Virus record (IMG/VR): IMGVR_UViG_3300028802_000021
Coordinates: 1-51,974 of that record
Strand: one strand, 5' to 3'
DNA from: a virus
Lineage: Duplodnaviria; Caudoviricetes
Length of the DNA stretch: 51,974 bases
Part shown: piece after piece, positions 1 through 51,974 of the stretch
How the letters are laid out: the number at the start of each line of letters is the position of its first letter
Numbering within the stretch: position 1 is the stretch's first letter
Notes under the pieces: model-generated
Told to the model about the DNA's origin: nothing
Seen by the model: only the letters and a program-made list of their open reading frames with translations
The model's database searches: none
Position numbers and translations under genes: made by a program

Positions 1-460
1 CTCCCGGCTAACGACTGTCCTCTGTGGATTCGGACACCCCTACCCCTATGTCGGTAACCGCCCATCTGTCTCAGGCCGGCCTTATCCAGACATCGATGTG
101 TGTAATTGTCAATAGTCTTCCACAGTGGAGTCCAGATAGGAATTTATGTCTGTCTGGTCAGGCGATTCGGACATTGGGAACACCATGTCCATATCACCCC
201 ATAGCTCGTAGCCGGCGCTCCCCTGAATCGGACATAGGTGTACATCACTGTCAAGGGTGTGGGGTAGTGATCTATTGCATCCCTGTTGGGGGTACTCTGA
301 GTGGTACTTAGTAGCGCTACTAGGTAGACTAGGTAGCGCAGGGCAGGTAGGCACGATGAACCACCCCCCTCATGGGGGTAGGCATAGGAACCGCCAATAC
401 CTGAAACGTTGCTTGTACCTTCGCCTACGGGTTGCAAATTCCATTCTCACAAAGACTTAT
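1..460. other. Non-coding, lower-GC terminal region; probable cos-proximal packaging signals
   Basis: No credible ORF. Repeats GATTCGGACA at ~27 and ~164 and AATCGGACA at ~226. Minus strand reads GGGGTAGGGGTGTCCGAATC just before the window edge. Confidence 0.5.
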
Positions 461-531
461 TGATGACGGTGCACAGGCTCCCATTACAGCCCGTGCGCCC
501 ACATGAGTAAGCCCCCCTGAGAGGAAAGCTA

Positions 532-726
532 ATGGATCCGAACGAAGCTCTGAACATGATCCGCCGTGCAGCTAGGTCCGCCATGAGCCAGATGGAAAAC
601 GACACTGACGATCCATCGTTCTGTGTGGTCGATAACCGCACTGTGCATGCCCTTGTAGATGCGTTCGAGGCCCTTGATGAGTGGCTTGGTAATGGCGGTT
701 TCGCCCCTACCGCATGGGAGCGCTGA
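532..726 (+). CDS. Hypothetical early protein
   Basis: SD GAGGA upstream; first ORF of plus-strand operon. Confidence 0.7.
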   Translation: MDPNEALNMIRRAARSAMSQMENDTDDPSFCVVDNRTVHALVDAFEALDEWLGNGGFAPTAWER

Positions 727-727
727 G

Positions 728-940
728 ATGCCGAGTGTATGGGTGCACGAATTCCGCAACGGGACCATGACCGGTAGTTCGGTGGGCGGCTTCACCGATT
801 CGACCGCCCGGGAGTGGATTGACGGTAGGCGCCGGGCCCGGGATACCGATCCGGTGTGGGCGGCTTTCCGTGACGGCTATGACTGGCACACCGTCGAATT
901 CGATGCGGATGGCAGCGGCAAGTATGCGGTCACGTACTGA
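728..940 (+). CDS. Hypothetical protein (MPSVWVHEF...)
   Basis: ATG one base after upstream stop; operon packing. Confidence 0.65.
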   Translation: MPSVWVHEFRNGTMTGSSVGGFTDSTAREWIDGRRRARDTDPVWAAFRDGYDWHTVEFDADGSGKYAVTY

Positions 941-1010
941 TCAGGTAGCGCTATCGGGTGCGCGGGCTACGGTCCGCGCATCCTGTTGGTCTTATCTGAA
1001 CGGAGGATCC

Positions 1011-1475
1011 ATGAGCAAGATCATGGGAACGATATGGGTGTGCACCGATTGCGTGCTCGTGGAAGCCAATGGCGAGTGTGACCCGGAACGACCAGCCGAC
1101 CTGCCAAAGCCACTGTCGGCTATCGATGAGGGCTATTCGGTGACGCTCGGGCTGGGCCGTGAGGATCACGTGGAGGGTTGCCTCCCGGGCGATGAATACG
1201 ATGATTGCGAGTGCGACCGTAACCCGTTTTCGACGCTCTCGTGTGAGGGTTGCGGCGACTGGAATGCCGGTGAGCGTCACGCTCTCACGTTGTGGCTCGA
1301 ACGGCACATTGTCCGTGAGCGCACGTACGGCCTGGGAACGGTTCGCCGGGCTGTGTGCACGTGTGGTGACGAGTCGGAGCCGATTGCTAAGGGCTGGTCG
1401 GTGGAGCAAGTTGCCGCCGGGCATGCGGTGAACGGTGTGCTCCTGCCGTCGCCGGACTGGGGGCACGCGAAGTGA
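1011..1475 (+). CDS. Cys-rich putative Zn-binding protein
   Basis: SD GGAGG; CTDC, CEC, CEGC and CTCG motifs. Confidence 0.7.
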   Translation: MSKIMGTIWVCTDCVLVEANGECDPERPADLPKPLSAIDEGYSVTLGLGREDHVEGCLPGDEYDDCECDRNPFSTLSCEGCGDWNAGERHALTLWLERHIVRERTYGLGTVRRAVCTCGDESEPIAKGWSVEQVAAGHAVNGVLLPSPDWGHAK

Positions 1476-1641
1476 ATGCTGAGGAGATCGGCGCCGAGCA
1501 GGAGCGGCTTCTACGGGAGTGGGCACCGGAGCCGTGTAGGTGGTTTCTGCGGTGCGAGAACCCGGCGACGGGTTCAACGTCGCATCCGATTCTGGGTGAG
1601 GTTCCGACGTGTGACAGGTGTGCTGCTTTCGCTGAGGGCAA

Positions 1642-1827
1642 GTGAGTCCGGAGTATCGGGCGGCGTATGAGCGTGGTTGGCGTGCGTCGGCTCGTATGGG
1701 CGCCTCGTCGCCGTTGGAGCGGGCGGATGATCGGCGCGAGCCTAGGGCTTGGTATGACGGCTACCACGATCATGCGGCGGGGCGGGGGAAGTGGTCTATC
1801 CCGCTTGGCCTGGTTGAGGGGTATTGA
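1642..1827 (+). CDS. Small protein, possible Rmf/CrpP-like fold
   Basis: AYERGWRAS...RAWYDGYHD pattern resembles RMF (A..RGY.A...W.GW.EA). Confidence 0.4.
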   Translation: MSPEYRAAYERGWRASARMGASSPLERADDRREPRAWYDGYHDHAAGRGKWSIPLGLVEGY

Positions 1828-1915
1828 GGTTCGCTGCTAGCCCATGGTGCACGGGGTTGCCCGTGTGCCGTGGAGGTGACGCGAACTGTTGCCTGGGAAA
1901 CGGAGAGAGATTCTG

Positions 1916-2170
1916 ATGGTGGTCAATTTAACGTGGGAGTCGGTTCCTGGCGGCGATGATGCGTCTCTGCCAAGCCGTGAGGACATCGCTGCGGCGTTGA
2001 TGAAGCGTAGGGGTCGGTCTGCGGTGGTGGGTCGCCATGACCGTGTGGTGCGTGCGGATGCGCATGTGGAGCGGATCAATTCGGGCCGTGAGTATGGGGC
2101 GGGTTTTTCTGCGGTGCGGCGCCGGGTCGGGAATGAACACCGGGTGTATGCGTGGCGGGATGACGCGTGA
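1916..2170 (+). CDS. Hypothetical protein
   Basis: SD GGAGAG; overlaps start of next gene. Confidence 0.6.
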   Translation: MVVNLTWESVPGGDDASLPSREDIAAALMKRRGRSAVVGRHDRVVRADAHVERINSGREYGAGFSAVRRRVGNEHRVYAWRDDA

Positions 2171-2424
2171 TGGCGAGTCTTGAGGAGCGCCTAGCGCAGC
2201 AGGAGGGCTTACGGGCGAGCCAGGACCGCGATTTGTCGGACTTGGCGGCGACGCTTCGGGCTCAGCATCACACGTTGCAGGCGTTGGCTTTGACGTCGTC
2301 TGAGCACAATTTCATGCTGACGGATTTGCGGCGGCAGGTGGAGCGGCTTGCGGCGGATACGGCTTCGGGTCTTCAGCGGATCACTGACACTCTGGCGTTG
2401 TTGATCGAGCGCGGCAACGAATAG
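2167..2424 (+). CDS. Coiled-coil hypothetical protein
   Basis: Heptad Leu pattern; GTGA overlap with upstream stop. Confidence 0.65.
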   Translation: MMASLEERLAQQEGLRASQDRDLSDLAATLRAQHHTLQALALTSSEHNFMLTDLRRQVERLAADTASGLQRITDTLALLIERGNE

Positions 2425-2489
2425 CGAGCATGGTGCACGGGTTCGCCCGTGCGCTGTGTGCATTGTTCGTAGCAAATGGAGGACTGGAA

Positions 2490-2873
2490 ATGAAGAGTGA
2501 CCCGATTGACCCGAACGCTGGCGTGATCGATGGCCGGGAGCTTGTCGACCGTATCGGCTGGCACGAGATCGACGAGGAGGACGGGCTGGAGGCGGGCGAC
2601 GCGGAGGAGTTGGCGGCGCTGCGGAAGCTGGTGGCGGAGGTTGAGGGGATTTCCGGTGAGCAGTGCCGGTATGGGGTTTCGATTGTCGGTGACGGCTTTT
2701 TCACCGAGTACATCCGGAACCGGTTTGTCGACACCCAGGATTCTGATCACTCGGTGGATATCGGTACTTGGCCGTTTTCGCACATTGATTGGGATGCGGC
2801 GGCCGATGAGGAAAAGCGGCATTTCTCTTCGGTGACGTTCGAGGGTCGCCTGTTTTGGGTCGAGGACGAGTAG
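2490..2873 (+). CDS. Acidic ArdA/Ocr-like anti-restriction candidate
   Basis: Very D/E-rich; WP..IDWDAAA.E....SSVTFEG..FWV pattern recalled from phage proteins annotated as ArdA-like. Confidence 0.5.
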   Translation: MKSDPIDPNAGVIDGRELVDRIGWHEIDEEDGLEAGDAEELAALRKLVAEVEGISGEQCRYGVSIVGDGFFTEYIRNRFVDTQDSDHSVDIGTWPFSHIDWDAAADEEKRHFSSVTFEGRLFWVEDE

Positions 2874-2953
2874 GGCACCGTTTCTAGCCCATCGTGCACA
2901 CGTTCGCGTGTGCACTGGTGGAGGTGGCGCGGTGCCGCCAAGGAGGAGGAGTT

Positions 2954-3070
2954 GTGAGCGACGAGATGCTGACGGATTTGCGTCACCGGTTGGAGCGTGT
3001 GGAGAGCAAGGTCGATGGGATCGCTGCGGGTGTTCAGCAGCTGGTTGTCATGTTGGGTCGGCTCTCGTGA
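2954..3070 (+). CDS. 38-aa coiled-coil microprotein (MSDEMLTDLRHRLERVESKVDGIAAGVQQLVVMLGRLS)
   Basis: SD AGGAGGAGGAG, GTG start, GTGA overlap with next gene; below the ORF-track size cutoff. Confidence 0.65.
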   Translation: MSDEMLTDLRHRLERVESKVDGIAAGVQQLVVMLGRLS

Positions 3071-3306
3071 AGTTCACCGGTCAGGAGTTGTCTGACATCC
3101 GCGACGCGGTGTTTTCCAAGGTGGAGACGCTGGGTGAGCACTTGGAGGCGTTGGACGGCGTGGTGGAGAGGCTGGAGCGTCGGGAGAGGGTTTTCCCGTT
3201 CGCGGTGGGTGTGGAGGGTGTTCGCGCGGCGAAGGGTATGCGTTCCGACATGGAGGCCCGCCGTGACCGTCTACAGGCGTTGGCTGAGCGTCTGGTGGAC
3301 CTGTGA
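3067..3306 (+). CDS. Hypothetical coiled-coil protein
   Basis: GTGA overlaps at both ends. Confidence 0.6.
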   Translation: MKFTGQELSDIRDAVFSKVETLGEHLEALDGVVERLERRERVFPFAVGVEGVRAAKGMRSDMEARRDRLQALAERLVDL

Positions 3307-3512
3307 TGTTCGCCTCGCCGGCGGATTTTGAGCCGGGGATGTGGTTCCGCACCGATAACGGTGGGCCTGCTCTGAGGTGGTTGGGGGTGGAGCCGGTCAA
3401 GTCGAGGTTCGCGGGTAAGCGGCGGGTGCGGGTGCTAGTCGAGGGTGGCGTCAATTTCGTCACCGATGTGGAGAGAAAGTTTCAGGTCATCGATTGGGGG
3501 GTGGGGCGTTGA
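3303..3512 (+). CDS. Hypothetical small beta-rich protein
   Basis: Translational coupling with upstream ORF. Confidence 0.55.
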   Translation: MMFASPADFEPGMWFRTDNGGPALRWLGVEPVKSRFAGKRRVRVLVEGGVNFVTDVERKFQVIDWGVGR

Positions 3513-3626
3513 GCTACGGAACGTTTTTCGAGGGCGTGTCGGGTGCGCCTGAGGGTCATTCGGGTGTGTCGGTGGTGCTGGCCCTGCTGATTCTGGCGGG
3601 TGTTGTGGTGGCGTTGTGGGTGCGGC

Positions 3627-3908
3627 ATGGGTGAGGTGATTATCTTCCCGGGGCCGCTACCCCTTGAGGGGGATTTGGTGGTGGATCCGGACAGGTTGTT
3701 GTCGGGTCCTGAGGTGGCGCGGCTGTTGGGTATTCAGGCGTCGTCGTGGCGGGCGTATGTGGCGGGTGGGCGGGCTCCGGCGGCGGATGATCCGGGCCCG
3801 CTGGATGTGCCTGCGAATCGGCGGCGTCCAAGGTGGCGGCTGTCGACTGTGAGGGCGTTTAAGCAGCGTCCGAAGCGTCAGGGGTTTCGGTCTGATCTGG
3901 CGAGGTGA
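3627..3908 (+). CDS. AlpA/MerR-like HTH DNA-binding protein
   Basis: LLSGPEVARLLGIQASSWRAYVAGGRAP...PRWRLSTV motif. Confidence 0.65.
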   Translation: MGEVIIFPGPLPLEGDLVVDPDRLLSGPEVARLLGIQASSWRAYVAGGRAPAADDPGPLDVPANRRRPRWRLSTVRAFKQRPKRQGFRSDLAR

Positions 3909-3938
3909 TCACCCCGCGCCCACCGGTAGGGAAGCCTG

Positions 3939-4163
3939 GTGGACGCGGGGGACAGGGTTGGAGGGGTGTTGAGCGCCGAAGATGATCTGCTGGTGGCCGC
4001 TGAGGGGATCTATGACGGCTGGTATGCGGGTGCCTCCCGGGTGGACTGGGAGGATTTCCTGTTCCGCTTGGAGGATCAGACGGGGTTCGAGCTGGGTGAC
4101 AGCATGGATTCTCCGCTGATTCGCAAGATCAAGCGGCATATTGCGGCGTACAGGAAGTTGTGA
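3939..4163 (+). CDS. Hypothetical protein
   Basis: Last ORF before terminator; start may be 3969. Confidence 0.6.
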   Translation: MDAGDRVGGVLSAEDDLLVAAEGIYDGWYAGASRVDWEDFLFRLEDQTGFELGDSMDSPLIRKIKRHIAAYRKL

Positions 4164-4172
4164 GCTGGTGTG

Positions 4173-4208
4173 AAAAACCCCGCCCGGGTGTCCGGGCGGG
4201 GTTTTTTT
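4173..4208. terminator. Bidirectional intrinsic terminator
   Basis: AAAAACCCCGCCCGG-GTGT-CCGGGCGGGGTTTTTTT between convergent genes. Confidence 0.9.
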
Positions 4209-4222
4209 GTGCCCTGAGCTAC

Positions 4223-4375
4223 TTACTGGGCGTTGGGGTCGGTCGGCTGCTGCTGGGCGTTGGGGTCCTGCTGCTGCCGTTCCTGGCGGCGCTGTTCCTG
4301 TTCCTGCCGGGCGCGTTCCTGCTCGGCCTCTTCCTGCTGGCGGCGGCGGTCTCGTGCCGGGTCCTGGTTAGCCAT
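4223..4375 (-). CDS. 50-aa Q/E/R-rich microprotein (MANQDPARDRRRQQEEAEQE...DPNAQQQPTDPNAQ)
   Basis: SD AGGGAGAGG, ATG, TAA just before terminator; not in ORF track. Confidence 0.6.
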   Translation of the reverse strand: MANQDPARDRRRQQEEAEQERARQEQEQRRQERQQQDPNAQQQPTDPNAQ

Positions 4376-4417
4376 TGCGGCCTCTCCCTGGGTTGGGTGG
4401 GTGAGGGGGCGACTCTC

Positions 4418-5104
4418 CTATGGTGCCCGATGCTGGCTGTTCCATGCGGCGCCGATGTGGCGGGTGTAGGCGGGCGGGATGGCTTCGGTGAGTTCTTCCC
4501 GCACATCGGTCCAGTCGATGCCGAGGGCGTGCTGCATTTCGGCGATGGTGGCTTTGCCGCCGCCGTCGCCGTAGGCGGCGACGTAGGGGCCTTGCCGGTA
4601 AATCCCGTGGCGCATGCCGCGTACGTATCCCTGGTGCTTGTGGTGCTTCGGCTGGGGGACGTGGAGGCCTTCGAGTTCGAAGTCTCGGTGGCGTTGCACC
4701 CAGGGGGGTTCGGCTTTGGGGAACATGTCCATGCAGAGGCGCAGGTCGCAGCGGATCAGCCCTTTGTGGCCGGTGGGCTGTTCGATGATGAATGGTTTTC
4801 CGACGGCTTGCAGGAGTTGGCGGGTGGCGGGGACGAGCTGGCGGTGGGTGCGGCCCCAGCCTTTGCTCTTGTTGGTGCCGTTGGTGATGGCGCATCCGGC
4901 TTGGCAGGGTGGGCTGGCGTGGATGAGATCAAAGTCGGCGCCGATTCGGGCGAGGATTTCGAGGGCGTCGCCTTGGAGGAATGCGTCGCCGCAGTAGGTG
5001 GGGCGGGGGTGTAGGTCGACGCCGGTGACGTGGAATCCGGCTTGCTGGTATCCGGCGGTGGCTCCCCCGGCGCAGCAGAACAAATCGAGCAGGCGTGGAA
5101 TCAC
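4418..5104 (-). CDS. Short phage DNA cytosine-C5 methyltransferase
   Basis: LLDLFCCAGG (motif I), HASPPCQ (motif IV), QRHR.FE, EAIPPAYT. Confidence 0.85.
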   Translation of the reverse strand: MIPRLLDLFCCAGGATAGYQQAGFHVTGVDLHPRPTYCGDAFLQGDALEILARIGADFDLIHASPPCQAGCAITNGTNKSKGWGRTHRQLVPATRQLLQAVGKPFIIEQPTGHKGLIRCDLRLCMDMFPKAEPPWVQRHRDFELEGLHVPQPKHHKHQGYVRGMRHGIYRQGPYVAAYGDGGGKATIAEMQHALGIDWTDVREELTEAIPPAYTRHIGAAWNSQHRAP

Positions 5105-5231
5105 GCCCCCCGACGGTGCCGGCCTTCGGTGCTGGCAGCCGGCCCCTGTTCGGGTGACTGGGGGATTTTGTCGCTGGTTGCCGGCATGCTAGGGGGCGTT
5201 CGAACCTCTACCCCTCTTTGGAGGTTTTCTC

Positions 5232-5726
5232 ATGTTCCGCAATTTGGTGCGAGGCATGGTCGCTCTCGCCGCCATCGCCGCTATGGGTGTGGGGATTTCC
5301 CCGGCTCAGGCGGCCCCGGTATCGCAGGCGGCGCCGGTTTCGGCTGCCGTCCCTGTCGCGGTGCCTCGTCTGGTCGATGTGGATGTGCAGGAGTTCCGCC
5401 GGTTCGACCGGCTGATTCTGCGTTTCCGTAATGGTGTGCCGGACATTCGGGCCCGCTATGTGAATGTCGCTTTTGATCAGGACGGTGACCGGGTGCGTCT
5501 GCCGGGTGGCCGGTTGCTGGTGCTGCGCCTGGAGCCTGCCCGTGCCCGGTCGCTGGATCAGGATGTGGAGCGGGTGAACCTGAACAATGTTCGCGCGTTC
5601 CGGCTGATCGAGGACCGGCGTGGTGTGGTCCGCATCGCGGTTGGCCTGCGTCAGCGGGTCGGCGTGCGGGTGCTGGAGCTGCCGAACCGGTTGATCGTCG
5701 ACATTCCGAACCGGGACCGCTTCTAG
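5232..5726 (+). CDS. Secreted AMIN-like domain protein (moron)
   Basis: Signal peptide ending AQA; FDRLILRF..GVP...GVVRIAVGL...RLIVDI; opposite strand to neighbours; own terminator. Confidence 0.65.
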   Translation: MFRNLVRGMVALAAIAAMGVGISPAQAAPVSQAAPVSAAVPVAVPRLVDVDVQEFRRFDRLILRFRNGVPDIRARYVNVAFDQDGDRVRLPGGRLLVLRLEPARARSLDQDVERVNLNNVRAFRLIEDRRGVVRIAVGLRQRVGVRVLELPNRLIVDIPNRDRF

Positions 5727-5738
5727 CCCGAGCATGCG

Positions 5739-5776
5739 AAAACCCCGGCAGGGGGCAACCTCTGCCGGGGTTTTTC
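5739..5776. terminator. Bidirectional intrinsic terminator
   Basis: AAAACCCCGGCAGGGG-GCAA-CCTCTGCCGGGGTTTTT. Confidence 0.85.
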
Positions 5777-5931
5777 ATGCCTGTCGCTAGGTGTCGGGGG
5801 GCGGCGTCAGCCATCGTCGGTGCGTCATGCGGGTGACGCTAGCGCTTACGTCTTGGTGATGGCGCCGATGACAGGTCGGACCACTGTGACGGTGATCTTC
5901 AGCTTCGTCTTGGGGTTGGTGACGGTGGCCT

Positions 5932-6306
5932 TCACTTGGCGGCCTCTCTGGCGACGGTGTCGGCCCGGCTCACCTCAGGGGTGACGGTGATCTTCCCGGC
6001 GGCGAGGGTGGTGACTACCCCGGTTGCGGAGATGACCTGTACATCCCAGACGCCCTTGATCGGCATGGTGGTGGAGGTGGCGGACGGCATGGTGACGTTG
6101 ACGGCGTTGGCGAGGACGGTGCAGGTGAAGTCCAGGGCGGTGGGGGCGTCTGCGGTGGCCCGGATTTGTGCTTCGGCGGTGTAGCCGGTGAGGTCGAAGT
6201 CGACGCCGGCGTCGTCGGTGACCAGGATCTTCAGGTTGATGTCGTCCCCGGCGTACAGGTTGAGGTCGACGGTGGCGGGCCGGGCATCGATTATGGTCGC
6301 AGCCAT
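5932..6306 (-). CDS. BppU/LtfC-like beta-sandwich virion protein
   Basis: DLNLYAGDD...DLTGYTAEAQIR...GVWDVQV...TLAAGKITV pattern; SD GAGGAG. Confidence 0.6.
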   Translation of the reverse strand: MAATIIDARPATVDLNLYAGDDINLKILVTDDAGVDFDLTGYTAEAQIRATADAPTALDFTCTVLANAVNVTMPSATSTTMPIKGVWDVQVISATGVVTTLAAGKITVTPEVSRADTVAREAAK

Positions 6307-6473
6307 TTTCCCTGCTCCTCTGTGGTTGAACGGTGACAGTCGCATATGCAGGGGGCGTCGCAGAATTTGCACCTGGCGGGCCGCTTCCGCGTGCCGTCGG
6401 CTCTGAGTGTGGCGAGGTTGCAGTACTCGTGTGCGTCGTGGAGGCAGCCGGTGGACAGGTATTCGTGGATCAT
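6291..6473 (-). CDS. Cys/His-rich Zn-binding small protein
   Basis: HEYLSTGCLH..HEYC...CKFC..PCICDCH. Confidence 0.6.
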   Translation of the reverse strand: MIHEYLSTGCLHDAHEYCNLATLRADGTRKRPARCKFCDAPCICDCHRSTTEEQGKWLRP

Positions 6474-6829
6474 CGGGCGTTCCATCCGCCGGGTTGTAGG
6501 CGCCCGGTCTCGCGGGAGTGGCAGGAGGCGCACAGGGCTCGCAGGTGGCGGTCAGCGTGCGGGTCCTGGTTGCGCTGCTTGATCAGCAGGCGGATGCCTC
6601 GGGGGTGGTGGTCGGCGACAGAAGCCATCCGCCCGCAGAGGACACAGGCGGGATGCCGGCACAGGTAGTCGAGGCGGATCTGGGGCCAGTCGTCGCCGTA
6701 GAGGGCACGCCAGTGGGTGCGCTGCTGGCGGTGGAGGCGGCGGTGTTGATCGCAGGCCCCGTCGGTGACCCGGGTGGGGCAGCCGGGGGTGGTGCAGGGC
6801 TTCCTGGGGAGGATCGTCACCCGTTCCAC
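6470..6829 (-). CDS. HNH endonuclease, HK97 gp74-like packaging cofactor
   Basis: PC..PGC...C..H; HPACVLC...ADHH...LRALCASCHSRET. Confidence 0.85.
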   Translation of the reverse strand: MERVTILPRKPCTTPGCPTRVTDGACDQHRRLHRQQRTHWRALYGDDWPQIRLDYLCRHPACVLCGRMASVADHHPRGIRLLIKQRNQDPHADRHLRALCASCHSRETGRLQPGGWNAR

Positions 6830-7032
6830 CCCCGGCTGAGCTGGTGGCCCCGCCGCCTGCGGAAACGGAGGAGGAAACGCAGGCGGCGGGGTCGTCTAGT
6901 GGTGCCGGTGCTTGCGGTGGTAGGCGCGGTGGAGGCGAGCGATCCGGTCCGCCTTGTCGTACTCGGCGTGGATGGCGTCCAGGTCGTCGCCTGCGCGCCG
7001 GAGGGCTTCACACATGGCGCAGTGGGGGTCTC

Positions 7033-7227
7033 TCATTCGATGACCTGTTTCTCCCGGGCGGCGGTGAGGGCTTCAATGTATTCGTCTCTGGTCATCTGCC
7101 GCGATTTGCGCCCACAGTGGTGGCATCCGGCGTCACCGTAGGAGACGGCGAGCTGGTTGAGGACGTAGTGCTCACCGAGGCAGTGGATGCACCGGGACTG
7201 AATGGCGATTTCTTGATCATCATTCAT
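7033..7227 (-). CDS. Zn-ribbon small protein
   Basis: CIHC and CHHC motifs. Confidence 0.6.
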   Translation of the reverse strand: MNDDQEIAIQSRCIHCLGEHYVLNQLAVSYGDAGCHHCGRKSRQMTRDEYIEALTAAREKQVIE

Positions 7228-7358
7228 CGGCGATGCGCTCCAGTCTTTTCACGCGCCTCTCAAGGGCTTCAGTGTTTCGGCGGGCCTCACCTGCGACGAA
7301 GAAGGCCAGGGTGACGATGATCCAGAGCCCGCCGAGGAGCAGCCAGAGAATGGTGAGG

Positions 7359-7670
7359 CTATCCATGGCCGTTGCCTTTCAGGGCCCGGTTCCGTGCTTC
7401 GAGGACGGCGATCTTGTGTGCGAGGGCGGCGGCTTTGTCCTCGATGCTGTTTTTGAGTTCAATGACGGCGTCGTTGCGCCGCTGGAGGATGTCTACCTGG
7501 CTTCTCAGGTTGCCGATGCGGCCCTGGTTGACTCTGTCGGCGGCGAGCACGAGGACGGTGCCAGCGAGGCCGCCGACGGAGAGCAGAACGTTGAGCCAGT
7601 TCCCGGTGAAGGCGCAGAAGAGGCCGTAGCAGATCCAGAAGGCGACGAGGAGGAGCATGAGTTTCCTCAT
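7359..7670 (-). CDS. Membrane-anchored coiled-coil protein
   Basis: Two hydrophobic segments followed by heptad repeats. Confidence 0.55.
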   Translation of the reverse strand: MRKLMLLLVAFWICYGLFCAFTGNWLNVLLSVGGLAGTVLVLAADRVNQGRIGNLRSQVDILQRRNDAVIELKNSIEDKAAALAHKIAVLEARNRALKGNGHG

Positions 7671-7944
7671 CGTCGCTGCCTTTTCTGGGCGAGGCGGTGT
7701 TCGGCGACGATGACGGCGAGCCAGGCGAGGTAGATGACGAAGGTGACGCAGAGGGCGACGAAGAGCAGGGTCATGGGTCAGCGGGCCCTGCGGATGAGGC
7801 GGAATCTGGGGCGCCTGGCGGTCAGGTGGTCGTAGACGAGCGGCGAGGATACGGGGGCCTCGTTTTCGAGCCATTCCTTGATGGAGTCGTAGGCGGGGTG
7901 CCATTGATTCGGCGGCCAGTGCTCACTGTGGTTACCTGCGGGCC

Positions 7945-8511
7945 TCATTTGGAGTCACCTGTCTCGCTGTCGTTGAGGGTATCTGTCGACCCTTTCCGGC
8001 GCCAGGATCGACTGCGGAGCTTGCTGGACAGTTCGTATACGTCGCCGACCCGGTACCAGTAGCCGCCGGCGGTGGCCATCTGGGGGTCCCAGTGGCCTTT
8101 GATCCGGCCCCGGATGCGTTGGGTGCTGAGGGTTTTCGGCGCGATGTGGATGAGTTTCGCCGCGACACCGGCTTTGACGAGGTCGTCGTCTTCGTAGTGG
8201 CCGGGCTGGTCGCAGTGCCAGGTTTCTCCCCAGGTGGTGAATCTTTCGTCGAGGTTGTGGACGGTTTCGGCTTTGCGGGTGTGGTCGAGGTATTCCCGGG
8301 CGGCTTTCATGGCGGTGTCGAGGGCGGCGAGGGTTTTGGCGCTGTTGTAGGCGAGGAGTCTGCGGTCGGCTTCTTCGACGGCTTCGACGATGGTGCGGAG
8401 GTGGGTGGCGACGCCTTCGTATTCGGCGGCGGTGTGTCGGTAGGCGAGGGCGACTTTTCGTGCCCTGTGGACGGGCTGGTCGCCGGGGAACGGCCAACGT
8501 CGCATTTTCAT
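7945..8511 (-). CDS. Actinophage protein with C-terminal HTH
   Basis: RWPFPGD...RARKVALAYR N-terminus; AAKLIHIAPKTL...YRVGDV HTH-like C-terminus; ATGA overlap. Confidence 0.65.
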   Translation of the reverse strand: MKMRRWPFPGDQPVHRARKVALAYRHTAAEYEGVATHLRTIVEAVEEADRRLLAYNSAKTLAALDTAMKAAREYLDHTRKAETVHNLDERFTTWGETWHCDQPGHYEDDDLVKAGVAAKLIHIAPKTLSTQRIRGRIKGHWDPQMATAGGYWYRVGDVYELSSKLRSRSWRRKGSTDTLNDSETGDSK

Positions 8512-9815
8512 CGGGCGGCTGCCGCCATCGGGCTGACGAATCCGGAGGGGACGCCGCCGTCGCCGGGGATGCAGCGCAGGATGATCGGGATGGGGGTTTC
8601 TTCGGTGAAGGGCAGGGTCCTGGGGGCTCTGCCGGTGACCATGTTGTTCCACGACGTGATGATCATTCCGAGGTGGGTGAGTGCCGACCTGCGCTCCCCC
8701 TTGCGGCCCTTGTCGACGGCGTCTTTGATCTCGCCGAGCTTGCGGCGCAGCACCGCCCGGGGATCGTCGTCGAGGAGTTTGATCCGGGAGCCGTCGGGGA
8801 CGACATCGGTGACCAGTCCGTCGAAGAATTGGCGCACATATTCGTTGTCGGCGCCGTTGACTTTGCGGATGAGGTAGTGGGCGGCGGCGAGTGCCGGGCA
8901 GGAGATGCCCCGGATCTTCTGATACTTGGACACCCCGTATGCGGTGCTGAGGCGGTAGGCCTCCTGGTCGTTGCCGAAGGTGTCGATGACGACCTGGTTC
9001 GGTAGGCGCATCCTGGAGGAGCGGCGGGCGTCACCGTCGAGGTGGTAGTAGGCGAGCCGGACTGTCGACTGGAGCACGGAGGAGTGCTTTTCGCCGCCTT
9101 TGGCGAACAGTTGCCGGGCGATTCGCAGGGCGCCTTCGTCGATGACTTTGAAGTTTTCCAGGGGCATGCCGACGAAGACGGCGAAGGGCACTGTCAGGGT
9201 TTCGCCGAGGAGTTTCGCCGCTTCTACTGTCGCGTCGAGGCGATGCTGTCCGTCTTGGAGGATGCCCCGGGTGTCGAAGGCGATTCCTTGGTGGGTGAGG
9301 TGCCACATTCCGGCGAGGATGATGTCGCGGTAGCGGTCCCGGACGACGTCGCTTTTTGGCCGGTTGTCGCCGTTGTTGGTGCGCAGGATCGCCGCCGCCT
9401 GGTCGGAGGTGATGTTGACCCAGCGCATCCAGGGTTTGGGGTGTTCGCCGGTGAGCCAGTCGAGGCTGACGTCTTCGCATTCGACCAGGTAGGGCCCGGC
9501 TGCCCTGATGAGGCTGGCGTTGGCGGCCATTTCTTTCGCTTTTTGTTCGGCGAATTCCCGGGCGATGTCGTTGCGGGTGCGGTTTTCGTTGATGCGGGCG
9601 CCGGACATGGCTTTTTCGGCGTCGGCGAGCCCGGCGGCGTTGAGTCGGGCTTCAGTGTTTTTCAGGGAGCGGACGTCGGAGTAGGTGAGGTGGATGGAGT
9701 GCATGCGGCCTGCGGGGTCGTACACCTTAAACCCGTTGGTGCTTTCGACGACGCTCCATTTGACTCGCCGGCACCGGTCGACGAGGGCTTTGCTGTCGGT
9801 TAGCCGTGTGGTCAT
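8508..9815 (-). CDS. DGQHR/ParB-like domain protein with N-terminal HicA-like domain
   Basis: NRP....Y...I..G.W....QGIAFD..G.LQDGQHRL; N-terminal W.V.....FKVYDPAG....H.T.SD.RSLKN..A.L..AG. Confidence 0.7.
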   Translation of the reverse strand: MTTRLTDSKALVDRCRRVKWSVVESTNGFKVYDPAGRMHSIHLTYSDVRSLKNTEARLNAAGLADAEKAMSGARINENRTRNDIAREFAEQKAKEMAANASLIRAAGPYLVECEDVSLDWLTGEHPKPWMRWVNITSDQAAAILRTNNGDNRPKSDVVRDRYRDIILAGMWHLTHQGIAFDTRGILQDGQHRLDATVEAAKLLGETLTVPFAVFVGMPLENFKVIDEGALRIARQLFAKGGEKHSSVLQSTVRLAYYHLDGDARRSSRMRLPNQVVIDTFGNDQEAYRLSTAYGVSKYQKIRGISCPALAAAHYLIRKVNGADNEYVRQFFDGLVTDVVPDGSRIKLLDDDPRAVLRRKLGEIKDAVDKGRKGERRSALTHLGMIITSWNNMVTGRAPRTLPFTEETPIPIILRCIPGDGGVPSGFVSPMAAAAR

Positions 9816-9829
9816 GTGGGTGGTTCCTT

Positions 9830-10123
9830 TCAGAGGGGTTCGGGGGCGATGAGTCCGGTTTTGACGTAGTAGTCGAGCTCTTTGTCGGTGGGCGGCTGGT
9901 TGATGTTCATGTGGCAGCGGGGGTGCCCGGGTGCGACGGAGCAGAGTTGGATCATGGGGCGGATTGCGCCGACGCCCCGGGTGGTGCGCAGGTCGTAGCG
10001 GATCCCGTCGACGAAGAACACACCGAGGGGGTAGCAGTAGGCGGCGCCGTCGCTGAGCCAGAACCTCAGCCCGGCCTTCTCATCGATCCACTCGTAGTAC
10101 TCGGTTTCGTCAGTGCTGGTGAT
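9830..10123 (-). CDS. Hypothetical protein, probable ATC start; paralogue of 10403..10735
   Basis: AAAGGAG lies 8 nt before ATC; frame open through the ORF-track GTG at 10021. Confidence 0.5.
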   Translation of the reverse strand: MTSTDETEYYEWIDEKAGLRFWLSDGAAYCYPLGVFFVDGIRYDLRTTRGVGAIRPMIQLCSVAPGHPRCHMNINQPPTDKELDYYVKTGLIAPEPL

Positions 10124-10406
10124 GGTCGGCGCTCCTTTCGAACCGGGCGAGTTTCAGGGTTTGCAGGTGGTGGATTTCGTCCTGGGCAACAATGTTCGCT
10201 TCGAGGAGTCGGCTGTGTTCTTCGAGCAAATGGACGTGGGTGATCCGCAGGTGGTCGGTGTGGGCGGTGAGCAGCGCCATCAGGGTGCAGAGGGTGGCGG
10301 CGGTGGCGGCGAGGTAGTTCCCGGCGGTGATGCTGGCGCCGGTCATGAGGATCCAGCCGCCGGTGATGGGGGCCCAGGGGGTGAGGGTGATCCGCCGGCG
10401 GGTCAT
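10110..10406 (-). CDS. Membrane/coiled-coil hypothetical protein
   Basis: ATGA overlap; hydrophobic N-terminal half. Confidence 0.55.
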   Translation of the reverse strand: MTRRRITLTPWAPITGGWILMTGASITAGNYLAATAATLCTLMALLTAHTDHLRITHVHLLEEHSRLLEANIVAQDEIHHLQTLKLARFERSADHHQH

Positions 10407-10735
10407 GCCAGGCCCGGGGCGTCGCAGGTGCAGCCGGGCCCGTCTGGGTCGCTCCACCTGTCGTGGACCCAGTTGTAGAGCTCCGCTTCGGTGAGCGGGC
10501 AGTTGAGGCAGGCTACGGCGGGGTCGCACATGCCGTCTTCGTTGGTGAGGACTCGCAGCATCGGCTGGACGGTCCAGGAGCAGAGGTCGGCGTGGTGCAT
10601 GTCGTAGCTGATGCCGTCGACGGTGAACGGGAGCAGCTGGTAGAAGCCGAGGAGTCCACTGTCCCCGCTGAGCGGGTGGTAGCTGAGCTCATGGCACCTC
10701 CGGGATGGGGTGGCTGCTTCTTGCAGGGTAGACAT
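10403..10735 (-). CDS. Hypothetical protein
   Basis: Shares F.VDGI.YD...PM...N.P.T..EL with the 9830 ORF; start uncertain. Confidence 0.55.
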   Translation of the reverse strand: MSTLQEAATPSRRCHELSYHPLSGDSGLLGFYQLLPFTVDGISYDMHHADLCSWTVQPMLRVLTNEDGMCDPAVACLNCPLTEAELYNWVHDRWSDPDGPGCTCDAPGLA

Positions 10736-10784
10736 GAAAAACCCATTCACTCAATAGCGGGCCGGTGTGTGCCCGTCGTTCAGC

Positions 10785-11480
10785 TCAACGACCCTCTGAC
10801 ACCGGGGTTACGCGCAACATCATCGTTTGCGAACTTAGGTAATCCGAATGGGTGATCTGCAAGTTGCATGCCGCACACCACACCCGGTCCGGCTTGTCAT
10901 CGGTGCGCCTTAAAGCTGGCACCGAACATGAAGGACATTCACCGGGGAGACGGATGGTGCGGGGGTCGAGGCCGCACACCTTCCGGGCCCGATGGTGCAA
11001 CTCCGAGAACAACCCCAGCAGTCCCGCCCCATCTAGCCCGTAAGCCCGCTCAGAGCCCCACAGAGCGACTTTCGCAGGCATCCGTGCCAGATCGTCTATC
11101 CGGGGGTGCAGGAAGCTCACAGCGTCGCTCAGGCCGTACCCTTCCCGAACCTTCACCGACAGGCGAACTATCCCGAGGTGGGTGCGCAGATGATCCTCTG
11201 CGGACCGGGCAACCTCCGCGATGACGCTACGTAACGTGAACACTCCGATGTCGATCGTCGGCGTCGACTCAGGCTTAGGCCGGGAGATCTTCGACTCGGA
11301 ATGGGAGTCCTGCCGGGCGATCAATTGCGACAGGTCCACATAATCGTAGCGGAGCAAATTCAATTCGCGCCGGGACCGATTACGGCAGCCCTCACAAAGC
11401 GGATTCGTCATCGACAGGCCGGGAATTCCACTACGGCGGTCGAATACCGAACAATTCTCGCCGAGGATACAGAATGTCAT
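10785..11480 (-). CDS. Zn-finger protein, putative transcription regulator
   Basis: N-terminal C....C...LCEGC; C-terminal CPSC...WCAAC; follows replication gene. Confidence 0.55.
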   Translation of the reverse strand: MTFCILGENCSVFDRRSGIPGLSMTNPLCEGCRNRSRRELNLLRYDYVDLSQLIARQDSHSESKISRPKPESTPTIDIGVFTLRSVIAEVARSAEDHLRTHLGIVRLSVKVREGYGLSDAVSFLHPRIDDLARMPAKVALWGSERAYGLDGAGLLGLFSELHHRARKVCGLDPRTIRLPGECPSCSVPALRRTDDKPDRVWCAACNLQITHSDYLSSQTMMLRVTPVSEGR

Positions 11481-12316
11481 TCCGATTCCTCATCCCGAAA
11501 CAGCACCGACGGAATGGGTTCGGTCGGTCGGTCCGGGGGGTACTTCGAAAAAGTTGTGTCTGTTCCTGTCGAAAGCGGGCTTGTCGCTTTCGTATTGTTC
11601 AGCGTTGCTCGAATTGCGGCCTGGGCATCTGGAGCTCGCATCGTAACACCCTCTGGTGGGATCTCAACCGACTCGATCGGGTCGGTTTTCCGGGCGGGTC
11701 GCGCGGCGCCCCCGCCGCTGCGCGGCGCGTCCCGCCCGGCTTTTGGAGTTCCGTCCGTCCTCGAAGAGGACGGAACTTCAAAAGACCCCGCGCGGGGCTG
11801 CGCAGGGCTGCGCGCCCAGCCCTGCGCGCGAGGGACGTCCTCCATATCGTTCTGACCTGCGGAAACGTCGTCCTCTTTGGGCCACGGTTGGGCCACGTTA
11901 TGGCCGTTTTTTGACTGCCGACTGGCCGCGATTGGGCCACGGTCAGGCCGCGATAGGGCCACGATAGACCCACGATCGGGTCGTATCGTGGGTCTATCTG
12001 ATTGACCATCTCGAATGGGTGTGATCCACTTTTCGGTGTCCACGATGGCGTACTCCTCAAGGGTGGCGTCATACCGGAGGAGCTCTGCCTCGCAAAGTCG
12101 ATCAACATAGCGCCCCAGATGCCGGGTGCCCGGCAAGGCGGCGGCAATCTGCGCCCGGGTGATCCGGCCCCTCGTCGACAATTCATGCATCGTCAGAACA
12201 ATGACAAGGAAAATGTAGCGGGCAGTCTCCGGCACGGTAATCAACTTGGCGTCCTTGGGGTACCCGAGAGGATAAGAAACCCTCGCCGGTCCGCTCCCCC
12301 TACGCTGAGGCCTCAC
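11477..12316 (-). CDS. Putative replication initiator (wHTH N-terminus, internal iterons)
   Basis: wHTH-like N-terminus, low-complexity middle made of 11-bp repeats; GTG with GGGGGAG SD. Confidence 0.6.
   Translation of the reverse strand: MRPQRRGSGPARVSYPLGYPKDAKLITVPETARYIFLVIVLTMHELSTRGRITRAQIAAALPGTRHLGRYVDRLCEAELLRYDATLEEYAIVDTEKWITPIRDGQSDRPTIRPDRGSIVALSRPDRGPIAASRQSKNGHNVAQPWPKEDDVSAGQNDMEDVPRAQGWARSPAQPRAGSFEVPSSSRTDGTPKAGRDAPRSGGGAARPARKTDPIESVEIPPEGVTMRAPDAQAAIRATLNNTKATSPLSTGTDTTFSKYPPDRPTEPIPSVLFRDEESE
11877..11998. repeat. Iteron array, probable origin of replication
   Basis: 11-bp periodic units TTGGGCCACGG, TTGGGCCACGT, TTGGGCCACGG, TCAGGCCGCGA, TAGGGCCACGA, TAGACCCACGA; 14-bp IR GATAGACCCACGAT/ATCGTGGGTCTATC. 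Confidence 0.7.
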
Positions 12317-12537
12317 CGTAACTCCCCCCTTCCATTCTCCAGCCACCACTGCCGACCCCGGATCTTCGTTTCCTGCCACCTGACCTGTTCGAAAACCCGG
12401 CGCCGGTAGGCCCGCATGAAGGCGATGCGCAATTCCCACGGCACGATCGGATAGCAGTGCCGGCACAGTGCCCGCCACACCGGCACCACCTCCTGGCCAC
12501 ACATCGGACAGTCGTGCCAGTCACCCACGACAGTCAC
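12313..12537 (-). CDS. Zn-finger small protein
   Basis: CPMC...LCRHC. Confidence 0.6.
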   Translation of the reverse strand: MTVVGDWHDCPMCGQEVVPVWRALCRHCYPIVPWELRIAFMRAYRRRVFEQVRWQETKIRGRQWWLENGRGELR

Positions 12538-12779
12538 CCACCGTTACACCGCTCGGCCTTATGCGCTTCACACAGTCGCTGGACCGTCTCGCCGTCGGAG
12601 ACCCGCCACCGGGCCACCCGGGGGAACGGGGCGACGGCCTGGCCAAAGCGATGGATTTCCTCGCAACAAAATTCACAGAGCCGTGTGGACCGGGTCCGTA
12701 CCGCCTGGACCTTGCCGGGCTTGAGGGGCTTCGGGGTTCTCTTCGGCAGCTCCGGCATCCCTGGCAACGGCTGGCTCAT
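12534..12779 (-). CDS. Zn-finger small protein
   Basis: LCEFC...LCEAH. Confidence 0.65.
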   Translation of the reverse strand: MSQPLPGMPELPKRTPKPLKPGKVQAVRTRSTRLCEFCCEEIHRFGQAVAPFPRVARWRVSDGETVQRLCEAHKAERCNGG

Positions 12780-12998
12780 CTAGAGGTACCCCCGGTAACG
12801 GAGGACGACGAAGGCGCAGAACCCTGCCGCCTGCTTGTGGTTCGAGTTCATCAAGATCGCCTTCGTCAGCTCCTCAATGGTGAGGAAGATGTCGTTGTCG
12901 AACTTCGCCATCGCGTCATCGACAAGCAGGCACAGCGACGCCAGCCCAAGGTCGATCTCGTGGAGGATCACTTCGTCCTCAGTCGTCATCGTCGTCAT
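12780..12998 (-). CDS. Hypothetical protein
   Basis: Operon packing. Confidence 0.55.
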   Translation of the reverse strand: MTTMTTEDEVILHEIDLGLASLCLLVDDAMAKFDNDIFLTIEELTKAILMNSNHKQAAGFCAFVVLRYRGYL

Positions 12999-13176
12999 CG
13001 GGTAGCAGCACCTTTCGGAAGCCGAGAGGGCAGCCCTCCCGGTGCGGGGTCACGGAATGGAGCCCGGAGCGGCGGCGGCGAACCACCGTGTACGTCCAGC
13101 CATCCGGAGTAGGGCGGGTCACCGGGGCTTTGCACACCCGGCACTCCCGCCACACGCAGGCAAATATCTTCATCAC
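12979..13176 (-). CDS. Zn-binding small protein (MKIFACVWRECRVC...)
   Basis: GTGA overlap with rusA stop; CRVC...H...C. Confidence 0.5.
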   Translation of the reverse strand: MMKIFACVWRECRVCKAPVTRPTPDGWTYTVVRRRRSGLHSVTPHREGCPLGFRKVLLPDDDDDD

Positions 13177-13559
13177 TTCTCCAGCGGGTAGATGAGCAGG
13201 TGCAGGCCCTTGTCTTTGCGGGCCACCAGCGGACCCAGGCGCATGTCGGGGCCGATGACGTGCTTGGCGTTGTCGTCGGCGAACACCCCGGCATCGACGA
13301 GCCCGTCCACACAGGCCTTCCCTGTCGGGGCCCAGTTGTTCGGGTCGCGCCGGCGGACTTCGACGAACCGCAGCTCGCAGACGATCCGGGCGTACTCGAT
13401 GCGGGGCAGGCGTAGGTGCCGGGCCCAGAAGTAGGTGGCGAGTCTCCAGGCCCGCACCCGCCCGGCCTTGTCCGCCCAATGAAGCCGCTGGTTATCCGTC
13501 AGCCAGCCCAAACGGCCAGCGGGGACCTCTACGCGGTAGAGGTACGGCGGCGGGGTCAT
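13173..13559 (-). CDS. rusA: RusA-like Holliday junction resolvase
   Basis: RRDPNNW..TGKACVDGLVDAGVFADDN catalytic motif. Confidence 0.8.
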   Translation of the reverse strand: MTPPPYLYRVEVPAGRLGWLTDNQRLHWADKAGRVRAWRLATYFWARHLRLPRIEYARIVCELRFVEVRRRDPNNWAPTGKACVDGLVDAGVFADDNAKHVIGPDMRLGPLVARKDKGLHLLIYPLEK

Positions 13560-14128
13560 GGCTGTGCCGCCATCTTCTTGCGTCGGGCTCTAAATTCTCG
13601 AAGGCGCTGAAGTTTGCACGTGCGGCAGGCGCGCTCGGGGCGGCCCGAAGATCTCGTGAGGAAGAGGTCGAACGGGTGGCCCCGGAGGCACAAATTCTTT
13701 GCGCGGTTGATCGAGGTAATGGTGAAGGGGGACCGTGCGGTGTTCTCGAAGGCCGTGCAGGGGTCGAGATGCCCCGGGTTTACGCAGTGCCTCACGCGAC
13801 AGAGGTGATCAAGGGTGAGACCAGCGGGAATCGCCCCCCGTAGAACCATGTACACGGCCCGATGAGCCGGGGTTCTCGTCTGTATCTTTTTCCCGCCGAG
13901 CCCCTCGTATGCAACGGCGAAGGTCCCGTATCCGTATGCATTGCGAGCGCCGAGCCAGTTCCAGCATCCATCAGGCGGGGCGCCTTCCACGTTCCGGAAT
14001 AGATTCACAAGCCGCCTGTCGGTCAGTGTGTATGGTTCCCCGTTCACCTGAACGACTCTCGAAACGAGCGACACCCCCAGCCGTTGAAGCTCGCTCGTGC
14101 ATAAGCTCGCAAAGTCCATCCGCTTCAC
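13556..14128 (-). CDS. HNH homing-type endonuclease
   Basis: CWNWLG.....GYG...AHRAVY...LDHLCRVRHCVNPGHL; C-terminal C..GH...CRTC. Confidence 0.9.
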   Translation of the reverse strand: MKRMDFASLCTSELQRLGVSLVSRVVQVNGEPYTLTDRRLVNLFRNVEGAPPDGCWNWLGARNAYGYGTFAVAYEGLGGKKIQTRTPAHRAVYMVLRGAIPAGLTLDHLCRVRHCVNPGHLDPCTAFENTARSPFTITSINRAKNLCLRGHPFDLFLTRSSGRPERACRTCKLQRLREFRARRKKMAAQP

Positions 14129-14997
14129 GCCCCCGCCTCCGCGCCTTCGACGGGCGGCCAGTTTTCATCGCTGTTGAGCATTTCGAGGACGGCCCGGCCC
14201 TCTGCCTCGCTGAGGTTGTTGACTGTGACGACCTTGCGGCCCAGGACCCCGGAGATGATCTCGTTCCGCTTGTCCCTGTTCTTGATGGATGCCTCAGCGA
14301 ACTTCGTCATGATCGCCGCCCGGGTCGCCGGGAAGATCGACATCTGGTCTTCGGACTCCTCAAACTCAGGAGGCGGGGCAGCCTGGGTCAGCTCCGGGGT
14401 CAGTTCCGGCTCGGCGTACATCGGTGCTGGTGAGACAGGCTTCGATGCCTGCACCTTTGCGGGCTCGGGGGGTGTCAGATCCCGGATCTCCTCCGACGAA
14501 TACGTGGCGCCGATGAGGACATTCGCAGCCACCAGCCGGCACAGCTGAGAAGTGGCGCGGGCGATCAACATGACCCCCGGCTGGTTCTTCCAGTTGTCCT
14601 TGGCAGTCAGTCCGAGCTTGCGAGCCTGGTCGATATGCCACGTCACCGTCGTCCAGGCCTGTCCGGGGCGCTGGGCGGACATGACACAGCGGGTTTCGGT
14701 GGTCTCGTCGAGGCGGAAGCGGATGCCGTCCTTCATCGCCAGGCCCCGCATGGCGTTGGCGGACAGGGTGGGGCGGCCTTGGATGACGTCGATGGTGCGC
14801 AGCGAGGTCATCGGGGGCAGGTCGAGTTCGGAGCCGTAAAGGATGCAGGCGGCGATCTCGTCGGGCTTACCCCTCATCGAGGTGGGGACGAAGGAGGTGT
14901 TGCAGAGTGCTTTGGCGATGGTGTGGACCTGGGAGGCCTGTTCGACAAACAGGGCCAGGTCGTTGTGGACAGCAGGGATCGCAACATCGGTGCTCAT
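14125..14997 (-). CDS. RecT-like single-strand annealing protein
   Basis: TSFVP.SMRGKP....A.I.YG.EL.L.PM.SL..IDVIQGRP...A.KLGL..KDNW..QP..ML.ARA; adjacent to exonuclease. Confidence 0.75.
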   Translation of the reverse strand: MSTDVAIPAVHNDLALFVEQASQVHTIAKALCNTSFVPTSMRGKPDEIAACILYGSELDLPPMTSLRTIDVIQGRPTLSANAMRGLAMKDGIRFRLDETTETRCVMSAQRPGQAWTTVTWHIDQARKLGLTAKDNWKNQPGVMLIARATSQLCRLVAANVLIGATYSSEEIRDLTPPEPAKVQASKPVSPAPMYAEPELTPELTQAAPPPEFEESEDQMSIFPATRAAIMTKFAEASIKNRDKRNEIISGVLGRKVVTVNNLSEAEGRAVLEMLNSDENWPPVEGAEAGA

Positions 14998-15069
14998 TTA
15001 TGGGTGTCCTTTACCAAACGAAGGCGAGGAGGATCATCAAGGCCAGCCCTGCGGCGGCGACGAGCAAGG

Positions 15070-15864
15070 TCAGTACGTCTTCATCCATGGCGGGGTCTCG
15101 GCGTCGCCTTTCCAGGTGGGGATCTGGTCGGCGTTCTTCGCCACTTGCAGGACATGGAGGAAGACTTTGAACACGTGCCCGTCGGTGTTGAGCGGGTACA
15201 CGTCGTAGCCGTCCGCCCGGACCCAGACCGCTTTTGCTTCGGTGACGCCGACTTCGCGCATAGGAATCTCGGTGCCGTCCTGGGCCACGTACGCATCGGC
15301 ATAGCGGTAGGCAGCCAATTGCAGCGCAGTTTCGCCCCAAATCCCTGACTGTCCCGTCTTGTAGTCGAAGAGGATTCGTCTTCCGTCGGGGACTTCGGCG
15401 ATCAAATCGAACGTGCCGGCGTAGCCCCACTGGTAGGAGCCGACGGTGTTCTCGACCAGCAGCGGGCGGATCTTCCACTCGTCGAAGAACTTGATCACCG
15501 ACTCGACGTGGCCTCGGAGCTCTTCGGGGACGTCGACGTCTTCTCTGGTGAAGACCAACTTCTCGGCGAGCTTGTGGACCTTCGAGCCCCGCAACGCTGC
15601 CCCGTCTCGGATCCGCTCGGGTGCCCTCTTGAGGTGGTCGAGGATCTGCCGCTCGTCGGTGAGCTTGTTGTCGATCAACCACTGCTCGGTCTGGCCGGGC
15701 CAGGCGATGATCCGGGACGCTTCGGTGGCGACGGCTTTGGCGGCCCAGGGGATCAGGTTCGGCTTGGGCAGTCCCTTGGAGAGGGCTGTCGTGACACCGA
15801 CAGCCTTGTGCCCGTTGATGGTGTAGGAGTGGTTTCGGCCGCGCTGAATGCGGAAGATTGACAT
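15070..15864 (-). CDS. PD-(D/E)XK exonuclease (RecE/Cas4-like)
   Basis: VTT.L...RGS.VH...E...YAGTFDL...DYKTG...LQLAAY. Confidence 0.85.
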   Translation of the reverse strand: MSIFRIQRGRNHSYTINGHKAVGVTTALSKGLPKPNLIPWAAKAVATEASRIIAWPGQTEQWLIDNKLTDERQILDHLKRAPERIRDGAALRGSKVHKLAEKLVFTREDVDVPEELRGHVESVIKFFDEWKIRPLLVENTVGSYQWGYAGTFDLIAEVPDGRRILFDYKTGQSGIWGETALQLAAYRYADAYVAQDGTEIPMREVGVTEAKAVWVRADGYDVYPLNTDGHVFKVFLHVLQVAKNADQIPTWKGDAETPPWMKTY

Positions 15865-15883
15865 GTGCGGATACCGCTCTTTC

Positions 15884-16285
15884 TCAGCCGGCAGGGAATA
15901 CGGGTGGCGAATGGAGCAGTTCGTCGACGGCGGAGACCGGGATCCGGTATTGCCCTCTCGGCCCGTACCCCTTCACCGACGGCAGGCGCCCTTCGCGGCA
16001 CAGGTGGCGGACGGTCTCTGCGGAAAAGCCGGTGAGGATGGCTACTTGGGCGACGCGCAGGGTCGGCTCGTAGTCTTCGGTGAGGCGAGCGGCGTTCATG
16101 ACGTTGGCGCCACCTGCGGCGTTGTACGCATGGACGTCACTTTGTCGTACCAGGTAGTGCAGGTTTCCCTTGCGGGCCTGCTGCGACGGAAGGTTCCCGC
16201 GCTGGATGCGGCGGTAGACCTGGTAGCGGGAGATGCCCAACTGCTCGGCGACTTCGGCAACCGTCAGAAGGGCGTCATTGTCCAT
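15884..16285 (-). CDS. Tandem excisionase-type HTH protein (Cro-like position)
   Basis: Two repeats LLTVAEVAEQLGIS and LRVAQVAILTGFSAETVR; first gene of leftward early operon. Confidence 0.8.
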   Translation of the reverse strand: MDNDALLTVAEVAEQLGISRYQVYRRIQRGNLPSQQARKGNLHYLVRQSDVHAYNAAGGANVMNAARLTEDYEPTLRVAQVAILTGFSAETVRHLCREGRLPSVKGYGPRGQYRIPVSAVDELLHSPPVFPAG

Positions 16286-16705
16286 GGTGGTAATCCCCCT
16301 GAATTTGTTTCCCGGTGCGTCTCGGTGCTGACCGGGTAAACACAATCACGGGCCTCTGACATGGGCAACGAACGCCATTCGGGGTCCATTTGGTAGCCAC
16401 TCTGCGCGACCCCCACACCGGCCATGACGGCGCCCGAAAAGTCCGGCCCATACGCGAGGAGGACTCGCGGTAGTGTCACTCGAAAGTGGTGAATTACGTA
16501 GGTCGGGGAAAGAGGCATGTCCGATCCGGGGGTCCCGCCGTTGAGCCCAGCAACCGGAAGGAGACCCACCCGCCATGACCCTCTACGTATCCGAGACCCA
16601 CCCGAACTACCGGCAGCTTTCCGTCGGCGTCCACCGCGCCCCCAGCCGCTGGGACACCCTCAAGGATTGGCTTCGCTCCCCGTTCATCTACAAGGGAGCC
16701 CGCTG

Positions 16706-16888
16706 ATGGCCCGCAACACGACGGCGAGCATCAGCCACGCCGAACGCCCGCCCCGCACCCAATGCAAAATCTGCGACTGCTCAATCTTCATCGGGGACGA
16801 CACCGTCTGGGTGATCAGCCCCAGGCCCGGACTCGCCCACCGGATCTGCGCCGAGGAATCGAAGGGGGTGCCGCCACGCGAGCCCTGA
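16706..16888 (+). CDS. Small Zn-binding protein
   Basis: SD AAGGGAG; CKIC...HRIC. Confidence 0.5.
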   Translation: MARNTTASISHAERPPRTQCKICDCSIFIGDDTVWVISPRPGLAHRICAEESKGVPPREP

Positions 16889-17046
16889 GAATCCTTCGGC
16901 CCATCGCAGTAGCGGCAGCGATCAGCAACGCCTGCACTGCGTTCATCGGCGCGTACACCACCGACCCCAAGGCAATGGCGGTAGGCCTGATCGGGGTGGC
17001 GTGCAGCACCTACGGCTGGCTTTTTTTCACCGAGGAGGCCGAACTG

Positions 17047-17469
17047 ATGGAGGCGACCACAAGGACCGGTTACCGCGACGTCGCGATGCGGCTGCGCTGG
17101 GAGATCAAAGAGGAAAGCCTGCAGCCCGGGGACCGGCTGCCGTCGACAGAGGAGATCGCACGACGGTTCGGGGTGAGCCGCCGCACCATCAACCGGGCCT
17201 TGACCGTCCTTGCCGGGGAAAACCTCATCGAGGTCGTCACCGGGCGGGGCTGCTACGTCGCCGGCGGGCACAAGAGCGACAAGCGCAGAGACAAGGTGGA
17301 GGCCTGGCTGCGCGACAACTCCCGGGCGGGGGCCTGGCTGCCCGACACCGTCCACCTCGCCCAGGCATGCGAGGTGTCCCCGGGGGTGGTCCGCCGGGTC
17401 CTCAACGAGCACCTGCGGCGGGGGCTGCTGTACAGGAACCGGGGGCGGTTCTATTACCACACCCCATGA
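17047..17469 (+). CDS. GntR-family wHTH regulator (candidate repressor)
   Basis: LQPGDRLPSTEEIARRFGVSRRTINRAL..L.....GRGCYV plus a second wHTH; SD GAGGAGG. Confidence 0.85.
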   Translation: MEATTRTGYRDVAMRLRWEIKEESLQPGDRLPSTEEIARRFGVSRRTINRALTVLAGENLIEVVTGRGCYVAGGHKSDKRRDKVEAWLRDNSRAGAWLPDTVHLAQACEVSPGVVRRVLNEHLRRGLLYRNRGRFYYHTP

Positions 17470-17669
17470 TCACGTCGCATCGACTGGAAGCACTCATGTA
17501 CGACCTGCCGCTGCTGCTCGCCGCCACCCGACGGCGCAGCGGATACAGCATGCACGCCGTCGCGATGCAAGCCGGGTGTGCCGTCTCCACCATCAGCCGG
17601 GTGGAGGCGGGCTACAGCTGCGACGTGAAAACCCTCATCCTCGTCCTGCGCTGGATCGAGACACAGTAA
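17466..17669 (+). CDS. XRE-family HTH protein
   Basis: RRRSGYSMHAVAMQAGCAVSTISRVEAG; ATGA overlap. Confidence 0.75.
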   Translation: MITSHRLEALMYDLPLLLAATRRRSGYSMHAVAMQAGCAVSTISRVEAGYSCDVKTLILVLRWIETQ

Positions 17670-17705
17670 AAGGGCGGGACTGTCATCACTGACAGCCCCG
17701 CCCTT
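17670..17705. terminator. Hairpin between convergent genes
   Basis: AGGGCGGGACTGTCA-TCAC-TGACAGCCCCGCCCT. Confidence 0.65.
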
Positions 17706-17806
17706 CGTCGTCCCCCTAGTGGAGCTTACAGACCTCCGCGCACCGCCAGCAGACGTCCACCCCGAATTGCGGGTACCGGCTCAACTCCCGATCCCCGATG
17801 ACCCGG

Positions 17807-18304
17807 TCACACATGGTCACCAGCGGGCGGTCCGGGTTCTGCCGGTGCTGATACTGCCTCGGGGTCTCCCGGGTCGGCGGCAGCGTCACCCAGCGAATCA
17901 GCTTCACGACTGAAATACTCCTCCGCGATGGCACCCGCCGCCCCCGCCAGCACCAGCATGTGGCGTACCGACTCGGTGGCGTCGCCGCCACTGTGGAACA
18001 GCCGGGCGCACAAGTCGATGTCCTCGCCGTGCCGGGCTGTCATGAAGTCCGCCAGCCACTGCAACGCGTGCGCCTTGTCCGGCCTGTACCCGGCAGCGGT
18101 CGTCAGGTACCCCTTGAGGTCCGCCACCCCGACCATGCGCTGAATGGCACCGGCGATGACCCACGACAGGGCGAAACAACCCGGCGCCCCGTACGCCAGC
18201 GACACCGCCGTGAACAGGGCCCGCACCTTCGTCAGGTCGCCGTCGATGGAAGCAACGACAATCTCGGTGGCGAACTTCTTCAGCTCGCCGGTCAGCTCAT
18301 TCAC
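17807..18304 (-). CDS. Hypothetical helical protein
   Basis: GTGA overlap with upstream gene. Confidence 0.6.
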   Translation of the reverse strand: MNELTGELKKFATEIVVASIDGDLTKVRALFTAVSLAYGAPGCFALSWVIAGAIQRMVGVADLKGYLTTAAGYRPDKAHALQWLADFMTARHGEDIDLCARLFHSGGDATESVRHMLVLAGAAGAIAEEYFSREADSLGDAAADPGDPEAVSAPAEPGPPAGDHV

Positions 18305-18834
18305 CAGGACAGCGCCTTCCGGTCGATAGCGTCGGCTTTCATGTATGAGCCCACCGCGCGGAGCATTCTCCGCAACGCCTGCACCGCCCGGGGATCATGC
18401 TCGTATTCCTGTCGGGGCCCGAGGAATACCAGGTCCGTTTCCGGTTCACCCTCGGACCGCAGCACCACGTAGCCGCGCCCGGCGCAGTCGACGAGGACGC
18501 ATGCTCTCAGCCGGTTCTTCGTCAGCCTCCCGTCGAACCTGATCCGGCCCTCATGCACGAAGAACAGCCCGGCAACAGCATCGCCGGTAGCGAAAAGGCC
18601 GTGCCGTTCCAGGATCAGCCGGCTGCCGAAGGCACCCCGTTCGATCCGGTCGACGAGGTCGTTCAGTTCGCGCAGATTTTTCGGCTGCTGCGGATACATC
18701 GCCGACACGAAGCCGAGACCCTCGGAGTGCAAGACGAACGCGAGCAGCGGCGGAAGGCCCCACTCCCCTTCCTGGTGCAGAACCTGGTCGAGGTTCGACA
18801 CCAGCCAACGCATGTCGGAGCTCTGCGGGATCAC
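18301..18834 (-). CDS. Paralogue 3 of tandem triad (PPA1309-like?)
   Basis: W..PP.L...YPQQP...VDCAGRGY...ALRRML...AID. Confidence 0.7.
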   Translation of the reverse strand: MIPQSSDMRWLVSNLDQVLHQEGEWGLPPLLAFVLHSEGLGFVSAMYPQQPKNLRELNDLVDRIERGAFGSRLILERHGLFATGDAVAGLFFVHEGRIRFDGRLTKNRLRACVLVDCAGRGYVVLRSEGEPETDLVFLGPRQEYEHDPRAVQALRRMLRAVGSYMKADAIDRKALSW

Positions 18835-19358
18835 TGCGGCATCACCGCCTCGATGTCGATCGCCGTCGGGGACATGACGGTGCCGAGGGCGCCGAGAATG
18901 CCCCGGAGCCCGACGACTACCCGGGTTTCTTCCACTACCGGTGTGGACTGCATCGACCAGGCGGGTTCGGGTTCTTCGCCCCGGAATCGCTGCGCCCGGT
19001 AGAGCCTTCCGGCGCAGTCGACCACTGTCATGATCCGGCATTCGACGAGTGCGTCGTTGTCGAGCATCCACCCTTCGGTGCAGAACCAGATCCCGGCGGT
19101 GTGGTTGGCGACGTCGGCGACAGGCAGGCGCCCCTCTTTGGCCATGTCGACGGTCAGCTGGGCCAGGTGGAGCAGGGCCACCGCCGGGTTGCTGTAGGGC
19201 ATTCCGGCGGGCTGGAGCGGGTATTCGACACCGTCGAGGTGGCCTTGCTCGTTTTCGACGATCATGCCGAGCATCGGTGCGACGTCCCAGCCGTGTTCGT
19301 GGATGCGCCCCTCAAGGATGGACGCGATTTCCAGGACGTCTTTCGGTTCGGGAATCAT
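18831..19358 (-). CDS. Paralogue 2 of tandem triad (PPA1309-like?)
   Basis: GWDVAPMLG...YPLQP...VDCAGRLY...GLRGIL...AID. Confidence 0.75.
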   Translation of the reverse strand: MIPEPKDVLEIASILEGRIHEHGWDVAPMLGMIVENEQGHLDGVEYPLQPAGMPYSNPAVALLHLAQLTVDMAKEGRLPVADVANHTAGIWFCTEGWMLDNDALVECRIMTVVDCAGRLYRAQRFRGEEPEPAWSMQSTPVVEETRVVVGLRGILGALGTVMSPTAIDIEAVMPQ

Positions 19359-19954
19359 CCGCCCGCCCCGACCTGGGCGACCTTGTCCATGTCGATGGCG
19401 CCGGTGGACATGTTGGCGCCGAGCCCGAGCAGGAGGCGGCGCAGGGCAATGAGCACCTCCCGGTCGTAGGTGATCTTGTCTGTGTCGCCGGGGTCGGTGA
19501 TCAACAGTTCGGGGTCTTCGTCCCGGAACCGGTTCACCCGGAAGACGTACCCGCCGCAGTCGACGATGATCACATGCCGGATGGTCTTCCCCGCCGGATT
19601 CTCCGACGCTCTCATGCCTTCGTGTTCCATGCCGTCGGGAACCAGGTGCGCCTCGCAGCTGAACCAGAGAGCCATCAGGGCGTCACCTGCGCCCTCCATT
19701 CCGGCATCGGTGATCAACTTGCGATGATCGGTGGTCCGTTCCAGGGTGAGATCGGCGATGTTCCGCAGGGCGCTCAGCGGATCTGTAGGGATGAGTTCTG
19801 CGGGCTGAACAGGGAACTTCTTCACCCCGGCACCGAGCCCGCCAAGGTCGCTGACGCTGCCGAGTACCGGCGCCGATCCCCAGCCCATCGAGTGGGCCGC
19901 TCTCTCGATCATCTCGGCGCAGTAGATCATGTTGTCTATCGAATCGGGGATCAC
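19355..19954 (-). CDS. Paralogue 1 of tandem triad (PPA1309-like?)
   Basis: GWGSAPVLG...FPVQP...VDCGGYVF...ALRRLL...AID; GTG with GAAAGAGG SD. Confidence 0.7.
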   Translation of the reverse strand: MIPDSIDNMIYCAEMIERAAHSMGWGSAPVLGSVSDLGGLGAGVKKFPVQPAELIPTDPLSALRNIADLTLERTTDHRKLITDAGMEGAGDALMALWFSCEAHLVPDGMEHEGMRASENPAGKTIRHVIIVDCGGYVFRVNRFRDEDPELLITDPGDTDKITYDREVLIALRRLLLGLGANMSTGAIDMDKVAQVGAGG

Positions 19955-20007
19955 CGGATGTCGACCTCTTTCGTGTTGCATGCGATAGCGGGGCGGCAAA
20001 GGGAGCA

Positions 20008-20013
20008 TATAGT
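20008..20013 (+). promoter_or_regulatory. Candidate -10 element TATAGT upstream of the tRNA-like element
   Basis: TANNNT in a divergent intergenic gap, ~20 nt before the element; no clear -35. Confidence 0.4.
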
Positions 20014-20032
20014 CGGTGCCGGAAATCCTCCA

Positions 20033-20113
20033 GGCCGGACTCGGCGTCCCCGGAAGGTCAGGTCCCCCGTACCTGACGCCCCGGGAGTGCAGGTTCGATT
20101 CCTGCACCGGCCA
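20033..20113 (+). ncRNA. tRNA-like element (acceptor stem + T-arm, aberrant D and anticodon arms)
   Basis: GGCCGG/CCGGCC-A; TGCAGG-TTCGATT-CCTGCA; GTCAGGT-CCCCCGT-ACCTGAC. Confidence 0.65.
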
Positions 20114-20114
20114 C

Positions 20115-20372
20115 ATGAATGACATTCGGTTCTGCCCTGACCATGGAGACCCGCTCACCCCCGGCAGCGAATGGCCCTGCCCCGTCGCCTGCGACAGCGA
20201 CCCCATCGACGTCACCACCTGCCACCACTTCGCCGCCGAAATGGACCGGCGCATCCGCGACGTCGAAATCGGCGGCAACTACTACACCCTCCGCACCGAC
20301 GACAACGGCAACCGAGTCACCCAGGAATACCGCAACCACCAGCCCTACGGAGAACCGAAGGCAATCCGATGA
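20115..20372 (+). CDS. Cys-containing hypothetical protein
   Basis: ATG two bases after the tRNA-like element; CPDH...CPVAC. Confidence 0.6.
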   Translation: MNDIRFCPDHGDPLTPGSEWPCPVACDSDPIDVTTCHHFAAEMDRRIRDVEIGGNYYTLRTDDNGNRVTQEYRNHQPYGEPKAIR

Positions 20373-20629
20373 CCTACGACCACGAACACCCCTGCCCGTC
20401 AGACAAATGCATCGCCGTCCTGCGGCGGCTCGGATACGACATCCCCAAAGAAGTCGACTGCTGCGTCTGCCTCGCCCGGGAACAACAGAAAAAAGCGGGC
20501 CACCCCGAAAGGTGACCCGCTTTCCCGCCATTACCCCTGAACTCAGGTTCCCCCCAGAGAACCCTGCGTCCCAATCTCATCCGGCCCGAAACCACTGACA
20601 CTAAGTCCGTGTTTTCGGATACCGGAACT

Positions 20630-21037
20630 CTAGCCGACGAGCCACACCAGCAAAAGCCCGATGACAAAGATGGCCAACCCGGCACCGACAAGAGCACCCA
20701 GAAGCATGTCTCTCATGTTCAGGCCCTCGTCGTCGTCGCCTATCCGATGCCGGGCAGGAGGGTCGTCGAGGTCCGGATCATTCACCGGAGCCCGGCCCTT
20801 CACCGTCGGCAAGATCTGCGTCGGCACCACATGCCCATTCAGCTTCGGCGGCGGCGGCGGAAAGAACGGAGCGAGATTCACTTTCGGTGGTTGCTGCGGC
20901 GGATGATGACAACAAGCCGAGCTGACATACACCACTGGATGCTGACAGCCCGCCGGCGGCAACGGATCAGTAAGAGGATCAGGACGTCTACCCGGCTGCA
21001 CTCGCACCCGCCCTCCGGAAGAAATGGGGTGCCTCAC
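20630..21037 (-). CDS. Pro-rich protein with C-terminal TM helix
   Basis: Poly-Pro linker; LLGALVGAGLAIFVIGLLLVWLVG. Confidence 0.5.
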   Translation of the reverse strand: MRHPISSGGRVRVQPGRRPDPLTDPLPPAGCQHPVVYVSSACCHHPPQQPPKVNLAPFFPPPPPKLNGHVVPTQILPTVKGRAPVNDPDLDDPPARHRIGDDDEGLNMRDMLLGALVGAGLAIFVIGLLLVWLVG

Positions 21038-21271
21038 ACGGTAGACGAAAGGCCGCCCCCGGAGGGGCGGCCCTAGCGGGTGGTCACTTGATTACGGCGG
21101 CGAAGGCGTACCCCTCCTCCAGGCACCACTCCACGAAACCCCGCGTGATCATCTCTTGCATCTCAAAGTCGACAACAACGTCCGGGCCGTTATTCAGGGC
21201 GCTCTTCGCCGTCTCTCGCAGGTACCCCTGGATGAGGTTTTCGGACGACACGCGCGCCAGCAGCCACTCAC

Positions 21272-21535
21272 TCATGCCGGGGTGGCACTCCACTTCTTCG
21301 GCAGCGAATCATTCCAGCCTTTGCCAGGGCGATAGCTGGCTGCATGGCAACCCCGCATCCGCGAAGGGTCGTCGTGGAACCAGGGCTGGTCCTCCGCGAC
21401 CGACAACCTACTGATCGGCTCCTTGCAGTAGCGGCACTCGGCATGGGCAACCATCCGATCGAGACCCGCGACGAATGCCCCGAGGGTCGTCTCCGGCGGC
21501 AGCTTCCGCACCATATCCAGCATCTCAAGCATCAT
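21272..21535 (-). CDS. Hypothetical Zn-binding protein
   Basis: CRYC...WFH...GC. Confidence 0.55.
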   Translation of the reverse strand: MMLEMLDMVRKLPPETTLGAFVAGLDRMVAHAECRYCKEPISRLSVAEDQPWFHDDPSRMRGCHAASYRPGKGWNDSLPKKWSATPA

Positions 21536-21598
21536 GACTGGATCAACGAAGGGGCGGGCGGGGCGTAACGGTGCGTCCCGGTGCGCGTTAGTGAAGGT

Positions 21599-21814
21599 AT
21601 GAGTGAGATCAAGTACGGCCCGCCCGGAATCCAGTACGTGACCATCGACGACAACCTTGCCTATCAGTGGACCGGGGAGGGGCTCCTCAAGATCGGCGAC
21701 AAGGTTCGACTGCCGGGTAACTGGACCACGGGATTCGAGGACTGGATCGGCGAGGTGACGTCTTTCGGGAGCACTTGGCAGGGCCGCCACGTGAGCATTC
21801 TCGGCCGGGAGTAG
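21599..21814 (+). CDS. Small SH3-like hypothetical protein
   Basis: LKIGDKVRLP...GEVT pattern; GAAGG SD. Confidence 0.6.
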   Translation: MSEIKYGPPGIQYVTIDDNLAYQWTGEGLLKIGDKVRLPGNWTTGFEDWIGEVTSFGSTWQGRHVSILGRE

Positions 21815-21839
21815 TGGTGGGCCCTGACCCGTCCATCAT

Positions 21840-22060
21840 GGACAGGTCAGGGCACATCCAGGGCACATCAGGTCGAGCGAGGGTGGTCATCGTTGGACAC
21901 GGTTGGATAGTAAAACCCCAGGTCAGAGGCGGTTTGGGTCATGTCCGCCCTGGTCCGTTTAGTCCGTGTCCAGTTGTTTCAGGAAGTTACCAAATGTGCC
22001 CTCTGACCTGGGGTTTTGTCGGCAACCAGGCCCCTGAGGGCACATCTAGGGCACACTAGG
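21840..22060. other. attP region with arm-type repeats
   Basis: AGGGCACA at 21849, 21860, 22037, 22048 and inverted at ~21995; 18-bp IR 21912-21929/22000-22017; directly downstream of int. Confidence 0.75.
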
Positions 22061-23233
22061 GAGGATCTGGCGCAGGTTTTCTCCGACGATCGCCCTCGTC
22101 TTGCCGTCACGGTCGGCCACCAGATGTGAGTAGTACTTGAGGGTCGTCGATTGGTTCGCGTGACCGAGTAGCTCCGAGACCTCAGATATCGGCCTGCCCT
22201 TGTAGATCAGCGTGGAAGCGTAGTAGTCGCGAAGCTGATGCATGGTGACCGACGCCAGCTGCTGAGATCGCACGGTGTTCTGGATGGCCTCAGTTCCCGC
22301 AAGCGCATTGGCCGCGACGGCGAATTCTTCGGCGGCGGCACGACGGGCTCGTTCCCAGGGCCAGGCCTGGAAGACCCGCGCATTCATCAGCCCATTCTGG
22401 GGTCGGGTGAAGAGGTATCCCCCGGGCGCTGGCGGGAATTCCCTCACGTGGCGAGCGAGCATGTCGATCATCTCCAGCGGTACCGGGATGATGCGATCCT
22501 CGTAGTTCTTCAGGGGGCGTGAAACGATCCCCCGACCGCGTTCCATCTGAAGCTGCTGCTGAAAGTGCACGGTGGGTGATTCCGTGTTGGCCCAGTTCAC
22601 GTCGGCCATCCGGAGGCCGAAAAGCTCGCCCTGACGTCCACCAGTCGCGGCGCCGAGTGCGATCAGCGCACGATAGCGGGCATCGATATTGGCGATGAGG
22701 GCGGCAACCTGGACTGCCTCCAATAGCCACATCTTCGCGGGTGCACCCTTCGGCAGTCTGACGCCGATGCAGGGGTTCCCGGAGATAACCCTCTTCAGCG
22801 CGGCGGCTTTGAAGATTCCTCGCACAAGAGTCATGTGCGTGCGAATGGTGCTCGCCTTGAGGCCGCTCTCAAGCATGGACTGGATCAAGACGGTGATGTC
22901 ATCGTCCTTGATGGCGAGCATCTGCTTGGCACCCAGGACCGGGTAGACGTGCAGCTTGAGCGTCCCCTTACTGGCGACACGGTAGTTATGCGACGCCGTC
23001 AGCCTCTCGTGCCAGGCGTCGGCGAAATCCCTGAAGGTCTGCTTGCCCTTCTTGGGGTCGACGTAGGTGTGATCCCGAATGGATACTTCCGTGGTGAGCT
23101 GGAATGCTTCGGCGAGACTCTTGCGCTCGAAGTTCCTCTTGCGCTGGACGCCTTGCGGGTTGCGCCAGCGGTATTGCCAGCCGACCCGCTTTCCGTTGTC
23201 GTCAAAAAGCTCGCTGATGGTCCCTTTACTCAC
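22046..23233 (-). CDS. int: Tyrosine integrase
   Basis: TGGRQGELFGL (R), PLK (K), HQLRD (HxLR), LLGHA, YYSH (Y); GTG with AGGTGG SD. Confidence 0.95.
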   Translation of the reverse strand: MSKGTISELFDDNGKRVGWQYRWRNPQGVQRKRNFERKSLAEAFQLTTEVSIRDHTYVDPKKGKQTFRDFADAWHERLTASHNYRVASKGTLKLHVYPVLGAKQMLAIKDDDITVLIQSMLESGLKASTIRTHMTLVRGIFKAAALKRVISGNPCIGVRLPKGAPAKMWLLEAVQVAALIANIDARYRALIALGAATGGRQGELFGLRMADVNWANTESPTVHFQQQLQMERGRGIVSRPLKNYEDRIIPVPLEMIDMLARHVREFPPAPGGYLFTRPQNGLMNARVFQAWPWERARRAAAEEFAVAANALAGTEAIQNTVRSQQLASVTMHQLRDYYASTLIYKGRPISEVSELLGHANQSTTLKYYSHLVADRDGKTRAIVGENLRQILPSVP

Positions 23234-23321
23234 TGGCTTTCCACCTGACTGGGGGTCCGGATGATGATCTTGCTGGTGGCACCCTAGATCACCAGGGCAC
23301 AGAACACAACTACCAAGCGAC

Positions 23322-23528
23322 CTATCGGAGCTGGTTACGCACCCACTCGTCGACATCCTCCAGCCGGTAGCGGACGTTGCGTCCAATCTTGTGCCGGCGC
23401 GGACCTGTTCCCCGGGTGTTCCACCGATAGACCGTGTTATCCGGGACCTGGAGGTAAGCGGCAACATCTTCCACCGTGAGCATCGGCTGACGAGTATCGG
23501 CAACCGATACCTGCTTGCGGTTAGTCAT
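23322..23528 (-). CDS. xis: Excisionase
   Basis: MLTVEDVAAYLQVPDNTVYRW...GP...KIGRNVRY; upstream of int. Confidence 0.85.
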   Translation of the reverse strand: MTNRKQVSVADTRQPMLTVEDVAAYLQVPDNTVYRWNTRGTGPRRHKIGRNVRYRLEDVDEWVRNQLR

Positions 23529-23641
23529 GTCGCCGAAGCTAAAGCACAGGTAGATCCACTAAATCCGAGCCGCCCCACCCGCCTACGCCGCGCTGCAATC
23601 GCATGCTGTTGTTCCTCCGTTCGGGTGACTGGAACGCAGAG

Positions 23642-23677
23642 AAACGCCCCACCCTCCGGCAAGAGGGTGGGGCGTCT
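23642..23677 (-). terminator. Terminator at end of tail operon
   Basis: Plus-strand ACGCCCCACCCTC-CGGCAA-GAGGGTGGGGCGT; TTTCTCT follows on minus. Confidence 0.7.
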
Positions 23678-23848
23678 GCGGGTCGTATGACGAACGAGGG
23701 AACCGACCCGGCGGTGCTCGGGCTAGGCGAGCTCTGCGCCAGCGCGCCCACCTAGCGAGCTGTCTTCAGTGTGAATACCTGAGGGCGGCTCGTCTATACC
23801 GCTCACGCTCTGGTGCGTATTCGGACCGGGCTCGGTGCAACTTGCAGA

Positions 23849-24613
23849 TCAGGTGCCGTAGTAGCCGAGGTATTTGACCTGCATGCCGGACTGGACGATG
23901 GCGGACGCGTCGGTGGCGAGGGTGGCGGCGCCGCTCTGCACCCCGTACAGCTCGACGTATTCGCCGACGTTCAGGCCGATGATGGTGGGCCGGGCGACAA
24001 CGGTGGTCGGCGCCGATGTCGGGGTGATCGGGGTGGCGGGGATGGTGACTCCGGCCCCGTTGAATGCGGCGCCTTGCTTGTACCAGATGGCTGACCGGTA
24101 TCCGGTGGCGTTGGCTCCGAAGGTGATCGCCCCGGTGAATTCGTAGACGCCGGGGACTTGTGCGCTGTATCGGGAGCCGGATGTCCAGCCGTTGAGCCGG
24201 TTCATGTCGGCGGTGTGCAGGGTGAGTGCGGCGCCGTTGCCTTGGGTGAAGTTCTGAGAGTTGGTCTGTTTGATCTTTGCCAGGTATTGGCCGGGGAACG
24301 GCACCCGGGTCGGGGTCCCCGAGACGGAAGCTACGTAGTACATGTAGCCGGTGTCGGTTTCCAAGCCCATCAAGCCGACGGTGGGGGTGGGCCGGTTAAG
24401 GGAGGTGGAGACTGCCATCATGCCGACGGTGTTGGTGGCTTTGAGGGCGTTGACATCGGTTTTCAGCTGGGTGATGTCGGTGCCTTGAGTGACGTCGCTG
24501 GCGGCGTTGGTGTTGAGGTAGCCCTCGATGTCTCTGATGGCCTGGTTGAGAATGGTTCCCCAGGTGCCGGTGGATCCGTTGATCACGGGCAGGCTTACGG
24601 GCGGGTTGGCCAT
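23849..24613 (-). CDS. Tail fibre/receptor-binding protein with C1q-like C-terminus
   Basis: WG..LN.A...I N-terminus, coiled coil, Y.AQVPGVYEF...LNVGEYVELY. Confidence 0.7.
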   Translation of the reverse strand: MANPPVSLPVINGSTGTWGTILNQAIRDIEGYLNTNAASDVTQGTDITQLKTDVNALKATNTVGMMAVSTSLNRPTPTVGLMGLETDTGYMYYVASVSGTPTRVPFPGQYLAKIKQTNSQNFTQGNGAALTLHTADMNRLNGWTSGSRYSAQVPGVYEFTGAITFGANATGYRSAIWYKQGAAFNGAGVTIPATPITPTSAPTTVVARPTIIGLNVGEYVELYGVQSGAATLATDASAIVQSGMQVKYLGYYGT

Positions 24614-24627
24614 GCTGGGGCCCCTTT

Positions 24628-27600
24628 CTAGTCATCGGGTGGCGGCACGTCGCCGGACCTGGGGGGCGCGTTGTAGTTCTTCAGGTAGCGGATGAGGCGC
24701 GGAATGGGGGCGCGCTTGCTGCGCGGGTCGGCGGAGGTGGGGAGCCGTCCGAGGCTCATCGACACGTGTTCTTCGTCGTTTTCGTCGATGTCGACGGTGA
24801 TCTGCGAGACCCGATACTTGTCGTTGAGCAAATCTTTTCCGAGCCGGAGGATCAACGTGATGGTGTCTCCGACGTCGATGTGGTGGCGGCCCCGCCAGAA
24901 GCCCTGCTTGAGGGTTACCTCGTAGGACGGGCGCCGGTCTGAGAGCTTCTGGAGCTTGCGGTTGGCGCGTTGGCGGATGCTGTTGATGTCGCCGCCGATG
25001 GAAGAGGTGCCGTCTTGTTGATCTCGCTGGCCGTACTGGTTGATGTCGGTGTCGAGGCGGACGACGACTCCGCCTGCTGCGTCGGCGCCGGAGCCGGTGC
25101 TGGTGTCGCCGGTGTAGTAGAGGCTGTTGGCGTAGTCGTCGGAGGCGCCGTTGCGGGTCCAGGCGGCGATGGGGGTGGGTCCTTTGCCGTGGTCGAAGAG
25201 GACGACGCCTTTGTCTTCGCCGCGTTCGCCGATGAAGAACATGAGCTTCGGGGCTTGGTGGATGTCGAGTGGGGTTTCGATCCACCATTCCCACCGGTGC
25301 GGGGAGTGTGCTTCGAGGTTGTCGAAGGCGTCGGATAGCAGTGTGCCGAGGGGTAGCTGGAATGGCCCGGTGGTTTTGCCGAGGTCGTAGGTGTCGATTT
25401 CGGTGAGGTCGAGCCCGAGGTTGGCGGGCACGATCCACTGAATGATCTCCATGACGGGAGTGCCTACGTCCCACATCGTTGTCGGGACAGGCAGGTACGG
25501 GTGCAGATACCGCATGATCATCCTGTCGGCGAGGATGGTGCGGTAGTCGACCAGCTGCGCGCTACACGTCACCCCCGTATCCGATGCGGCGACACTGAGA
25601 TGGGCGACGTTGAACCTGCCGATCATCTCCAGCTGCTTCGTCCTGGGGTCCTTGCGCCGCCACCACAGATCGGTGTCCATCTCGTCGAGCAGGATCGTCG
25701 AATCCCGGGTGAACGCCATGTCGATCCTGGCCTCACCGCCTTCGTTGAGCCGCAGCGTGAACCCTTTCGATGTCGCCGGCGGCAGGGCCAGTGCGGGGCG
25801 GGACGGGTAGGTGCCGGGGTCGATGTTGTAGTTCGGTGCGCCGCGCCAGATGATCCGGGACGACCAGGGGCCGACACCGATGATGTGCATCGGCGGGGCG
25901 ATGCGGCCGGAGATGCTGGCGAAGATCGGCAGGGAGTCTTCCGGCGGGGCGGGTTCGGCGACACCGTAGTACTTGCCGTAGCCGTAGGTGCCGAACGAGT
26001 ACGACGGGTTGTCCGACGGGTTCGTGTCGGTGGGGGTGCCCGGGTTGCCGGAGTACGGCCCGTAGTTGTAGGTGCCGGTGCCGTAGGTGTAGTTGGTGGC
26101 GTCGGTGTTCGGCGCCTGCGGGAGTCCGAACTGTTCGTCGTCGACGATGCCGAGGGGCAGCACCATGTTCGTGGGGATCGGCGGCACAACCCAGATGTCA
26201 GGGTCGGCGAAAGCTTGGCGGTCGATGATCCCGTCGGGGCTGAAGAACATGCCCTGGTAGGGGCCTCTGCCGTAGTCGCCGGTGTTGTAGGCGCCGCTGT
26301 AGACGGAAATGTAGGTGAGTTCCGGCTGCCCGACCGCTTGTGCGTCGCTGATGCCTTGGGGGCCGATGACGCCGGGGAAGAACTGGACGCTGGGGGCGCC
26401 GAGGGTCTCGGGGTCGGCGAGGGTGGGGGCGGTGACCGTCGACGCCTGGAAGCCGACGTACGGCTCGGCGGGGACACCTGCGTCGACGATGGGGCCCGGG
26501 GCGACGTTGACGGTTCCGGACAGGACCGGCTCGTCGAACGTTTCCAGCTCGGCGATTCCTGCCGGCAGCAGGGTCGGCTGAATGTAGGCGGTGGGCCCGG
26601 TGAGGGTTTCGCCGTCGACGATGGTGTCGGGGGTGGCTGGGGCGGGGATGAAGCCCAGGTCGGGACTGTCGAGGGTTTCCGGGTCGGCGAGGCTGTCGGG
26701 GTGGGGGCTGGTGTCGACGGCGAAGTCAACGGCGGGGGCGCCGAGGGTCTCGGGGTCGGCGAGGCTTGCGGGTGCGATCGGCGGTGCGGCGACAGCGAAG
26801 GAGAGTGCGGGGTCGCCGAACGTTTCCGCATCGGCGACGCTGTTGGGTTCCTTCGGGATGACGTTGACGTTGTCGTACCGGGCTGTTTTCGGGGTGGCGG
26901 TAAGGGACCGGCCTTCGAAGGCAAGCCGGTACAGGGTTTGCGACAGGGTGAACGGGTATTCGGCCCGCCCGGTCCAGGTGGTGCCGTTGGTGGAGGTCTC
27001 CCAGTAGACGGTGTTGTTGCCGTGCCGGATCCGCCAGTAGGCGTGGTTGGTGGCGTTGTAGGTGAGGCTGATGTTGACGTATAGGTTCCCGTCGACGTCG
27101 AACCCGAGGCATTGGAAGTTGTTGGTGTTGCCGTTGAGTTGGAAGTAGAACCGTTCGTTTCCGCCGGCGACGGGTTCGACCCGCATGGTGAGCATGTGGC
27201 CGGTCAGGGATGCGGACGAGACTTTCGCGTAGGCGTGGGAGTTGGCGAAGGTGTAGCTGCCTACTGCGGTGGCGACGCCGATGGTCGACGCACCGGAGTT
27301 GATGTTGAGGGTGCCGCCGTCGACGTCGAAGGTGGAAGTAGCGCCGGAGGTTGTCCACTTGGTCGGGTCGAGTGTCGGGCCCGGGAAGTAGTCGGTGAAC
27401 TCCTGTAGCAGCTTGGGCGGCGGCGGGAGGACGAGGCTCGGAAGGTCGAGGGTCTCGGGGTCCACCACGCCAGCGGGGGCGACGGTGGCGGCGTAGACGA
27501 ACGCTGCGTCGGGGGCGCCGAGGGTTTCCGGGTCGGCGGCGCTGTTCGGGTTGGCGCCGGGCAGGGCCACCAGGTTGACGTTGTCGACGCTGATGGTGGT

Positions 27601-29970
27601 GGCGGTGGATGTGGAACCCCAGGCCGATTCGAACTCGACGACGCAGTAGCCCGCACCCAGGGTGAGGGGGGAGCTGCCCCGGGTGGTCCAGGTGACACTG
27701 TCGGGGGATGTTTCCAGGAAGACGCTTGAGGGCTGGTGCCGGATCCGCCACCAGGCCATCGTGACCGGGTCGTAGGTTCTGCTGACGTCGGCGAGGTAGG
27801 TGCTGCCGTCGAAGATCCGGAATCGGATGTTCGGGCCGTACTTTTCGAAGGAGAAGAACTCGCCGGTGGTGAGGTTGCGGACCCCGAAGTTGAACGCTTG
27901 GACGTTGGAGGTGGACAGGGTCACATTCGCCAGCACGTACGAGCTGGCGACGGTGTAGCTGTTGGCGGAGCGGATGAGAACGCCGGAAGCGCCGGTGGAG
28001 AGCCCGGCGGTGGTGTTGATGTTGAGGGTGCCACCGGAAACTGCGACGAGGCCGGGGTGGGTGTTGACAGTCCACTTCGCCGCATCGAGGGACGAGCCGC
28101 CGAAGTCGTCGGTGAGGGTTTCGAGCTTGGCGGCGACGAAGGTGAGGGCCGGGCTGCCCAGGGTGTTGGAGTCGGCGAGACTGTTCGGGCTGACACCCAT
28201 GGCGATGAGGTTGACGTTGTCGACACTCATCGTGGTGGCAGTTGTCGTGCCACCCCAGGTCGACTCGAACTCGACGAGGTAGGCGCCTGCCTTCAGGGTG
28301 TAGGCGGCGTTGCCCCGGACGGTCCAGGTGACACTGTCGGGGGATGTTTCCAGGTATATGGCTGAGGCGTACCGGATTCGCCACCAGAGCATCGCAGTCT
28401 GGTCGAAGACGGCGTTGTTGTTGAAGACGTTCGTGCTGCCGTTGAAGAGCCGGGCGTTGAGGGTGCCGGCGTAGCACTGGAGGTGGAACGATTCGCCGGT
28501 GGTGAGGTTGCGGACCTTGAGGGTGAACTGCTGGATGTCGGAGCCGGACAGGGCCACTTTCGCCAGGAGGTACGAGTTGGCGAGGATGAAGCTGTCGGTG
28601 GAGCGGATGACGACATTGGATGGTGCACCGTTGGCGAGCCCGGCAGGTGTGTTGATGTTGAGGGTGCCACCGGAGACGGCGACGTAGCCGGGGTTGGTGG
28701 TGGCGGTCCACTTGACCGGGTCGAGGGGGCCGGTGGTGAAGTGGTCGGTGAGGGTTTCGAGCTTTTCGAGCCCAAGGTTGACGTTGTCGACGGTGACGGT
28801 GAGGCCGGTGCCGGTGCTGTACTGGTTGGCGTTGATCTGGGCGGTGAATGAGGGTGCCGTCGGGGTGTAGGTGGCCTGCGCCTGAATCGTCCAGACGCCG
28901 CCGTCGGGTGAGGTTTCCCAGTACAGGACGGTGCCGGTGTGGCGCAGCCGCAGCCAGGCGTGGTTGGTGGCGCTGTAGGCAGGCTGAACGTCGACGATGA
29001 CGGCACCGGCGGCGTTGTACCCGCGCAGGTACAGGGTGGAGCTGCCGCCGTTCATGAAGGTGAAGGACTCGCTGGTGCCGGGCATGCCGGTGATCTGCAA
29101 GTCCACCTGGTGGTTGGTGGATGCGTTGGTGGAGAGCTTGCAGAGGAAGTACGAGTTGGTGAGGTAGAACGCGCCGTAGGTGGTGACGGTGCCGACGTTG
29201 ATGGTGGATCCCATGGCGATGTTGAGGGTGCCGCCGGAAACAGTGCAGGTGCCGATCCCGTTGGTTTTCCACTTTGTCGTGTCGAGGGTGGTGCCGGGGA
29301 AGGAGTCCTTGAGGGTTTCGAACTTCGACTGGGCAAGCCTGGTGTTGTACGGGAACCCTTCGGCGTCGGCGATGCCGTTGGGGGCGACGGGGCCAAGCGA
29401 CAGGACTGGGGCGAGGTTGACCTTGTCGAACTTGACGGGCTGGATGTTGGAGCTGGAGGCCCCCTGGACGAACAGGCGGGCCTGGAAGGTGGTCGTGCTG
29501 GTGCTGTAGCTGTACTGGTGCCGCTGGGTCCAGACCAATCCGTCAGGCGAGGTGTCCCAGTAGAGCTTGCCGGCGGTGTGACGGATCCGCCACCAGGCCA
29601 TCGTCGCAGCCGAGTAGGCGAGGGTTTGGGCGGTGAGAACCCCGCCGGAATAGAAGCGGAGGGTGCACGTCGAAACGTTCGAGAGTTCGAACTCCACCCG
29701 GATGGAATTGTTCGAGGAGGCGGCAACGAGCATGACCAGGCCCGCGTTGGAGGTGCCGAGATCCACTTTGGCGAGTAGGTACGACTCCATGAGGTCGAAG
29801 AAGGAGACGCTGTTGACGTAGGAGTAGGAAGAATTGTTGCCGATGAGGTTGAGGGTGCCGCCGCTGACGTTGAGTGAACTGCCGCCGCCGGAGGGGTCGA
29901 CGAACGCCTGCCACTGCGCATTGAGTGTGGTGCCGGGGAAGTCGTCGGTGAGGGTTTCGAGCAGTGCCAC
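24628..29970 (-). CDS. Large minor tail protein: five lectin-like repeats, Pro-rich spacer, hub-like C-terminal domain
   Basis: Five modules beginning (ETL/QEF)xDxF and ending D(K/N)VN(L/V); ADPETLGAP repeats; C-terminal DVGDTITL...RVSQITVDID. Confidence 0.8.
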   Translation of the reverse strand: MALLETLTDDFPGTTLNAQWQAFVDPSGGGSSLNVSGGTLNLIGNNSSYSYVNSVSFFDLMESYLLAKVDLGTSNAGLVMLVAASSNNSIRVEFELSNVSTCTLRFYSGGVLTAQTLAYSAATMAWWRIRHTAGKLYWDTSPDGLVWTQRHQYSYSTSTTTFQARLFVQGASSSNIQPVKFDKVNLAPVLSLGPVAPNGIADAEGFPYNTRLAQSKFETLKDSFPGTTLDTTKWKTNGIGTCTVSGGTLNIAMGSTINVGTVTTYGAFYLTNSYFLCKLSTNASTNHQVDLQITGMPGTSESFTFMNGGSSTLYLRGYNAAGAVIVDVQPAYSATNHAWLRLRHTGTVLYWETSPDGGVWTIQAQATYTPTAPSFTAQINANQYSTGTGLTVTVDNVNLGLEKLETLTDHFTTGPLDPVKWTATTNPGYVAVSGGTLNINTPAGLANGAPSNVVIRSTDSFILANSYLLAKVALSGSDIQQFTLKVRNLTTGESFHLQCYAGTLNARLFNGSTNVFNNNAVFDQTAMLWWRIRYASAIYLETSPDSVTWTVRGNAAYTLKAGAYLVEFESTWGGTTTATTMSVDNVNLIAMGVSPNSLADSNTLGSPALTFVAAKLETLTDDFGGSSLDAAKWTVNTHPGLVAVSGGTLNINTTAGLSTGASGVLIRSANSYTVASSYVLANVTLSTSNVQAFNFGVRNLTTGEFFSFEKYGPNIRFRIFDGSTYLADVSRTYDPVTMAWWRIRHQPSSVFLETSPDSVTWTTRGSSPLTLGAGYCVVEFESAWGSTSTATTISVDNVNLVALPGANPNSAADPETLGAPDAAFVYAATVAPAGVVDPETLDLPSLVLPPPPKLLQEFTDYFPGPTLDPTKWTTSGATSTFDVDGGTLNINSGASTIGVATAVGSYTFANSHAYAKVSSASLTGHMLTMRVEPVAGGNERFYFQLNGNTNNFQCLGFDVDGNLYVNISLTYNATNHAYWRIRHGNNTVYWETSTNGTTWTGRAEYPFTLSQTLYRLAFEGRSLTATPKTARYDNVNVIPKEPNSVADAETFGDPALSFAVAAPPIAPASLADPETLGAPAVDFAVDTSPHPDSLADPETLDSPDLGFIPAPATPDTIVDGETLTGPTAYIQPTLLPAGIAELETFDEPVLSGTVNVAPGPIVDAGVPAEPYVGFQASTVTAPTLADPETLGAPSVQFFPGVIGPQGISDAQAVGQPELTYISVYSGAYNTGDYGRGPYQGMFFSPDGIIDRQAFADPDIWVVPPIPTNMVLPLGIVDDEQFGLPQAPNTDATNYTYGTGTYNYGPYSGNPGTPTDTNPSDNPSYSFGTYGYGKYYGVAEPAPPEDSLPIFASISGRIAPPMHIIGVGPWSSRIIWRGAPNYNIDPGTYPSRPALALPPATSKGFTLRLNEGGEARIDMAFTRDSTILLDEMDTDLWWRRKDPRTKQLEMIGRFNVAHLSVAASDTGVTCSAQLVDYRTILADRMIMRYLHPYLPVPTTMWDVGTPVMEIIQWIVPANLGLDLTEIDTYDLGKTTGPFQLPLGTLLSDAFDNLEAHSPHRWEWWIETPLDIHQAPKLMFFIGERGEDKGVVLFDHGKGPTPIAAWTRNGASDDYANSLYYTGDTSTGSGADAAGGVVVRLDTDINQYGQRDQQDGTSSIGGDINSIRQRANRKLQKLSDRRPSYEVTLKQGFWRGRHHIDVGDTITLILRLGKDLLNDKYRVSQITVDIDENDEEHVSMSLGRLPTSADPRSKRAPIPRLIRYLKNYNAPPRSGDVPPPDD

Positions 29971-29989
29971 TACGGGACGCTCCCCTCAA

Positions 29990-30418
29990 CTAGCCGATCT
30001 TGTAAATCTTGCCTGACGTGCTGGGCCAGGTGATCGTCACATTGCCAGTTCCCGGGGTGATCGGCAGGTTAGTTCCGGTGTCGAAGTAGAACATCAGCCG
30101 CTGCGCACTAGCGGCCACATCGGCGCCGCCAGCAATCGCCGACGCCTGGTAGACGACCAGGGCGTGAGTGGAGCCTGAGGCGGTGGTGGTGATGGTGCAG
30201 TCGTCGGCGTCGAACACCCCGGCGACCAGTGTCGGGTTGGCGAGTACCGCCGCTGTGCCGTTGACGACCCCGCCGGCGGTGGTGACGTCGGACATGAAGG
30301 TGTGGGCTGCGGAGTAGACGTACCCGGCGACGAGGGCGCATTTGGTGACGGCGGTGTCCAGGTCGAATTGGCCGCCCATGATGCCGTTCTTGAAGGCGGT
30401 GTAGCTGGCGTTAGCCAT
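29990..30418 (-). CDS. Minor virion structural protein
   Basis: MANASY..FK...DL...GVFDADD...LPITP.TGNVTITW; tail module position. Confidence 0.75.
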   Translation of the reverse strand: MANASYTAFKNGIMGGQFDLDTAVTKCALVAGYVYSAAHTFMSDVTTAGGVVNGTAAVLANPTLVAGVFDADDCTITTTASGSTHALVVYQASAIAGGADVAASAQRLMFYFDTGTNLPITPGTGNVTITWPSTSGKIYKIG

Positions 30419-31352
30419 TGAGGGAATCTCCGTCCATGTCGTAGGTGACGCCGTCGAACATGACGTACTGGGGGGCGTTACCGGCGGGCATGGCAACAGT
30501 CATGGTGCCGTCGGTGTCGATCTTCAGGCGGCACACGTAGCTGCCGGTTTTGGCGCTGGCGTGGTCTTTGTTGATGGAGCAGGGCGCGAGCAGGTAGCGG
30601 GTGTGGGTGGGGCGCAGGTTCGGGTGGACGGCGCCGATGACGTAGTCGTTGTCGCCCTCGAAGACGGGGTTGCTGGCGCCGCTGACCCGTTTGACGCACC
30701 CGCCGAGCCGGACGACACCGTTCTCGGTGTAGAGCGCTCGGGGCCGGGACGAATCGACGCCGCTGTCTCCGGAGGCGTCGAGGATGCCGGTAGCGAGGTA
30801 GATCTGCAGGTACTCCCCTGCGGAGCCGCCGTGCCTGCGCTGCGAGTTGTCGATGTTGGAGTTTTGAATGAACGGCGTGTGGGGCTTGATGGTGATCGTG
30901 GCGATCTGGATGTAGGCGGCGACGTCACCGCCGGGAACGGGGATGCCGGAGCCGGTGTTCTGGGTGACGACGATCTGCGCGTTGTACACGTCGCTGGAGG
31001 CTGAGGTGACCCCGTCGTAGACGGCGACGTAGACGCCGTGGACCCGGTCCGACGGCGGGTTGTAGTCGAAGGTGGGGAGTTGCACGTCGACGTCGGAGCC
31101 GAGACGGACGAGGTAGTTGGATCCGGCGCCACCTACCCGGATGTAGCCGGAGTTGACGGTGACGCCGAAGCCGACGGTGGCCATCTGGGTGACCATGAAG
31201 TCGGAGCTGCCGAGGGCGCCGGTGCGCCGGGCCAACGCGGCGGTGTAGTCGCGGAAGTTGGCGGCGGTGTAGCTGATCGGGGTGCCAGCACCGCCGGACC
31301 TGAGTTGCAGGAAGTACGGCATCCCCGGTAAGGGCTGGTATGTGGTGGCCAC
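30411..31352 (-). CDS. Minor tail protein
   Basis: Follows distal tail; GTG with AGGAG SD. Confidence 0.7.
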   Translation of the reverse strand: MATTYQPLPGMPYFLQLRSGGAGTPISYTAANFRDYTAALARRTGALGSSDFMVTQMATVGFGVTVNSGYIRVGGAGSNYLVRLGSDVDVQLPTFDYNPPSDRVHGVYVAVYDGVTSASSDVYNAQIVVTQNTGSGIPVPGGDVAAYIQIATITIKPHTPFIQNSNIDNSQRRHGGSAGEYLQIYLATGILDASGDSGVDSSRPRALYTENGVVRLGGCVKRVSGASNPVFEGDNDYVIGAVHPNLRPTHTRYLLAPCSINKDHASAKTGSYVCRLKIDTDGTMTVAMPAGNAPQYVMFDGVTYDMDGDSLNG

Positions 31353-31362
31353 GCCGACGCTC

Positions 31363-32283
31363 CTAAATGGTGAACCACTGCTCGCGGAATTGGACGGTGA
31401 CGGTGCCTTTGATCGACATGAACTGGACGTGGTGGATGCCGGGCTGCCAGATCCAGTAGGTGGAGACACCCCAGTCGACGGCACCGTAGGCGCTCATGTC
31501 GTCGATGACTTGGCTGCCGCTGCCGTCGCTGAGCCAGACGGCGCCGGAGCCCATGTCGATGCCGACTGTGTGTCCGCCGTCGAGGGTGAGCCCGTCGAAT
31601 TTGAAGACGTCACCGTCGGAGATGATCTCGGGGTCGGTGACGGGCCCGGTGATGTAGATGGTGGGGGCTACCGCGCCGTCGCCGCCGACGTTGATGGTTT
31701 CGCCGGGGTAGGTGGCGCCGACGAGGCCGAATCCTTTGGGGAAGATCGCGGGGAAGATCCAGTCGGTGGCGGCGTCGTCGTCCCCGGCGACGTCTTCGAT
31801 GGTGTACGACTTCAACCCGGAGTCGATCATCCCGCTGGGGCAGGTGAACGACAGTTGCAGGTCGATGATCGCCGCCGAGCGGGCCGTGTAGACCAGCGTG
31901 TACGGGTTCGGCCGCAGCATCATCCGGGGCTTACGGATGTCGTCGATGGGGGTGGCGTCGCCGGTGTCGTAGCGGACGACTGTGAGCTCGGGTGTGGCGT
32001 TGGGGTGGGCCATCCTGGTCAGTTCGGACACATACCAGTAGGCGTCGTGGACGGTGTCGCCGAGGATTTGCAGGTCGAGGATGACGGTGCGCTGCCCGAG
32101 GTAGCCGTTGGACATGGTGACCCCGTCGGCGCCCGCGTTCGGTGTGGTGGTGTACCGAACGTCGGGCGCCCCCAAGTCCCACGACTTGCACATGATCGGG
32201 TCTTCGCCGGATGCCTGGCGGGGCCGGATGACGACTTTGCTGGGGCCGTTGATCAGTGCCAGCTCGGCTGGCTTCACCTTCAT
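31363..32283 (-). CDS. Distal tail (Dit-like) protein
   Basis: Directly after tape measure; N.GD...PTIYITGPVTDP...QPG motif. Confidence 0.75.
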   Translation of the reverse strand: MKVKPAELALINGPSKVVIRPRQASGEDPIMCKSWDLGAPDVRYTTTPNAGADGVTMSNGYLGQRTVILDLQILGDTVHDAYWYVSELTRMAHPNATPELTVVRYDTGDATPIDDIRKPRMMLRPNPYTLVYTARSAAIIDLQLSFTCPSGMIDSGLKSYTIEDVAGDDDAATDWIFPAIFPKGFGLVGATYPGETINVGGDGAVAPTIYITGPVTDPEIISDGDVFKFDGLTLDGGHTVGIDMGSGAVWLSDGSGSQVIDDMSAYGAVDWGVSTYWIWQPGIHHVQFMSIKGTVTVQFREQWFTI

Positions 32284-32286
32284 GGG

Positions 32287-35200
32287 TCACACCCCCGACG
32301 GCATGTAGTTGTATCGGTTGGTGACTTCGGCGACCCGGCGTCCGTCCATGGTCACTGCGGGGGTTCCGGTGCGGGCGACGGCACCGGCGAGGAGGGCGAC
32401 GTCGCGGGGGTCGAGGCGTACCGGGCCGGAGAGGGCCTGCTCCTGCTGCTTGGTGCGGACGGTCTCGTTGCTGCCGGTGCCGTTGTAGACGGTGGAGTAG
32501 CCGGGCGGGAGTGTCCCGCCGGTGTCGTACTTGCGAACCAATCCCCCTTCGGCCTTGCCGATGTCGAAGTGGGCGTGGTCGTAGTGACCGGGGGCCATGA
32601 AGATCGACCGGAGTCCGCGCCGGTGGGCCTCACCGATGATCGCGGCGAGGTAGGCCTGTTCTCTCTTGCTGGTTCCGGCACCCTTGTTGACGTCGATGGC
32701 GCCGCCCCGGTAGTGCCACGAGTTCGGTACGTGCCCGCCGTGGACGCCGCCGAACTGCGGGTGTTCGGCGACGGAGAATCCCCTGGCCTGCAACCAGTGG
32801 CCGAAGTCGACGAGGGCCTGACCTGAGGCACCGCCCGCGCCGATGATCCCGGAGATTCCGCCGGGGGTGCTGGGTCCGGCGCCGAAGCCCCGGGAGATGC
32901 GGGCGGCGGCGTTGGCGACGCTGCCCCCGGCTCGGGTGATCGTGGCTGCGGCGATCCGGGCGAACAGGTTGTTGCCGAACTTCTTTCCGACGGCACCGGC
33001 GAGGCCACCCTCAGCGAAGCGGGGGAACTGTCGGGTGCGGATGGCTTCCATGAAGTCGGTGCCGTAGTGCTTGACCGCCGCTACCGGCTGGACGAATTCC
33101 TGCGCGGTGAGCATCGCCGGGATGTTGTCGGCTTTCGGGTGCGGGGAGAACCCGGCGACGGTGCCTCCGTCGGCATGTGGGGCTCCTTCGGTACCTCTGG
33201 CCTTCTTGGCGATGTCGCCGATGGTTTTGCCGATGTTCTTGCCGACGTCTTGGGTGGACTTGCCGGTGAGGGTGGGGATCGTCGGTGCGCCGAGCGACTT
33301 CAGAAGGCTGTTGATCTTCCCGACGAAGTTGGTGTCGACCCACGACAGAACTCTCTGCGCCGGGCCTGCCAGCTTCTCCGTCAGGGTGGCGAAACCGGAG
33401 GCGAATCCAGCGGCGGCCAGGTGCCCTGCGGTGGTGAAGATGTGCGTCAGCGGGGTGGTGATGTTCTCGCCGATCCAGGTAGGAACGGCTTCCTTCAGCT
33501 CGTTCCACCCGTTGACGAACCCGTACCAGAGCCCGGAGATCAGATCCCCGCCGATTTCGGCGAAGATCGTGGAGGGGCTGGCAATGCCGAAGCACTTCTT
33601 GAACCAGTCGACGACGCCATCGACCCAGCCGGAGATCTTGTTTTTGAAGTCGGTGTAGGCGCCGCCGGTGATGCCGTCGATGATCCCGCCGAGGATGCCG
33701 TCGCCGCCGTACATGCTGAGCTGTTCGAGCAGGTACTGTCCGACGCCCGCCCAGCCGTTGGTCTTGCCGGACAGCAGGTTCGGCAGGTCCATGCTGAAGA
33801 ACCGCTTCAGCGCGGGGGCCCACTTGCGGCCCAGCATGGTGAACATGGTGATGGCGGAGTTGTCGATGAAGGCGTTCCAGACGGTGTCGAATGAGAAGTC
33901 GTCTTTGAAGATGTCGGCGTATGAGACAAATCCGCGCTTGTCCTTGCCGAGCCCGCGCTGAAATTCCTGCCATCCGGTAGTGGCGCCGAAGAGGACGGCG
34001 GCGGTTACGACGTTGGAGACGCCTACCGCTTCAACCCCGGCGAGGATCTTCGACCCGCCCTTGAGTGGCTTGCCACCAGGGGCGGTGGGGATGACGCCAC
34101 CGGGGCCACCACCGATGGCCTTGCCGTAGACGTTGACTACTCCGGCCTGGACGTTCATGGTGGCTGTCTGCGCGCCGCCGCCGACGAACTTGTCCAGGAC
34201 TTTGAACTTGCTGGTGAGGGCGTTGCGGAGCTTGTCCATCACCGGGATCTTGATGTCGAACCCGACCGCCTTGCCGATCTTGGCGGCGGCGATGATGGCG
34301 AGCAGGGCGGTGGCGGCCTGCGGGTGCTTGACGATCTGTTCCATCGCCCATGCGATCTTGTCGGCGACGACACTGATGGCATCGGCGGCGAGCTGCGGGT
34401 TGGACGCGGCGAAGGCGGCGAACGCGGTGAAGAACGGGTTGAGGGTTGCCAGGAACCGCAGCGCCCGGAACCCGATGAAGAAGGTCGTCGCGTTTTTGAA
34501 GAAGTCGGCGATCTTCGCGTAGGGCAGTTCCTTGATGGTGGTGAAGAAGTCCTTCAGCTGCTTCTGCCCGGTGGCGGAGCTGGACCAGTCGGCGATGGAC
34601 TTGGTGAAGTCGCGGAAGCTGGTGACGAGGCTTCCGCCGGCGGGGAGGCTGGCGGTGAAGATGTTGCGGAGCAGGGTGCCGATGTTCTTGACGATGTCGA
34701 ACCACTTGCCGAGCTCAGTCCGGGAGTCTTTGAACCAGTCGGCGAGGCCACCACTCTCATCCAAAACCTTGATCCAGTCGGCGAACCTTTGCGACAGGGT
34801 GAGGATGACTTTGGACAGGGATTCGAATCCGGGTGCGGCCTTGTCGAGGATGCGGGTGATCGGGTCGGCGAGGGTGATGAGTGCCTTGCCGAGGTTGTCG
34901 AACGCCTTCGCGTTGATCTTCTGCATCCGGGCCATCGAGTCTCGGAACAGGGCGCTCTTGGTGAAGACGCCGATCTTCCCCGCGTACTTGCCGATGATGG
35001 CGCCGAGATCCCCGGCGTAGTCGGCGGCGAGCTGCAGGGTGGTCTTGCCTTTGACGGGCTGGGTGATGGCTTTGAGGAAGGTGTTGAAGCCGGGCAGGGT
35101 CTTCTGGGAGATCTCCCGCTGGAGCCTTTTGAACAGGCCCTCGTTCTTGTCGAACCAGTAGTACATTTCCTGCGCCGCCGGGGACAGCTCTTTGATCTTC

Positions 35201-36360
35201 GCTTCGAGCAGGGCGGCAGCGGAAGTAACCTTCCCCAGACCGCCGGCGGTAGCTGACGAGCCGCGCAGGGAGGCCTGGGCGTTGAGGGTGGCGTCCCGAG
35301 CATCCCGGGCCCGCTCCTTCGCGTCCTTGACCTTGTCGGAGCCTTCGACTCCCTTGCGCACCGATTCGCGCAGGTCGGTCTTCTTCTGCTTGCGTTCCAG
35401 GGCGGTGTCCGACAGCCGGGTCTGCGCGTCTCGCAGGTCTTGCCGGGCTCGGGCCCGGTCGAGGGCGGTGGCGAAGAAGTTCCGGTCTGTCGCCTGCAAA
35501 TTCTGCTTCGCTTCGGCAACGGACAGGGTGTCGTTGCGGTACTGGTTGTCGAGGTCGATGACTGCTTGCTTGAGGTCTTCGAGGTCCCGAACCGCTTCGC
35601 GGCGGGCTTTGTGGACGTCGGCGGCGGCTTTGGCCTCGTCGCGTTGGGCGTCGGCTAGGGTCCGCTTGGCCTGTGCCAGGTCGTCGGCGCTGCGCACTGC
35701 CTTCTGGGCTGCGTTGGCCGCATCTGTCGTGCCCTGGGCGAGGACAGTCTTGCGCAGGCTGAGTGCGTCGCCGATGCCCTGGAAGGCGACCAGGACACCG
35801 GACAGGCCCAGGGCGGCACCGACACCAGCAGAGCCGAGGGCGGCGATACTGGTGGAGGCTTGGACTGCTGATGCCCCCATGGCGAACAGGGCGGGGGTCA
35901 TGGCGGTGACAACCCCGTAGAGCAGGTTCATCGGCTTGATGCCCTTGCCGCCGTAGTCGATCAGCTGCGGCGACGTGAAGAGGGTCTTGTTGCGGCGGGC
36001 GGCGGACTCCCGGATGATCCGCTCCTGCTGCCGGGCCGCCTTCTCGGCGATCCGGGTCTGCTCGGCGGCGGCCTTCTCCGCCATCCGGGTCCGCTCCTGG
36101 AACGCCCGCCCTTCGGCCTGCTGGACTTGTTCGTTGAAGTTGCGGACCCGGTTGAACTGGTCCTTGATGTAGTTGGCCCGCATGCCGGCGATGTGGTTGA
36201 GCCCGGCCTGCGCGGCTCTTTTGTCGACGGTGACGGGGACTTCGAACTTGAGCCCGGCGAGTTCTTTCTTGGCGCCCTTCTCGACGTCCTTGCGCATCCC
36301 GGAGGTGTCGGCGCCGACTTTGACTACCGCATCGGCAATGACCTCATCGTCGCGTGCCAT
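32287..36360 (-). CDS. Tape measure protein with C-terminal M15-like peptidase motif
   Basis: 1357 aa, helical; SPS..F..IG motif; HVPNSWHYRGGAIDV...HYDHAHF. Confidence 0.9.
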   Translation of the reverse strand: MARDDEVIADAVVKVGADTSGMRKDVEKGAKKELAGLKFEVPVTVDKRAAQAGLNHIAGMRANYIKDQFNRVRNFNEQVQQAEGRAFQERTRMAEKAAAEQTRIAEKAARQQERIIRESAARRNKTLFTSPQLIDYGGKGIKPMNLLYGVVTAMTPALFAMGASAVQASTSIAALGSAGVGAALGLSGVLVAFQGIGDALSLRKTVLAQGTTDAANAAQKAVRSADDLAQAKRTLADAQRDEAKAAADVHKARREAVRDLEDLKQAVIDLDNQYRNDTLSVAEAKQNLQATDRNFFATALDRARARQDLRDAQTRLSDTALERKQKKTDLRESVRKGVEGSDKVKDAKERARDARDATLNAQASLRGSSATAGGLGKVTSAAALLEAKIKELSPAAQEMYYWFDKNEGLFKRLQREISQKTLPGFNTFLKAITQPVKGKTTLQLAADYAGDLGAIIGKYAGKIGVFTKSALFRDSMARMQKINAKAFDNLGKALITLADPITRILDKAAPGFESLSKVILTLSQRFADWIKVLDESGGLADWFKDSRTELGKWFDIVKNIGTLLRNIFTASLPAGGSLVTSFRDFTKSIADWSSSATGQKQLKDFFTTIKELPYAKIADFFKNATTFFIGFRALRFLATLNPFFTAFAAFAASNPQLAADAISVVADKIAWAMEQIVKHPQAATALLAIIAAAKIGKAVGFDIKIPVMDKLRNALTSKFKVLDKFVGGGAQTATMNVQAGVVNVYGKAIGGGPGGVIPTAPGGKPLKGGSKILAGVEAVGVSNVVTAAVLFGATTGWQEFQRGLGKDKRGFVSYADIFKDDFSFDTVWNAFIDNSAITMFTMLGRKWAPALKRFFSMDLPNLLSGKTNGWAGVGQYLLEQLSMYGGDGILGGIIDGITGGAYTDFKNKISGWVDGVVDWFKKCFGIASPSTIFAEIGGDLISGLWYGFVNGWNELKEAVPTWIGENITTPLTHIFTTAGHLAAAGFASGFATLTEKLAGPAQRVLSWVDTNFVGKINSLLKSLGAPTIPTLTGKSTQDVGKNIGKTIGDIAKKARGTEGAPHADGGTVAGFSPHPKADNIPAMLTAQEFVQPVAAVKHYGTDFMEAIRTRQFPRFAEGGLAGAVGKKFGNNLFARIAAATITRAGGSVANAAARISRGFGAGPSTPGGISGIIGAGGASGQALVDFGHWLQARGFSVAEHPQFGGVHGGHVPNSWHYRGGAIDVNKGAGTSKREQAYLAAIIGEAHRRGLRSIFMAPGHYDHAHFDIGKAEGGLVRKYDTGGTLPPGYSTVYNGTGSNETVRTKQQEQALSGPVRLDPRDVALLAGAVARTGTPAVTMDGRRVAEVTNRYNYMPSGV

Positions 36361-36364
36361 CGGT

Positions 36365-36709
36365 TCACCCCACTTCGATCAGGTCCTGGCTGGCTGCGTG
36401 ACGCAGACTCAGTGCGGTGCGGGAGGCGATGATCTGGGGGCTTTGGACGACTTCGGGTTCGGTCCATTTCGCGACGGCGTCCCTGGCGAGCTGGATCGGT
36501 TTGCGTTCTTCGGTGAAGTGCCGGCGGGAGTCGAGTTCGGTGTGGACAGCCCGCATCTCGTCGATCATGGTTTCCCAGAGGACACACATGGCTGCCCTGA
36601 CGGTTAGGCGTTGGCCGCCTTTTTCGATCCGAGCGAGACCACGTTCGGCGCAGGACCAGTGCCGTTCGCACCAGGCGAGGAGCCACCGGAACTGCTCTGG
36701 GCTTTTCCC
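36365..36709 (-). CDS. Tail assembly chaperone, -1 frameshift extension (gpT-like)
   Basis: Slippery G GGA AAA at 36709-36703; -1 frame reads KSPEQFRWLLAW...AAMCVLWETM, open to the stop at 36365. Confidence 0.85.
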   Translation of the reverse strand, partial: GKSPEQFRWLLAWCERHWSCAERGLARIEKGGQRLTVRAAMCVLWETMIDEMRAVHTELDSRRHFTEERKPIQLARDAVAKWTEPEVVQSPQIIASRTALSLRHAASQDLIEVG

Positions 36710-37026
36710 GTGAAGTGCTCCATGACCCAGTCGGTGAGGTCGTTCATCTGCCCCAAGCCGATGACGGCTTGCTCATCGTCGTCGTCTTCGTCCTTCTGGA
36801 GCAGTTCCAGGAACCGTTCCCGGTCTGCTTTGACGAGGACGGTGTTGAAGAATTCGGCGGTGGCTTCGTCGGGGCTGGCGTCGTCGTCGCGCATGATGGC
36901 CAGGAGTTTGTTCCACCGGCTGTAGGGCAGCTTGGCCCGGAGTGTGAATTCCTGCCCACCGATTTTGAAGGTGGGGCGAATGCCCGCCTGTTCGGCGAGC
37001 ATCGCATCGAAGTCACGGGTGATCAT
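36604..37026 (-). CDS. Tail assembly chaperone (gpG-like)
   Basis: Between major tail and tape measure; contains FTGK slippery site. Confidence 0.85.
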   Translation of the reverse strand: MITRDFDAMLAEQAGIRPTFKIGGQEFTLRAKLPYSRWNKLLAIMRDDDASPDEATAEFFNTVLVKADRERFLELLQKDEDDDDEQAVIGLGQMNDLTDWVMEHFTGKAQSSSGGSSPGANGTGPAPNVVSLGSKKAANA

Positions 37027-37149
37027 CTATTCCTTCTCTGGATCGGCGGCGAGGGTTGGCTTGGCCTGGACTCTGCGAACGACCCAGATCCAGGCGCCGA
37101 CGATGGCGGTGACGGCACCGGCGATAGCGCCGAGAGCGAACTTGATCAC
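37027..37149 (-). CDS. 40-aa single-TM microprotein (MIKFALGAIAGAVTAIVGAWIWVVRRVQAKPTLAADPEKE)
   Basis: GTGA overlap with major tail stop; TAG abuts chaperone ATG. Confidence 0.6.
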   Translation of the reverse strand: MIKFALGAIAGAVTAIVGAWIWVVRRVQAKPTLAADPEKE

Positions 37150-37727
37150 GGGACCATCGCCGGGTTGAGGGTGTCGGCACCCATGATCTTCAAAATCTTG
37201 GTGCCGTCGAGGGGCTTCTCCAGCTGGAACGTCGCCGGGATGATCGACTTCGTGGTGCCCTTACGGTTCTCGATACCGAGCGATCCACCCTGAAGGCAGC
37301 GCCGGAAAATCATCCGCAGGTCGTTGACGGCAGGGTCGTTGAAGGCGTCCCAGCCGAGCATCACCCGGGTTTCATTGCCGAGATCCGGCGGCTCGAACTC
37401 CCACGCCGATCCGGAGTCGACGTCGGCGATGATGCCGCCGTTGAACGCCAGAGTCAGGTTTTTGAATGTCAGCTCTGCGAGGGCGAACTCGATACTGGCG
37501 TCCCTGCCTGTCGTCACCCGGGCGATCGGGTCGAGTTCCTCGGCGACTTCCACCGCGTCGACGCTGATCTCGTAGTTGAAGACGGAACCCTCATCGGTGT
37601 AGCCGAGAGGAACCCAGGCGGCGTCCCAGGCGGCGGTGTGGTCGGCGGGTTCGGTACTGCCGATCGGGGCCACGTAGAGCTTGCCCGGCTTGCCGAATCG
37701 GACTGCGGCAGCGTTGAAGTCAGCCAC
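37146..37727 (-). CDS. Major tail protein
   Basis: G.LYVAP.G..EP......W..LGYTDEG motif. Confidence 0.9.
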   Translation of the reverse strand: MADFNAAAVRFGKPGKLYVAPIGSTEPADHTAAWDAAWVPLGYTDEGSVFNYEISVDAVEVAEELDPIARVTTGRDASIEFALAELTFKNLTLAFNGGIIADVDSGSAWEFEPPDLGNETRVMLGWDAFNDPAVNDLRMIFRRCLQGGSLGIENRKGTTKSIIPATFQLEKPLDGTKILKIMGADTLNPAMVP

Positions 37728-37750
37728 GGAAATTTTCCTTCCATACGAAA

Positions 37751-37776
37751 GAGGCCCGCCGGTTGGGGCGGGCCTC
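37751..37776 (-). terminator. Terminator-like hairpin upstream of major tail gene
   Basis: GAGGCCCGCC-GGTTGG-GGCGGGCCTC followed by TTTCGT on minus. Confidence 0.55.
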
Positions 37777-37794
37777 GAAGGGTGAGCGGAGCGT

Positions 37795-38211
37795 CTAGGT
37801 GACTGTCGTGATCAACGCGTCCACGATGAACCGGGGCGTGTCGGAGTCGGGGTCGGGCAGCCATCGCATGCCCTGGGTGACGGCGGCGCCGAGATACACC
37901 CCGGTGACGATGGCGCCGCCGTTACGGGCCAGCCATTCCAGTTCGGCGATCAACGTCCGGGCGATGTCCCCGGCTTGCAGGCGGGTCAGGCCCCAGCAGT
38001 CGAACTGCATGCGGGCCTGCTGCTCGGGAATGTCTTTGGTCGGTCTGGGGCCGCCGGAGACCTGCCAGGCGACCAGCGCCGGGTTCGGCGCTTTCGCCGG
38101 CATCGCGTTGTAGATGGAGTAGCCGCCGGTAGTGCGCAGCAGCAGCGGGGCGACCGATGTGGTCAGGAGCCAGGTTTTGACGACGGCTTCGGTATCGGCG
38201 TAGAGGATCAT
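37795..38211 (-). CDS. Tail terminator protein
   Basis: Synteny; R.QFDCWG...A..IA...PDP..D.PRF. Confidence 0.8.
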   Translation of the reverse strand: MILYADTEAVVKTWLLTTSVAPLLLRTTGGYSIYNAMPAKAPNPALVAWQVSGGPRPTKDIPEQQARMQFDCWGLTRLQAGDIARTLIAELEWLARNGGAIVTGVYLGAAVTQGMRWLPDPDSDTPRFIVDALITTVT

Positions 38212-38531
38212 CGGCCGTACCTGGCCTTCACCTCGTCGATGGCGGGGCGGATGAACGGCTGCCTGTCGCCGTGCTTGAGGGTGCCGAACTCGACGAACAC
38301 CCAGTACCGGCGCCGGGACGAGATCGTGTAGTCGCCGGTTGCCGGGTCTTTTCGCATGTAGAAGGACTCGGCGAGGATGGGCCCGGCGTCGTCGTGTTCG
38401 GTCCCCCGAGCCGCCGAGCCTCTGGGGGCGTTGACGTAGATGAGGTCGAGGATTTCCCGGGCGATCTTCTCGGCGAGGTCTTCGGCTTCGCGTTCGATTC
38501 GGGCGAGAGCGCGGTAGGCGTTTCTGGCCAT
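38208..38531 (-). CDS. HK97 gp10-like neck/tail component
   Basis: YWVFVEFGT....QPFIRPA. Confidence 0.85.
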   Translation of the reverse strand: MARNAYRALARIEREAEDLAEKIAREILDLIYVNAPRGSAARGTEHDDAGPILAESFYMRKDPATGDYTISSRRRYWVFVEFGTLKHGDRQPFIRPAIDEVKARYGR

Positions 38532-38532
38532 G

Positions 38533-38871
38533 TCAGACCTCGCCTTCGGTGTCTCGCATGCGGGCTTCGACATGCGAGCCGGGGAATTCGAGGAACCAGA
38601 CGATCCGGAACGTCCGCGAACTGTATTCGTCTTTGATCCAGTCCGGGTATCGCAGCCCGCCGGCGATCGGATCACATTTGAGCCCGTAGTCGATGACGTT
38701 CTGCTGGCCACCCTCAAGCTGGAGGTTGCCGGCGGGGTAGTCGATGACCGCCCTGACCCCGGTGACGACGACATCCCTTTCGGGTTCCCCGGCACCGGCG
38801 TACGGCTCGTCGTATTCGTCTGCGGTGGCAATCCGCAGAACCGTGATCGTTGTCGTCGACAGTGGAATCAT
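38533..38871 (-). CDS. Head-to-tail stopper
   Basis: Synteny; T.TVLR...DEY. Confidence 0.75.
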   Translation of the reverse strand: MIPLSTTTITVLRIATADEYDEPYAGAGEPERDVVVTGVRAVIDYPAGNLQLEGGQQNVIDYGLKCDPIAGGLRYPDWIKDEYSSRTFRIVWFLEFPGSHVEARMRDTEGEV

Positions 38872-38888
38872 TCCCGCCCCTTCTGGTG

Positions 38889-39419
38889 TCAGAGGCTGTA
38901 ACGGTCCAGCAGGGCGGAATGTAACGGGCTGAACGGGGTTCCCGAGCTGGTACTACTGCTGCTGCCGCCCCAGGTGCGCGAAACCTGACCGGTGGTGGCA
39001 GAGGTGAGACCTTCGGGGTTGCTGAGGGTTTTCGATGTCAGGTCCATGGTGACCAACTTGAGCACGTCGGGAACCGGGTCGTAGCCGTGTTCGACGTCGA
39101 ACTCATATTGGACGGCGAAGATCCAGTAGCCCCACACCTGGCCTTTGCGGGACCACTTGATCGGATACTTGTCCGGGTCCTGAACAACCCCGTCCGCCCT
39201 CAGTTCGATGACGTCGGTGAGGCACAAGGTAGGCAACGTCATCAGCGACGTCCCGGCGCCTTCGGAGTACATGGTGGCGGTGGTCTGCGACAGTTCCCAC
39301 CCGCAGTAGGTGCGGACCGAACTCGACGCCACATCCAGCATCAGCTGGGCCTGGTTCTGATCGGTGAGGGTGCGGCCCAGATAGGTTTCCAGTTCCTCCA
39401 CCGTCGCCAGTGAGCCCAT
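38889..39419 (-). CDS. Head-to-tail adaptor
   Basis: LATVEEL..YLG...VRTYCG...HGYDPVP...LDRY. Confidence 0.85.
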   Translation of the reverse strand: MGSLATVEELETYLGRTLTDQNQAQLMLDVASSSVRTYCGWELSQTTATMYSEGAGTSLMTLPTLCLTDVIELRADGVVQDPDKYPIKWSRKGQVWGYWIFAVQYEFDVEHGYDPVPDVLKLVTMDLTSKTLSNPEGLTSATTGQVSRTWGGSSSSTSSGTPFSPLHSALLDRYSL

Positions 39420-39811
39420 TACTCGCGGCCGGTGCGCTTATTCCGGCCGATGCGGGACTTGCCCTCAGGGTCAGGCTGCTCGGGCGGCTCGGGGCGCTGC
39501 ACTCCGTGGGCGCTGGGCTCCTTCATGTGGGTCGACAGCCGGTTCGCCTCATTGTTCTCGTGGTTGTCCGGATCCTCGTCGAGGGGTTCATCGATCGGCT
39601 TCGCGCCGACCTTCTCCGCCATCTCCGGGGTCATCTGGGCGGTGATTTCCATACCGGACACGTAGTAGTGGTATTCGCCGAGTTCCTGCGGCTGTTCGGT
39701 CATTCTGATTACTCCTCGGTGGAAGGCTTCGCCGGTGAGGAGCGGGAGCGTCTGATGGCTGGCGCCACAGGCCGCTCCCGGTGTCCCGCAGATCCGGCAG
39801 TAGACGTTCAT
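39419..39811 (-). CDS. Hypothetical virion-associated protein
   Basis: TAATG overlaps at both ends; N-terminal CRIC...C..H. Confidence 0.6.
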   Translation of the reverse strand: MNVYCRICGTPGAACGASHQTLPLLTGEAFHRGVIRMTEQPQELGEYHYYVSGMEITAQMTPEMAEKVGAKPIDEPLDEDPDNHENNEANRLSTHMKEPSAHGVQRPEPPEQPDPEGKSRIGRNKRTGRE

Positions 39812-41106
39812 TACGGCAGGGTGATCTTCACGAATGCCTGGGGGCGGAGAATGCCGAACGCGCACCGCATTTCTGCCAAGATCGCGACGAGGTTCCTGAC
39901 GAAAAAATCGGCATGACTGTCTGTTGCGGTCACTGACGTCTGTTCCCGGTCCCAGATGACGCCCCAATTCCAGGCGGCGCAGTAAGCAGTTCCCGGCGGC
40001 AAAGCCTCCGACTCCACAACGGGCAGACCCCACAGGCGGGGGGTGCTCATGCCGAACGGGCCGGAGCCGAAGAACAGCTTCTCGCCGCCGGTACGCAGCA
40101 GGTCGATCTTCTCCCAGTCGACGGGGTTCATCGCATAGGCGGTCGGAACAGCCCGGCCTCCGATGCGGACCTTCGTGCGGGCCTTGCGGGTGGTGTCGAA
40201 AGCGTCACCGGAAGCCGCCTGAAGCTGAACGCCCGGGGTGTTGGCCAGGCCGAGGAAATGCTCGCCCGTGCCGTCGCCGGTGATCAGTTCCGTTTCGAGG
40301 GCCTCTTCGAGGTTGTAGGTGAGGAAGTTGTCGATCAGGGTGCGGATCTGCCCGACGTCGGCGAGGGCCCGCTTGGTGATCGGCATCCAGTTCGCAATGT
40401 TCTTCACGTCGGTGCTGTCGCGTTCGAACTCGAAGCCGCTCTCGGGCTTGACGCCACCCTGGGCGGGGGTGACGATCGGCGGCCCCACCGCGTCGATCGG
40501 GGCTGTCGTCGTCGCCTCAGGGACCACTGCCGCGTTGTTGTCGGTGTTGACCATCTTGACGAACTCGACATGGTCCGACGTGGTGCTGCCGGTGCCGAAC
40601 AGCGACCGGACTGTCAGGGGCCGCTGGTAGAACGGGTCGAGCAGGCCCCGGAAGTCATGCTCGATCATCGGCCCGCCGGACACGTCGTGGTCGCCGGAAG
40701 TCATCAGTGACTTCATGCTGCCGACGTGGATCGTGTTCGTGTTCACCCGCTGCTTCTCGGCGAAGACACCACCCCGGGCGGTCTTCATCAGCAGCTTGTA
40801 CTCCGGCGAGGTGGCGAAAACCTCACCCATGGACTTGCGCCGCGTGCCCTGCGCCTTCTCCTGGGCCATGTCGTCGGCGAGGGACTGGACTTCCTCACCG
40901 AGACCGCCGGAGAGGTCCAGCATCTGGTTGCGGAACTCCTCCTCCTTCTTGGCCCGGTCGGAGAGGTCGTTGGCTTTGGTCATGTGACCGTCGATGGCGT
41001 CCTTCTCGACGTCGGTGAGGGACCGTTCCTGCTTCTCGGCGACGTCGAGGATCCCCTTGGCGGCGTTGGTTTCCGCCAGGATCGCGTCACGGATGCTCTT
41101 ACGCAT
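39811..41106 (-). CDS. HK97-fold major capsid protein
   Basis: Coiled-coil delta domain; KPES..F; LWGLPVVES; DFFVRNLVAILAEMR.AFGILRPQAF. Confidence 0.95.
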   Translation of the reverse strand: MRKSIRDAILAETNAAKGILDVAEKQERSLTDVEKDAIDGHMTKANDLSDRAKKEEEFRNQMLDLSGGLGEEVQSLADDMAQEKAQGTRRKSMGEVFATSPEYKLLMKTARGGVFAEKQRVNTNTIHVGSMKSLMTSGDHDVSGGPMIEHDFRGLLDPFYQRPLTVRSLFGTGSTTSDHVEFVKMVNTDNNAAVVPEATTTAPIDAVGPPIVTPAQGGVKPESGFEFERDSTDVKNIANWMPITKRALADVGQIRTLIDNFLTYNLEEALETELITGDGTGEHFLGLANTPGVQLQAASGDAFDTTRKARTKVRIGGRAVPTAYAMNPVDWEKIDLLRTGGEKLFFGSGPFGMSTPRLWGLPVVESEALPPGTAYCAAWNWGVIWDREQTSVTATDSHADFFVRNLVAILAEMRCAFGILRPQAFVKITLP

Positions 41107-41776
41107 TGGTGGTTTCCTGTTCCTCTCGTGACCTGGCGGCCAGGTATGCGGTCTCCGCGTCCAGCTCCAGCACCTCGAACTGTTTGCGGCACAAAAAAAC
41201 CGCCCCGGAAGGGCGGTAGGGGGTGGACGAATCTCCAGGTGGGTCGTCAATGGGGGGTGGGGCCTGTTTCACGCCGATGAGTTCCGTCATCGGGTTCATG
41301 CCGAGCGGGGTGGGCCCGACTTCGTGCAGGAACAGGTCGAGGAGTTCGTTGGCGTCGTTGTCTTTGCTGCGCTGCTCGTTGATGACGTCGTAGGTGAACG
41401 AGAACTGCTTCACCCGGCGGTTCTTCATCAGATGCCGGACCTGCTTACCCATGCCGAAGTCATCGAGGCGGGCTTTGACGTACAGGCCGCCGTGTTCCCG
41501 GACCCAGTCGTTGACCCAGTCGGGCATGTCGGCGCCGGTGTCGAGTTCTTTCGCCTCGATGACCTCGCCGATGTTCATGGACGGGTCATCCAGGCGGTGT
41601 GACCAGTAGACCGGTATCGGGGCCCCCGAGTTCGCCCAGTGTTCCAGGCTTTTCTTGAACGCCCCGGGACGCACGATGTCGCCGCCGTAGTCCTTGTTGT
41701 CGAACACCGATACAACAGCCTCGAAAACTCCCTCATCGTCGGTGGTGATCGTTGCGGGCATGCTCTTGTGTTTCAT
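41099..41776 (-). CDS. HK97-family prohead protease
   Basis: SVFDNKD.GGD.V.PGAF...WSH...GLYV...FSFTY...L.EVGPT..GMNP. Confidence 0.95.
   Translation of the reverse strand: MKHKSMPATITTDDEGVFEAVVSVFDNKDYGGDIVRPGAFKKSLEHWANSGAPIPVYWSHRLDDPSMNIGEVIEAKELDTGADMPDWVNDWVREHGGLYVKARLDDFGMGKQVRHLMKNRRVKQFSFTYDVINEQRSKDNDANELLDLFLHEVGPTPLGMNPMTELIGVKQAPPPIDDPPGDSSTPYRPSGAVFLCRKQFEVLELDAETAYLAARSREEQETTNA
41193..41217 (-). terminator. Intrinsic terminator embedded in the protease 3' coding region
   Basis: Minus strand ACCGCCC-TTCCG-GGGCGG-TTTTTTT. Confidence 0.6.
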
Positions 41777-43071
41777 CAGCCACTCCCGACGGGCTTGGGT
41801 CCAGGGGGCTTCCCATTCGATTCCTCATTGGACGGGTTGTTAGGGGCGGTGTCCCTGGGCGAGGCCAGTCCGCCGGCGGTGACGTTCAGCGGGGTGATGA
41901 GCTCTTCCGCTTCCGGCAGGTCGGACAGGTTGTACAGGGCCCGGCCTTCGTTGCGGGTCATCCAGGGCCCGCCGACGGATGCGCTGATCGCTGCTGCCTG
42001 GGTTTCGAAGGAGCCTTGCATCTTGGCCTTCAGGTTGAACTCGACGTAGATCTTGGACGCTCCGGCGGGGTCGACGTCGGGGAGCAGCTGCAGTTCGATG
42101 TCCTGCTGCAGCATCTCCAGCAGCGGGCCCAAAGCGTCGGCGTACAGCATTTTGCGGAGCTCGCCCAGCGATGACTGGTTGGCGCTTTTGGACATGCCCA
42201 GCATCGACGGGTCGACGTGGTAGGCGGCGGCGACCTCTTCACGGGAGAGCTGCCGGGCTTCGATGTACTGGGCGTCTTTCGGGGTGATGCCACCCTCGTG
42301 CCAGGACATGCCGTCCTCAAGGATGGGGGTTCCTCCAGCCTGTTGGGTGGAGCTGTAGGCACCCCAGTCGGTCATGAACCTTTGCCGGGCGGTGGACGAC
42401 CAGCGGGGGGCCTTTTCGGGCCGGGTGATGAAGCCGGAGATCCGGGCCCCGTTGCGCCACATCTGCTCGCGGTATTCGGCGGCGGCGTATTCCTCTTGGA
42501 GGAGCTGCTTGAGGGTTTCCAGCGGCGGGTAGCCGTCTCGGGGGGTGCTGGGGTTGTAGCCGTAGAAGTGGACGACCTGGTCGGGGTCGAGGTCGATGGG
42601 GCCTCGGGTGCCTTGGATCCGGTATTTGTCGGGGGCGAGGGGGTTGCTGCCGACAAGTTGGACGAACCGGCGGGGGACGGGGTGGACGCCGTTGGAGCCG
42701 TCGGGGGCTTTGGCTTTCAGCCAGAACGCCGAGTTGAAGATCGAATACTCCTGGACCGTCCAGTTGATCAGCTTGTATTTACTCCACTTCGACCCCGGCC
42801 AAGGATCATTGAGCAGCTTCGACAGCGGATGATCGCGGACCTTCTCCCTGTCGGTGTCGGAGGTCCGCTCGAAGACGTCCAGCCCGAGCTGGGCGACGTT
42901 ACGGCCGAGGAAGTCGATGACAGTCCGCACCGCCGGCTGCTTCTGGTAGATCTGCTCGTAGCTGCGGAACTGCTCGGGGCCCACCTGAATGAACGCTGGC
43001 GGGTCCAGGCCCAGGATCGTGTTATTCGGGCGGACCTGCTTGATGACTCCTGCGGTCAACGCGAAAGGCAC
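41776..43071 (-). CDS. HK97-family portal protein
   Basis: HPL..LL..P; NGA..SG; ILEDGM; EVAAAYHV.P.MLG; WMTRNEGR. Confidence 0.95.
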   Translation of the reverse strand: MPFALTAGVIKQVRPNNTILGLDPPAFIQVGPEQFRSYEQIYQKQPAVRTVIDFLGRNVAQLGLDVFERTSDTDREKVRDHPLSKLLNDPWPGSKWSKYKLINWTVQEYSIFNSAFWLKAKAPDGSNGVHPVPRRFVQLVGSNPLAPDKYRIQGTRGPIDLDPDQVVHFYGYNPSTPRDGYPPLETLKQLLQEEYAAAEYREQMWRNGARISGFITRPEKAPRWSSTARQRFMTDWGAYSSTQQAGGTPILEDGMSWHEGGITPKDAQYIEARQLSREEVAAAYHVDPSMLGMSKSANQSSLGELRKMLYADALGPLLEMLQQDIELQLLPDVDPAGASKIYVEFNLKAKMQGSFETQAAAISASVGGPWMTRNEGRALYNLSDLPEAEELITPLNVTAGGLASPRDTAPNNPSNEESNGKPPGPKPVGSG

Positions 43072-43104
43072 CGCGTACTCCTTTCGGGTGACGTGGTGGG
43101 GATT

Positions 43105-43332
43105 TCACTCCGGGTCGGGGGTTTTCGGGGGTGCTACCTGCAAATACAGGACCCGGTGCCGTTCGATGTAGACGTCGCCGTCGAGTCGCTGCGGTTCGAG
43201 CTCCCGCGAGTACAGGGTGGTGTCGGACAGCACGAGCAGCGGCCCCGACCTGCGAATGAGGACCCCGTCGAGGGCGGAACCGTCGACGAGGTTCACCAGG
43301 ACCCGGTCGTAGACGGGCCAGCGAGAGAACAT
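43105..43332 (-). CDS. 75-aa Sm/LSm-fold-like protein
   Basis: RVLVNLVDGSALDGVL....LLVLSD...DGDVYIER..VLYLQ matches Sm1/Sm2 spacing. Confidence 0.55.
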   Translation of the reverse strand: MFSRWPVYDRVLVNLVDGSALDGVLIRRSGPLLVLSDTTLYSRELEPQRLDGDVYIERHRVLYLQVAPPKTPDPE

Positions 43333-43556
43333 GATCCGTTAGCTCCATATGGGTGACAGAAATTGCGGCGGCGGGCCCGGTTCTGCATGCTGGGTGCCGG
43401 AAGTGAGCGAGAGATAAGCCCGGCTCCCGCCGGTGGTTCTCTCCATCCGTCGCTTCTCGCTTTGCCGGTAGCGTGGAATCCCTTTGGCGTCGACTGCTTG
43501 GGTTCCTGAAACCGGCGCAGTGGACCCTCCCGTCTGCGGGTGGGAGGGTCTGTTAC

Positions 43557-43630
43557 AGCGCGGTGGAGCAGCCCGGTAGCTCGACGGACCCATGATCCGG
43601 AGGTCGCCAGTTCGAATCTGGCCCGCGCCA
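43557..43630 (+). tRNA. Initiator-like tRNA-Met (CAT), non-canonical anticodon arm
   Basis: AGCGCGG/CCGCGCC-A; GAGC-AGCCCGGTA-GCTC; ACGGA-CCCATGA-TCCGG; GCCAG-TTCGAAT-CTGGC; CCA not encoded. Confidence 0.85.
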
Positions 43631-43751
43631 CAGGGGGGTTGTTCGCGCGTTCCGAGCTTGTTGGACGCTCAGCCGGTCTTGCTCGGACCTTCGGCGCGGA
43701 CAACTCCCCGTCCAGCCCGGCCCTGATGGGGTTCTGGGGGGATGGAACACG

Positions 43752-44002
43752 GCAATGCCGTGTCACTCAAGGGCGCGGCGGCTACCGGAAGACTCCAGCG
43801 AGGTTTTCCGGCCCGCCGCGTTCTTCACGTCCGGGTGACGGCGGGTTGCGTCCCGGTGTCCGGCCATTATGCTGAGACGGTCCGGATCGCCTATGCGATC
43901 TTCGGACCTGGTTAAAGCGGGGCAGTGCCTCGCCACTCAAGGGCGCGGCGGCTACCAGGGGCAGGCACACTTCCCTGGCCCGCCGCGTTCTTCTATGGGC
44001 GA
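43752..44002 (+). repeat. Two copies of a rod-like hairpin motif (43752-43849 and ~43930-44002)
   Basis: Identical CACTCAAGGGCGCGGCGGCTACC...GGCCCGCCGCGTTCTTC enclosing different but paired apical stems. Confidence 0.85.
43846..43873 (+). promoter_or_regulatory. Candidate sigma70-type promoter TTGCGT-N16-TATGCT
   Basis: Consensus-like hexamers; predicted start ~43879 coincides with the first base of a hairpin. Confidence 0.5.
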
Positions 44003-44154
44003 CGCCAGGGCCAGGCGGAGCCACCTACGGCCAGGTGGACGGCGATGGCGAGCAGACCGGCGATGGTGAAGGCGGAGACATATTCGCCGCCGGTGTCTAT
44101 GAGGTCGAGCAGGAGCGCCACTCCGAAGAGGATGGCGGCGGCGACGGCGAACAT
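43993..44154 (-). CDS. 53-aa two-TM protein, holin candidate
   Basis: MFAVAAAILFGVALLLDLIDTGGEYVSAFTIAGLLAIAVHLAVGGSAWPWRRP; ATG abuts endolysin stop; not in ORF track. Confidence 0.65.
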   Translation of the reverse strand: MFAVAAAILFGVALLLDLIDTGGEYVSAFTIAGLLAIAVHLAVGGSAWPWRRP

Positions 44155-44898
44155 CTACTCGGCGCCTTCGCCGAGGACTGCCACCTTGAGCTCCGCCAGG
44201 TCGTCCTTGATGTCCTTCAGGTCGCATTTAACCCACTGAAGGTCGCGCCCGTTGTAGCCGATGCCGGCGTTGACGCCCATCGTCGGGTTCGGGTCGTTCG
44301 TCGGCACCGGGTTGCCCTTGGAGTCGTAGCGCTGCACACAGTCCTCGTAGGCGGCGGTGGCGAGCGCCTTCTTCCCGTCGGTGCTCTTGGACCAGTTCGT
44401 CATCCACTTCTTGAAATCGGATTCGTTCATGGTGTCACCCCACTCGTCGACGAGACCCCAGGAGCTGGTGTCGTTCTCGTTTGTCGTGTCGTACTTGGCG
44501 GAGAAGTGGCCGTGCTTGTCGTGCGGGTTCGAGCCGGTGTAGTTGCGCCAGTTCCAGCCGTTGGACTCTTCGGCGATCTTCTTGTTCCAGATGACGTAGT
44601 AGAGCCTGTCGTCCTTGTTGTTCTTGTGGTTGTTGACGATGAGGTTGATGGCGTCGGTGAAGGTCATCCCGTTGGGCCAGGGTCCGGTGCAGTCGACGTC
44701 GATGGCGTGGACTTCGTTGATCGAGTCGGAGTCTTCTCGGGAGGTGGCGCCGGTTTCGTCGGGGTTGTGGTCGGAGGTGCTGCTGGCGTGGGCGGAGTCG
44801 CCGATGGACCCGTCGGTGGAGTCGTCTCGGTCGGGGTTGAGCTCGTCGAACTCGTCGAATAGGGATTTGAGGCAAGGGATCAGCACCCAGCTCGCCAT
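44155..44898 (-). CDS. Endolysin (M15-like Zn peptidase)
   Basis: DGSIGD.AH....SDHNPD...VHAIDVD...YVIWN...W..YTGSNPHDKHGHFS; SD GAGGAGG. Confidence 0.8.
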   Translation of the reverse strand: MASWVLIPCLKSLFDEFDELNPDRDDSTDGSIGDSAHASSTSDHNPDETGATSREDSDSINEVHAIDVDCTGPWPNGMTFTDAINLIVNNHKNNKDDRLYYVIWNKKIAEESNGWNWRNYTGSNPHDKHGHFSAKYDTTNENDTSSWGLVDEWGDTMNESDFKKWMTNWSKSTDGKKALATAAYEDCVQRYDSKGNPVPTNDPNPTMGVNAGIGYNGRDLQWVKCDLKDIKDDLAELKVAVLGEGAE

Positions 44899-44978
44899 TG
44901 ATTGCCTCCTCTTTCGGGTGATGCACGAAGGGGGGACCGATGGCACGCGATGGCGCTCGGGTGCCTTAGGGTGGTGGG

Positions 44979-45233
44979 GTGACGGAGGAACAGAGTCCGG
45001 TGCTGCTCGGCGTCCTGATAGCACTGCTGGGAGCTTCCACCGCGTTCAGCTTCGGGTACCTGAAGCACCGGCTGGAAAGATCGAACTCCGACTACAAGGA
45101 CACGAAGGCCAAGGTGGTGCCGCTGCGGAAGGCGTATTGGCTGGCCTGGTGGGCGGCGGTGAAGGTCGGCTTCTGGGTGTTCATCGTCGGGTTCATCCTG
45201 GTCGCCTGGGTGTTCAGCGATGCGCAGAAGTAG
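44979..45233 (+). CDS. Two-TM membrane protein
   Basis: Two hydrophobic helices; first gene of inverted cassette. Confidence 0.6.
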   Translation: MTEEQSPVLLGVLIALLGASTAFSFGYLKHRLERSNSDYKDTKAKVVPLRKAYWLAWWAAVKVGFWVFIVGFILVAWVFSDAQK

Positions 45234-45516
45234 CACCCCGCACGAGCCGGGCCCCGGGTGCCGCGACGACCACTGCTACTCGTGCAATCTGGACGAGCCC
45301 TTAGAAGGGGGCTACTACATCCTCTGCGGCGAGTGCTTCCACGTGTACTACACGAAAGCGGAACTGCGCCGGGCCTACCGTCGGGTCTATTGGAGGACGC
45401 ACCGTTGGGCCCCGTTCGGCGGCCCCCCGACGCCGATGTGGCGGATCCTGTGGCGGGTACTGACAGTACGGGCCAAAGACATCTACTTCTGCCAGGAGTG
45501 CACACATGATTTCTAG
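45220..45516 (+). CDS. Zn-binding hypothetical protein
   Basis: CYSC, CGEC.H, FCQECTHDF. Confidence 0.65.
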   Translation: MRRSSTPHEPGPGCRDDHCYSCNLDEPLEGGYYILCGECFHVYYTKAELRRAYRRVYWRTHRWAPFGGPPTPMWRILWRVLTVRAKDIYFCQECTHDF

Positions 45517-45835
45517 GGTGAACCAGCTCGACGCCCTGTATGCGCGGGTGCCGAACATCAACTGCAAGGGTCTGTGTTACGAAACGTGCGGGCCGATCAT
45601 TCCGATGGCGGCGGCGGAGCAGCAGCGGACCGGGCTGCCGACGGTGAACTGGCACGACAACCAGTGCGCCGCGTTGACGTACGAGAATCGGTGTGCGATC
45701 TACGCCGAGCGCCCGCTGATATGCCGCCTGTACGGGACGGTGGAGGACTTCACCTGCGAGTTCGGGTGCGAGCCCGACAGTCACCTGACACCCGCCGAGG
45801 GGCGCGAGCTGATCCGGGAGTCGCAGGAGATCTGA
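45506..45835 (+). CDS. YkgJ/UPF0153-like cysteine-cluster protein
   Basis: CKGLC..TCGP...C..L....C.IY..RPLICRLYG. Confidence 0.8.
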   Translation: MISRVNQLDALYARVPNINCKGLCYETCGPIIPMAAAEQQRTGLPTVNWHDNQCAALTYENRCAIYAERPLICRLYGTVEDFTCEFGCEPDSHLTPAEGRELIRESQEI

Positions 45836-45841
45836 CAAGGC

Positions 45842-46002
45842 TTCCCCGGGTACCCTCCCGCGTTCCCGAGTCGACGCGGTGGGGGCGTGTTGCGGCCCCG
45901 GGGAATCCCCCAGGATGGTCTCCCCGTAGGAGTGGGTGAGCTTCCCTGGGGGTCGGGGGCCTGCGCGTCATGGGGTGCAACCCGCGCAGGCCCCCACTTT
46001 TC
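45842..46002 (+). promoter_or_regulatory. Three-hairpin structured intergenic element ending in a terminator
   Basis: TTCCCCGGG/CCCGGGGAA; CCCCCAGG/CCTGGGGG; GGGGGCCTGCGCG/CGCGCAGGCCCCC-ACTTTT. Confidence 0.55.
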
Positions 46003-46023
46003 TTCCCCGAGAGGAGCCCGTTG

Positions 46024-46290
46024 ATGACAGACGAGGTAGTGACGTTGACCCTGCACATCCGCAAAGAGGTCTACGAGCGGATCTGGACTGCCGCTGCCCG
46101 CAACGGCATGTCCCGGACGGCGGTGGTGAACGAATATGTGGAGCTGTTCGACAGCATCGCCACCTCGCCTTCGGGAACCCGGATGAAGGTCAGACTGCTT
46201 CGCGACGGCACCGAACTGTGGGTGGATGTGGTGCGTAACGACATCGCCGGTGGGAGACGCCGGCGATGGCAGTGGTTCAGACGATCATGA
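46024..46290 (+). CDS. Ribbon-helix-helix DNA-binding protein
   Basis: VTLTLHIRKEVYERIWTAAARNGMSRTAVVNEYVE; SD GAGGAG. Confidence 0.7.
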   Translation: MTDEVVTLTLHIRKEVYERIWTAAARNGMSRTAVVNEYVELFDSIATSPSGTRMKVRLLRDGTELWVDVVRNDIAGGRRRRWQWFRRS

Positions 46291-47968
46291 GGTTTCCGTC
46301 CTCATAGGCGGACCGGATCGTCTCCATGCCCTCCCGCGACTTCCACGCGTTGACCGCCATCGCCGCCGCCGGAACCGCGTCGATGCGGGCCTTGTCCCTG
46401 CCCCGCTCCGGTTTCACCGGGCGCACCAGATTGGGGTCGTACGGAGCATGTCGGACTTCGCACTGATCGAAACAGTAGCGGGCCACTGGGTTGCCGTGAT
46501 GCCGCAACAGTCCCCGTTTGACGGTACCCATCAGGTCTGTCATCCCGGGACTCATGCGATCGTAAGTGTTGCGGTACGCCGTCAGTTCGCCTTCTTCGAT
46601 GTCGAGCTTCAACACGTCGGCGATCCGGTTGATGATCGGCCACATCGACCACTCGTCGCAGTCCGCGGCGACGATCCGGTAGGCCTTCGCATCCTCGGCG
46701 ATATCGTCGATGACCTTGTCGTAGTCGATGACGGAGCCTTCGGTGATCGTCAGCCAGCCCTGTTTCGCCCAACGCGTGAACTTGCCGTCGTGAAGCTGGT
46801 CAAGGCGTTCCAGCCCCGACTCGGGCAGCCAGAACCGCCACATGATGTGTGCCGGGTCCTCGTTCGGCTCCTCTCCTGGGACCACCACCGCCCATGCGGT
46901 CAGGTCGAATTTCGCGGCTAGGTCGAACCCGGCGTAGGCGATGCGGCCGTGCAACTCCTTGTTGTGCCAGTGCGGGTTCAGCCACAGGTTGCCGGTGCAG
47001 GTATCCCACAGGTGCATCGGCATCCACCGTGACGACTGCGCCACCCACTGGTTGAGCCGGAACTGGCGGAAGGCGTTCTCCTTCGCCGGGTCGTTGCGGG
47101 CCTCCTGGGCTTCGTCGCGCAGCGACTGCCAGGACAGGAACTCGCCCAAAGCCGGGTTGGCAAGAGGCCACAGGGTTTCGTCCCAGGGGTCGGCGTCGGC
47201 GGGGATGTTCTTGATGTAGACGAAGATGTGCGGGGCCCGGTCCGGGTTCTCGGCGATCTTCAACATCTCGTCGTGTTCCTGCTTGGCGAACGACTGCGGA
47301 TCGTCGCCGGCGGTGGTGGCGGCGACCATCAGCGGCTGGACCCGGGCGCCCATGCCGGTGCGCATGGCATTCCACAGGTCGGAGTTCTTCTGGGTAAGCA
47401 CTTCATCGAAGACGATGCCGTGGGGGTTGTGGCCCAGGTTGCCGGCGGAGTCGGAGGCGACGGCTTCGTAGTAGGAGCCGGTGGTGGTGTCGTAGATCCG
47501 CTTCGCCTGCTTGTTGATCTTCAGCCTGGAAGAGAGCAGCGTCGACAGGTGCACCATGCGCTCGGCGACGTCGAAGACCTTGCGGGCCTGGTCCCGGTCC
47601 ATGGCGGCGCCGTAGATCTCGGCACCCTCCTCATCGTCGGCGATGAGCAGGTACAGGGCGATCCCAGCCAGAATCTCCGACTTGCCGTTCTTGCGGGCAA
47701 CCTCCACCCAGGCCAGCCGGTAGCGGCGCACATAGCAGTCGTGCTCTGTGGACCAGGTGACCTTGCCGAACAGCGGGGCGATGATGTCGTCGAGCTGCCA
47801 CTGGGAGAGCCGGAACGGGGTCCGGGACCAGCGACCCTTGGTGTGGACGAGGATTTCGGCGAAAAACGCATTCACGTGTGCGACTCGGGGCCCGCACAGG
47901 TGGTCTCCGCGCTTGGTGCAGGCGATGTCGTCGAATGTTTTTCCACATTGGGGCAGCCGCTTAGGCAC
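46277..47968 (-). CDS. terL: Terminase large subunit
   Basis: VARKNGKS (Walker A), IVFDEV (Walker B), TTAG, GFDLA...DLTA, RIDAV.A. Confidence 0.97.
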   Translation of the reverse strand: MPKRLPQCGKTFDDIACTKRGDHLCGPRVAHVNAFFAEILVHTKGRWSRTPFRLSQWQLDDIIAPLFGKVTWSTEHDCYVRRYRLAWVEVARKNGKSEILAGIALYLLIADDEEGAEIYGAAMDRDQARKVFDVAERMVHLSTLLSSRLKINKQAKRIYDTTTGSYYEAVASDSAGNLGHNPHGIVFDEVLTQKNSDLWNAMRTGMGARVQPLMVAATTAGDDPQSFAKQEHDEMLKIAENPDRAPHIFVYIKNIPADADPWDETLWPLANPALGEFLSWQSLRDEAQEARNDPAKENAFRQFRLNQWVAQSSRWMPMHLWDTCTGNLWLNPHWHNKELHGRIAYAGFDLAAKFDLTAWAVVVPGEEPNEDPAHIMWRFWLPESGLERLDQLHDGKFTRWAKQGWLTITEGSVIDYDKVIDDIAEDAKAYRIVAADCDEWSMWPIINRIADVLKLDIEEGELTAYRNTYDRMSPGMTDLMGTVKRGLLRHHGNPVARYCFDQCEVRHAPYDPNLVRPVKPERGRDKARIDAVPAAAMAVNAWKSREGMETIRSAYEDGNLMIV

Positions 47969-48021
47969 CGGTTTCACCTCCCCGAACGAGTGACATGGCG
48001 CACCGGGCGTCACTTACATGC

Positions 48022-48040
48022 AAAGTGAACCGTTCACTTT
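48022..48040. promoter_or_regulatory. Perfect palindrome, candidate operator
   Basis: AAAGTGAAC-C-GTTCACTTT between divergent terL and the XRE gene. Confidence 0.6.
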
Positions 48041-48043
48041 CTT

Positions 48044-48661
48044 ATGAAGGGCAAGGATTGGCACGGCACCGACATCAACCTGACCGCAAGACTCCAGCCG
48101 TTCCTGTCGGCGGTGATAGCCCGCCAAGCCCGGCTCGGCGAATCCGGCCGCCAGACGTCGACCAGGGCGGGGCATTCGGCGACCTGGTGGTTCGATGTCA
48201 CCGCCCGACACGCAATGATCAACCCGAGTCTGTCCCGAATGGCGCAGGTCGCCGAAGTCCTGTTCATACAGGAGTTCGGGCTGTTCCTGTTCGCCGACGA
48301 CGAGTACTCCACATACACCCTGCACGACATCGAAGCCCCGGACGCGAACCAGTCGCGCATTTCCATGGGGAGGAAGGTCTACGACTTCCGGAGACCACTG
48401 AAACCGCTGTGTGAACTGCTGACGCAGCGCCGGCGGGTCCTGTACAGGACTCCTAAGGAGTTCGCGGCAGTGAACGGGTTCGAACGGACAACCATCACCG
48501 GACTGGAATCACCGAAGAAGAACTACAACCCGTCGCTGGCCCGCCTGTCGTTCTGGGCGCAGGCGCTGCAGGTGCAAGAGTTCGGCGTGTATCTGCTCAT
48601 CGACGGCGAGTACACAGAGGTCGACGTGCTGCACGACAACGAAACGGAGGATGGGGAATGA
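48044..48661 (+). CDS. Tandem two-domain XRE-like protein with QEFG motifs
   Basis: NPSLSRM...IQEFGLFL and KEFAAVNGFERTTITGLES...NPSLARL..WA...QEFGVYL. Confidence 0.7.
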   Translation: MKGKDWHGTDINLTARLQPFLSAVIARQARLGESGRQTSTRAGHSATWWFDVTARHAMINPSLSRMAQVAEVLFIQEFGLFLFADDEYSTYTLHDIEAPDANQSRISMGRKVYDFRRPLKPLCELLTQRRRVLYRTPKEFAAVNGFERTTITGLESPKKNYNPSLARLSFWAQALQVQEFGVYLLIDGEYTEVDVLHDNETEDGE

Positions 48662-48942
48662 TCGACTACGGGGATTTCCGGGTTCGGCTGGCGCCGATCG
48701 CTGCCGTCATGCGCCAGCACCGCAAACAGGTGCTGGGCATGAGCGCCGTCGAGTTTTCCAGGGCGGCGGGGCCGTACGACCAGTATGTGTCGGTGCTCGA
48801 ATCAGGGCTGGGTCTGCGGAATCCGACGATCGGCAAGCTGGTCCATTGGGCGAAGATGGCTCAGGCGCAGGAATTCGGCCTGTATGTGGTCCTGAACGGT
48901 GTCACCACCGACGTTTCCCTCATCGACGAGCGGGGGGAGTGA
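48658..48942 (+). CDS. XRE-family HTH protein with QEFG motif
   Basis: LGMSAVEFSRAAG...VSVLESG...NPTIGKLVHWA...QEFGLYV. Confidence 0.75.
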   Translation: MIDYGDFRVRLAPIAAVMRQHRKQVLGMSAVEFSRAAGPYDQYVSVLESGLGLRNPTIGKLVHWAKMAQAQEFGLYVVLNGVTTDVSLIDERGE

Positions 48943-49233
48943 GTGGCGGACCAGATTTCGGATGGTGAGGCTTTCGCCATCCTCATCGCCCACGCCCTGG
49001 GGGAGCTGTACGCCTACCCGTGCTGCCCCGACTGTTGTTGGCCGTGTTACGTGCTGAAAGCCCTCTCGGAGCGCCCTGACGGCGCCGGAAGCCTGAATTC
49101 GCTGCTGACGAACGCCTCGCCGTCTCTGGACGGCTACTCCTGGTACACGGATGCGGGTGTCGACCGGGAATGGCTGGACAAGGTGGCGTTTTCCCGCACC
49201 TCATGCCATGAGGGGCCTGAAAGTGACCGATGA
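48943..49233 (+). CDS. Cys-cluster hypothetical protein
   Basis: PCCPDCCWPC. Confidence 0.55.
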   Translation: MADQISDGEAFAILIAHALGELYAYPCCPDCCWPCYVLKALSERPDGAGSLNSLLTNASPSLDGYSWYTDAGVDREWLDKVAFSRTSCHEGPESDR

Positions 49234-49417
49234 CGACCGGGTGGTGCACCTGAACGCGTCGCGGATGGTCCGGTGGGCGAAGAAGGTCGGCGCGCAGGAG
49301 TTCGGCTTCTATGTGGTGATCGACGGCGACCGGATAGTGATCCCGCTCAGCCTGACAGAAGACGAGACGGACCCGGGCCCTGAACCGTCTCCTGAACCTG
49401 AGACTCCCCCACTCTGA
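49223..49417 (+). CDS. HTH-less QEFG-motif microprotein
   Basis: NASRMVRWAKKVGAQEFGFYVVIDGD; GTG with GAGGGG SD. Confidence 0.65.
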   Translation: MTDDDRVVHLNASRMVRWAKKVGAQEFGFYVVIDGDRIVIPLSLTEDETDPGPEPSPEPETPPL

Positions 49418-49832
49418 GCCCTCCTCGGGCTGACGGGGTCAGTCCGAAGTGGCGGGCGTAGTCCTTCATCAGGTTGGACGCTTCGCGCATGATGCTGGTG
49501 GCGGGGTGCTTGAGGGGGCCTCGGGGGCTGTCGATGACGAGTCCGTCGCGTTGGATCATCCGGGATGCCTTGCGGAAGGTGACGACTGCTTCGCAGTAGC
49601 CGTGGAGGATGTCCCGGTCGGCGGGGGCCACCGTTTTCATGATCTCCAGCTGCCGGAGGGTGTATTCCCAGACCTCGATGACTTCTTTGTCTTTCGACGG
49701 GCAGATGGGGGTGCCTTCTTCGGGGATGGGTTCGTCGTTGTTGACGAGTTCGGGGTGGCCGCCTCGGAGAAGCTTGAGGGCGTTGGGTGTGCCGCCGGCG
49801 GTGCGGCTGCCGGGTGGTCGTCCTCTGCCCAT
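49347..49832 (-). CDS. terS: Terminase small subunit, P27 family
   Basis: P.ALKLLRG.HP...W...D...L.GYCEA...KHPA...FGLTPSAR; SD GAAAGGA. Confidence 0.92.
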   Translation of the reverse strand: MGRGRPPGSRTAGGTPNALKLLRGGHPELVNNDEPIPEEGTPICPSKDKEVIEVWEYTLRQLEIMKTVAPADRDILHGYCEAVVTFRKASRMIQRDGLVIDSPRGPLKHPATSIMREASNLMKDYARHFGLTPSARGGLRVGESQVQETVQGPGPSRLLSG

Positions 49833-50036
49833 GATCGGTTCCTTTCGGTGGGTCTTGAGGGTGGCGAGGTCTTGTCCTCGCCCATACGGGTGGCGATAGC
49901 ATCCAGTTGCGCGCCGGTGTGAGATAATCGCCGGGCAGTTCCAGCAGGGGTTACCGTCCCGGCCCACCACCCCTTCAGGTTCTCCGCCACGCAAGCTTCG
50001 AAGCTGAAGAAGGGCCGGGACGGTCTTGAGGAGGGC

Positions 50037-50216
50037 ATGGCGCCGATGAGCGACGACGAGGAACAGCCGTGCGTCTGCGGCAGGCAGCGCATCAAATCCA
50101 TCCAGGACATCGCCGACCACTTCGGGTTCACCTACCAGCAGGCGTTCGACTACGTGCTCACCATCGGCATCGCCCACTCCCAATCCGCCCTCACCCAGAA
50201 AGAGCCCGGCGAATGA
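50037..50216 (+). CDS. Small HTH-like protein
   Basis: SD GAGGAGG; KSIQDIADHFGFT; ATGA overlap; not in ORF track. Confidence 0.55.
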   Translation: MAPMSDDEEQPCVCGRQRIKSIQDIADHFGFTYQQAFDYVLTIGIAHSQSALTQKEPGE

Positions 50217-50464
50217 TCGACAGAGAAAGGATTCCGTTGGCGGAAATGATCATCAACACCATCGCCAACCGTCCCGGCGCCCAGCCCAAGACACCGGAAA
50301 TCCCGAAAAGCGTCGCCGAAGTCGCCGACAACTACGCTCTCACCACAGAAGAGGCCGGAGAGCTGCTGGTCGAGCTGGGGCTGCTCTACCTGCGTGACCA
50401 CACCCGCCAGGCCCACAAACTCCTCTGCGCCCTCGCCATCACCCCGCAGAAGGCCACCGAGTGA
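50213..50464 (+). CDS. Small HTH-like protein, possible paralogue of the previous gene
   Basis: KSVAEVADNYALT...LGL. Confidence 0.55.
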   Translation: MIDRERIPLAEMIINTIANRPGAQPKTPEIPKSVAEVADNYALTTEEAGELLVELGLLYLRDHTRQAHKLLCALAITPQKATE

Positions 50465-50796
50465 AAGCAGGAAGGTTTTTCAGCTTGTTCAGCGGCCGAG
50501 ACGACAACGCCGACGTCTACGTTGACCTTGACGGCACCCAAATCCCCGTCATCTCCGCCCGATACGAGCCCGGCGACAAAGCCCGAGTCGTCATACGACT
50601 CGATCAGCTCAAGCTGCTCGTCTATCTCGACAAGGTCAAAAACGCGCCGGAAGAGGAAACCTCCCCGCAGGTGCACCACCTGTCAGCGAATGGCGACCCG
50701 CACGTGAAAACGGGCGACTCCGTCACCGGGCGATGGGGCATGGTCGACTGTCCACAGTGTAAGCGGGCGTATACCGCCAAAGCGGCCAAGATCTAA
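50461..50796 (+). CDS. Hypothetical protein
   Basis: GTGA overlap; VHH...VDCPQC. Confidence 0.6.
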   Translation: MKAGRFFSLFSGRDDNADVYVDLDGTQIPVISARYEPGDKARVVIRLDQLKLLVYLDKVKNAPEEETSPQVHHLSANGDPHVKTGDSVTGRWGMVDCPQCKRAYTAKAAKI

Positions 50797-50811
50797 GGGG
50801 GTCGGCCAGTC

Positions 50812-51078
50812 GTGAGCGCGAAAGATCCCGCAGACCGTTCCCTCATCGCATCCATTGCAGCCCACATCTCATGGGGACGCACCCCCAACCGGGCCGCCAG
50901 AACCGAGGCCGCCCGTCAGGCCGCGCTCGATCGGTTCGAGGCCCAGGTGCCGCCCGAGGTGGTTGACCCGGCCGCCCGTGCCGCCGCCGCCGAAAACCTG
51001 CGCCGGGCCTACTACAAGACCCTCGCTCGCAAGTCCGCTCAGGCGCGCAAGGCCAAGAAGGCGAAACTTCTCCGCTAG
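50812..51078 (+). CDS. Conserved basic helical actinobacterial protein
   Basis: RS..A.IAAH.SW..T.NR.ART.AAR.A...RFE..V...RRAYY..LA.KS..AR. Confidence 0.75.
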   Translation: MSAKDPADRSLIASIAAHISWGRTPNRAARTEAARQAALDRFEAQVPPEVVDPAARAAAAENLRRAYYKTLARKSAQARKAKKAKLLR

Positions 51079-51130
51079 CGCGACTGGTGGAGCGGAAAAG
51101 GCCCTCTAGCGCGACTGGGGGGCCTTTTTC
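51076..51130 (+). terminator. Terminator hairpin with duplicated CTAGCGCGACTGG
   Basis: GAAAAGGCCCTCTAG-CGCGA-CTGGGGGGCCTTTT; 13-bp direct repeat at 51075 and 51105. Confidence 0.6.
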
Positions 51131-51147
51131 GACGAAAAGGAGCCTAA

Positions 51148-51510
51148 ATGGAAGAAATTACCGGGCGAGCCATGAGCCCGTTCCTGCGCATGCACCCCGA
51201 AGCCCCGATCCGGGTCAGCATCAACGGATTCCTGGTAAAAATCGACGATGTGTACTACGACAACCGGATCGGGGTCCAAATCGTCGAAATCGACTCCGAT
51301 CTGCCCCAAATCGAGCTGTGGACCTCCGTAGAGGCCGCTAAATACCTGAAAGTGTCCCGGCAGCGGATCCACCAGATCGCCACCGCCTACGCGCTCACCC
51401 CGGCACACACAGTTCTCGTCGGCGGAGGGCGAAGCCTCCACCTATGGCATGCGGCAACCTGGCGCCAGTTCGCCGAAATCGACCGGAGCGCCGGGCGCCC
51501 CAAGACCTAG
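51148..51510 (+). CDS. HTH DNA-binding protein
   Basis: EAAKYLKVSRQRIHQI; SD AAGGAG. Confidence 0.7.
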   Translation: MEEITGRAMSPFLRMHPEAPIRVSINGFLVKIDDVYYDNRIGVQIVEIDSDLPQIELWTSVEAAKYLKVSRQRIHQIATAYALTPAHTVLVGGGRSLHLWHAATWRQFAEIDRSAGRPKT

Positions 51511-51520
51511 GAGAACCCTG

Positions 51521-51760
51521 ATGGGCGTCAACCATCCCCAGTACGGCACCTTCTGCGCCATCTGCTTCGGACAGCTCAGATCCGAAGACTGCGCCACCGA
51601 CAGCGACGGGCAGAAATGGGACGTCTGCAAGGGGAAATGCGCTGTCGAAGCCGGAATCTCGCCGTCAGGAGACGAAGTCGGAGAAGTACCAGTCCGGCTC
51701 CGCCAGCAGCCGGCGCCACTCCGCAGCAATCCCCCCCAGCAACATGATCAAATCGTCTGA
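51521..51760 (+). CDS. Cys-rich hypothetical protein
   Basis: SD AGGAG; CAIC...C...WDVC...CA.EAG. Confidence 0.55.
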   Translation: MGVNHPQYGTFCAICFGQLRSEDCATDSDGQKWDVCKGKCAVEAGISPSGDEVGEVPVRLRQQPAPLRSNPPQQHDQIV

Positions 51761-51974
51761 GTCCCGCGCCGTCCCGATCAACTTCAACTCATCACCGGCA
51801 GAAATATAGATGCCGATCTCATGACTCGGGGGCCATTCCACAGCCCGAGTCGCATTATCGACCGGATTCGGGAAATCAGTCTGCACAATTCCTCTATTTG
51901 TATTCAGAATGGTAAATGCGATATTTAGCGGCTATTTGCCATTTGGAATTTCGGATGATCGACTCGGCTCGGGC

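Follow-up and report, generated by a model that had tools for sequence, protein, structure and literature searches.

What does a tRNA-like sequence do when it stands immediately before the start codon of a small phage gene? The element that raises this question is 81 nt in length (20033-20113, plus strand) and lies in IMG/VR record IMGVR_UViG_3300028802_000021, a complete virus (CheckV 100%) whose entire 51,974 bp were analysed and are referred to below as the window.

The phage, its relatives and the transcription unit

The window has a G+C content of approximately 64% and carries structural genes (capsid, portal, protease, tail tube and terminase) together with genes for RecT and an exonuclease. 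The closest matches to the terminase are approximately 49% identical and belong to Mycobacterium phages, and for this reason the host is probably an actinobacterium. No DNA-level similarity to isolated phages was found by megablast with 2.5 kb or by blastn with 501 nt, and tblastn searches of isolated phages with the small protein encoded after the element, with P0054 and with P0022 found nothing. A search of sequencing runs located the locus in a single DNA run, which may be its source, and in no RNA run.

Related loci were found with short sequences from the element. A 17-mer from its 5' part matched 21 IMG/VR contigs, three of which (L013, L021 and L022) contain the whole element; the other 18 matches are without the T arm and fall in unrelated, mostly coding sequence. 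A 21-mer spanning the T arm and acceptor strand matched eight metagenome contigs: a true homologue (L006), five ordinary tRNA-Tyr or tRNA-Arg genes in tRNA arrays, and two sites (L004 and L009) with no ARAGORN call. L006 and L013 are one phage, and the distinct element loci are those of the window, L013, L021 and L022. The last three records are 50,872 bp, 49,711 bp and 18,287 bp in length, with completeness of 100% (direct terminal repeats), 98% and 36%, respectively. Searches for related loci using either flanking protein alone returned no relatives, a four-sequence profile returned only the three contigs already found, a 14-sequence profile returned none, and a scan of viral sequences with the L021-type T arm returned L021 and L022 only.

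The features of the region in the window are the following:

19355-19954, minus strand: divergent gene, 199 aa, with a GTG start at 19954; relatives align from the same residues
19964-19973, minus strand: conserved 10-nt block with the SD (AGAGG) of the divergent gene, invariant in four of four loci
20004-20015, no strand assigned: 12-nt block, invariant in four of four loci, with TATAGT (20008-20013, plus strand) and an overlapping TATGCT (minus strand)
20014-20032, plus strand: leader of 19 nt from the -10-like box to the element, variable among loci
20033-20038 and 20107-20112, plus strand: acceptor stem, 6 bp, read from the sequence
20039-20051, plus strand: D-region, 13 nt (element positions 7-19), invariant, with no normal D arm
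20057-20077, plus strand: hairpin with a 7-bp stem and a C-rich 7-nt loop (20064-20070)
20083-20087, plus strand: GGGAG (element positions 51-55), invariant
20088-20106, plus strand: T arm, with a 6-bp stem and a consensus 7-nt T loop
20113, plus strand: discriminator A
20114, plus strand: spacer of one base before the start codon; the base is C in four of four loci
20115-20372, plus strand: small gene, 85 aa, with no SD
20369-20515, plus strand: possible second ORF, 48 aa, with an ATGA overlap, in this phage only and uncertain
20489-20526, no strand assigned: terminator formed by a G+C-rich hairpin; the minus-strand form is strong, the plus-strand form weaker
22046-23503, minus strand: tyrosine integrase, 1.9 kb from the tRNA-like element

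The sequence-only reading of this DNA had noted TATAGT upstream of the element, and the motif is indeed present, 19 nt before it. We infer that the invariant 12-nt block around this motif is a putative divergent promoter core rather than reading a promoter directly, because a sigma-70 consensus scan at the unit found no full promoter. A start for the minus-strand neighbour at ATG 20008 was not borne out: GTG 19954 is the most likely start, as both the alignment of the relatives and the conserved SD block indicate. The 199-aa product of this neighbour has no Pfam, PHROG or NCBIfam match; its AF2 model has a pLDDT of 65.5, with fold matches at noise level only (best Z 6.3), and the highest ESM Atlas score, 0.83, was too low to count.

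The 85-aa protein is likely, from its sequence, to bind zinc; its family has invariant residues C7, P8, H10, W20, C22 and C36 and a QEYRxH motif. The AF2 model has a pLDDT of 91.8 and, at E ≤ 0.001, matched no fold in PDB or BFVD; the protein has no Pfam, PHROG or NCBIfam match. Its family comprises 13 members in 90% clusters and 55 representatives in 50% clusters. The 48-aa ORF, which sits between the small gene and the terminator, has no family match and a GC3 of 0.77 in frame. The terminator hairpin is also found 3' of the small gene in L013, L021 and L022, and in all four records the unit sits in a divergent control region approximately 2 kb from the integrase. Read together, the leader, tRNA-like element, small gene and terminator would form one short transcript from the TATAGT region.

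Structure, conservation and class of the element

The tRNA likeness described in the sequence-only reading, with its 6-bp acceptor stem, discriminator A, 6-bp T stem and consensus T loop, was confirmed at 20033-20113, as was the 7-bp hairpin with a C-rich 7-nt loop at 20057-20077. The acceptor and T stems stack as 6+6 bp (alternatively 7+5 with an A·A mismatch at pair 7:66 in tRNA numbering), and the T-arm motif GGTTCRANYCC is present and invariant. The element has no encoded CCA. Position 2 of the hairpin loop is C in all four sequences, leaving the loop without U33, and the middle loop positions are CCC.

Other parts of the fold are less well defined. A D stem of at most 4 bp with a 5-nt loop can be drawn in three of the four sequences; the shrunken D stem that had been described is thus possible in most of them, but it scores alike with a different pairing of the same region, the 3-bp outer stem of the hairpin, and is indistinguishable from it. 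The hairpin had also been described as extendable by CCCGG/CCGGG, of which 3 bp (CCC/GGG) are conserved and the full 5 bp are not. The single invariant G tract at positions 51-53 can pair with either of two C tracts that are likewise invariant (positions 16-19 and 33-36). The acceptor stem never varies and so gives no covariation signal, and its assignment comes from the likeness to tRNA. The 3-bp outer stem likewise never varies among the four loci and falls outside the covariation test.

The minimum free energy (MFE) of the element is -44.2 kcal/mol, compared with -33.05 ± 3.71 for shuffled sequences (z = -3.0), and 2 of 200 shuffles were as stable. A scan of both window strands for T-loop motifs with flanking stems found nine sites with at least four of five pairs, and a perfect five of five at two sites only: the element and the real tRNA-Met. 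That the element is more than a chance resemblance is settled by its conservation in relatives.

All four elements are exactly 81 nt in length and align without gaps, with 56 of 81 columns invariant. Positions 1-19 and 51-80 are invariant except for one covarying pair, and the remaining variation is confined to positions 20-50 (the hairpin and its flanks). Within the hairpin, loop positions 33-38 are invariant and the stem varies with compensation, always at 7 bp. Identity across lineages is 73-83% for the element. For the downstream gene it is 54-64% at the nucleotide and 38-49% at the amino acid level, and for the upstream gene 34-40% at the amino acid level, with numerous gaps in both genes. 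In the closest pair, L021 and L022, the element is 94% identical and the flanking genes 84% and 52% at the amino acid level.

The changes that do occur maintain the fold. Standard pairs fill 94.3% of pair cells, compared with 86.8 ± 2.1 in column shuffles (reached by 0 of 500). Both sides have changed at 5 of 22 pairs, of which the hairpin contributes four and the T stem one; five or more such pairs appeared in 8 of 500 shuffles, and slid partners gave zero to two. Since L021 and L022 are so alike, the four sequences are effectively three lineages, and these shuffle counts are not probabilities. The T-stem pair 59:71 passes through the series A:U, G·U and G:C, two hairpin pairs likewise pass through G·U, and RNAalifold agrees with the structure. 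G·U states pair on the plus strand only, which fits an RNA made from the plus strand only.

A covariance model built from the four element sequences recovered the element once and only once in each record, with scores of 101-104 bits (101.2 bits for the window element). The next-best scores were 31.1 bits for an odd 86-nt tRNA in L002 and 30.5 bits for an ordinary tRNA-Tyr. The L002 tRNA has the T arm and acceptor in common with the element, its anticodon arm is 11 bp in length and its CCA is encoded; it was excluded from the family because its model score is about that of the ordinary tRNA-Tyr. By this comparison of loci, the element is a selected, non-coding, plus-strand RNA, the product of neither chance nor decay.

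We compared the element with known RNA classes. ARAGORN made no call in the window or in any of the four homologous sequences under six option sets, including mitochondrial and intron modes, and a gathering-level Rfam search of the window returned only the tRNA-Met at 43557; the absence of a call at the element is what the sequence-only reading had expected (a pseudo call or none). No tmRNA was called by ARAGORN (tRNA and tmRNA) or Rfam, and Rfam 15 has no matching family. The best permissive Rfam match was to tRNA-Sec (RF01852), with 18.1 bits (23.5 bits for L033) against a gathering score of 47. Like a canonical tRNA (RF00005) or tRNA-Sec, the element has a 12-bp acceptor and T stack, a consensus T loop and a discriminator. 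It differs from a canonical tRNA in its 7-bp stem, small D arm, loop without U33, lack of CCA and sub-threshold scores, having neither the D arm nor the anticodon loop expected of RF00005, and from tRNA-Sec in a loop without UCA. The non-canonical tRNA-like fold with a conserved T-arm motif fits the structural definition of a t-element given in PMC1920247.

Y RNA is the other phage-borne tRNA mimic that we considered. As described in PMC4201824, YrlA has a tRNA-like domain with a T arm, as does the element, and occurs in actinobacteria and mycobacteriophages; it accompanies the Ro60 (TROVE) gene, and its RNA ends form a Ro-binding stem. The element differs in having no linked TROVE gene: the domain (PF05731) is absent from all four records in a search to which control genomes responded. 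There was no Rfam match, and Y RNA/YrlA was rejected.

We give very little credence to a decoding tRNA (e.g. Gly-CCC-like), although the 7-nt loop does have a central CCC. ARAGORN is silent in four of four loci, the tRNA-Sec match is far below its gathering score, and the element combines C at loop position 2 with a 7-bp stem and an absent D arm. The proposal of a decoy for anticodon nucleases or tRNA-sensing defences found no specific support, as the loop without U33 is not a recognisable anticodon-loop mimic. We infer that the element is a tRNA-derived RNA without a decodable anticodon arm, possibly keeping the GG for the elbow.

The proximity of the tyrosine integrase suggests an attP core, in which the element would be an integration-related tRNA fragment; phages commonly carry tRNA 3' halves in attP. 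This origin, or that of a decaying tRNA pseudogene, is highly improbable given that both acceptor strands are present and that compensatory and G·U changes preserve the fold. The element is not attP because relatives swap integrase type yet keep the element: the window (G000) and G001 have a tyrosine integrase, and G002 and G003 have a serine recombinase. A better attP candidate lies by the integrase at 21849-22060, with four arm-type repeats and an 18-bp inverted repeat. Among GTDB species genomes, a 23-mer from the T arm and acceptor has one exact match, the tRNA-Tyr of a Gemmataceae metagenome-assembled genome (MAG), and no match to an actinobacterial tRNA. A decaying pseudogene is excluded by the conservation of the element, which has no indels in 81 nt between indel-rich flanks.

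The invariant parts that processing alone would not need raise the prospect of a trans-acting small RNA, in which the tRNA scaffold would serve processing or stability and the C-rich loop would be a seed (for G-rich, SD-like sites) or a protein binder. C-rich loops are the seeds of the actinobacterial 6C RNA and of firmicute RsaE/RoxS, and the CI RNA of phage P4 and C4 RNA of P1/P7 are RNase P-processed regulators cut from leader transcripts in an immunity or control region. Those phage RNAs regulate in antisense and, unlike the element, do not mimic a complete acceptor/T arm. The invariance of loop positions 33-38 and of the D-region, the compensating hairpin stem fixed at 7 bp, and the location of the unit in a divergent control region near the integrase in four of four records all favour such an RNA. 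Its position before the small gene would then be secondary, which leaves the one-base junction with the start codon and the absent SD (described below) unexplained. A scan of the window for loop complements found 40 sites, none prominent at a conserved ribosome-binding site, and there is no Rfam family match. We regard this explanation as unlikely taken by itself; it is compatible with the one that we favour.

The junction with the start codon

The sequence-only reading had placed an ATG two bases after the discriminator without an SD. This is correct for the window, and the same +2 start is found in four of four loci: the start codon (ATG in two, GTG in two) follows the discriminator after exactly one C. 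No SD-like 4-mer is present at -18 to -4 of the start in any of the four. A crude count, in which 46 of 70 ORFs have an SD-like 4-mer at one or another start (background 0.18), is biased by the choice of start and was set aside. From the -10-like box to the element, the leader measures 19 nt in the window and 89, 30 and 75 nt in the relatives, and the leaders cannot be aligned. A fixed one-base distance with a variable leader is as predicted if the element is a processing signal.

Translation could alternatively begin upstream, with the element as an N-terminal coding part of the small protein. In the window, and there only, an ORF that starts at GTG 20016, 10 nt after an SD-like GGGAG, runs through the element; the gene caller used this start (P0002), and ORF calls in relatives (P0009, P0010 and P0015) also extend through the element. 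The reading from GTG 20016 is not conserved in the relatives. There is an in-frame stop inside the element in three of four loci, with no in-frame start between that stop and the +2 start, and the N-termini of the small proteins align from the +2 start codon. A coding role is accordingly one to which we attach almost no weight.

The over-long ORF calls are informative in another way. Twelve and then 23 family sequences were inspected for N-terminal extensions, and four of these calls (P0009, P0010, P0015 and P0054) begin with the translated T arm and acceptor strand, with an equal number of codons before the real start. The protein sequences thereby suggest that the one-base geometry is kept in these four as well, including P0054, in which the acceptor sequence differs. 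Other long forms (P0023, P0025, P0028, P0035 and P0055) show no T-arm signature.

An uncut translational operator acting in cis would also place a conserved fold against the start codon. The fold would hide the start, or GGGAG would act as the SD of a split ribosome-binding site approximately 8 nt from it; in variants of this idea, the two C tracts would be competing anti-SD partners, or a tRNA-binding protein would be the repressor. Hairpin-bridged ribosome-binding sites are known from T4 genes 25 and 38, and the thrS operator is a tRNA mimic beside a start codon. GGGAG is invariant in four of four loci, its codons are kept in P0009 and P0010, and the W of P0015 corresponds to TGGGAG; with the T hairpin closed, GGGAG would come to lie 7-8 nt from the start codon. 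In the MFE folds of L021 and L022, G51-53 pairs with the C tract of the loop and not with C17-19. However, bridging by a hairpin requires no consensus T loop and no exactly abutting acceptor stem, yet both are invariant, and each of the two structure models has the GGG of GGGAG in pairs. The geometry persists in P0054 despite its different acceptor sequence, which fits recognition of a shape rather than of an SD. We consider an operator quite unlikely; it could also act alongside processing.

Proposed processing at the junction and its meaning

The explanation that we favour, and to which we give an even chance, is that the element is a phage t-element that would be cut by RNase P and RNase Z and would thus free a near-leaderless mRNA. 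Host RNase P would cut at 20032/20033 and remove the leader, and RNase Z or another 3' endonuclease would cut at the discriminator or one base after it (20113/20114). The second cut would free an SD-less start region otherwise buried against a stable helix, and the mRNA would then start at, or one base before, the ATG or GTG and would enter leaderless translation. The 81-nt RNA released by the two cuts, whose C-rich loop is invariant, could have a second role.

Several lines of background bear on these steps. A minihelix of just the acceptor and T arm is accepted as substrate by bacterial RNase P, RNase Z and CCA-adding enzyme, and it is this enzyme-recognised part of a tRNA that the element preserves, whereas the features that a ribosome uses for decoding are lost. 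That tRNA-like signals can create mRNA ends is textbook knowledge in the mitochondrial case, and a few long RNAs of eukaryotes provide further examples. In mascRNA/MALAT1 and MEN-beta, a tRNA-like structure in a long transcript is cut by RNase P and RNase Z to yield a small RNA and a long RNA; these elements are eukaryotic and set the 3' end of the long RNA, whereas the phage element would set the 5' end of an mRNA.

In plant mitochondria, according to PMC1920247, RNase P and RNase Z cut at the non-canonical tRNA-like folds of t-elements to make mRNA ends, and RNase Z cleaves at the discriminator or one nucleotide past it. The phage element resembles these t-elements, and the tRNA punctuation of animal mitochondria, in its non-canonical cloverleaf, its retained T-arm motif and its position at an mRNA end, as well as in the RNase P/Z cutting proposed here and in a predicted product mRNA with little or no leader. 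It differs in belonging to a phage of (probably) actinobacteria and in being known from sequence alone. It is also a single element before one small gene with its own promoter-like box, and its hairpin loop and D-region are invariant.

RNase Z and leaderless translation are both described from actinobacteria, but an obvious RNase Z is not found in all of them. The enzyme is present in M. tuberculosis, where CCA is missing from 32 of the 45 tRNA genes (PMC10673834); P. acnes has no obvious RNase Z (PMC3848588). Mycobacteria translate leaderless messages from a 5'-end ATG or GTG, and a reporter selection in mycobacteria found RTG at +1 to be necessary for leaderless translation (both PMC4633059). 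This last point qualifies the proposal of a tRNA-mimic processing element made in the sequence-only reading: the conserved non-coding RNA and the fixed junction support it in part, but a cut directly after the discriminator would leave one C, which does not fit the strict "+1 RTG" rule.

Processing alone also leaves the invariant D-region, the invariant loop positions 33-38 and the maintained 7-bp hairpin unexplained. The C-rich loop and D-region are a hint of a second role. A fuller version of the processing explanation, doubtful at present but worth stating, is that one transcript would give two products: a tRNA-shaped small RNA, with its C-rich loop acting on host or phage targets or the RNA occupying tRNA-binding defence or translation factors, and a leaderless mRNA for a small zinc-binding protein, with the cut as the switch by which the SD-less gene in the lysogeny-control region would be turned on.

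In the literature that we searched, processing signals resembling tRNAs are described from organelles and from long RNAs of eukaryotes, and tRNA mimics from phages (Y RNAs); the searches found no phage or bacterial tRNA-like element that sets the 5' end of an mRNA at its start codon, and the supplements of a 2023 IMG/VR RNA catalogue (PMC10690425) may list the motif. If the favoured explanation is true, it would account for the over-extension of these ORFs by gene callers, and expression work in actinobacteria would gain a compact and portable tag that says "cut here". A new tRNA-shaped regulator could lie behind the invariant loop and D-region. For the biology of these phages, cutting at the element would be a new way of exploiting RNase P together with RNase Z, in which leaderless mRNAs arise by processing and not by the position of the transcription start.

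Gene calls and leaders around the tRNA-like element

Calls of the small gene next to the tRNA-like element run upstream through it wherever an in-frame stop happens to be absent, as in the window and in several members of the small-protein family.

Over-long small-gene calls:
20016-20372: window
P0002, P0009, P0010, P0015 and P0054: family members

From the sequences, the N-termini of these calls are best read as translated tRNA-like RNA and thus as artefacts. Because gene callers extend the small gene in this way, artefactual N-termini are found in public protein sets.

In phage contig L013, 89 nt of leader separate the element from the TATAGT box. A perfect 11-bp inverted repeat within this leader would give a long hairpin. 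This repeat is missing from the other three of the four loci compared, so the leader appears to be a hot spot for insertions. In a second contig, L022, another tRNA-like structure, smaller than the element, lies at 5991-6032 in the spacer upstream of the element. This 'minihelix' measures about 45 nt and consists of an acceptor-like stem of 6 bp, a linker of 11 nt and a 5-bp stem closed by a 7-nt loop that is T-loop-like. Its ends are paired in the minimum free energy (MFE) fold, and by MFE it is no more stable than its shuffles (z -1.25).

Other tRNAs in the window and in matching contigs

1188-1273, minus strand, L002: odd tRNA, 86 nt; the contig is viral, with about 58% G+C
43557-43631, plus strand, window: tRNA-Met (CAT), 51.2 bits, the sole canonical tRNA in the window

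The odd tRNA of L002 shares its T arm and acceptor strand with the window element and also has a normal-looking D arm and an encoded CCA. Its anticodon arm is 11 bp long and bulged, with a 7-nt loop carrying CGC at the anticodon positions. ARAGORN reports it as tRNA-??? with a 4-base anticodon, and it scores 30.1 bits against Rfam tRNA-Sec.

The tRNA-Met is located between the portal and terminase genes; as both lie on the minus strand, it is antisense to the structural operon.

A single array of eight tRNAs (Glu, Lys, Tyr, Gln, Leu, Asp, Leu, Leu) is common to L003, L008 and L011 (and L010), its carriers being two metagenome contigs and a third that is filed as a Gemmataceae MAG. Over the 171 nt compared around tRNA-Tyr, all three contigs with the array are identical. 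It resembles a tRNA island of mobile or phage type.

Integration functions near the conserved unit

Directly downstream of the tyrosine integrase gene of the window, positions 21849-22060 form a probable attP.

21849-21872 and 22037-22060: arm-type repeat of 10-12 nt, four copies as two tandem pairs
21912-21929 / 22000-22017: perfect 18-bp inverted repeat, either side of a 70-nt core of lower G+C

In the four related phage records, the same place, approximately 2 kb from the conserved unit of element and small gene, is occupied by a tyrosine integrase (G000 and G001, the former being the window) or by a large serine recombinase (G002 and G003). This comparison indicates that one enzyme has been swapped for the other between these related phages.

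Follow-up and report, generated by a model that had tools for sequence, protein, structure and literature searches.

A tandemly duplicated, covarying hairpin unit beside the tRNA gene of an uncultivated phage, and its possible role in punctuating an antisense RNA array

The DNA studied here, called the window throughout, is a complete IMG/VR virus record (IMGVR_UViG_3300028802_000021; Duplodnaviria, Caudoviricetes) of 51,974 nt with a G+C content of 64%. Its structural genes are on the minus strand and include, besides the portal and both terminase genes listed in Table 1, those for the prohead protease and the capsid. The portal protein is at most about 46% identical to the portals of isolated Arthrobacter and Gordonia phages, and we therefore assign the record to an uncultivated actinobacteriophage lineage; the host is likely some actinobacterium. 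Between the large terminase and the portal lies a plus-strand module that runs antisense to the structural genes. A tRNA-Met gene, with homologues at the matching place in relatives, marks the head of this RNA array. The GC-rich hairpin directly upstream of it is replaced in relatives by a different yet pairing sequence (judged by eye and uncounted), and the long stem-loop directly downstream, SL-A, differs in stem sequence among phages with its pairing kept and carries a loop motif, CUCAGCC, that is common to the hairpin-bearing relatives. Two copies of a hairpin unit, W1 and W2, come next. No ORF lies in the spacer between them, and neither the retrieved loci nor the rest of the window contain a homologue of it. 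Downstream of W2 is a minus-strand cassette of two genes, shared by the window and the L006 contig alone, of which the longer has no Pfam match and the shorter ends in a stop codon (43993-43995) that adjoins the last base of the second-copy stem P2'. Small ORFs overlapping the units were considered as coding sequence and rejected: they do not pass the third-position GC test, nor are they conserved.

Table 1. Coordinates of the tRNA-hairpin region and of the structural genes around it (positions in the window).
Feature	Position	Strand	Basis or remark
Portal	41776-43071	-	structural gene
GC-rich hairpin directly upstream of tRNA	43522-43550	+	GGACCCTCCC ... GGGAGGGTC; by eye
tRNA-Met, anticodon CAT, antisense to structural genes	43557-43631	+	ARAGORN; Rfam tRNA model, 51.2 bits
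SL-A, long stem-loop directly 3' of tRNA	43633-43709	+	predicted fold, alignment
Unit W1	43747-43825	+	fold; covariance model, 93.4-94.6 bits vs 22.6 bits on reverse strand
W1 P1	43747-43763	+	7 bp, 3-nt loop
W1 linker CACUC	43764-43768	+	
W1 P2	43769-43781 with 43813-43825	+	13 bp
W1 internal loop	CUA 43782-43784 vs C 43812	+	
W1 P3	43785-43793 with 43803-43811	+	loop 43794-43802
Spacer between units	43826-43916	+	91 nt, unique sequence; own hairpin 43879-43908 (fold)
Unit W2	43917-43992	+	covariance model, 90.9-91.0 bits vs 15.4 bits on reverse strand
W2 P1'	43917-43933	+	three pairs changed relative to W1, all pair
W2 linker	43934-43938	+	
W2 P2'	43939-43951 with 43980-43992	+	
W2 internal loop	CUA 43952-43954 vs C 43979	+	
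W2 P3' and loop	43955-43978	+	
53-aa hydrophobic ORF, convergent	43993-44154	-	third-position GC 0.83; 75% identical homologue in L006
247-aa ORF	44155-44898	-	PHROG phrog_32486 (unknown function), E 2e-6
Large terminase	46277-48013	-	structural gene
Small terminase	49347-50183	-	structural gene

The region was found in two sequencing runs, both of DNA, and in none on record as RNA; it is present in full (share of words 1.00) in one of them only, a soil metagenome. An independent assembly, probably of the same soil sample, reproduces positions 43300-44300 with no differences, so the tandem arrangement is not peculiar to one assembler. A second soil study yielded a 312-nt contig that spans 43522-43831 and ends before W2; it departs from the window by three substitutions and one 2-nt insertion, all of them between the tRNA and the unit (the SL-A/linker region) and none in the tRNA or in W1.

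Each unit is built, in order, of a mini-hairpin (P1), a 5-nt linker, a long stem (P2), a CUA/C internal loop, an apical stem (P3) and a terminal loop. Both copies contain CACTCAAGGGCGCGGCGGCTACC and GGCCCGCCGCGTTCTTC, at start-to-start spacings of 170 and 167 nt, and over the 51,974-nt record the 18-nt left arm is met two times, each time forward, and a reversed control pattern not at all. P1 is a near-perfect 15-nt palindrome. P2 comprises 13 bp including a tandem G-U, and its upper eight GC pairs are invariant in all six copies known to us, as are the CUA/C loop and the two C-G pairs with which P3 begins. Between W1 and W2 the linker, P2 and the internal loop are identical, and compensated changes fall in P1 (three pairs) and throughout P3. 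The apex is the variable part: P3 ranges from 5 to 9 bp, the terminal loop varies, and the shortest tip is 5 bp closed by a 6-nt loop and the longest 9 bp closed by a loop of 14-15 nt, W2 having 7 bp, a 1-nt bulge, two further pairs and a 5-nt loop. P2 and P3 together amount to 22 bp in W1, 20-22 in W2, 22 in both L003 and L004 and 18 in L006; in L164 the helix is shorter or weaker and lower P2 is weak. The predicted folding energy is -49.8 kcal/mol for W1 (z -4.51) and -49.4 kcal/mol for W2 (z -4.49), and in neither case did any of 200 shuffles fold as well.

An initial annotation of this DNA had proposed a duplicated RNA motif in which a constant 13-bp stem, with its tandem G-U and a CTA/C loop, carries an exchanged but paired apex. 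Sequence and repeat families show both copies as it described them, and the folds agree. It located the core correctly, but it began the motif 5 nt too late and missed the 7-bp triloop hairpin P1 (43747-43763 and 43917-43933). The outer stems that it drew, GTCACTC/GGGTGAC and TCGCC/GGCGA, do pair in the window, yet they are absent from four relatives and make use of the 3' strand of P1; in W2, moreover, the 3' partner sits in the last codons of the minus-strand ORF at 43993-44154. We leave these outer stems out of the element, with whose P1 they compete.

Comparison across phages was made with six copies from five phage records, in an alignment that was fitted to the covariance model and is to that extent biased toward structure. 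In it 97.0% of 164 cells pair. Both sides have changed in 8 of the 29 pairs, against a shuffled mean of 3.5 and with a single shuffle in 500 reaching 8, and 14 cells are double changes, a count that none of the 500 shuffles reached (mean 4.2). When the 3' partner was slid by one to three columns pairing fell to 43-51%, and a plain MAFFT alignment of five copies returned the identical eight covarying pairs. Compensatory substitution is plain in P3, where four of nine pairs carry double changes. Covariation, to which the initial annotation had looked for support, is thus present, and its picture of a constant scaffold with a variable yet paired tip extends to other phages, P3 covarying while the upper pairs of P2 stay fixed.

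The wobbles show the strand: each of the 14 wobble cells is G-U or U-G when read on the plus strand and would be an A-C mismatch on the other, and the roughly 380 nt from 43632 to 44010 fold at -211.5 kcal/mol (z -5.85) on the plus strand as against -180.5 kcal/mol (z -3.75) on the minus strand, a difference of 31 kcal/mol. From P1 to the 5' arm of P2 the phages are 86-98% identical to one another, which compares with 85-99% for the tRNA and 34-68% for the SL-A region. In all six cases the unit and the neighbouring tRNA or tRNA-like gene share a strand. The unit is a conserved, plus-strand, single-stranded structure tied to tRNA-type genes.

The extent of the family was surveyed with two covariance models, R1 built from five copies and R2 from six. 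Candidate loci came from pattern scans of IMG/VR contigs and from a portal-protein scan (80 related loci), with only pattern-selected loci searchable. Over 80 loci (622,616 nt) R1 found just the five copies on which it was built, and over 54 pattern-selected loci it gained one new member, L164, at 56.8 bits. R2 with filters off returned W1 (93.4 bits) and W2 (90.9 bits) alone from the window, and from 89 further loci (764,957 nt) only the copies in G001 and L164; 20 more loci were also searched by covariance model, and L164 is the sole member added overall. The family consists of six distinct copies in five records, two in the window and one each in the L006 contig, G001, G006 and L164, all at one corresponding locus. 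A further contig, L005, matches at 90.5 bits and looks by eye identical to the G006 copy. The covariance-model search found no unit in close relatives that keep the locus (G002/L007, L008, G005/L012, L014/L020 and L018), nor in G003 and G004. Scores of 23 bits for L127 and 20 bits for L162 are covariance-model scores alone, and matches to the P1 pattern in L087-L089, which lie elsewhere in those contigs, were set aside as unrelated.

Beyond these loci, the exact core pattern was met in nine stretches among the genomes of 185,579 species and in five of a metagenome collection, in a scan that by its nature misses diverged copies. Apart from the L006 contig itself, these stretches score 15-26 bits with R2, as against 57-97 for true members; they have neither P1 nor the linker, and several are inside coding sequence. 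Rfam 15 at its gathering threshold recognised only the tRNA in the whole window, nothing at E up to 10 overlapped W1 or W2 within 43072-44160, and at E up to 0.1 seven related loci likewise gave only tRNA. A literature search of limited scope, confined to open-access papers, turned up nothing relevant on a described actinophage tRNA-linked RNA. The motif is confined to five uncultivated phage records and is dispensable in close relatives; it is new in sequence and in detailed architecture, and in kind it resembles RNase III hairpins and terminators.

What surrounds the unit differs from phage to phage. L006, G001 and G006 share with the window the order tRNA, SL-A, unit. On the 3' side in G001 and G006 there follow, on the same strand, a conserved structured stretch, a conserved leader and genes for small membrane proteins, whose homologues in the window are at 44979-45516. 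The unit of L164 is flanked by two elements, one tRNA-like but oversized and the other a mini tRNA-like helix whose CCA end is encoded, and both give only sub-threshold matches to the tRNA clan (tRNA-Sec-like). In the window and L006 the minus-strand cassette has been inserted at this point, its stop codon next to the last base of P2 in both. L006 has a single unit with a 5' flank of W1 type and a 3' flank of W2 type, and the window therefore has one extra 170-nt period. Taken over the five records, the unit lies between RNA units in three and at the end of the array in two, and the gap between terminase and portal emerges as hypervariable: it houses an antisense array made up of tRNAs, tRNA-like RNAs and hairpin RNAs, whose pieces are gained and lost independently. 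The U content of the tail varies with position: counted by eye over the 9 nt that follow the 8-bp GC core, it is 6/9 in W2 (tail UUCUUCUAU) and 5/9 in L006, the two copies that face a convergent ORF, 4/9 in W1 and L164, and 2/9 in L003 and L004.

No protein accompanies the unit in an obvious way. Among four complete relatives and the partial L006 contig no window protein showed clean co-occurrence with it; an ORF at 50461-50796 is shared with G001 only, in a sample (two or three carriers against three non-carriers) that is too small to be telling. Pfam and PHROG scans of about 38 ORFs gave no RNA-binding, reverse-transcriptase or nuclease partner nearby, and no transposase. The one recombinase found is a tyrosine integrase (22046-23503), 20 kb from the units.

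Reading these data from sequence, we tentatively favour, at a probability of about 45%, the view that the unit is a cis-acting RNA punctuation element, that is a processing or 3'-end-stabilising hairpin, of the antisense tRNA/tRNA-like array. A plus-strand transcription unit would start at the tRNA-Met and run antisense to the structural genes, and once transcribed the 18-22-bp rod should fold into a hairpin of great stability. A double-strand-specific endoribonuclease of the RNase III type, or some other host or phage factor, may recognise its invariant lower stem and internal loop, and the hairpin would block 3'-exonucleases, so that neighbouring tRNA and tRNA-like RNAs are separated and their ends defined. 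In the window and its closest relative, where the unit comes last before a convergent minus-strand gene and has a moderately U-rich tail, the tRNA transcript is probably also terminated, with the second tandem copy reinforcing the stop. Transcription, cleavage, termination and the identity of the recogniser are in each case what we infer from the structure and its setting.

The nearest likeness is to the RNase III signals of T7-type phages and of rRNA and tRNA spacers, which are likewise two-turn rods with an asymmetric internal loop and likewise recur within one phage, between the RNA or gene units of a longer transcript. Here, by contrast, the helix is GC-rich, invariant and 18-22 bp long, it is joined to a conserved 5' mini-hairpin and linker, and cleavage is putative; we know of no sequence relation between the unit and the T7 sites. 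Strict sequence invariance of a GC-rich stem also exceeds what RNase III normally needs, which counts against processing, as do the variable helix length (up to 22 bp, with only 18 bp in L006), the weak lower P2 of L164 and the existence of close relatives that do without the unit (G002, G003, G004, L008, L012, L014, L018). On the other side, one account of RNase III substrates describes internal loops as steering the enzyme to cut a single strand, with a stabilising hairpin left at the 3' end (PMC3867540), and a rod of about 22 bp with an internal loop fits such substrates and so supports the processing reading. The initial annotation had offered either a protein-recognised handle or a repeated processing site; the pattern of conservation suits both, while its suggestion that the tips carry different payloads finds no support. 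Against the rest of the phage genome the longest complementary stretch measures 11 nt for the W1 tip and 9 nt for the W2 tip, where shuffled tips average about 10 nt.

Termination is probably an added role of the unit in the window. It is harder to see the unit as nothing more than an intrinsic (bidirectional) tRNA-gene terminator, tandemly duplicated and conserved through recent shared ancestry, and we regard this as distinctly unlikely. Like a terminator, the unit is a GC-rich hairpin whose base is rich in A on the 5' side and in U on the 3' side, flanked by AAGGG and UUCUU much as in the phage terminator at 17670-17705, and both W2 and the L006 copy lie exactly at a convergent junction with the most U-rich tails of the family; tandem terminators and hairpin clusters are moreover common (PMC8355165). 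Yet the four evident bidirectional terminators of this phage (4173-4206, 5739-5774, 17670-17705 and 51093-51131) are short A-tract/GC-stem/T-tract hairpins in a style unlike the units, which are much longer, and a simple terminator scan flagged neither W1 nor W2. Terminators seldom retain a 13-bp stem and an internal loop without variation, together with a further hairpin on the 5' side, next to sequence that is just 34-46% identical; and, read from the minus strand, the tail has few U and the G-U pairs turn into A-C mismatches. The U-tract is weak or absent in three of six copies, and three of six are internal to co-directional units (inferred transcription units): the L003 and L004 tails are followed by conserved RNA and genes on the same strand, and L164 lies between tRNA-like elements. 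The best-studied relative of the likely host's enzyme is mycobacterial RNA polymerase. This polymerase is reported to accept imperfect U-tracts and not to terminate without a U-tract (PMC3993855); on that basis the L003 and L004 tails would not qualify, and termination is not the general function because the tail is U-poor or the unit internal in three of six copies. Termination alone would leave the extra hairpin, the invariant loop and the internal copies unexplained. A stand-alone small RNA, released by tRNA-processing enzymes and acting in trans while bound to protein, is the main rival reading, and we hold it to be possible if fairly unlikely. On this account the P2/CUA-C handle possibly binds a phage or host protein while the tip varies, the RNA serving as a decoy or inhibitor of an RNA-targeting defence of the host or as a regulator. 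The handle is invariant in six of six copies, with P1 and P3 changing by compensation alone; the unit is as conserved as the tRNA; processing sites on either side would be at hand in the flanking tRNA and odd tRNA-like elements; the hypervariable locus has an accessory look; and two diverged copies have been kept in one genome. Phage tRNA loci have also been linked to evasion of tRNA-targeting defences (PMC10264068, PMC11555353). What weighs on the other side is the lack of a partner protein by co-occurrence or among the roughly 38 ORFs, tip complementarity to phage targets that is not above chance, and a tiny family from which several close relatives are missing. A bolder form, which strikes us as unlikely, makes the unit a new class of phage small RNA from a tRNA-array 'RNA island', in which the handle would load a protein and the tip and P1 would tune specificity. 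Such an island would also hold the initiator-type tRNA with its altered anticodon loop and the oversized tRNA-like RNAs of relatives, and the RNA could, for example, be a decoy or inhibitor of a host defence that targets RNA or tRNA.

Explanations at the level of DNA fare worse. The unit could be imagined as a joint for recombination, in cruciform or single-strand-hairpin form, through which modules are exchanged in the hypervariable gap between terminase and portal, or as a palindrome bound by protein: its 3' edge is a mosaic junction, with the cassette beyond it in the window and L006 and unrelated RNA and genes in G001, G006 and L164; the mixed flanks of L006 are the pattern expected when recombination between repeats adds or removes a period; and P1 is palindromic. 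A dimer on duplex DNA, however, could not accommodate P2 half-sites that are spaced anywhere from 12 to 29 nt apart. Compensatory changes, together with wobbles that are G-T on one strand and never A-C, point to a single-stranded, strand-specific molecule, the sole recombinase is far off, and the shared orientation of units and tRNA-type genes in six of six cases has no explanation in DNA, so that we consider a DNA site very unlikely. A phage attachment site (attP) and an integron attC site were likewise rejected, given the distance to the integrase and a 91-nt spacer with neither ORF nor homologue. Most improbable is a mobile REP- or MITE-like repeat of host or phage, to which we give hardly any credence. 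Like REP/BIME elements and MITEs the unit is an imperfect GC-rich palindrome with more than one occurrence, and some 150 nt, reaching from W1 (3' arm) to W2 (5' arm), lie between inverted repeats, a layout that is formally MITE-like. It is unlike them in being undispersed, in direct orientation and marked by strand-specific wobbles, with one or two copies per phage at one locus, and its exact form is absent from host genomes. The initial annotation had named a host repeat of this kind as what would undo its reading; the exact-core matches are at chance level (15-26 bits, bar the L006 contig), and no transposase came to light in the Pfam and PHROG scans.

Structured RNAs other than tRNA are known from phage tRNA regions, and two comparisons help to place the unit. 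The tRNA region of T4 carries two small stable RNAs of unknown function, which likewise are structured non-tRNA RNAs lying among phage tRNA genes and co-oriented with them, and which tRNA-processing enzymes presumably release; the phage lineage here is unrelated to T4, and the likeness is one of description alone. GOLLD and ROOL, in Rfam, are large structured RNAs associated with phage tRNA genes. The window similarly has some 380 nt of highly structured non-coding RNA beside a phage tRNA, but there is no Rfam match at E up to 10 and the region is modular.

The present weight of the finding is limited because the distribution is narrow and the function is predicted from sequence. It provides as a resource an alignment, a covariance model and six members, and it draws attention to a little-noticed, antisense and hypervariable RNA array between the terminase and portal genes. 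As a compact and testable case, the motif pairs a sequence-invariant RNA handle with a freely covarying tip. If the punctuation reading is right, a new and well-defined RNA motif would join the few non-coding elements known from actinobacteriophages, and it could reveal by what means the tRNA transcripts of phages are punctuated and insulated against convergent genes. Should the bolder small-RNA reading be the true one, the unit could show in what way phages package small RNAs alongside their tRNAs.

The tRNA-Met at the head of the RNA array looks like an initiator tRNA. C at position 1 is opposed by A72 in its relatives, a mismatch that marks bacterial initiator tRNAs. The window's own tRNA is an aberrant copy: A1 faces C72, the first pair of the anticodon stem is non-standard, the anticodon loop reads CCCAUGA, with C33 instead of the usual U33 and also G37, and the Rfam tRNA model scores it at 51.2 bits versus 61.9-66.1 bits in relatives. 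Either decay of this tRNA or a variant anticodon loop, of a type discussed in connection with evading tRNA-targeting defences (PMC10264068), may account for these features. The stretch spanning the tRNA, the stem-loop SL-A and W1, the first copy of the hairpin unit (43522-43831), has a near-identical variant in X2, a soil metagenome run of a different study; the variant carries three substitutions and a 2-nt insertion, every one of these differences lying outside the tRNA and W1.

SL-A keeps its pairing between phages despite a completely different stem sequence, and its loop motif CUCAGCC, which is similar to the CACUCA of the unit's linker, is common to the window and the related records L006, G001 and G006. 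In another relative, L164, a similar stem has a related CUCAG in its loop. We also observed a second conserved structured stretch, with the 5' start GGACAGCCAGGTAAGAACCGGGGC, which in G001 and G006 comes after the hairpin unit and in L008, a close relative lacking the unit, directly after SL-A, downstream of the tRNA; Rfam gave no match to it at E up to 0.1. A separate observation is that the relatives L164, L012 and L014 carry tRNA-like elements that are oversized, at about 140-170 nt, and have a long insertion added to acceptor, D and T arms. ARAGORN made no calls among these elements and the L164 mini helix, and Rfam returned for the relatives' tRNA-like elements sub-threshold tRNA-Sec-like matches alone (19-22 bits).

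Locations of RNA features, neighbouring genes and terminator-like hairpins
Feature	Location	Strand	Description
tRNA-Met	window 43557-43631	+	
SL-A	window 43633-43709	+	stem-loop
Second structured stretch (G001/G006)	L003:700-1010	-	
Second structured stretch (G001/G006)	L004:1860-2150	+	
Oversized tRNA-like element	L164:9976-10114	-	
Mini helix	L164:9794-9840	-	T arm and encoded CCA end
Oversized tRNA-like elements	L012 and L014		downstream of own tRNA-Met
Two-gene cassette	window 43993-44898	-	247 aa (phrog_32486, unknown function) and 53-aa hydrophobic protein
Four small overlapping ORFs	window 44979-46290	+	opposite to flanking structural genes
Large terminase, two-piece match	G001:C1:13577-16237	+	
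Bidirectional terminator-like hairpins	window 4173-4206, 5739-5774, 17670-17705, 51093-51131		canonical

Between the array and the plus-strand small-gene operon lies the two-gene cassette, which the window shares with the L006 contig alone. Third-position GC is high in the four small overlapping ORFs, the first two of which are conserved in relatives; a 248-aa ORF that overlaps them on the minus strand (45092-45838) is probably not a gene. The large terminase match of G001 is split into query residues 14-112 and 111-578, with a gap of ~960 nt between the two pieces, all within a single 926-aa open frame, and this arrangement suggests an intein-like insertion.

Each of the four predicted terminator-like hairpins of the window combines an A-tract, a GC stem, a 4-5-nt loop and a T-tract, suggesting that ordinary intrinsic terminators are in use with the host polymerase.
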